Assembly (NCBI GenBank): GCA_024975835.1
Contig: GCA_024975835.1_4840.3
Strand: one strand, 5' to 3'
DNA length: 18,253 nt
Source: a phage
Part shown: positions 1 through 18,253 of the stretch, piece by piece
Position numbering within the stretch: position 1 is the first letter of the stretch
Layout of the letters: each line of letters begins with the position of its first letter
Notes under the pieces: generated by a model
What the model saw: the letters and a program-made list of their open reading frames with translations, nothing else
Told to the model about the DNA's origin: nothing
The model's database searches: none
Translations under genes and position numbers: made by a program

Positions 1-7845: not shown

Positions 7846-8685
7846 ATGTCATATATTCTTCATGTGGATTCTGGAACCAAAATTGAAATTGAAGGCAAAG
7901 ACGTTGCTGCTATTCAGGCTGAAATCAAAGAAGCAGGTCTGATCATCGGAAACGTTACCCTGCGCCGTATGGTTGAAGGTGTTCTTCAGGCTGCCAACGG
8001 CTTCGAACTGATTGAAGGTCTGAGCGCCGAAGAGAAGGAAGAAACTCAGCAGGCTCTGGCGCAAGCCCAAGAGCAAGCCCAAGCTGAAGTATCCCTGAAA
8101 GTCGCTGAAACCGTTGATGCTGAAGCACCGATCTCTGCCGATGCATGTGAAGCCCCAGTGTCCGACGCCCCGGTAGACGCGGTTAAAGATGCAGTCAACG
8201 CGGCGCTGGAAGAAGGCAATCAGCCGTCCGACGCGAAAATCGGTTCCTTAGCGTCTTCTATGCTGAAAGAAGCATCGAAGGGTAAGACCCTGACCCCGCA
8301 GGCAGCGCTGGTAGAGCGTAAACGCCGTCACACCAAACGTGAGGAAATGGTTGACTTGGCTCGCGCTTCTAATCACGGTCCGGTCTTGGCGGCGATTGAA
8401 GCTGGTGTTGTCCCCGGCGTGTTCCTGAGCTACGTGAACCCAGACATGCGTTGGTTCCAGTTCCCGGTCACCGAACTGGCTAACCCTGAAAACCTTCACG
8501 CCCGCACCAATACGTATGTCGACGTTGCGCCTATCGTTTCCGGTGGCTGGGGCTTCAGTCTGTACGTGAACGGCAAGTCCTTCACCAAACGTCAGAAGAT
8601 CAAAGAGTCTGATGCTGAGTCTCTGGTTAAGGCGATCAATGAATGGCTTCCACAGGCTCTGGCTGAAGCGAAAGCTGCTGCGTAA
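7846..8685 (+). CDS. Hypothetical early protein (279 aa): N-terminal domain, acidic Ala/Glu/Gln-rich low-complexity linker, C-terminal domain
   Basis: ORF bracketed by the promoter at 7749-7777 and the terminator at 8716-8746; appears GC-richer with host-like codon choice by eye; no recognised family. Confidence 0.65.
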   Translation: MSYILHVDSGTKIEIEGKDVAAIQAEIKEAGLIIGNVTLRRMVEGVLQAANGFELIEGLSAEEKEETQQALAQAQEQAQAEVSLKVAETVDAEAPISADACEAPVSDAPVDAVKDAVNAALEEGNQPSDAKIGSLASSMLKEASKGKTLTPQAALVERKRRHTKREEMVDLARASNHGPVLAAIEAGVVPGVFLSYVNPDMRWFQFPVTELANPENLHARTNTYVDVAPIVSGGWGFSLYVNGKSFTKRQKIKESDAESLVKAINEWLPQALAEAKAAA

Positions 8686-8715
8686 TTTAAGTTCAGAAAC
8701 TGTTCAAAAGATGAA

Positions 8716-8746
8716 GGGGCTGCTATAATAGCAGCTCCTTTTGTTT
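8716..8746 (+). terminator. Rho-independent terminator: stem GGGGCTGCTA / TAGCAGCTCC (one G-U pair), loop TAA, then TTTTGTTT; a TATAAT hexamer (8724-8729) is embedded in the hairpin
   Basis: Read directly; lies between the stop of gene 7846..8685 and ATG 8760. Confidence 0.6.
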
Positions 8747-8759
8747 ATTGGAGCAGTTT

Positions 8760-9419
8760 ATGTCCTACTCCCTGAAGGGGTTGATGAAGCGCCCCGTCCA
8801 CACATTCTTTAAACCACCCGTCGTAAAGGGGATCTACCCAGCACGAGGGCAAATCTACTACGTCAAAGGCTCCAATGGTAGCGGTAAATCCACTGTGCCG
8901 TCTCAGCTGGCGGAGAGGGATCCTCAGGCGTATGTCGTGACCCATAATGGCAAGGTCATGCTGACTGTCTGTCCTTCGTTCAACGTGGTCTGTATCGGTA
9001 AATATGACAAGTCGAAGTCCAAGGGGGTTGATTCCCTGAAGGACACTGAGCAGATGTTGTTCGCGTTGTCTATTGCTGACCAACCAGAATACTTGAAATA
9101 TGATGTGATTTTCGAAGGTATCATTCCATCCACATTATTGAGTTCTTGGATCCCCCGTCTGACACGCCCACCACGTGAATTGGTTGTGCTCTTTATGGAC
9201 ACTCCTCTTGAAACGTGTATCACCCGCGTTAAATCACGTAACGGCGGTGTGGACTTCAATGAAAGTCTGGTGGTCGAAAAGTGGGAAAGAGTTCATGACC
9301 ATCGTCAACGACATAAAGACTTGTTCCCTACGGTAGCTGCGGGTATGATGAAGTCTCACGGCCTAACGGTAGACCAGGCTGTGATGGCATTCCTCTGTCG
9401 TGATTTTGGGAGTATCTGA
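8760..9419 (+). CDS. P-loop kinase-like protein (Walker A GSNGSGKST), 219 aa; candidate nucleotide or DNA kinase
   Basis: Walker A motif in the first 50 residues; start moved from the track's TTG 8748 to ATG 8760 (GGAG 7 nt upstream); stop overlaps the next start as TGATG. Confidence 0.6.
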   Translation: MSYSLKGLMKRPVHTFFKPPVVKGIYPARGQIYYVKGSNGSGKSTVPSQLAERDPQAYVVTHNGKVMLTVCPSFNVVCIGKYDKSKSKGVDSLKDTEQMLFALSIADQPEYLKYDVIFEGIIPSTLLSSWIPRLTRPPRELVVLFMDTPLETCITRVKSRNGGVDFNESLVVEKWERVHDHRQRHKDLFPTVAAGMMKSHGLTVDQAVMAFLCRDFGSI

Positions 9420-10465
9420 TGGAAATCAAAGCAATTAACAACAATGACATGCTGAAGCAGGCTGTCTTGGCTATCCGTGAATTCGGGATCGAATCTGATC
9501 CTGGTAATGCTGAAATCAATACTGATAGCACCCGCTTCCTTGATGGTGTGACTATCACTGTTTCCGATATTCGTGACCGCTGGCTCTCCGTTGAAGGTCG
9601 CAACTCATCGGCTATCGCTGCCATCGGCGAGACCTTCTGGGTGTTGTCAGGCCGCAACGACATAAAGTTCCTGTCACGCGTATTGCCTCGCGCTGCTAAC
9701 TTTTCGGATGATGGGGTAACATGGCGAGCTGCTTATGGTCCGCGTCTGTACGCCCATGGCCAGCTGGATAGCGTTATCAACCGCCTGCGCAAGAACCCAA
9801 ACACTCGTCAGGCGTACCTCACCATCTATGACCCGGCTCTAGATTCGGATGCTGGTCTGGCGAAGTTCAGCGAGAGCGGCGAAGCAAAGACTAAGGACAT
9901 GGTGTGTAACCTGGCTCTGTTGTTCGCCATCGTTGAAGGTCGTCTGAACCTGACGGTCATCAATCGCTCACAGGATGTTCTGTGGGGGATGAGTTCAATC
10001 AACTTCATTGAGTTCTCTATTCTTCAGGAAGTGATTGCTCGGGTGTTAGATGTTGATGTCGGTCAGTACAAGCTATTCTCTAACAATCTTCATTACTACA
10101 ACAATGAAGTCAGCCAGAAGCAGCTGGGCAAGATCACGAAGGACACCAAAGTAGAAGCTGGGTTCATCAACTCCATGATTCACTTCACGAACGTGACCAA
10201 CCAGAACCATATCCGCAATCTGTTCACTGGTGTGCTTCATCACTGTGATATCGGTAGCCCGTGGGAAACTGTGGTTGCTCACCTGAAGGAATACGATGCG
10301 GATCGCGGCCTGATTGTACAGATGGCGTACTGCCTGCACTGCAAATTGAATAACAAGCTCATTAACCTGGACCTGATTCAGGATCATGGCTTGAACACCG
10401 CGCTTACCCATTCTCCGGTTGACCGCAAGATCGTTGATCCTAAGTTCCTGGAAGGTGTAGTATGA
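9419..10465 (+). CDS. Thymidylate-synthase-superfamily enzyme, probable deoxypyrimidine-monophosphate hydroxymethylase (T4 gp42-like), 348 aa with a long C-terminal extension
   Basis: TS-fold motifs in the right order: GETFWVLSGRNDIKFL (TS ELLWFLKG...), GQLDSVINRLRKNPNTRQAYLTIYDP (TS DQL..VI..LK.DP.SRR.I.SAWNP), nucleophile Cys in DMVCNLALLF, and LTVINRSQDVLWG (TS YQRSaDvfLG; T4 gp42 MRSNDVVFG). Confidence 0.75.
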   Translation: MEIKAINNNDMLKQAVLAIREFGIESDPGNAEINTDSTRFLDGVTITVSDIRDRWLSVEGRNSSAIAAIGETFWVLSGRNDIKFLSRVLPRAANFSDDGVTWRAAYGPRLYAHGQLDSVINRLRKNPNTRQAYLTIYDPALDSDAGLAKFSESGEAKTKDMVCNLALLFAIVEGRLNLTVINRSQDVLWGMSSINFIEFSILQEVIARVLDVDVGQYKLFSNNLHYYNNEVSQKQLGKITKDTKVEAGFINSMIHFTNVTNQNHIRNLFTGVLHHCDIGSPWETVVAHLKEYDADRGLIVQMAYCLHCKLNNKLINLDLIQDHGLNTALTHSPVDRKIVDPKFLEGVV

Positions 10466-11031
10466 TGTACCCAAATCTTGAATTCTTTACGGGGCGCAAA
10501 CGCTCCGGTAAGGACTTCTGTTTGGAGTCCCTCATCAGCTATCACCAACTACAGGGTGATATGGACATCCAGCGCCTTTCGTTCTCAGATGAACTGCGCC
10601 GTGTGGCCAACTACATCTACCCATGGCTGCCAGCGGAGGTAGAGGATGCCGTGAAGGACGTTCCTTACGTGCACCCTGATAACCCCAAGGGCTTAACTCC
10701 ACGGCAGATCTGGCTTCATCTAGGCAGCGATACGGGCTTGCGTTACGTACAACCCGATCTGTTCCTGGCATTCTTCAAGCGCTTCCAGCTTCCTCTGGTA
10801 GAGCAGAACCCCCACGTCCATTATATCGTGAGCGATCTGCGTACCCCTCAGGAATATGAATGGGCGCTGAGTACGAAATGTCCTATCACCCGTATTTCAA
10901 AGGCCGACCGTGCTGGTATCATAGAGGACGATATAGAGGCTTTCATTGACCAAATGAAAGTGGACTACGAATTCCTCAATCCATTTGATGGTTGGGAACC
11001 GTTCGTTAAATTCTACGGAGAACGTAAATGA
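10462..11031 (+). CDS. Deoxynucleoside-monophosphate kinase, T4 gp1-like (189 aa)
   Basis: FFTGRKRSGKDFCLESL matches T4 gp1 FLSGVKRSGKDTTADFI (the G-x-x-RSGKD loop); YIVSDLRTPQEYEWA matches gp1 YIVPDTRQDHEMDAA; start overlaps the upstream stop as ATGA. Confidence 0.65.
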   Translation: MMYPNLEFFTGRKRSGKDFCLESLISYHQLQGDMDIQRLSFSDELRRVANYIYPWLPAEVEDAVKDVPYVHPDNPKGLTPRQIWLHLGSDTGLRYVQPDLFLAFFKRFQLPLVEQNPHVHYIVSDLRTPQEYEWALSTKCPITRISKADRAGIIEDDIEAFIDQMKVDYEFLNPFDGWEPFVKFYGERK

Positions 11032-11582
11032 TCACAGCAGGGCATATCAAAAGCCTGCTCGAACTCCAAAAGGCCACCAACGTGGCCTACTTTGGGGAAG
11101 AGTGGAAGAATGTATGGAGTCAGAACGCAGTCATCAACTCCATCTATCGTGAGTGGGCAGAGTTCCTTGATGAAACCACCCGTGACTGGAAGGTCTATGG
11201 CAACGACATCGGGTTTGACCATACGAACGCAGTTTATGAACTGGTGGACGTGGTACACTTCATGTTGTGCTTCATCCTTGTGGACCGCACCAAAGGTGAG
11301 ATCGAAGAAGAATTTGAAGTCCTCAGTAATCGCGAATTCACCCCATCTACTTTGGGTGTTGTAGGGCATCGCAATGTTACGTACCGCCTTGGGCAATTCA
11401 TGAACGATCCTTGCGTTGAGACTCTCATGTTCTTCCTGTCGTCTGCGTGTTCTTATATGGAGATCGACATTGAGACTTACATGCTGGCGCACAAACGCAA
11501 GAACGATCGCAATCGTCTGCGTGCTTCTGGTGGCGCGGATTACGACAAGTCCGCAGAAACCCCTCTGACCCTGGAGTTCTAA
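11028..11582 (+). CDS. All-alpha dNTP pyrophosphatase, T4 gp56 (dCTPase/dUTPase)-like, MazG/dUTPase_2 superfamily (184 aa)
   Basis: AVYELVDVVHFMLCFILVD matches T4 gp56 KFELVDIFHFVLNMFVGLG; start overlaps the upstream stop as ATGA. Confidence 0.55.
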   Translation: MITAGHIKSLLELQKATNVAYFGEEWKNVWSQNAVINSIYREWAEFLDETTRDWKVYGNDIGFDHTNAVYELVDVVHFMLCFILVDRTKGEIEEEFEVLSNREFTPSTLGVVGHRNVTYRLGQFMNDPCVETLMFFLSSACSYMEIDIETYMLAHKRKNDRNRLRASGGADYDKSAETPLTLEF

Positions 11583-12124
11583 TGTTTACAGTCGTCGTTT
11601 CATACCATGCGGAGAACGCTGCTCAGGCATCCTCCAAATTCGCCGAGCACATCATCGGCGGCGGCCATAATGTATTCCTTACTGAATACAACAGGCCTGT
11701 TAAACCGGGCGACGGTCTTTCGGCGACTGTTACGCATAAGATCGCCAGCGAGCAACCAGAGTCTCTGTTCAGAATGATCGAAGAGTATGCCAGTGGTGGT
11801 ATCAAGATACCAGATGAACTGGTAGACGTCTATTTTGAAGGCTCGATCTATTACATCCACGCTATGCCAAAGGATATAACCATTGAACAGATGATGTATA
11901 TCCTGAATATAGCACTGAACACTGCGTGCATCAACCGCACGAACTACAACAATCTGCGCAATATGTACCTAACCGACCGGCATAATGACGCATCGTCACT
12001 TGTTGAGATAATGTCCCTGAAGAGCATCCAAGAGGCGGTTAACATTTTGTCCCAGAAGGTTATGGGTGTAGACTTACTAACGACGATTAACAACAAAGAG
12101 GAAGTGAAATGGCCAGTTCATTAA
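11582..12124 (+). CDS. Hypothetical protein (180 aa) in the position that beta-glucosyltransferase occupies in T4, between the gene-42-like gene and uvsX
   Basis: ORF coupled to its neighbours (TAATG at the start, 16-nt overlap with uvsX); no motif recognised; too short for a GT-B glycosyltransferase. Confidence 0.55.
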   Translation: MFTVVVSYHAENAAQASSKFAEHIIGGGHNVFLTEYNRPVKPGDGLSATVTHKIASEQPESLFRMIEEYASGGIKIPDELVDVYFEGSIYYIHAMPKDITIEQMMYILNIALNTACINRTNYNNLRNMYLTDRHNDASSLVEIMSLKSIQEAVNILSQKVMGVDLLTTINNKEEVKWPVH

Positions 12125-13194
12125 TGGACCGCATGCTGAAGGTTGCTAAGAAACACGATGACCAGGCTTCAGTGCTGTCCCAATCAGACGCTCTGGAACC
12201 GTCTATCATCTGTTCTACTGGTATTCCCCTGATCGACATCGCATGGTCTGGGCGTATTGACGGCGGCCTGATCTCCGGTATCAAGATGATGGTGGGTGAT
12301 TCCCGTACCTTCAAAACGATGTTCGGTCTGGTGGACGTCAAGGCGTACATGGACAAGTTCCCTGATGCTATCTGCGTCTTTGCGGACTCAGAAAAGGGTG
12401 CCAACGCTGATTACTGGACCTCTATGGGCATTGACATGGACCGCGTCCTGTACGTACCGATCGACAACGTTGAACAGACCAAGATCCGATTGCTACAGAT
12501 CCTACAGGAAGTCAAGAAAGGCGACCATGTTATAATCTTCATCGACTCTATCAGCCAACTTCCCTCCACCAAGGAAGTTGAAGATGCGATCAAAGGGAAC
12601 GACACTCAAGACATGACCCGCGCCCGTGCCCTCAACAGCTTCTGGCGTGTCATGACTCCCGAAATCAACAGCAAAAATCTCGTGTGTGTTTGGATCAACT
12701 CCTATTACGATGAGATCGGCAACCAATATGCCGAGCCTAACATCAAAGGCGGCAAACAGGGCTTCTTATCCTCCAACTTGATCTGGTTTATCACCCGTTC
12801 TCAGGTGAAGGAAGACAAAGATCTGCTGGGCTGGAACTTCAACATAAGCATCATGAAAGGCCGCCATGTCAAAGAAAAAGCCAAGCTCCCTGTCACGGTA
12901 CTGTACAACGGTGGTATTGATCGCTGGAGCGGCCTGCTTGAGATCGCTCGTGCTCTGGGTTATGTTGATATGCCGTCTTCCGGCTGGTATGTGCGTACAG
13001 CCAAGGGCGGTTTCGATCCTGAGAAGGAAAAGAAATATCAGAAGCGTCAGATGGGTGATGATTTCTGGTATCCGCTGCTGGAGAATGTCAACTTCGCCGA
13101 TGACGTGAAGAAAATGTTCGGTGTTTCTAACGGTACTGTTATGCCTGCTAACATGCTGGAGCAAATGGACCATGTTATTAACACAAGCGAATAA
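12109..13194 (+). CDS. uvsX: UvsX RecA-like recombinase (361 aa)
   Basis: Collinear with T4 UvsX: MVGDSRTFKTMFGLV vs LAGPSKSFKSNFGL, ICVFADSE vs VCLFYDSE, VIIFIDSI vs VVVFIDSL, DMTRARAL vs DMTRAKTM, YNGGIDRWSGLLEIA vs FDGGIDPYSGLLDMA. Confidence 0.9.
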   Translation: MASSLMDRMLKVAKKHDDQASVLSQSDALEPSIICSTGIPLIDIAWSGRIDGGLISGIKMMVGDSRTFKTMFGLVDVKAYMDKFPDAICVFADSEKGANADYWTSMGIDMDRVLYVPIDNVEQTKIRLLQILQEVKKGDHVIIFIDSISQLPSTKEVEDAIKGNDTQDMTRARALNSFWRVMTPEINSKNLVCVWINSYYDEIGNQYAEPNIKGGKQGFLSSNLIWFITRSQVKEDKDLLGWNFNISIMKGRHVKEKAKLPVTVLYNGGIDRWSGLLEIARALGYVDMPSSGWYVRTAKGGFDPEKEKKYQKRQMGDDFWYPLLENVNFADDVKKMFGVSNGTVMPANMLEQMDHVINTSE

Positions 13195-13501
13195 TAGTGG
13201 AGGGGGAGGAGACTCCCCCAATAACTACACAATCATCGACCCTGGTGCTGATCAGCTGGCGATCATCAAGATCACTTCTGGCAAATTCCGTGGTGTTCAA
13301 TTCCGGTTCGGCAAGGTGGCTATTAACGAAGTGGACGGCGAACCCCGCCTGTCTTTCGTGACTGATATATTGAAGAAACCATTGCGTCTGATGTTTGTGA
13401 ATTTGAAAGAAAATGACTTGTTCACTGAGGTATCAGGGGATATCCTTGTAGACCTCATGCAGCGTAATGCTCAGGAATATAATAAATTTTTGGTGGGGTA
13501 G
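13172..13501 (+). CDS. Hypothetical protein (about 109 aa) in the T4 gene 40 position between uvsX and gene 41; start uncertain
   Basis: ORF in track begins at GTG 13121 inside uvsX; the first in-frame ATG is 13172 (GGAG 11 nt upstream); assignment to gene 40 is positional only. Confidence 0.4.
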   Translation: MLLTQANNSGGGGDSPNNYTIIDPGADQLAIIKITSGKFRGVQFRFGKVAINEVDGEPRLSFVTDILKKPLRLMFVNLKENDLFTEVSGDILVDLMQRNAQEYNKFLVG

Positions 13502-13507
13502 TGGCCA

Positions 13508-14932
13508 ATGTTACTCGAATCTGTCGTGCTTTCACAGTTGATTTACAATGAAGATTACCAAAGAAAGATCCTGCCGTACCTGAAAGCCGATTATTTTGAC
13601 AACGAAGGCGAAAAGGTCATCTTTGGCCTGATTGACAGTTATACCTCAGAGTACAATGCCCGCCCGTCTGTCGAAGCACTATCTATCATTCTTGAACGGA
13701 CAAAGTTGAACGAATATGTGTTTGACCAGGCAGTGACTGCCCTGGAGAACATCAACGACAACACCTTCAATGAAGAGTGGCTGGCGAAGGAAACCGAGGC
13801 TTGGGCGCGGCAAAAAGCCGTACACAACGCAATCAAGACCGCCGTCAACATCTACGGTGACGAGAAGCGCAAGGACGAGATGAACAACATCCCGACCATG
13901 TTGCAGGAAGCCCTGGCTATCCGGTTTGATTCATACCTCGGTCACATCTATTGGGAGATGGCGGCAGAGCAGTATGACCACATGAACTCCAACGAGGCCA
14001 AGATCCCGTTCGCAGTTGAGATCTTCAATAAGGCGACACGTGGTGGCGTTGGTAAGAAGACACTGAACATCGTAACAGGTGCGATCAACGCAGGTAAGAC
14101 CACAACGCTGATTGACCTGACCGCAGGGTACTCGGAGCAGGGGCTGAACGTCTTTGTCTTCACCCTTGAAGTGGCCGAGAACGTCTGGCGACACCGTCTT
14201 GATGCCCGTATCATGCGTCGCGACTTTGAGTCTTTAGAGAAACTCACAAGGCACGAGTATATTGCAACGATAGAGAAGCTCCGCAGTCGCCAAGATGGTG
14301 CGCCCAAGGGTGATATCGTCATCAAGGAATATCCTTCTGGTACTGGACACACGGGTTTATTCCGCCGCGATATCCTTGAGTACATCCAGGCAACAGGTCG
14401 TGCTCCTGATGTTATCGTTATTGACTATCTTGGCGAAGCTGCTTCCTCGCGCCTGCCTTCCCACCTGATGCAGAACACGAACGTCTATTACACGTCTGTG
14501 GCTCGTGAGTTTCGTGCGCTGGGATTTGAGTTTGATGTCCCTGTATGGACTGGTATGCAGTTCAATCGTGAGAATCAGAATAGCACTGATGGTGGAATCA
14601 GTGATTTGGCAGATGCTATCGGTATTCCGAAGGTGGCCGACTTCATCATGGCATTCTATGCTCCTGACGAACTGGCGGCGGTCAAGAAAGCCCGAGCCTC
14701 AATACTCAAGAACCGTTATGCCAACAAGCAGAAGCTGAAATCATTCCTGTTTGGTATGGACCAAGACAAACAGATCCTGTTTGACCTGGACTGGAATGAA
14801 GTTAAGAAGGACCTGACCGAGGCTGAGGCCAAATATGTCGAAAACGTACACATCAAACATGACCTCAACAAGTCCGGGGCTGCTGCCAGCGATGAGCAGA
14901 AAGCCCAAACGGTCAATAATTGGAAATTCTAG
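13508..14932 (+). CDS. 41: Replicative DNA helicase, T4 gp41 (DnaB-like) family (474 aa)
   Basis: Walker A GAINAGKTTTL (T4 GVNVGKSLGL); SQLIYNEDYQRKILPYLKADYF vs T4 SHLIFDQAYFSKVWPYMDSEYF; IVIDYLG vs IIIVDYLG; IPKVADFIMA vs LPATADFMLA; both end in KF. Confidence 0.9.
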   Translation: MLLESVVLSQLIYNEDYQRKILPYLKADYFDNEGEKVIFGLIDSYTSEYNARPSVEALSIILERTKLNEYVFDQAVTALENINDNTFNEEWLAKETEAWARQKAVHNAIKTAVNIYGDEKRKDEMNNIPTMLQEALAIRFDSYLGHIYWEMAAEQYDHMNSNEAKIPFAVEIFNKATRGGVGKKTLNIVTGAINAGKTTTLIDLTAGYSEQGLNVFVFTLEVAENVWRHRLDARIMRRDFESLEKLTRHEYIATIEKLRSRQDGAPKGDIVIKEYPSGTGHTGLFRRDILEYIQATGRAPDVIVIDYLGEAASSRLPSHLMQNTNVYYTSVAREFRALGFEFDVPVWTGMQFNRENQNSTDGGISDLADAIGIPKVADFIMAFYAPDELAAVKKARASILKNRYANKQKLKSFLFGMDQDKQILFDLDWNEVKKDLTEAEAKYVENVHIKHDLNKSGAAASDEQKAQTVNNWKF

Positions 14933-14958
14933 GCAATTCAATAAAGCGGGTCATAGGG

Positions 14959-14964
14959 TATAAT
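14959..14964 (+). promoter_or_regulatory. Candidate -10 element GGGTATAATT, 32 nt upstream of ATG 14997; no convincing -35
   Basis: TATAAT read directly; same spacing to the start codon as the elements at 8724 and 17597. Confidence 0.3.
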
Positions 14965-14996
14965 TCTATGATCTGAATGTAAACCAGGAGCACATC

Positions 14997-15332
14997 ATGT
15001 CACACAATGATTTTATGGCTGGCCTGGTGCAGGCCGCCAAACAGGTGTGCCACACCAAACAAGCGATTGAGCTGAGTCCGGAGCAGACTCTGGAGTTCTT
15101 CAACAATCGTAAAATCTGGGAGGAATATGGAATTGGTATGATATGCCAAGAGGGTGAACTCGTACAGCTGGATCTGCCGTCATTCCCCCTTCCAGTGCGC
15201 ACTAACACAGTGGAATGGTATACGACGGAAGATGGTGTAGAGATCATCCCGAAGTTCCAGTATCACTCCATCGTAAACTTCTTTTTACGCCGTTGCGGGA
15301 CTAATCTGATCCCACAAGGTATGAGATCCTAA
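14997..15332 (+). CDS. Hypothetical protein (111 aa)
   Basis: ORF with AGGAG 6 nt upstream of the ATG; no recognised motif. Confidence 0.55.
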   Translation: MSHNDFMAGLVQAAKQVCHTKQAIELSPEQTLEFFNNRKIWEEYGIGMICQEGELVQLDLPSFPLPVRTNTVEWYTTEDGVEIIPKFQYHSIVNFFLRRCGTNLIPQGMRS

Positions 15333-15347
15333 CAAGAGGAACACCAA

Positions 15348-15662
15348 ATGTCTGTAGAACAAATCGGTTTTTATGTACTACCTTCTGATCCTGAATCCCG
15401 TCGCAAGCTGATAGGTGCGATTGAAAACTGTCGTGCCGCCCAGGTCCGCATCAAGTCGGAACAGACTTTCATTACTGAGACTCTGGCCGAGCTGGCGAAA
15501 GAGACGGGCATCAAGGCCAGCGACCTGCGCAAGGTTGTATCCGACCGCGCCAATGGAACTTACCATAAGACGATCGAAACGAGCGAGAAATATCAAGACT
15601 TGTACGAGTCTCTATTCCCGAACGCCAAGCCCGATCGAGATCCGAATGCCAGTGGCGAATAA
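15348..15662 (+). CDS. Hypothetical protein (104 aa)
   Basis: ORF with AGAGGA 7 nt upstream of the ATG; followed by a strong terminator. Confidence 0.55.
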   Translation: MSVEQIGFYVLPSDPESRRKLIGAIENCRAAQVRIKSEQTFITETLAELAKETGIKASDLRKVVSDRANGTYHKTIETSEKYQDLYESLFPNAKPDRDPNASGE

Positions 15663-15680
15663 GTCAATAGAACACCAAGA

Positions 15681-15706
15681 AGCCCAGTCAAGTACTGGGC
15701 TTTTTA
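15681..15706 (+). terminator. Rho-independent terminator: stem AGCCCAGT / ACTGGGCT, loop CAAGT, then TTTTT
   Basis: Read directly, 19 nt after the stop of gene 15348..15662. Confidence 0.75.
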
Positions 15707-15789
15707 ACTTCAATAACTTTACTTTCAAGAAATAATCGCCTAATATTTAATCTGTATTGAAGAGTTACAACTACATCATGAGGCTGGAA

Positions 15790-16983
15790 ATGAACGTCAA
15801 AACATTCAATATTCCGATCGACAATGAAGGGTTGGTAGTTGAGCGACTGAAGAAGCTCGAGCGCACTGCCGAAAGGTTGGGTGTTCCGTTTCCGACTGTG
15901 ACTTATGGTGAACCCTTCAAAACCCACACCCGCGACTTCACTGGTGAGATCCTTACTCACTGGTGGAAACCTGTTACTCTCGAAGGCGAAGGCATTGACC
16001 GCCCCGTCTCTTATGGTGGCTGGAAGATCATCGGTCAGTTCAATCACGAATATCCAAAGGTTATTCTTAACCGCCTGTCCGACAACATCAATCCCGACTT
16101 CATCCGTCGCTTCGAGGCAGAGAACGTCTCTTGGTGTCAGCATTGCAATCTAGTCATCCGTCGCAAGAACACGTATGTGATTGAAAATGAGGAAACGCAT
16201 ACCCAGATGCTGATTGGTAGCACCTGTATGCATCATTATGTGCCTCATCAGAAGTCCCTTGACGCGATTATGTCTTACTATCTGGAAATCCAAGAGTTCT
16301 TCATGCCAGACGAGGACGACCCAGAGGGTATATATCGCGTCCAAAATGAGCGCTTCGTCGACACCCACAGTTTCCTGCGCGCATGCTTCCAGGTGATGCT
16401 AGCAGGCGTGGATATCAAGTCTGAACTGTTTGACAAAGTACTGGGCTATGTCCGGTCTCATCAGAAACCAAAAGCAGGTTCCGATGAAGAGTATTTCGTA
16501 AACAAGGCACACGAATACCGTGAAGATGCCGAGTCGGAAATGTACCATATGAAGCTCTTCATCAGTGCGCTGTCCGAATCCAATGAGTTCAATGTCCGCC
16601 TGAAACGCATGTGTGAACCCGGCTATCACCTCATCAAGGATAACAACACAGTCCGCTGGGGTGCCAAGAAGTATTACGATTACATCCATCGTCCTCGTAC
16701 TGACCGCAAGGCGGAGAACAAATGGGTGGGCGAAGTCGGTGAAATGCTGGAAGTGCAAGTCAGATTCGACAAGCGCACCTTCCTCTTCTCCAATGAATAT
16801 GGTGATAGCTACCTGTTTACTTTCAAAACAGCAGAAGGTAATACAATTACCTGGAAGACCTCTTATATGGATACAGAGTTCTTGCAGGGTGATATGATCA
16901 TCCGTGGTCGTGTCAAAGAACTGACTGAGTACAACGGCGTTAAACAAACTCAGGTCACCAGAGCCAAATTGAGGAAGTTATGA
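15790..16983 (+). CDS. Hypothetical protein (about 397 aa) with a central Cys/His cluster (WCQHCNLV ... STCMHHY) and a beta-rich C-terminal region; function unknown
   Basis: Long ORF; start set at ATG 15790 (GAGG 6 nt upstream); in-frame ATG 15778 and the track's TTG 15757 are alternatives; no catalytic motif confidently recognised. Confidence 0.6.
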   Translation: MNVKTFNIPIDNEGLVVERLKKLERTAERLGVPFPTVTYGEPFKTHTRDFTGEILTHWWKPVTLEGEGIDRPVSYGGWKIIGQFNHEYPKVILNRLSDNINPDFIRRFEAENVSWCQHCNLVIRRKNTYVIENEETHTQMLIGSTCMHHYVPHQKSLDAIMSYYLEIQEFFMPDEDDPEGIYRVQNERFVDTHSFLRACFQVMLAGVDIKSELFDKVLGYVRSHQKPKAGSDEEYFVNKAHEYREDAESEMYHMKLFISALSESNEFNVRLKRMCEPGYHLIKDNNTVRWGAKKYYDYIHRPRTDRKAENKWVGEVGEMLEVQVRFDKRTFLFSNEYGDSYLFTFKTAEGNTITWKTSYMDTEFLQGDMIIRGRVKELTEYNGVKQTQVTRAKLRKL

Positions 16984-17093
16984 ATTTGATTGAGTTTGTC
17001 CTGAAGTCGTTCGCCTTTGGTCTGATAGCATGTGGGATGATTACAGCTATGCTTCTCATCATAGCCCTGGTCGTCCCCTTTAAGAGGAAATAG
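16980..17093 (+). CDS. Small hydrophobic single-pass membrane peptide (37 aa), not in the supplied track
   Basis: Hand translation gives MNLIEFVLKSFAFGLIACGMITAMLLIIALVVPFKRK; ATG overlaps the upstream stop as ATGA; stop lies 2 nt before the next gene's ATG. Confidence 0.35.
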   Translation: MNLIEFVLKSFAFGLIACGMITAMLLIIALVVPFKRK

Positions 17094-17095
17094 AG

Positions 17096-17296
17096 ATGAA
17101 ACGTGAAATCATGGATGTGTACGAGCCAGGATCTTGTTGTCCTGGCCATGACAAGTATCCATCCGATACTTACAAGAATCGACGTTCCAAAGCGCAACGC
17201 TCCAAGAGCATTAAGAAGGAGCATCGCCACGCTCGTCGTGTCAAGCGTCTGGGGCTGAAATCTGACCTGAATACCATTACGCGGGAGGACTTTTGA
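17096..17296 (+). CDS. Small, highly basic protein (66 aa) with a GSCCPGH motif
   Basis: ORF with AAGAGGA 7 nt upstream of the ATG; Lys/Arg-rich; stop overlaps the next start as TGATG. Confidence 0.5.
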   Translation: MKREIMDVYEPGSCCPGHDKYPSDTYKNRRSKAQRSKSIKKEHRHARRVKRLGLKSDLNTITREDF

Positions 17297-17508
17297 TGGA
17301 ATGTTCATGCGGAGGGCAGGGCACAAGTGCCTACATGCCATTCACCACTGTGAAGGAAGCCGAAGCCGCTGGATTTGCCGTGGACAAGGCTCCCTGTGTA
17401 ATCGCCACGAAGGATTGCCCGTGCTGTAAGAGGCACTCTCAGGACGTCTTCTACGCCCCTGATGCGCGTCCGGCTACGGTCAATCTGCTCTCACTGATGA
17501 GGAAGTGA
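17296..17508 (+). CDS. Small cysteine-rich protein (70 aa; CSCG ... CPCC), probable metal-binding
   Basis: ORF with GGGAGG 7 nt upstream of ATG 17296; six Cys residues in clustered motifs. Confidence 0.5.
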   Translation: MECSCGGQGTSAYMPFTTVKEAEAAGFAVDKAPCVIATKDCPCCKRHSQDVFYAPDARPATVNLLSLMRK

Positions 17509-17589
17509 CATGCGCAAGTATTTCAACTGGTTGTTCTGTATACCGTCGCTGAGTGCTGAGATTCGTTCCCTGATAATATATTGAAGTCT

Positions 17590-17622
17590 CCAGGGTTATA
17601 ATAGCAGCACATATAACCCTGG
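17590..17622 (+). promoter_or_regulatory. Hairpin with 11-bp perfect stem CCAGGGTTATA / TATAACCCTGG and 11-nt loop; contains TATAAT (17597-17602) and its 3' arm overlaps the ligase ribosome-binding site
   Basis: Read directly; no T-tract follows, so it is not a terminator; shares the 12-mer TATAATAGCAGC with the element at 8724-8735. Confidence 0.4.
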
Positions 17623-17631
17623 AGGCACCAC

Positions 17632-18253
17632 ATGATCCCTATCCTTGAAATAGTCCACCGACTTCGCGAAACCAAAGGCAGCAATGCGAAGAAAGCCGTG
17701 CTGACCGAAGCATTCAAGAACAACCCAGACTTGGCAGACTTCCTGCAGTATGTCTATGACCCAATGACGTCGTTCTATCGGACTGAGTTGAAGCTCAGCG
17801 CGTATCCTCGCATGCTCGTCCGTGAGAAGACTGATGACATCAGCGAAGTCTATGACGTCCTCGACCAGATGGCGCAGCGTCTTGTCGGTGGCCAAAAGGC
17901 TGATGCCCTGTTGGCCTCTGTCGCCCTGAAGATGGATCCCCAATACCACGAACTCATTCAGATGATCCTAGACCGTGATATCAAGGCGGGTATCGCTGAG
18001 AAGGGCATCAACGCTGCATTCAACGCCGCCGGAGGCACTGGACGCCTGATCAACATTCTTCCGTATCATCGTTATGACAACATGACGATTGACCTGCTGA
18101 AGAAGATGGACTTCAAGCGCGGCGTCTACAGCCAGCTGAAGTCAGACGGTATGTTCGCCAACATCATATGTCGGTACAATAAAGAGCCTGAGATTCGCTC
18201 TCGCTCCGGTTCCCTTATCGCAGGTGGTTCGGTTGATAACCTTTCACTGGTGT
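17632..18253 (+). CDS. 30: ATP-dependent DNA ligase, T4 gp30-like; 5' partial, continues beyond the window
   Basis: Hand translation has no stop to the window edge; contains the adenylation motif QLKSDG (T4 ligase QLKADG with active-site Lys); GGAGG 6 nt upstream of the ATG. Confidence 0.8.
   Translation, partial: MIPILEIVHRLRETKGSNAKKAVLTEAFKNNPDLADFLQYVYDPMTSFYRTELKLSAYPRMLVREKTDDISEVYDVLDQMAQRLVGGQKADALLASVALKMDPQYHELIQMILDRDIKAGIAEKGINAAFNAAGGTGRLINILPYHRYDNMTIDLLKKMDFKRGVYSQLKSDGMFANIICRYNKEPEIRSRSGSLIAGGSVDNLSLV

Follow-up and report, generated by a model that had tools for sequence, protein, structure and literature searches.

The window, that is, the whole 18,253-nucleotide (18.3 kb) stretch of phage DNA analysed here, matches Enterobacter phage fGh-Ecl02 and several Escherichia and Salmonella phages at 98% identity along its entire length, and its identity to Shigella phage Ag3 (Agtrevirus, Ackermannviridae) is 92.7%. 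It carries T4-like genes for gp33, the gene 32 SSB, a 5-hmdU DNA kinase, a thymidylate-synthase-like protein, UvsX, gp41, and ligase, and a few late baseplate genes are scattered among these replication, recombination, and nucleotide genes. The window is the replication and nucleotide-metabolism region of an Agtrevirus-like phage (Ackermannviridae, ViI-like). Non-coding DNA makes up 5.5% of the window and 7.7% of the complete genome ON212266, which is 98% identical to the window and on which all genome-wide counts were made. Two short intergenic sites on the + strand share a 12-mer. Copy 1 lies between a gene at 7846-8685 (+ strand), whose own -35/-10 promoter lies at 7749-7777, and the operon at 8760-14932 (+ strand), whose first gene encodes the 5-hmdU DNA kinase (ATG 8760; Pfam HMUDK_HMUD1, E = 1.6e-108). 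Copy 2 precedes the DNA ligase gene (ATG 17632, + strand), of which the window holds the 5' part (17632-18253) and which continues past the window end.

The two copies of the 12-mer

The + strand contains the 12-mer TATAATAGCAGC exactly two times, at 8724-8735 and 17597-17608, and both copies lie within stable hairpins (folding at -26.9 and -24.6 kcal/mol), as the first-pass annotation had described. The 29-30 nt spacing that it gave also holds, with 30 nt between the end of TATAAT and ATG 8760 and 29 nt in the case of ATG 17632. The identity itself, which had been read as a shared motif, is no rarer than chance, since the window contains 23 pairs of identical same-strand 12-mers against 12.8±4.9 in dinucleotide shuffles. 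In copy 1, the AGCAGC half (8730-8735, + strand) is part of the stem, where it helps to form the 3' arm of the terminator opposite GCTGCT at 8719-8724; this role accounts for its invariance at copy 1. In copy 2, AGCAGC (17603-17608, + strand) sits in the loop, and its conservation is confined to Agtrevirus and Limestonevirus; the bases that follow the copy 2 TATAAT read AGCAGC, AGCATG, AACAAG, TGGATT, or ATAACG among the relatives. In addition, no base is kept after TATAAT across the aligned members of the promoter family described below. Because AGCAGC contributes to the stem in copy 1 but lies in a free loop in copy 2, and nothing is conserved after the -10, its sharing is a coincidence, and only TATAAT belongs to the motif. 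The chance of two sites agreeing in the six bases that follow TATAAT is ~0.0025 when the five intergenic TATAAT sites of the window are considered, and rises to 0.03-0.06 with the 16-23 intergenic sites of the genome.

The 12-mer could in principle indicate a repeat element, duplicated or mobile, or a site for RNase III-type processing at both loci, and this is the explanation to which we give the least credence. The exact identity over 12 nt, the further shared 6-mer (P ~0.0025 with the window sites), and the long stem of copy 2 without a U-tract would fit it, but the homology ends at the 12-mer, the arms are unrelated, AGCAGC is stem at one copy and loop at the other and is lineage-specific at copy 2, and the coincidence probability reaches 0.03-0.06 once the genome sites are counted. 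Moreover, a helix of 13-15 bp is shorter than typical RNase III substrates, and this applies to copy 2 as well. On the pair count (23 vs ~13) and the lineage-specific AGCAGC of copy 2, the 12-mer as a motif or repeat was rejected.

The copy 1 hairpin (8713-8741, + strand) has a stem of 13 bp, with the 5' arm at 8713-8725, the loop TAA at 8726-8728, and the 3' arm at 8729-8741. It reads GAAGGGGCTGCTA-TAA-TAGCAGCTCCTTT, then TGTTT, folds with a z of -3.3, and is followed by the tract TTTTGTTT, the T-run of which spans 8739-8746. By score, it is the best intrinsic-terminator-like site in the window. The copy 1 site resembles intrinsic terminators in its G/C-rich 13-bp stem, its 3-nt loop, its TTTTGTTT tract, and its position 28 nt past the upstream stop codon. 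Unlike plain intrinsic terminators, its loop and arms would double as a promoter core, with the -10 in the loop and the discriminator and the predicted start in the 3' arm. The -10 TATAAT (8724-8729, + strand) is preceded by TGC and thereby forms the extended -10 TGnTATAAT at 8721-8729; this sigma-70 extended -10 is found at copy 1 only (TGCTATAAT, with the T and the G invariant). TATAAT is invariant in the relatives except for a TATTAT in one Limestonevirus, and the homologous site in the RefSeq record of Ag3 is annotated as 'minus_10_signal, putative; extended region'. Upstream lies a box near -30 (8703-8708, + strand; N15 to the -10), which reads TTCAAA here and TTCAAT in 17 of 17 relatives. 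Its PWM score of 6.2 corresponds to about the 99th percentile of background, and TTCAATAGA at this box is invariant across genera.

The kinase Shine-Dalgarno sequence GGAG (8750-8753, + strand) stands outside the copy 1 hairpin, so that the T4-type gating of a Shine-Dalgarno sequence is absent from this site. We also considered a pairing of GCTCC in the 3' arm with GGAGC in the Shine-Dalgarno region. An apparent compensatory change in Taipeivirus-like contigs was contradicted by the L024 sequence, and the minimum-free-energy structure of the copy 1 promoter-started RNA does not use this pairing. As a whole, the 60-nt module of copy 1, comprising box, arms, TGn, -10, T-run, and Shine-Dalgarno sequence, is invariant or pair-preserving in the 17 relatives, which span Agtrevirus-, Limestonevirus-, Kuttervirus-, and Taipeivirus-like contigs; in the same relatives the flanking coding DNA diverges, with a kinase identity of 76-99%. 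In the alignment of the helix, 100% of the cells are paired over 15 distinct sequences, and the only swaps are among GU, GC, and AU. Judged on these sequence features, copy 1 is a strong member of the TTCAAT-N14-TATAAT family. The earlier description of a combined terminator/promoter module fits copy 1 well, as the loop of an intrinsic terminator holds a -10 box there, and the arrangement recurs genome-wide.

The copy 2 hairpin (17586-17626, + strand) is built from 15 bp, with the 5' arm at 17586-17600, an 11-nt loop at 17601-17611, and the 3' arm at 17612-17626, and its fold has a z of -3.9. The first four bases of the -10 TATAAT (17597-17602, + strand) lie in the 5' arm and the last two in the loop. 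The hairpin is followed by GCACCACATG, in which there is no U-tract, and the feature of an intrinsic terminator is thus missing. The terminator half of the module that had been proposed for both copies fails at copy 2, where the hairpin covers the ligase Shine-Dalgarno sequence instead (GGAGG, 17621-17625, paired within the 3' arm). Here the geometry of the T4-type gating is present, with the Shine-Dalgarno sequence paired and the predicted start, at ~17609, past the 5' arm. The box of copy 2 (17576-17581, + strand; N15 to the -10) is ATATAT, with 3/6 matches and a PWM score of -3.0 against a background of -5.8±4.9; in the relatives it reads ATCTAT (Agtrevirus, PWM 2.8) or TTCTAT (Kuttervirus-like contigs, PWM 6.8). 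The copy 2 -10 also lacks the TGn of an extended -10, reading GGTTATAAT. Both the background-level box and the missing TGn count against the promoter-class reading of this copy. The TATAAT of copy 2 is invariant in 16 sequences while the adjoining loop varies, and both arms and GGAG are invariant as well. Conservation extends over the module that runs from AATAAT.TATTGAAGTC via TATAAT up to the ATG, even though the upstream genes differ between the phages. In the helix alignment 98% of the cells are paired, and columns 42/70 are GU, AU, or GC. Copy 2 is, by its sequence, a weaker member of the putative family with a degenerate box.

A putative promoter family with a box near -30

The frequency of the motif relative to expectation had been set beforehand as a refuting test, and TATAAT, with 11 copies in the window against 5.3±2.3 expected, exceeds it. 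On the + strand, four of seven copies fall in the non-coding 5.5% of the window (P = 2.8e-4). In ON212266, the non-coding 7.7% holds 23 of the 63 TATAAT hexamers, and about 16 of these 23 are situated 25-76 nt upstream of a start codon on the same strand; both copies of the 12-mer have the same placement, intergenic, on the same strand as the gene, and a few tens of nucleotides before its start codon. Alignment of the intergenic TATAAT sites reveals that the box TTCAAT, mostly extended by AA, stands upstream, and for this box the PWM gives the consensus tttTTCAATAA (background score -5.8±4.9). With at most one mismatch allowed in TTCAAT and at most one in TATAAT, the histogram of intergenic spacers in ON212266 has 18 cases at N14, 6 at N13, and 0-4 at other lengths. 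A scan of this genome at a level of at least 10 of 12 matches yields 85 sites, of which 38 are intergenic.

The -10 of the motif is defined here as TATAAT with at most one mismatch and with A at position 2 and T at position 6, and both copies have the exact hexamer. We counted 29 strict members of the family. They stand 9-79 nt before start codons (17 of the 29 at 28-43 nt; the family median is ~36 nt) and precede non-structural genes, namely nrdA, clamp loader, rIIA, tRNA, and endonuclease genes, the operon of the 5-hmdU kinase, and numerous small ORFs. Many of the members have an imperfect -10 without TG, such as TATTAT, TAAAAT, or TATCAT. Around the -10, positions -16 to -13 are rich in G and positions -5 to -1 are rich in C.

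Several further sites in the window carry these elements. Before gene 32 (SSB, ATG 3807), the candidate promoter at 3708-3738 (+ strand) consists of TTCAAT at 3708-3713 (box PWM 10.1), N12, and TATAAT at 3726-3731, the hexamer that had already been noted in a hairpin upstream of this gene; it occupies the apex of the hairpin 3721-3738 (z -3.6). Before ATG 6611, the candidate at 6548-6585 (+ strand) has TTCTAT at 6548-6553 (box PWM 11.9), N14, and GATAAT at 6568-6573, located in the loop of the hairpin 6555-6585 (z -2.2). The TATAAT that had been reported before ATG 14997 is likewise present in a hairpin and has a TTCAAT box: this candidate (14937-14975, + strand) is composed of TTCAAT at 14937-14942 (box PWM 12.9), N16, and TATAAT at 14959-14964 at the apex of the hairpin 14947-14975 (z -4.5). 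A 12/12 match to TTCAAT-N14-TATAAT (2536-2561, + strand; box PWM 8.4) is located within a RuvC-like gene; the next start codon (2676) follows 114 nt later, and the site is a possible internal member of the family. Two other sites that had been grouped with the pair, at 13478 before gene 41 and at 1025 on the minus strand before ATG 994, have no box (PWM -6.9 and -5.3, both at background level) and are probably not members.

The motif has a counterpart in the literature, where 'TTCAAT[N14]TATAAT' is quoted as a unique regulatory motif of the Agtrevirus-like phage EspM4VN and of ViI-like phages (PMC7283392). The window family is like this motif in its consensus, in its peak at N14, and in its place before non-structural genes; copy 2 in the window differs, as it matches the box at only 3/6 positions. 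The proposal of the genus Viunalikevirus (Adriaenssens et al. 2012, Arch Virol 157:2035) is said to have listed the motif first. The published accounts, as far as they are accessible, give the string alone, with no mapping of start sites and no recognition factor. In the accessible literature, from which the 2012 genus proposal stands apart, nothing is said of a -10 placed at the tip of terminators or of hairpins in which a Shine-Dalgarno sequence is sequestered. Our literature search found no start-site or transcriptome publications for Ackermannviridae or Kuttervirus, and the 2024 review of the family mentions neither promoters nor transcription. Taken together, the family, its N14 peak, its bias towards non-coding DNA, and the literature motif support the suggestion of a phage-specific promoter class, at the level of sequence. 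The accompanying statement that no convincing -35 exists stands in one respect, as neither copy has a canonical sigma-70 -35, but it missed the -30 box TTCAAT(AA) located 14±1 bp from the -10. This box is not a sigma-70 -35, because it is too close to the -10.

An unmodified host sigma-70 RNA polymerase might suffice alone, using extended -10 or -10-only early promoters with the box as an accessory element (UP-like or a bend); we consider this unlikely, though less so than the other alternatives. The perfect TGnTATAAT of copy 1 and the enrichment of G at -16 to -13 speak for it. The phage must need many early promoters, only ~8 canonical sigma-70 ones have been found in relatives (PMC3184105; PMC3121705), and no MotA/AsiA homologue is known in ViI-like phages (PMC3184105). 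However, the imperfect -10s without TG would be weak by themselves, and the box equals the -10 in conservation and keeps a fixed spacing of 14±1, which is typical of a specific protein contact and too short for sigma region 4. In addition, the canonical -35/-10 promoter at 7749-7777 coexists with the family in the same genome, which suggests two classes.

The middle promoters of T4 offer the closest geometrical comparison. They have a MotA box at 12±1 bp from a sigma-70 -10, centred near -30, and serve replication and nucleotide-metabolism genes (PMC2988021). The window family similarly combines a sigma-70-type -10, often with TGn, and a phage element near -30, and TTCAATAA stops 12 bp short of the -10; in both cases the genes served are those of replication, recombination, nucleotide metabolism, and tRNAs. 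In sequence, TTCAATAA differs from the MotA box (a/t)(a/t)(a/t)TGCTTtA, geometry alone being common, and the likeness to MotA is a functional analogy only. At the window sites, the spacer varies between N12 and N16, which exceeds the ±1 of a MotA-like element, and this range counts against the promoter-class reading. The CBA120 paper reports that ViI-like phages are without MotA, AsiA, Alt, and ModA and that no informative early or middle promoters were identified (PMC3184105). We scanned 9-10 candidate proteins for a MotA/AsiA-like or sigma-like signal, including a 104-aa 'transcriptional regulator' (PHROG 639), an FmdB-type zinc ribbon, an HU-like protein, the 111-aa protein encoded after the 14959 promoter, and a 672-aa protein annotated elsewhere as 'putative RNA polymerase', and found none; the 672-aa protein has no Pfam match. 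Both the reported absence of MotA/AsiA and the fruitless scans of these candidates count against the reading of the box by a phage factor.

Hairpins centred on the -10 hexamer

All five promoter-like -10 boxes on the + strand of the window (3726, 6568, 8724, 14959, and 17597) are located at a hairpin apex, with z from -2.2 to -4.5. In ON212266, the dyad centre of a hairpin of 7 bp or more lies within the -10 hexamer at 11 of the 29 strict promoters, where 2.15 would be expected at random intergenic positions and 0 of 1000 resamples reach 11; among other intergenic TANNNT hexamers, 9.6% have an apex hairpin (Fisher P = 1e-4 vs the promoters). The placement of the -10 at a hairpin apex is systematic genome-wide. 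The apex hairpins have stems of 7-16 bp and loops of 3-11 nt, their arms are unrelated from site to site, and a U-tract follows about half of them, as at copy 1. Kuttervirus-, Taipeivirus-, and Limestonevirus-like contigs retain the architecture but have other arms; at one orthologous site, for example, AGGGGGA-tataat-TCCCCCT stands against CAACAGGGGGA-tataat-TCCCCTTGTTG. At the gene 32 site, the box and the -10 are conserved across genera, while the arms differ and the hairpin is degenerate or lost in Kuttervirus-like contigs. The promoter hairpin is not obligatory, since the promoter elements are kept there where the hairpin has decayed; the remaining 18 of the 29 strict members also have no such apex hairpin.

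These observations bear on two further explanations. The hairpins might be the sole functional elements, acting as terminators or stabilising 3' hairpins, with TATAAT merely an A/T-rich loop devoid of promoter activity. GCTGCTATAATAGCAGC is a perfect palindrome, the TATTAT of one relative is palindromic too, and A/T-rich loops are common. We nevertheless regard this explanation as very unlikely. Loops normally vary freely, yet TATAAT is invariant amid the varying loop of copy 2, and the box, which lies outside the hairpin, is conserved at a fixed spacing. The members without any hairpin, the gene 32 site with its retained box and -10, and the enrichment of TATAAT in non-coding DNA all argue in the same direction.

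Sigma-70 recognises the -10 as single-stranded non-template DNA, and a cruciform extruded by supercoiling could present it in that state to the polymerase, in the style of the early promoters of phage N4; the dyad centre coincides with the -10 in 11 of 29 promoters, as such a DNA-level mechanism would have it. Still, we hold it to be extremely unlikely. The stems of 7-16 bp and loops of 3-11 nt have no common arm sequence, and the characteristic features of N4-type hairpin promoters, which are read by a phage RNA polymerase (a uniform stem of 5-7 bp, a 3-nt loop, and conserved bases), are absent. Many hairpins bear U-tracts typical of RNA terminators, 18 of 29 members are without an apex hairpin, and the -10 of copy 2 is partly in the stem. 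Furthermore, G·T positions in the dyad become A·C mismatches in the hairpin of the other strand. The helices tolerate G·U, which is A·C on the opposite strand, and this favours the sense-strand RNA over a DNA cruciform. Covariation at both helices is indistinguishable from shuffles, the sequences being too conserved (98-100% paired).

A different motif, CTAAATAcCcc, is carried by the late structural genes. In repeated cases, the reverse complement of this motif comes after it and directly adjoins the start codon, e.g., at 2044-2088 in the window before the RuvC-like resolvase gene. The late-type motif with its reverse complement shows the same design as the promoter-in-hairpin sites.

Predicted roles of the nested sites

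In the reading that we prefer, both TATAAT hexamers would be the -10 of Ackermannviridae-specific promoters of the form TTCAAT(AA)-N14±1-TATAAT, and this promoter class would serve pre-replicative genes for replication, recombination, nucleotide metabolism, and DNA modification. The host sigma-70 RNA polymerase would read the -10, together with TGn at copy 1, and the box near -30 would probably be read by a phage factor or by a remodelled sigma region 4. From this entirely computational analysis we infer promoter activity, start sites, and timing. Transcription is predicted to start ~7 nt after the -10, near 8736 at copy 1 and 17609 at copy 2. Because these predicted starts lie downstream of the 5' arms, RNAs started at the promoters would be unable to form the hairpin. 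Read-through RNAs fold at -26.9 and -24.6 kcal/mol at copy 1 and copy 2, respectively, and RNAs from the predicted starts at -5.0 and -1.3 kcal/mol. The conserved hairpins probably make the read-through RNA behave unlike the promoter-started RNA, which would neither terminate itself nor hide the ribosome site.

The consequence would differ between the two copies. At copy 1, RNA arriving from upstream would be terminated and the kinase-to-gp41 operon restarted by the phage-specific promoter, in a 'stop and restart' arrangement; the terminator would end the upstream sigma-70-type unit driven from 7749-7777. At copy 2, the read-through RNA should be translationally silent, because its 3' arm holds the ligase Shine-Dalgarno sequence GGAGG, and the promoter-started RNA would be active. 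Control by a promoter within a hairpin is documented for e, soc, 49, and I-TevI of T4 (PMC3014915). Copy 2 resembles these genes in having the Shine-Dalgarno sequence in the 3' arm and the promoter in the 5' arm and the loop, such that the promoter-started RNA would be free of the inhibitory arm. The internal promoters of the T4 genes are late (gp55, TATAAATA), whereas those of the window are of the TATAAT/-30-box class with predicted starts. The whole explanation, in which the -10s belong to the promoter class, the hairpins control read-through at the level of RNA, and the AGCAGC of the two copies is a coincidence, is in our judgement probable.

We advance more tentatively, as a possibility somewhat on the unlikely side, that the TTCAAT(AA) box is read by a phage activator or a sigma-remodelling system unlike MotA/AsiA and that the apex -10 hairpins constitute a genome-wide insulation device. 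If this were true, it would represent a second, independently evolved case of 'sigma appropriation', and each pre-replicative cassette would be expressed only with that factor present, regardless of read-through from upstream.

The promoter motif has already been reported for ViI-like phages, and the systematic nesting of its -10 in terminators or in hairpins that hide a Shine-Dalgarno sequence is an elaboration with precedents in T4. In annotation, the label promoter (and terminator) is appropriate for the sites, and the 12-mer should not count as a motif. The control of early and middle transcription is an acknowledged gap in the Ackermannviridae, a large family with hypermodified DNA and with a use in biocontrol. 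The analysis places the pair of sites in a defined promoter family whose geometry is MotA-like and provides concrete targets for experiments, and the nested design would explain how short intergenic regions end one transcription unit and start the next.

Consensus promoter sites and the -30 box

A sigma-70-type site, TTGACA-N16-TATAAT, matches the consensus at 12 of 12 positions, lies on the minus strand at 1180-1207 within the plus-strand ORF 1044-1568 and is oriented toward the baseplate gene gp26 (ATG 994). By our estimate, a 12/12 site is expected by chance ~0.007 times in a window of this size, and the same site is present in Shigella phage Ag3 (Agtrevirus) and in fGh-Ecl02. On the plus strand, the gene at 7846 is preceded by a terminator-like hairpin at 7702-7723 and, downstream of that hairpin, by TTTACA-N17-TATTAT (7749-7777), a promoter of canonical type. 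These elements appear to belong to a separate, host-type and perhaps early transcription unit whose end is the terminator of copy 1, the first of the two TATAAT-containing 12-mers located in hairpins upstream of the kinase operon (copy 1) and the ligase gene (copy 2).

In the TTCAAT-N14-TATAAT promoter family reported for ViI-like phages, the TTCAAT element forms the -30 box upstream of the -10 hexamer. A perfect example occurs on the plus strand at 2536-2561, within the RuvC-like coding sequence, and the following gene starts 114 nt further downstream, at 2676. This example is a possible internal promoter; genome-wide, the N14 spacer peak also appears in coding DNA, with 14 occurrences versus ~5 at adjacent spacers. 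Compared with its relatives, this phage carries TTCAAA instead of TTCAAT at copy 1 (position 8708), a change unique among 18 sequences, and ATATAT instead of ATCTAT at copy 2 (position 17578). Each of these point substitutions is predicted to weaken its -30 box.

Annotation of the related records

The gene that follows copy 1 (8760-9419; 9304-9966 in the related locus L001) is a 5-hmdU DNA kinase gene by its Pfam match (E = 1.6e-108), and the name 'terminase small subunit' that this gene bears in the Ag3 RefSeq record is probably a misannotation. The record of fGh-Ecl02 (ON212266.1) places this phage in Cvivirinae; Kuttervirus. Since fGh-Ecl02 is 98% identical to the window and the window 92.7% identical to Agtrevirus Ag3, whereas Kuttervirus-like contigs reach a protein identity of only ~77-89%, the Kuttervirus assignment looks wrong. 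fGh-Ecl02 also encodes a 672-aa protein (72906-74924; L003 22906-24924), described in the record as similar to 'putative DNA-directed RNA polymerase', with a TTCAAT-type promoter 68 nt upstream of its gene. This protein has no Pfam match, and its PHROG matches are all to families of unknown function.

Late-type motifs and hairpins at gene starts

The late-type motif GTAAATAGCCC lies at 2044-2054 on the plus strand. Its reverse complement, GGGCTATTTAC, comes further along that strand at 2078-2088 and directly adjoins the start codon (ATG 2089) of the gene for the RuvC-like resolvase. The pairing of the motif with its own complement at a start codon recurs in a related genome at several sites of CTAAATAcCcc, the motif found before late structural genes. 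With such an arrangement, the start region would be hidden in read-through RNA and exposed in RNA started at the promoter, in parallel with T4 gene 49 (endonuclease VII).

In the 75-nt leader of gene 32, the stretch 3770-3800 (plus strand) holds a small hairpin, GCCC-tgag-GGGC, just upstream of the Shine-Dalgarno sequence. Among the related loci L047-L062, this leader hairpin is retained with other loops (GCCC-gaag-GGGC, GCCCC-ctg-GGGC) in Kuttervirus- and Taipeivirus-like contigs; by analogy with T4 gene 32, it may serve as an autoregulatory operator. The distant gene-32 relatives at L063 and L064 (53-61% identity) differ at the other hairpin, the one that in the window has TATAAT at its apex before gene 32: there the apex carries TATAAATA, the T4 late-promoter consensus, in place of TATAAT.

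Follow-up and report, generated by a model that had tools for sequence, protein, structure and literature searches.

A conserved Ackermannviridae gene block that probably starts thymidine hypermodification in an Agtrevirus-like phage

The five consecutive genes that precede uvsX in this phage very probably form the conserved Ackermannviridae block with which thymidine hypermodification starts. The whole 18,253-nucleotide stretch analysed here, referred to as the window, shares 98% identity with published genomes and comes from an Agtrevirus-like phage of the Ackermannviridae, as found by sequence comparison. Its nearest relative is fGh-Ecl02 (98% identity to the window), followed by Shigella phage Ag3 (92%) and the Dickeya LIMEstone-like phages (about 89%). 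Ag3, LIMEstone and SKML-39 appear among the phages encoding a 5-hydroxymethyl-dU DNA kinase (5-HMUDK) in Table 1 of Lee 2018. With about 49% GC, the window belongs to this Ag3/LIMEstone-like lineage and differs in subfamily lineage from ViI, a Kuttervirus. Some Agtrevirus papers still give the DNA of these phages as plain HMdU. What has been observed is which genes these are, that they are orthologous to and syntenic with those of ViI, and that the nearest relative has the remaining pathway genes. The block is real and the original prediction, which had read it as a base-substitution module, is correct in outline; the pathway itself is already known, and the post-replicative chemistry of ViI, including the DNA kinase activity of gp67, is established in the literature (PMC5889632, PMC8989533).

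Table 1. Features of the gene block and its flanks (positions within the window)
Gene	Feature	Position	Strand	Basis
	Terminator-like hairpin followed by a T-run, intergenic, conserved	8713..8741	+	Terminator scan, RNA fold
1	5-HMUDK, ortholog of ViI gp67	8760..9419	+	PF18748, ViI orthology
2	TS-fold dUMP hydroxymethylase, ortholog of ViI gp66, predicted to make 5-hmdUMP	9419..10465	+	PF00303, phrog_3676
3	T4 gp1-type dNMP kinase, ortholog of ViI gp65, predicted to phosphorylate 5-hmdUMP	10462..11031	+	phrog_139
4	All-alpha dNTP pyrophosphatase (dimeric-dUTPase/gp56-type), ortholog of ViI gp63	11028..11582	+	PF08761, phrog_173
5	PF24021 'phage ACT-like' protein, 180 aa, ortholog of ViI gp62	11582..12124	+	PF24021
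	UvsX recombinase	12109..13194	+	Pfam RecA and T4_UVSX_C domains
	Small conserved ORF where T4 has gene 40	13172..13501	+	phrog_3998; annotated in fGh-Ecl02 and ViI
	gp41-type DnaB-like replicative helicase	13508..14932	+	DnaB_C; phrog_19 (E 7e-101)

The raw sequence confirms that the five plus-strand genes (8760-12124) are chained by overlapping stop and start codons and continue into uvsX, the small ORF and the helicase gene, as had been claimed. Genes 1 and 2 meet at TGATG and genes 4 and 5 at TAATG, each with an overlap of 1 nt, while the two junctions in between are both ATGA with an overlap of 4 nt. The uvsX start, preceded by GAGGAAG, overlaps the end of gene 5 by 16 nt; an alternative ATG at 12124 would form another TAATG. 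The small ORF shares its first 23 nt with uvsX, and a gap of 6 nt precedes the helicase gene. The program-made ORF list begins gene 1 at a TTG (8748), whereas annotations of relatives use the ATG at 8760, which has GGAG at 8750-8753. The pattern 1/4/4/1/16/23 is repeated in ViI and also in the metagenomic relative L016, whose gene 5 is just 42% identical, which implies that the tight packing is conserved and not due to chance. The five genes are probably co-translated. The clustering is not peculiar to this phage; it is a family-wide, published feature, and 5-HMUDK adjoins the dU hydroxymethyltransferase in Fig. 2 of Lee 2018.

Overlapping junctions are frequent across the genome of this phage. 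With the fGh-Ecl02 annotation transferred onto the window, overlaps occur at 13 of the 27 same-strand plus junctions, the longest series being the six in succession of this chain.

Upstream of the chain lies a hairpin with a stem of 13 pairs in the terminator scan and a folding energy of -26.9 kcal/mol (z -5.6). The hairpin and its flanks are near-invariant in the window, fGh-Ecl02 and ViI (mean column identity of 91% in a 112-column alignment), the mismatches being concentrated at the outer ends, and the ViI hairpin itself is near-identical. A perfect extended -10 (TGCTATAAT) is found at 8721-8729, within the hairpin, 19 nt ahead of the opening gene of the chain. The element may act as a terminator for 7846-8685, as a promoter for the chain, or as both.

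Gene 1 matches PF18748 over profile positions 1-195 of 196 (E 1.6e-108; 361 bits against a gathering threshold of 27), and is 88% identical over its full length to ViI gp67 (Vi01_061c = YP_004327432), which occupies the matching genomic position. The Walker A motif GSNGSGKST (residues 38-46) is kept in the ViI protein. ViI gp67 has been assayed and transfers phosphate to 5-hmdU DNA, yielding the phosphorylated 5-hmdU nucleotide (PMC8989533). The product of gene 1 is predicted to phosphorylate 5-hmdU residues in replicated phage DNA. The original prediction of an extra P-loop kinase holds as to the fold, and its substrate would be 5-hmdU in DNA, not nucleotides (PF18748; gp67, PMC8989533).

Gene 2 matches PF00303 (E 1e-15; 57.9 bits against a threshold of 24.3) and shares with E. 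coli ThyA, T4 gp42 and the SPO1-like and PaMx11 enzymes the invariant residues Cys163, Arg183, Ser184, Asp186, His225 and Tyr227. The catalytic Cys, the dUMP-binding Arg/Ser/Asp, the His and the Tyr make up the active-site set of the TS fold. Asn195 aligns with an Asn in ThyA and an Asp in T4 gp42, and is likewise Asn in the SPO1-like and PaMx11 enzymes. We take this to be the specificity position (ThyA Asn177/T4 gp42 Asp179), with Asn specifying uracil and Asp cytosine; the substrate is thus probably dUMP. The best PHROG is phrog_3676 (E 2e-183), followed by phrog_5131, the best family for the SPO1-like and PaMx11 enzymes. The protein is 77% identical to ViI gp66, and its closest relatives outside the family come from PaMx11 (36%, TS-like protein) and SPO1-like phages (34%), both of them 5-hmdU phages.

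The original prediction named an ordinary thymidylate synthase as the outcome that would speak against it; by sequence and profile, gene 2 groups with the hydroxymethylases instead. Its best PDB match is the CMP hydroxymethylase MilA (1.4e-17) against 3.4e-9 for the best true thymidylate synthase, and with seven NCBIfam ThyA equivalog models its scores do not exceed 58 bits, the cut-offs being 108-427 (top score 57.8 bits, cut-off 327). These values bear on a housekeeping reading, in which a thymidylate synthase, a thymidylate/dNMP kinase and a dUTPase merely raise dTTP and no base is replaced. The GenBank labels of the relatives ('thymidylate synthase', 'thymidylate kinase', 'dUTP diphosphatase') favour such a reading. 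It is already contradicted, and has virtually no likelihood left, as the TS homolog falls below the equivalog cut-offs and is nearer to hydroxymethylases than to any true thymidylate synthase, the annotated 'thymidylate kinase' is the PF18748 protein, and the DNA chemistry of ViI has been measured (PMC5889632).

The other two enzymes of the block are also upheld by profile searches as a gp1-like dNMP kinase and a gp56-like dNTP pyrophosphatase. Gene 3 and T4 gp1 match the same region of phrog_139 (E 1.2e-47 and 1.8e-65, respectively) and have the loop GxKRSGKD in common (GRKRSGKD and GVKRSGKD), while BLASTP aligns them over 24 residues only (E 0.003). Searches of Pfam, NCBIfam and PDB gave no match for gene 3, which is 90% identical to ViI gp65; its substrate is probably 5-hmdUMP. 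Gene 4 matches PF08761 dUTPase_2 (36.5 bits; threshold 22.9), and in phrog_173 it scores E 5.4e-40 beside 5.8e-39 for T4 gp56. The metal-binding ExxE/ExxD motifs of the C. jejuni dUTPase 1w2y are matched in the alignment by E42/E45 and E71/D74 of gene 4. Homologs occur in 349 phage records, two Delftia phages among them, and ViI gp63 is 61% identical. Gene 4 is predicted to strip dTTP/dUTP from the pool. However, a second, MazG-like pyrophosphatase adjoins aGPT-Pplase1 in ViI and fGh-Ecl02 and is an alternative candidate, so the dTTP remover could be either enzyme.

In the proposed pathway, the TS-fold enzyme would convert dUMP to 5-hmdUMP before replication, the gp1-type kinase would raise it to the diphosphate and the host NDP kinase to 5-hmdUTP. 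The gp56-type pyrophosphatase would meanwhile break down dTTP/dUTP, so that with this supply and breakdown the phage polymerase would insert 5-hmdU where T belongs. After replication, the gene 1 kinase would turn 5-hmdU in the polymer into 5-PmdU, from which the aGPT-Pplase2 serine:DNA transferase would form O-serinyl-T. At a subset of sites a PLP decarboxylase would then give 5-(2-aminoethoxy)methyl-dU (5-NeOmdU), the other sites finishing as thymine. The modified base would shield the DNA against restriction enzymes. For the conversion of 5-hmdU to thymine, the available text of Lee et al. 2018 and 2021 names no enzyme.

Transferase and decarboxylase would both be encoded outside the 18-kb window, which holds neither gene, so the final base is deduced from relatives. 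The original prediction of a 'complete' module therefore went too far: four more genes, for the transferase, the decarboxylase, another DNA kinase and aGPT-Pplase1, lie at other places in these genomes. In ViI the pathway set comprises gp67, gp66, gp65, gp63 and gp62, with gp160, gp226, gp243 and gp247 encoded away from the block (Lee et al. 2018 PNAS; Lee et al. 2021 NAR). All four genes lying away from the block in ViI are present in fGh-Ecl02, with identities of 90% to gp247 (the aGPT-Pplase2 serine:DNA transferase), 92% to gp226 (the PLP decarboxylase), 79% to gp160 and 47% to gp243. A putative 5'(3')-deoxyribonucleotidase, also encoded elsewhere in these genomes, could be the dTMPase listed for hmU phages in PMC8989533.

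The absence of a transferase and a decarboxylase gene from the window, and the Agtrevirus papers giving 'HMdU' substitution alone, would both suit a phage that halts at 5-hydroxymethyluracil, with a plain T to hmU replacement as in SPO1 and another role for the P-loop protein. This is most improbable, given the full-length PF18748 match of gene 1 and its 88% identity to an assayed 5-hmdU DNA kinase, the retention of both missing enzymes at 90-92% identity to ViI in a relative 98% identical to the window, and the absence of 5-hmdU from ViI-like virions (PMC8989533).

The extra kinase had been taken as a hint of a hypermodified base, and orthology to ViI, whose DNA chemistry is measured, bears this out. 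About 40% of T is replaced by 5-(2-aminoethoxy)methyl-dU in ViI, and likewise about 40% in CBA120 and Vibrio phage 1.255.O (PMC5889632, PMC8989533); a 301-Da nucleoside replacing part of T was shown in virion DNA of ViI, CBA120, CBA6 and 1.255.O (PMC5889632). The predicted replacement of a canonical pyrimidine thus stands for thymine, by analogy with ViI, and the replacement would be partial (about 40% in ViI). By the same analogy, 5-NeOmdU would be the product expected in this phage. A different hypermodified thymidine, such as one built from a different amino acid, is very unlikely: the specificity-bearing enzymes of the nearest relative are 90% (gp247) and 92% (gp226) identical to those of ViI, and the 301-Da nucleoside also occurs in 1.255.O, a far more distant Vibrio phage of the Ackermannviridae (PMC5889632). 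Some weight on its side comes from the clusters of M6, PaMx11 and PhiW-14, where products vary with the transferase and tailoring enzymes, from the second kinase of fGh-Ecl02, which forms part of a longer ORF and shares only 47% identity with ViI gp243, and from the hypermodification literature, whose available text reports no DNA analysis for Aglimvirinae.

Gene 5 keeps its slot between the pyrophosphatase gene and uvsX strictly in all lineages examined, overlapping both neighbours, and is 55% identical to ViI gp62. It is ACT/ferredoxin-like, with the beta-alpha-beta-beta-alpha-beta fold; neither sequence membership of a classical ACT family nor a recognisable ligand site was found, and the search for a characterised relative returned none. 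It is rather unlikely, though conceivable, that gene 5 is a working part of the pathway, either as a subunit that tunes the 5-hmdUTP supply by sensing a small molecule or binding a partner, or as a factor helping to choose between 5-NeOmdU and thymine as the fate of 5-hmdU; a role as a UvsX accessory would be the alternative. Downstream, the uvsX product is 35% identical to T4 UvsX (E 2e-82), and the small ORF has no detectable relation to T4 gp40 (BLASTP E 0.46).

Among known systems, ViI is the closest match, with the same five genes, order, stop/start overlaps and flanks (uvsX, small ORF, helicase). Protein identities for genes 1-5 are 88, 77, 90, 61 and 55%, genes 4 and 5 being far more diverged than genes 1-3. 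The Bacillus hmU phages SPO1, SP8 and phi-e follow the same logic of replacing dTTP by 5-hmdUTP, with a pre-replicative pathway of dUMP hydroxymethylase, dNMP kinase and dTTPase/dUTPase (PMC8989533). SPO1-type phages retain 5-hmdU in the virion, whereas the DNA kinase of the window would open further chemistry; SPO1 has served as the non-hypermodifying reference for genes unique to hypermodifying phages, including 5-HMUDK (PMC5889632).

Similarly, in T4 as in the window, the genes for a hydroxymethylase acting on a pyrimidine and for a modifier acting on DNA directly precede the series uvsX, small gene, helicase gene. The modifier is a glucosyltransferase in T4 and a kinase in the window, and T4 modifies cytosine, with Asp at the position where the window has Asn. 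The PHROGs of genes 3 and 4, 139 and 173, also contain T4 gp1 and gp56, the pairwise likeness being at the motif level only. The T4 order is 42, b-gt, segA, uvsX, 40, 41, with gene 56 about 9 kb off and gene 1 at 74.6 kb, in agreement with the original statement that genes 42, 1 and 56 are scattered and a glucosyltransferase lies between 42 and uvsX. In the Pseudomonas phages M6 and PaMx11, 5-HMUDK is clustered with the dU hydroxymethylase as in the window. Their operons also hold the transferase together with the tailoring enzymes (PLP/rSAM or FAD/acetyltransferase), which the window block lacks, and their products (5-NedU; N-alpha-GlyT/5-NmdU) are unlike that of ViI. No annotation in the PaMx11 stretch examined names a gp1-type kinase or a dUTPase-type pyrophosphatase, and no M6/PaMx11-group Pseudomonas phages are among the matches listed for the gene 3 and gene 4 families.

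The use of the finding lies in annotation, and the science of the pathway gains nothing new. In GenBank, RefSeq and PHROGs, gene 1 is often mislabelled as 'terminase small subunit' or 'thymidylate kinase' and gene 2 as 'thymidylate synthase'. Current gene labels thereby hide a hypermodification pathway that touches restriction digestion, sequencing and the therapeutic choice of Ackermannviridae phages.

Over its whole length the window shares 98% identity with Enterobacter phage fGh-Ecl02, with the E. coli phages ZQ1, AV101 and A221 and with others; Shigella phage Ag3 is 92% identical to it. The Dickeya LIMEstone-like phages show ~89% identity, measured on the gene block itself, and weaker matches reach some 280 Ackermannviridae records. 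These identities make it an Agtrevirus-like member of the heavily sequenced family Ackermannviridae.

The raw sequence holds the five-gene plus-strand chain exactly as originally described, with TGATG, ATGA, ATGA and TAATG junctions, and the ORF positions confirm that it leads into uvsX, the gene 40 position and the helicase. With the fGh-Ecl02 annotation transferred to the window, overlaps are frequent, at 13 of the 27 same-strand junctions, and the longest overlap run comprises six consecutive junctions from gene 1 on. The 1/4/4/1/16/23 overlap pattern recurs in Salmonella phage ViI and in a relative from a metagenome with a fifth gene of just 42% identity. The comparison made with T4 was also right, as genes 42, b-gt, segA, uvsX, 40 and 41 are contiguous there, gene 56 lies ~9 kb off and T4 gene 1 is at 74.6 kb. 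The small ORF in the gene 40 position shows no similarity to T4 gp40 (BLASTP E 0.46); the ORF and its overlap with uvsX are kept across the family.

Coordinates and junctions of the gene chain and flanking features in the window
Feature	Position	Strand	Remark
Hairpin, 13-bp stem and T-run	8713-8741	+	19 nt before gene 1 start codon
Gene 1, P-loop kinase	8760-9419	+	TGATG, 1-nt overlap with gene 2
Gene 2, TS-fold hydroxymethylase	9419-10465	+	ATGA, 4-nt overlap with gene 3
Gene 3, gp1-type	10462-11031	+	ATGA, 4-nt overlap with gene 4
Gene 4, gp56-type	11028-11582	+	TAATG, 1-nt overlap with gene 5
Gene 5, PF24021	11582-12124	+	16-nt overlap with uvsX (start 12109, behind GAGGAAG)
109-aa ORF, T4 gene 40 position	13172-13501	+	phrog_3998; 23-nt overlap with uvsX end
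DnaB-like helicase			starts 6 nt past the 109-aa ORF

The hairpin before gene 1 has a predicted folding energy of -26.9 kcal/mol (z -5.6) and holds a perfect extended -10, TGCTATAAT, spotted by eye. Hairpin and flanks hardly vary among the window, fGh-Ecl02 and ViI (91% mean column identity in a 112-column alignment), with the mismatches clustered at the outer ends. In the predicted fold of 8700-8759, positions 8700-8705 are base-paired to the GGAG Shine-Dalgarno region. A sigma-70 scan found no full promoter ahead of the chain, and an Rfam scan of the whole window found nothing. The hairpin may terminate the upstream gene, promote the chain, or both. A second hairpin at 17590-17631 (CCAGGGTTATA...TATAACCCTGG) holds a TATAAT and sits immediately before the Shine-Dalgarno sequence and ATG of the DNA ligase, which starts at 17632 and continues past the window end; TATAAT within a hairpin before genes looks like a recurring architecture. 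Compared with window ~17510-17630, fGh-Ecl02 has ~590 bp extra just upstream of the ligase (17509-18220 in L001; L-numbers denote stretches of related phage genomes with their own coordinates), with an additional small ORF that has a ligase-like annotation.

Gene 1 matches PF18748, the family of the 5-hmdU DNA kinases, over the full length (E 1.6e-108) and is 88% identical to ViI Vi01_061c (YP_004327432), which is gp67. Purified gp67 is described as phosphorylating 5-hmdU in DNA (PMC8989533). Family membership and identity to this assayed protein argue that gene 1 encodes a post-replication DNA kinase and not a nucleotide kinase; its identity as a kinase stands, and DNA takes the place of a nucleotide as the predicted substrate. 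The labels 'terminase small subunit' (PHROGs phrog_800, RefSeq) and 'thymidylate kinase' (several GenBank records) are wrong for this PF18748 gene. The same mislabelling is found on ViI Vi01_061c (L002 13204-13866), where the true small terminase is another gene, Vi01_162c.

The other enzyme calls in the chain, a TS-fold hydroxymethylase, a gp1-like dNMP kinase and a gp56-like dNTP pyrophosphatase, are upheld by profile searches and motifs. The fold of gene 2 is that of TS (PF00303), but it is rejected as an ordinary thymidylate synthase, scoring no higher than 58 bits where the ThyA equivalog cut-offs lie at 108-427. Among solved structures it comes closest to the CMP hydroxymethylase MilA (1.4e-17; best TS 3.4e-9), and its second family after its own PHROG is phrog_5131, to which the SPO1-like and PaMx11 enzymes match best. 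Gene 2 keeps the catalytic Cys163, Arg183/Ser184/Asp186 and His225/Tyr227 when aligned to ThyA of E. coli, gp42 of T4 and the SPO1-like and PaMx11 enzymes. The base-specificity position is Asn195, like ThyA, whereas T4 dCMP hydroxymethylase has Asp; this residue suggests dUMP as the predicted substrate.

Gene 3 shares phrog_139 with T4 gp1 and carries the gp1-type GxKRSGKD loop. Likewise, gene 4 lies above the Pfam dUTPase_2 cut-off, shares phrog_173 with T4 gp56, and keeps the acidic residues of the ExxE/ExxD motifs, in register with C. jejuni dUTPase. Direct BLASTP matches each to its T4 counterpart at motif level only, and the proposed kinship rests on the common PHROG profiles. Members of the gene 4 family occur in two Delftia phage records. 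PhiW-14 is the known hypermodifying Delftia phage. A second, MazG-like pyrophosphatase (287 aa) adjoins aGPT-Pplase1 (ViI gp160) both in ViI (gp161, L006 28726-29589) and in fGh-Ecl02 (L005 20627-21499), and is an alternative candidate for dTTP/dUTP exclusion.

ViI-like phages, as outlined in PMC5889632 and PMC8989533, first make DNA in which 5-hmdU replaces T. The 5-hmdU is supplied by dUMP hydroxymethylase, dNMP kinase and dTTPase/dTMPase functions (PMC8989533). On the polymer, 5-HMUDK turns 5-hmdU into 5-PmdU, gp247 (aGPT-Pplase2) attaches L-serine via its hydroxyl, and decarboxylation by the PLP enzyme gp226 yields 5-(2-aminoethoxy)methyl-dU at ~40% of T, with the other sites converted to thymine (PMC5889632, PMC8989533). 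The proposed replacement of a canonical pyrimidine therefore holds in outline, the base being thymine and the replacement partial (~40% in the literature on ViI-like phages). The module had been supposed complete but is not, since four later genes are encoded elsewhere in ViI and fGh-Ecl02. In ViI they are scattered, with gp226, gp243 (a second kinase) and gp247 near the DNA polymerase and gp160 apart, and none of the four falls within the 18-kb window. All four are present in fGh-Ecl02 (gp160 79%, gp226 92%, gp243 47% and gp247 90% identity to ViI). Hence, the block covers the pre-replicative supply and, of the post-replicative steps, the first. In fGh-Ecl02 the homolog of gp243, a second 5-hmdU DNA kinase, makes up the last ~295 residues of an ORF of 532 aa that carries the annotation 'homing endonuclease' (L004 8964-10562), which may reflect a fusion or an insertion.

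Gene 5 matches PF24021, 'phage ACT-like' (E 1.7e-79), and has no credible match in the PDB sequence search or NCBIfam. Searching 1.84 billion representatives with a profile yielded one narrow family of 19 proteins, ~15 of them full length. Four more distant relatives, read in their contigs, all lie within Ackermannviridae-type blocks, and in every context read (ViI and these four contigs) the gene sits between the pyrophosphatase and uvsX. AlphaFold, with an 18-sequence alignment, predicts beta-alpha-beta-beta-alpha-beta for residues 1-110 (pLDDT ~90), followed by a helix of 35 residues and two more helices of lower certainty. The few invariant residues are E67, R119, N154, V160, G162, W177 and H180. 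The W177 codon TGG contributes the TG of the uvsX start codon ATG that overlaps it (AAATGG; 12106-12124), so conservation of the C-terminus (EEVKWPVH) may partly reflect dual-coding and ribosome-binding-site constraint.

The Vibrio Ackermannviridae K414 and 1.255.O keep the chain of kinase, hydroxymethylase, dNMP kinase, pyrophosphatase, a fifth protein and uvsX, and 1.255.O is listed with the same 301-Da nucleoside (PMC5889632). Their fifth proteins are 196-204 aa long (K414, L012 6174-6788; 1.255.O, L013 4519-5109), and comparison with gene 5 does not show homology (BLASTP E 0.54; hmmsearch 2 bits; hhalign 0.07% and 0.23%). The alignments, although weak, run co-linearly, and Foldseek with gene 5 gives weak matches to similar-size proteins of Vibrio phages Kuja and VAP7 (E 3e-4 and 3e-3), so these proteins may be divergent orthologs. 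Within the initial 50 kb of the Kuja genome, the sole 209-aa gene does not adjoin uvsX. Kuja (Kujavirus, Ackermannviridae) has a 'thyA' of 284 aa, an ordinary length for a TS (L021 39138-39992), and the hydroxymethylase chain was not found in its first 50 kb; Kuja may thus be without the hypermodification pathway.

Lee et al. (2018, PMC5889632) already include Ag3, LIMEstone and SKML-39 among the 5-HMUDK phages and place 5-HMUDK next to the dU hydroxymethyltransferase, and a 2024 review describes the modification genes as conserved family-wide. The whole family shares this clustering, which is published and is not peculiar to the window. The observation is confirmed and the pathway was already known; the interest that remains concerns the PF24021 protein, which we infer is probably accessory or regulatory rather than a core base-chemistry enzyme.

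Follow-up and report, generated by a model that had tools for sequence, protein, structure and literature searches.

SPO1-type phages keep 5-hmdU in their DNA, whereas the Ackermannviridae hypermodify it. The DNA of the Ackermannviridae phage ViI bears 5-NeOmdU derived from 5-hmdU, and the 5-hydroxymethyluracil DNA kinase (5-HMUDK) co-occurs with a gene labelled 'dU hmt' (PMC5889632). The ViI kinase, gp67, has been experimentally shown to phosphorylate 5-hmdU in DNA (PMC8989533), and 5-NeOmdU has been confirmed by LC-MS in an E. coli Ackermannviridae phage (bioRxiv 10.64898/2026.05.19.726188). In an earlier phylogeny the 'TS' proteins of phages CBA120, ViI and Ag3 group with the dUMP hydroxymethylases of SPO1, phiW-14 and YuA, and CBA120 fails to incorporate 3H-thymidine (PMC3184105). 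The ViI protein, orf66, has counterparts in CBA120 (orf073) and Dickeya phage PP35 (ORF43), all three being predicted dUMP hydroxymethyltransferases of the 5-NeOmdU pathway; PP35 ORF43 was given that name in its description (PMC6336734). Literature of 2011-2021 already covers this gene, the activity it probably has and its position in the 5-NeOmdU pathway, the name dUMP hydroxymethyltransferase having been in use since 2011.

Here we describe the corresponding locus in a window of 18,253 nucleotides, meaning the whole stretch of DNA that was analysed, which is 98% identical to Escherichia phage vB_EcoM-ZQ1 and comes from a member of the Aglimvirinae (Ackermannviridae). The product encoded at 9419-10465 is very probably a folate-dependent dUMP 5-hydroxymethylase with the ThyA fold, which would catalyze the pre-replicative step of Ackermannviridae thymidine hypermodification. 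Virion DNA containing 5-hmdU or a derivative has been demonstrated for ViI, CBA120 and the E. coli Ackermannviridae phage.

Gene identity and genomic context

The locus and its neighborhood comprise the following features:

8713-8741, plus strand: terminator-like hairpin with a 13-bp stem and T-rich tail, between the upstream gene and the kinase-hydroxymethylase cassette
8760-9419, plus strand: 5-HMUDK gene (PF18748, E 1.7e-108; 88% identity to ViI gp67, YP_004327432)
9419-10465, plus strand: predicted dUMP 5-hydroxymethylase gene, ATG start, 348 aa plus stop; orthologue of ViI orf66/Vi01_060c 'thyA' (PF00303, phrog_3676)
10462-11031, plus strand: deoxynucleoside monophosphate (dNMP) kinase gene, presumed 5-hmdUMP kinase (phrog_139, E 1.2e-47; syntenic with ViI 'dnk')
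11028-11582, plus strand: gene for an all-alpha dUTPase_2/MazG-like NTP pyrophosphohydrolase (PF08761, E 7.8e-9; phrog_173, E 5.4e-40; syntenic with ViI 'dUTPase')
11582-12124, plus strand: gene for an ACT_phage domain protein (PF24021, E 1.7e-79), the last small gene of the cassette before uvsX

A preliminary description, made by reading the letters of this DNA, had recognized in 9419-10465 a TS-fold hydroxymethylase of 348 aa, and the open reading frame with its translation, PF00303 and phrog_3676 all agree with this. The PF00303 profile scores 57.9 bits over residues 67-235 against a cut-off of 24.3, which places the protein in the ThyA-fold superfamily, and phrog_3676 covers its whole length (E 2e-183). 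Furthermore, an AF2 model (pLDDT 94.2, pTM 0.93) displays the three-dimensional fold of the ThyA superfamily. The plus-strand gene is retained at the protein level in 270+ phage genomes, and the antisense open reading frames at 9328-9663, 9826-10008 and 10073-10474 on the minus strand are therefore regarded as spurious. In the closest full genome, MW650886, the protein matches a single locus; a second TS-fold paralogue thus appears unlikely there from this sequence search, to which a ThyX would be invisible. No tRNA genes were found in the window.

The genes of the 5-hmdU pathway, namely those for 5-HMUDK, the dNMP kinase and the dUTPase/dTTPase, are linked with the hydroxymethylase gene in an overlapping cassette extending from 8760 to 12124. 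The stop codon of the 5-HMUDK gene overlaps the hydroxymethylase start codon in TGATG, the two genes being translationally coupled, and the hydroxymethylase stop overlaps the start of the dNMP kinase in ATGA. The 5-HMUDK start codon at 8760, an ATG preceded by GGAG, agrees with the start in ViI. Gene order is likewise the same as in ViI: 5-HMUDK, TS homologue, dnk, dUTPase, orf62 and uvsX. A similarity of the dnk product to the dNMP kinase of phage YuA was noted earlier (Kutter 2011; PMC3184105). By analogy with the SPO1-type pathway, the product of 11028-11582 is presumed to be a dUTPase/dTTPase that clears competing nucleotides.

Most database records carry misleading names for two of these proteins, with 'thymidylate synthase' used for the hydroxymethylase and 'terminase small subunit' for the 5-hmdU DNA kinase next to it. 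One database protein, 70% identical to ours, is already named deoxyuridylate hydroxymethyltransferase. Given that this misnaming affects annotation and the screening of genomes for phage therapy, the present assignment has some practical value there, though little as a discovery.

Conserved residues and substrate specificity

The catalytic core and its diagnostic residues map as follows:

9419-10126, plus strand: catalytic TS-fold core, residues 1-236
9896-9898, plus strand: codon of Asp160, the carboxylate three residues before the nucleophile and a hydroxymethylase signature (T4 gp42 Asp145, E. coli ThyA Leu143)
9905-9907, plus strand: codon of Cys163, the catalytic nucleophile (E. coli Cys146, T4 Cys148)
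9965-9976, plus strand: R183-S184-Q185-D186 box, with phosphate and deoxyribose contacts and the pterin-binding Asp
10001-10003, plus strand: codon of Asn195, the base discriminator, of the uracil type (E. coli ThyA Asn177, T4 gp42 Asp179)

The core motifs reported in the preliminary description, including the nucleophile Cys and the RSQD box, are thus located precisely. The translation reads D-M-V-C at 9896-9907, and R-S-Q-D-V-L-W-G-M-S-S-I-N-F at 9965-10006 provides Arg183, Ser184, Asp186 and Asn195. An Asn in GMSSINF had been seen near the position that decides between cytosine and uracil; alignment against T4 gp42, E. coli ThyA and the SPO1-type enzyme, together with the high-confidence AF2 model, now resolves that position as Asn195. 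Both Asn195 and Asp160 are invariant in 72/72 aligned homologues, as are C163, R183, D186, E71, Y106, H225 and Y227, while S184 is found in 63 of the 72. SPO1 gp29 also has Asn at the discriminator position. The alignment of Asn195 with ThyA Asn177 indicates that the base substrate can be settled from sequence as uracil. Likewise, Arg130 and Ser184 form a deoxyribose-type pair, the equivalents of which in the CMP 5-hydroxymethylase MilA are Lys133 and Ala176.

With regard to the chemistry, Asp145 of T4 gp42 is essential for hydroxymethylation, and TS enzymes have Leu at this position (PMC6400193). From that study we took, as the mark of a hydroxymethylase, an acidic residue at the third position ahead of the catalytic Cys, and it is present here as Asp160. 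The second half of the dCMP hydroxymethylase signature, a Ser or Thr two residues before the catalytic Tyr, is replaced by Ala104; T4 gp42 has Ser94 at this site and MilA a Thr, but SPO1 gp29 likewise has Ala, so that the Ser/Thr appears to be specific to cytosine enzymes and not a defining feature of dUMP hydroxymethylases. Within this clade, specificity can be read from the sequence by a simple rule: Asn195 for the base, Asp160 for the chemistry and Arg130/Ser184 for the sugar.

Proposed reaction, pathway and alternative activities

A literature search found no published assay in which an orthologue from the Ackermannviridae was tested directly, and the activity assignment accordingly rests on homology, on genomic context and on what related phages show of DNA chemistry. 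From the sequence motifs, fold, orthology and gene linkage observed for this gene we infer the following course of events in the source phage. As a homologue of ThyA and T4 gp42, the protein would act as a homodimer, in which Cys163 would attack C6 of dUMP, with Asn195 reading the O4/N3 face of the uracil and Arg130', Ser184, His225 and Tyr227 accommodating the 2'-deoxyribose 5'-phosphate. Glu71 might aid the opening of 5,10-methylene-THF to an iminium, which would then add to C5; Tyr106 might help to take off the C5 proton, and the departure of THF would leave an exocyclic methylene intermediate. Without hydride transfer from THF, a water activated by Asp160 would add to this methylene, yielding 5-hmdUMP and THF. 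The adjacent dNMP kinase and the host NDP kinase could then convert 5-hmdUMP to 5-hmdUTP. The neighboring MazG/dUTPase-like enzyme would draw down dUTP/dTTP, and 5-hmdU would enter the DNA through the phage polymerase. Once replication is over, 5-HMUDK, encoded upstream, would phosphorylate the 5-hmdU in DNA, and a serine:DNA transferase and a PLP decarboxylase, encoded elsewhere in the genome, would complete the conversion to 5-NeOmdU.

The methylene intermediate might alternatively be split between hydration to 5-hmdUMP and hydride transfer to dTMP, and such a dual outcome would explain genomes that contain both T and hypermodified T. Related phages indeed hypermodify only ~16-40% of their thymidines, how 5-hmdU phages obtain their unmodified T has been stated to be unknown (PMC5889632), and Ala104 stands in place of the Ser that orders the catalytic water in T4 gp42. 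However, the water-activating Asp160 is invariant, the hydride-transfer architecture of ThyA is absent, and phiW-14 and SP10 make T post-replicatively from 5-hmdU (PMC5889632); a dual-outcome enzyme is hence very improbable, although some side formation of dTMP is conceivable on sequence grounds.

That the protein is instead a canonical thymidylate synthase, converting dUMP to dTMP and dihydrofolate, is scarcely credible, despite its PF00303 membership, the compatibility of Asn195 with dUMP, the mostly unmodified T of related phage genomes and the product name 'thymidylate synthase' in nearly all related records. Its scores against the NCBIfam ThyA equivalog models lie between 36 and 58 bits, well under cut-offs of 108-405. 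In the sequence alignment an invariant Asp occupies the position of Leu143, while Trp80 and Trp83 of ThyA correspond to Ala92 and Phe95, and a helical domain stands in place of the folate-sealing C-terminal tail. The SPO1 dUMP hydroxymethylase is nearer than ThyA, and among related phages CBA120 excludes exogenous thymidine and the modified DNA of ViI derives from 5-hmdU. We accordingly rejected canonical ThyA on the equivalog scores, the three replaced residues and the exchanged C-terminus, which also disposes of the possibility, raised in the preliminary description, that the protein is a canonical ThyA whose extension is an insertion known from ThyA.

A cytosine-specific hydroxymethylase acting on dCMP like T4 gp42 or on CMP like MilA has a next to negligible probability and was rejected, since the discriminator is an Asn invariant in the clade and not Asp, the Arg130/Ser184 pair is of the deoxyribose type, CBA120 lacks hmC (PMC3184105) and similarity to T4 gp42 stands at only E 5e-5, even though MilA is the top solved-structure match by sequence and fold and the Asp-x-x-Cys signature is common to gp42.

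The C-terminal domain

Beyond the core of the predicted dUMP 5-hydroxymethylase lies a second structural unit:

10127-10462, plus strand: C-terminal accessory domain, residues 237-348, MilA-like, with five helices (262-277, 282-290, 298-310, 323-331 and 335-338)

The preliminary description drew attention to an excess of about 100 aa over T4 gp42 (246 aa), placed after the RS-x-D box. The excess amounts to 102 residues, of which ~87 do follow the box and ~15 precede it: 162 residues come after Asp186 here as against 75 after Asp171 of the R-S-N-D box of T4 gp42. dUMP hydroxymethylases are normally of this length, which is unusual only when measured against T4 gp42. The 120 closest database homologues all have between 327 and 594 aa, and the homologue of Pseudomonas phage ZC01 is, like ours, of 348 aa. 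Given that the closest characterized enzyme, SPO1 gp29, has 383 aa, T4 gp42 is the wrong yardstick for length.

The high-confidence AF2 model reveals in the extension the additional C-terminal five-helix domain that is typical of MilA (helices spanning 262-338), and fold alignments extend over ~300-343 positions with MilA as against ~235 with ThyA. In the model, residues 237-348 sit away from the predicted active site, in place of the short ThyA tail. The fold of the domain is conserved but its sequence is variable, and it is the most divergent part relative to the ViI orthologue. An HMM built from the last 112 residues of 36 Ackermannviridae-like sequences matched only the ViI orthologue (E 5.5e-44) and gave no significant hit among 85 homologues of greater distance or in SPO1-like gp138, T4 gp42 or E. 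coli ThyA; BLASTP against SPO1 gp29 likewise found no similarity in the C-terminal region. The homology of the extension to those of SPO1 or MilA can therefore be argued from fold but not from sequence.

The role of this domain is most likely structural, in folding or solubility. Truncation of MilA led to insolubility. More speculative roles for this fast-evolving domain have a rather low probability. It might serve for docking and join the hydroxymethylase to the dNMP kinase with which it is co-translated, to the dUTPase/dTTPase-like enzyme or to 5-HMUDK in a nucleotide-channelling complex, for which the T4 dNTP-synthetase complex, itself containing gp42, offers a proposed analogue. Alternatively or additionally, it might be a surface recognized by bacterial Avs-type sensors, an idea that derives from a report that the dUMP hydroxymethylase of a related Bacillus phage triggers Avs type I.

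Comparison with known systems

Among solved structures, Streptomyces rimofaciens MilA (PDB 5JNH, 5B6D) is the best match by both sequence (E 1.4e-17) and fold. The two enzymes differ at the discriminator, where MilA has the Asp expected for cytosine in place of Asn195, and in the ribose-type residues noted above. MilA functions in antibiotic biosynthesis, not in DNA modification. The resemblance to E. coli ThyA (264 aa) lies in the fold, the Cys nucleophile, the catalytic Glu and Tyr, the R-S-x-D motif, Asn177 and the His/Tyr contacts to the 3'-OH, with the differences in the Leu143, Trp80 and Trp83 positions and the C-terminal tail described earlier. T4 dCMP hydroxymethylase is 22% identical, has Asp179, which recognizes cytosine and protonates N3, for Asn195 and Ser94 for Ala104, and is devoid of the C-terminal helical domain.

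The strength of the matches falls from SPO1 gp29 (E 2e-33) through E. coli ThyA (E 2e-14) to T4 gp42. SPO1 gp29, a dUMP hydroxymethylase with 34% identity over the core, is the closest biochemically characterized enzyme and has in common with our protein the discriminator Asn, the length of the G-x4-N loop, Asp-x-x-Cys, R-Q rather than R-R and the Ala before the catalytic Tyr. It too bears a long C-terminal extension, though with no detectable sequence similarity between the two extensions, and it contains an insertion after the YG-x-RL motif, unlike the 348-aa protein. The ViI orthologue has the same catalytic and specificity residues and aligns with 77% identity from end to end, C-terminal domain included. 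The divergence from ViI is only at the level of lineage, the source phage belonging to the Aglimvirinae and ViI to the Cvivirinae.

Predicted substrate of the thymidylate synthase homologue

The gene encodes a homologue of thymidylate synthase (TS) with the following features:

9419-10465, + strand: ORF of the TS homologue, ATG start, 348 aa (ORF listing and translation)
9896-9907, + strand: D-M-V-C motif, containing Cys163
9965-10006, + strand: R-S-Q-D-V-L-W-G-M-S-S-I-N-F, containing Arg183, Ser184, Asp186 and Asn195

The reading frame and TS-fold motifs named in the preliminary description are all present in the translation, which matches Pfam PF00303 over residues 67-235 (57.9 bits; cut-off 24.3) and is covered end to end by phrog_3676 (E 2e-183). 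That description left the substrate uncalled pending an alignment, placing the Asn of GMSSINF near the discriminating position. An alignment with T4 gp42 (dCMP hydroxymethylase, dCH), E. coli ThyA (EcThyA), SPO1 gp29 (dUMP hydroxymethylase) or the CampHawk counterpart, plus 71 homologues from databases, with T4 and E. coli numbering verified against literature positions, now identifies this Asn with the discriminator and indicates dUMP.

Residues of the TS homologue and their equivalents in other enzymes
Cys163; EcThyA Cys146, T4 Cys148; catalytic nucleophile
Asn195; EcThyA Asn177, T4 Asp179; uracil-type discriminator, Asn in 72/72 sequences and SPO1 gp29
Asp160; T4 Asp145, EcThyA Leu143; invariant
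Arg130 / Ser184; MilA Lys133 / Ala176; ribose versus deoxyribose preference pair, deoxyribose type here
Ala92, Phe95; EcThyA Trp80, Trp83; Trp lost (by sequence alignment alone)
Ala104; T4 Ser94; signature Ser missing

Asp160 lies at Cys-3, where Asp or Glu has been proposed as a mark of hydroxymethylases and TS enzymes have Leu; in the T4 dCH ternary complex Asp145 activates the substrate water, and D145N is dead (PMC6400193). The sugar pair is Lys/Ala in nine bacterial homologues, all of which retain Asn195, and this co-variation makes it informative within the clade. In place of the Ser element of the published hydroxymethylase signature the TS homologue has Ala104; SPO1 gp29 likewise has Ala there, so the T4 Ser94-type Ser seems particular to cytosine enzymes. 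In pairwise BLASTP the best of the three characterised enzymes is SPO1 gp29 (34% identity, E 2e-33), followed by E. coli ThyA (22%, E 2e-14) and T4 gp42 (22%, E 5e-5), and scores with the NCBIfam TS equivalog models are all 36-58 bits, below their cut-offs of 108-405. Together the discriminator, Asp160, sugar pair, BLASTP ranking and equivalog scores indicate a predicted hydroxymethylation of dUMP (deoxyribose) to 5-hmdUMP; the earlier hydroxymethylase reading is supported.

The partial hypermodification of related phages might suggest an enzyme with a dual outcome, dTMP being made as well, but the sequence lends this no support and we consider it very improbable. Slightly more improbable is a canonical ThyA, the function in database annotation and the case earlier named as refuting the hydroxymethylase reading: it is contradicted by the equivalog scores, Asp160, the absence of the tail and Trp residues, and the biology of related phages. 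A cytosine-specific hydroxymethylase is the least credible, given Asn195 and, for the MilA type in particular, Arg130/Ser184.

The C-terminal domain

The predicted dUMP hydroxymethylase is, as previously described, about 100 aa longer than T4 gp42 (348 versus 246 aa), and approximately 87 of the 102 extra residues follow the R-S-x-D box. This length is ordinary once SPO1 gp29 (383 aa), the 120 nearest database homologues (all 327-594 aa) and the homologue of the PaMx11-like Pseudomonas phage ZC01 (L007 3992-5038; likewise exactly 348 aa) are the comparators. The ZC01 gene, in a putative cluster with a 5-hydroxymethyluracil DNA kinase (5-HMUDK), adjoins an acetyltransferase gene and one called 'terminase small subunit', a label that RefSeq gives in error to the 5-HMUDK family; phages that further modify 5-hmdU thus seem to share the long form in general.

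An AlphaFold2 model of the kind earlier proposed for the extension (72-sequence alignment as input; pLDDT 94.2, pTM 0.93) resolves residues 237-348 into five helices (262-277, 282-290, 298-310, 323-331 and 335-338). The top Foldseek match in the PDB is the CMP hydroxymethylase MilA (343 aligned columns, TM 0.74/0.80), with ThyA structures aligning over ~240-270 columns; full-length matches in a viral model library include TS homologues from Aeromonas phage phiA8-29 (381 aa, TM 0.87) and from Maribacter phage Colly_1. MilA carries an additional five-helix domain at its C-terminus, distant from the active site; truncating this domain gave insoluble protein, and the authors of that work suggested a folding role for it (PMC5175136). 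The long comparators, the fold match and this published domain mark the extra ~100 aa as a normal MilA-like accessory domain, a known feature of the MilA/dUMP-hydroxymethylase branch. The domain changes fast in sequence: within the Ackermannviridae-like group its conservation is far below that of the core, and an HMM of it detected the ViI orthologue and no others. A recent preprint independently finds the SP10/SBSphiC dUMP hydroxymethylase structurally nearest MilA, also applies the K133/A176 reasoning, and reports the SP10/SBSphiC protein to be an Avs type I trigger.

Gene cassette

The region 8700-11600 has 98.3% DNA identity to Escherichia phage vB_EcoM-ZQ1 (Ackermannviridae, Aglimvirinae) and 90-92% to Shigella phage Ag3 and Dickeya Limestone-like phages. 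The TS homologue belongs to a cassette of genes overlapping at TGATG and ATGA junctions and preceded by a hairpin:

8713-8741, + strand: strong terminator-like hairpin (13-bp stem, T-rich tail), 3' of ORF 7846-8685 and 5' of the kinase gene
8760-9419, + strand: 5-hmdU DNA kinase (PF18748, E 1.7e-108)
10462-11031, + strand: dNMP kinase, 3' of the TS homologue
11028-11582, + strand: dUTPase_2/MazG-like NTP pyrophosphohydrolase
11582-12124, + strand: ACT_phage protein (PF24021), overlapping the dUTPase-like gene and uvsX

uvsX and then a gp41-like helicase gene follow. The loop region of the hairpin has the sequence TATAAT; the cassette, which lies downstream of it, has no clear promoter that could be identified. 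The location of the ACT-like protein among nucleotide genes hints that it has a regulatory role and binds a small molecule. Further conserved genes flank the cassette (7846-8685, 6611-7360 and 15757-16983, all +): phrog_3905, phrog_4253 and an ORF of 408 aa that matches no Pfam family.

Phage ViI has the cassette genes in the same order; its Vi01_060c is 77% identical to the TS homologue and its gp67 (YP_004327432) 88% identical to the kinase. ViI gp67 has been demonstrated experimentally to phosphorylate 5-hmdU in DNA (PMC8989533), so the 'terminase small subunit' label of its family in RefSeq and PHROG (phrog_800) is wrong. The kinase probably starts, as in ViI, at ATG 8760 (GGAG at 8750) rather than at TTG 8748 of the mechanical ORF 8748-9419. 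In vB_EcoM-ZQ1, the closest genome, it is annotated as 175 aa only, which would truncate the PF18748 match at its N-terminal end, with loss of the P-loop.

Homologues beyond the cassette

Nine bacterial homologues (P0051-P0054, P0059, P0063, P0066, P0072 and P0083 of the aligned set A2) combine the ribose-type pair Lys130/Ala184 with uracil-type Asn195 and Asp160, making them candidate UMP 5-hydroxymethylases. In Paenarthrobacter (L008 7582-12932) the homologue lies directly 3' of a MilB-like Nuc_deoxyrib_tr (PF05014) gene and is followed by genes for an MFS transporter and two ATP-grasp proteins, in what looks like a nucleoside natural-product cluster based on 5-hydroxymethyluracil. Many homologues (P0046, P0050, P0073, P0079, P0095 and others) measure 470-594 aa; their C-terminal extensions span 250-360 aa and have no match in Pfam. 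The gene for P0050 (L011 6820-11648) is flanked by an HMUDK_hel (PF18723) gene and one for a TylF-like methyltransferase; MazG+MazG_C and a serine recombinase are encoded close by, which suggests thymidine-modification modules on integrative elements. The orthologue of Enterobacter phage EspM4VN appears as three small proteins (BFVD A0A2Z6C8G1, A0A2Z6C8D3 and A0A2Z6C8B5; 113, 88 and 53 aa) 90-98% identical to portions of the TS homologue, likely because its assembly contains frameshift errors or a disrupted copy of the gene.

Proposed pathway and known systems

The motifs, fold, orthology and gene linkage of the TS homologue are direct observations; the chemistry proposed here is modelled on ThyA and T4 dCH enzymology. 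Cys163 would add to C6 of dUMP and, with Glu71 assisting methylene-THF activation, alkylation at C5 would follow; Tyr106 might then aid deprotonation with elimination of THF, and an Asp160-activated water would add to the exocyclic methylene to give 5-hmdUMP and THF. By analogy with the SPO1 and ViI pathways, the neighbouring dNMP kinase would phosphorylate 5-hmdUMP, the MazG/dUTPase-like enzyme would clear dUTP/dTTP, and the phage polymerase would incorporate 5-hmdU, which 5-HMUDK would phosphorylate in DNA; two enzymes with genes elsewhere in the genome, a serine:DNA transferase and a PLP decarboxylase, could complete 5-NeOmdU.

The gene is already known as that of a predicted dUMP hydroxymethylase. 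Lee et al. 2018 reported 5-NeOmdU, derived from 5-hmdU, in ViI DNA and drew the 5-HMUDK gene beside 'dU hmt' (PMC5889632), and the post-replicative part of the pathway has since been reconstituted (Lee et al. 2021; PMC8989533). ORF43 of Dickeya phage PP35 was named dUMP hydroxymethyltransferase, in a gene set conserved across all Ackermannviridae (PMC6336734); the GenBank record of one homologue (P0023) already bears the hydroxymethyltransferase name, and a 2024 review and a 2026 preprint restate the assignment. Our literature search found no direct assay of any Ackermannviridae orthologue. Kutter et al. placed the 'TS' proteins of CBA120, ViI and Ag3 in one cluster with the dUMP hydroxymethylases of SPO1, phiW-14 and YuA, and showed that phage CBA120 fails to incorporate 3H-thymidine (PMC3184105); the 2026 preprint confirmed 5-NeOmdU by LC-MS in one E. 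coli Ackermannviridae phage (bioRxiv 10.64898/2026.05.19.726188).

Follow-up and report, generated by a model that had tools for sequence, protein, structure and literature searches.

The kinase 5-HMUDK was predicted by Iyer et al. 2013. It was named by Lee et al. 2018, who reported that it co-associates with a dUMP hydroxymethyltransferase of the thymidylate synthase (TS) superfamily (PMC5889632). In Salmonella phage Vi01 (ViI) and ViI-like phages, ~40% of T is replaced by 5-(2-aminoethoxy)methyl-dU (5-NeOmdU), and the 5-HMUDK-encoding ViI-like phages in Table 1 of that study include PhiSboM-AG3 (Ag3), SKML-39, and LIMEstone (PMC5889632). The nucleoside analyses covered ViI, CBA6, CBA120, and 1.255.O, the last being a distant Vibrio phage that contained the same 301 Da nucleoside.

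The reaction was demonstrated by Lee et al. 2021, in whose hands purified M6 gp54, ATP, and DNA containing 5-hydroxymethyl-dU (5-hmdU) yielded ADP and 5-phosphomethyl-dU (5-PmdU) DNA with addition of one phosphate (PMC8989533). The same 418 u product was obtained with ViI gp67, ViI gp243, PhiW-14 gp37, and SP10 gp186, and ViI gp67 transformed 5-hmdU in SP8 genomic DNA to 5-PmdU in vitro (PMC8989533). Label transfer and NcoI protection, both obtained with M6 gp54, placed the phosphate within the polymer (PMC8989533). In ViI, the phosphate is displaced by serine in a reaction of gp247, an aGPT-Pplase2 or amino-acid:DNA transferase, giving O-serinyl-T, which the PLP enzyme gp226 decarboxylates to 5-NeOmdU (PMC8989533). 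This scheme was restated as current knowledge in a 2026 paper (PMC13458397), and a 2024 review describes the modification genes as conserved across the Ackermannviridae.

The DNA considered here is a stretch of 18,253 nucleotides, hereafter the window, from a member of the Ackermannviridae that falls within the Ag3-like lineage (relatives of Shigella phage Ag3). Across its full extent it shares 98.4% identity with both Enterobacter phage fGh-Ecl02 and Salmonella phage vB_CECAV_050, and ~91-93%, varying by segment, with Ag3, SP-9-14, and SW16-7, among other phages.

The kinase gene and its family

The kinase gene and the features that surround it are as follows.

8713..8741, + strand: terminator-like GC-rich hairpin (13-pair stem with 6 GC pairs) and T-rich tail, TGTTTATT; consensus match
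8760..9419, + strand: predicted 5-HMUDK of the HMUD1 type, orthologue of ViI gp67, 219 aa; PF18748 and identity to ViI gp67
8868..8894, + strand: Walker A / P-loop segment GSNGSGKST, aa 37-45; read in the kinase sequence
9419..10465, + strand: TS-superfamily protein, probable dUMP hydroxymethyltransferase; PF00303, E value 1.1e-15, and phrog_3676, E value 2.2e-183
10462..11031, + strand: T4 gp1-like deoxynucleoside monophosphate (dNMP) kinase; phrog_139, E value 1.2e-47
11028..11582, + strand: all-alpha dUTPase_2 / MazG-like NTP pyrophosphohydrolase; PF08761, E value 7.8e-09, and phrog_173, E value 5.4e-40
11582..12124, + strand: Phage ACT-like domain protein, 180 aa; PF24021, E value 1.7e-79, full length, and phrog_3839

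The kinase open reading frame has 219 codons and runs on the + strand from an ATG at 8760 to a TGA at 9417-9419. Its product begins with MSYSLKGL, and GGAG, 8-11 nt 5' of the ATG, provides a ribosome-binding site. An in-frame TTG is present upstream, at 8748. The coordinates are considered exact, since the annotated orthologues from ViI and fGh-Ecl02 match the ATG at 8760 and not the TTG. An earlier note, made from the sequence alone, had placed both the gene and its GSNGSGKST motif at precisely these positions. The reading frame is a real gene rather than a chance one, given the strength of the Pfam match described below and the presence of homologues in 402 phage records.

In Pfam, the product matches PF18748 (HMUDK_HMUD1, '5-hmdU DNA kinase') with an E value of 1.6e-108 and 361.1 bits, the gathering cut-off being 27 bits. 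The match is full length, with positions 1-195 of the 196 in the model aligned to residues 14-208. The remaining Pfam matches (AAA_33, ABC_tran, and Zeta_toxin) are sub-threshold and concern the P-loop, and no match to PF18747 (HMUD2) was obtained at E ≤ 0.1. Among the PHROGs, phrog_800 is matched with an E value of 3.3e-68. NCBIfam holds no model for the 5-HMUDK family, and none of its kinase models was matched. The comparison with HMMs of 5-hmdU DNA kinase families, which the earlier note had proposed as a check, thus points to that family in both Pfam and PHROGs.

Residues were compared in an alignment of the window kinase, ViI gp67, the Vibrio phage K452 protein, M6 gp54, the kinase domain of the SBSphiC protein (which has the HMUDK_HMUD1 plus HMUDK_hel architecture described for SP10 gp186), and ViI gp243. 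Invariant in all six are the P-loop residues G37, G40, G42, K43, and T45, the residues P55, G80, Y82, G89, and G120 (FEG motif) beyond the P-loop, and P149, R156, and R160 on the lid side. Sequence searches of the PDB, with the kinase alone and with the six-member profile, found no solved relative of 5-HMUDK. The matches returned (ABC transporters, gluconate and guanylate kinases, and T4 polynucleotide kinase, PNK) are at the level of the P-loop only, with the exception of 1qf9, which matches in the lid region. A single-sequence AlphaFold2 model of the kinase was unusable (mean pLDDT 39.6; pTM 0.33).

Based on tblastn, the kinase shares 100%, 94.5%, and 87.7% identity with the corresponding products of vB_CECAV_050, Ag3, and ViI, respectively. 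The ViI match, with 100% coverage, is Vi01_061c (YP_004327432.1), the protein described as ViI gp67 (PMC8989533). The two proteins differ little in length (220 aa in ViI, 219 aa in the window), and they agree in the Walker A motif and in every family-invariant residue; none of the 27 substitutions falls at an invariant position. In ViI, as in the window, the gene lies directly upstream of, and overlaps, the TS-family gene. The order of genes common to the window and ViI is a gene of no assigned function, the kinase, the TS-like gene, dnk, the dUTPase-like gene, and the ACT-like gene, followed by UvsX, a small ORF, and the gp41-type helicase. In Vibrio phage K452, the kinase of which is 46% identical, the same order is found from the kinase through the UvsX-like gene. 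ViI itself is a Kuttervirus, whereas the window phage belongs to the Ag3-like (Aglimvirinae-type) lineage.

The best characterized 5-HMUDK, gp54 of Pseudomonas phage M6 (YP_001294562), also belongs to PF18748 and has ~30% identity to the window protein over the kinase core. The P-loop, the G-x-Y motif, the FEG motif, and the P-x6-R-x3-R lid residues are common to both, although M6 gp54 lacks the N-terminal extension of ~34 residues present in the window kinase. It also differs in its setting, a compact hypermodification cluster of five genes (gp51-55), one of them for a radical SAM enzyme, and in its destination, since it feeds a glycine-derived, C-C-linked product, 5-NedU. The second kinase of ViI, gp243 (YP_004327565; '5-hmdU DNA kinase 2', PF18747 HMUD2), is a P-loop kinase with the same product, 5-PmdU, in vitro. 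It shares the invariant motif residues with the window kinase, yet the identity is only 22% and the Pfam family is a different one. The gp243 protein has 304 aa and a basic C-terminal tail, and its gene adjoins that of the transferase rather than that of the TS-family protein.

Taken together, the full-length match to PF18748 and the 87.7% identity to ViI gp67 in the same gene order make it very probable that the gene encodes a 5-HMUDK, orthologous to ViI gp67, which would phosphorylate 5-hmdU within DNA as part of a hypermodification pathway. The earlier note had put this role forward from the position of the gene; it is now supported through homology and orthology instead.

Neighbouring genes and the proposed pathway

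The run of genes that begins with the kinase is tightly packed. Successive stops and starts overlap throughout, by 1 nt at both 9419 and 11582, by 4 nt at 10462-10465 and again at 11028-11031, and by 16 nt at 12109-12124, and the run ends with the gene for a UvsX-like recombinase at 13194. This arrangement suggests that the genes from the kinase through uvsX are co-expressed. The hairpin at 8713-8741 ends 18 nt before the kinase start; as a terminator-like element, it would close the upstream gene (7846..8685) and mark the 5' boundary of the run. The earlier description of the kinase as standing at the head of a nucleotide module is therefore fair, with the hairpin before it and five overlapping genes after it. 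The kinase is not, however, the immediate neighbour of the gp1-like dNMP kinase, as had been stated, because the TS-family gene intervenes. A consensus scan of the gap at 8686-8759 revealed no sigma-70-like promoter; transcription of the module presumably relies on read-through or on a promoter specific to the phage. Neither the Rfam nor the tRNA scan gave a hit anywhere in the window.

The TS-family protein is 77% identical to Vi01_060c of ViI. Its scores fall well short of all the NCBIfam equivalog cut-offs for thymidylate synthase, which is consistent with, though no proof of, hydroxymethylase chemistry, and it would probably make 5-hmdUMP before replication. The gene for the gp1-like kinase is syntenic with 'dnk' of ViI (Vi01_059c), and this enzyme presumably takes 5-hmdUMP, its likely substrate here, to the diphosphate. 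By analogy with the dTTPase/dUTPase of 5-hmdU pathways (PMC13458397), the dUTPase-family protein would probably clear dUTP and dTTP. Between the gene for this protein and uvsX lies the ACT-like gene, and a gene occupies the same place in ViI (Vi01_057c) and in Vibrio K452. ACT domains usually bind small-molecule effectors, and so the ACT-like protein could regulate the nucleotide module.

The other genes assigned in the window are listed below.

188-994, - strand: baseplate hub gp26-like gene; phrog_150
4845-5789, - strand: tail tube / gp54-like baseplate tube initiator; phrog_3629
5843-6547, + strand: T4 gp2-like DNA end protector
6611-7360, + strand: well-conserved protein; phrog_4253
7846-8685, + strand: well-conserved protein with an acidic Ala/Glu-rich low-complexity centre; phrog_3905
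~15790-16983, + strand: well-conserved protein; phrog_2319

Both structural genes on the - strand are embedded among genes for replication, recombination, and nucleotide metabolism on the + strand, a scattered organization of the kind described for Ackermannviridae (2024 review). Relative to fGh-Ecl02, two 3-bp indels are found, in the genes at 7846-8685 and 11582-12124. In addition, coordinate offsets indicate that ~589 bp of fGh-Ecl02, located shortly before the DNA ligase gene, are absent from the window (window ~17508-17632 versus ON212266.1 128370-129083); in fGh-Ecl02 this interval holds an ORF of 113 aa (128628-128969). The N-terminus of the DNA ligase begins at 17632 and the gene runs off the end of the window.

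In the proposed pathway, the steps before replication would employ the TS-family enzyme for the synthesis of 5-hmdUMP, the gp1-like dNMP kinase to carry 5-hmdUMP towards the triphosphate, and the dUTPase-family pyrophosphatase to trim the competing dUTP and dTTP pools, so that the phage polymerase might put 5-hmdU in place of T. After replication, the P-loop kinase would move the gamma-phosphate of ATP to the 5-hydroxymethyl oxygen of 5-hmdU within DNA, and the product, 5-PmdU, would bear a good leaving group. An aGPT-Pplase2 / amino-acid:DNA transferase of the ViI gp247 type, encoded elsewhere, would then replace the phosphate with serine via its side-chain oxygen. Removal of CO2 by a PLP-dependent decarboxylase of the ViI gp226 type would result in 5-NeOmdU on ~40% of thymines, which would block many restriction endonucleases. 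The two kinases of the module, regarded earlier as redundant, would not be so, because the gp1-like enzyme is expected to act on free nucleotides before replication and the 5-HMUDK on the DNA polymer after it; they thus differ in both substrate and timing.

No transferase, decarboxylase, or second kinase is encoded within the 18 kb window. For this reason the genome of fGh-Ecl02, the closest complete one, was examined for the later genes of the pathway, and the following orthologues were found.

ViI gp247, serine:DNA transferase: 90% identity; PF18724 ADDT
ViI gp226, PLP decarboxylase: 92% identity; PF00291 PALP, below cut-off
ViI gp160: 79% identity; PF18723
ViI gp243, second kinase: 47% identity; PF18747 HMUD2

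From this relative, 98.4% identical to the window, we infer that the later pathway genes would also be present in the window's own genome. Likewise, we infer from sequence that the window kinase would have the activity of ViI gp67 and that the phage DNA would carry 5-NeOmdU. This product is predicted because the product-determining enzymes are near-identical to those of ViI and because phage 1.255.O makes the same nucleoside.

It is improbable, in our judgement, that the kinase is a 5-HMUDK whose pathway in the Ag3-like lineage ends in a different nucleoside, by use of another nucleophile or by further tailoring. In favour of such a variant, 5-PmdU is the intermediate for at least five end products, and it is the transferase and not the kinase that decides among them; the literature yielded no nucleoside analysis for any Agtrevirus; and, in the nearest relative, the second kinase shares only 47% identity with ViI gp243 and carries additional sequence at its N-terminus. 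Nevertheless, the transferase and decarboxylase of fGh-Ecl02 share 90% and 92% identity with gp247 and gp226, respectively, and the Vibrio phage 1.255.O, although far more distant, still makes the 301 Da nucleoside. Both points argue for 5-NeOmdU as the end product.

The second kinase of fGh-Ecl02 has features of its own. It is encoded at 8964-10562 on the - strand of the retrieved locus and is annotated as a 'putative homing endonuclease' of 532 aa. The PF18747 HMUD2 domain occupies aa 236-531, after an N-terminal extension of ~235 aa, the start of which, YHYTYRITHVPTGRFYVG, resembles a GIY-YIG motif. Its 47% identity to ViI gp243 compares with 79-92% for the other pathway proteins. The protein may be either a real endonuclease-kinase fusion or the result of two merged ORFs.

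The HMUD1-type gene is linked to the genes for precursor supply and the HMUD2-type gene to that for the transferase. It is possible, if rather doubtful, that the two types of kinase are not redundant but recognize different sequence or replication contexts and jointly set which ~40% of thymines are hypermodified. If true, the HMUD1-type gene of the window would determine the pattern of modification rather than simply activate the base.

Other substrates and the database labels

Nucleotide kinases (PF02223) and T4 PNK (1ltq) have the Walker A P-loop in common with the window kinase and probably also an alpha/beta kinase core with an arginine-bearing lid. They differ from 5-HMUDK in the acceptor, which for the latter is the exocyclic hydroxymethyl group of a base in duplex DNA and not the phosphate of a nucleotide or a 5'-OH end. 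The earlier note had held that the protein could equally be an enzyme like thymidylate or nucleoside kinases, and had named, as evidence against a role in modification, clear homology to one of the standard (d)NMP or polynucleotide kinases.

In favour of a thymidylate or (deoxy)nucleoside-monophosphate kinase with free nucleotides as substrates, e.g., one devoted to 5-hmdUMP as a backup to the gp1-like enzyme, phrog_761, 'thymidylate kinase', is weakly matched (E value 5.6e-07), the orthologue appears under the name 'putative thymidylate kinase' in several GenBank records, and a UMP/CMP kinase is weakly similar in its lid region to the family-alignment profile (1qf9; E value 0.0094). The matches to HMUDK, however, exceed these in strength by more than 60 orders of magnitude, and Thymidylate_kin (PF02223) of Pfam is not matched at E ≤ 0.1. 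A bona fide dNMP kinase is, moreover, already encoded two genes downstream, and the 88%-identical ViI protein was reported to phosphorylate 5-hmdU in SP8 genomic DNA (PMC8989533). A free-nucleotide substrate is thus very unlikely, and the suggestion of an equal claim for such kinases was set aside.

That the protein is a polynucleotide (DNA or RNA end) kinase or, as database labels have it, a small terminase subunit is hardly credible, even though phrog_505 'polynucleotide kinase' is weakly matched (E value 0.0026), the family-alignment profile matches the P-loop of T4 PNK (1ly1 and 1ltq; E values 0.002-0.004) at profile positions 24-59 only, and phrog_800 is itself named 'terminase small subunit': the similarity to PNK is confined to the P-loop, a separate small-subunit gene adjoins that of the large terminase in ViI (Vi01_162c beside Vi01_161c), a gp16-like gene adjoins gp17 in fGh-Ecl02 (46673-47380), the window gene sits in a nucleotide-metabolism run, and M6 gp54 and ViI gp67, although so labelled, are experimentally DNA nucleobase kinases (PMC8989533). 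Set against the E values of 1.6e-108 and 3.3e-68 for the HMUDK families, the two PHROG matches to (d)NMP and polynucleotide kinases are weak and do not amount to the clear homology of which the earlier note had spoken, and 5-HMUDK remains the preferred identification.

The labels themselves vary among records of the family. 'Terminase small subunit' is the RefSeq label of ViI gp67 and of the proteins from Ag3, MK-13, and SKML-39, and even of M6 gp54; the loci concerned include Vi01_061c of ViI at 6001-6663 and M6 gp54 at 16686-17249 (coordinates of the retrieved loci). For the 5-HMUDK family, this label, carried by PHROG 800 and many RefSeq records, is wrong. The records of Det7, PS5, and LPST94 employ 'baseplate hub', a designation that was considered for the window kinase and rejected, while those of Dickeya phages and ChubbyThor employ 'putative thymidylate kinase'. 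Evidence against the widespread terminase label is a useful by-product of the present analysis.

Implications for Ackermannviridae phages

The enzyme is already known, as the close relative of a characterized phage enzyme in a lineage (Ag3) that has already been listed. There is nothing scientifically new in the assignment, since the prediction of the family dates from 2013, its name from 2018, and its biochemical proof from 2021. For the phage itself, the gene would represent the entry enzyme of the thymidine-hypermodification pathway, i.e., the first step to a restriction-resistant modified thymine, and for this reason its DNA is very probably substituted in part with 5-NeOmdU. DNA of this kind is resistant to many restriction enzymes and may have an effect on other defences based on nucleases; it also makes Ackermannviridae phages used for biocontrol harder to clone, sequence, and engineer.
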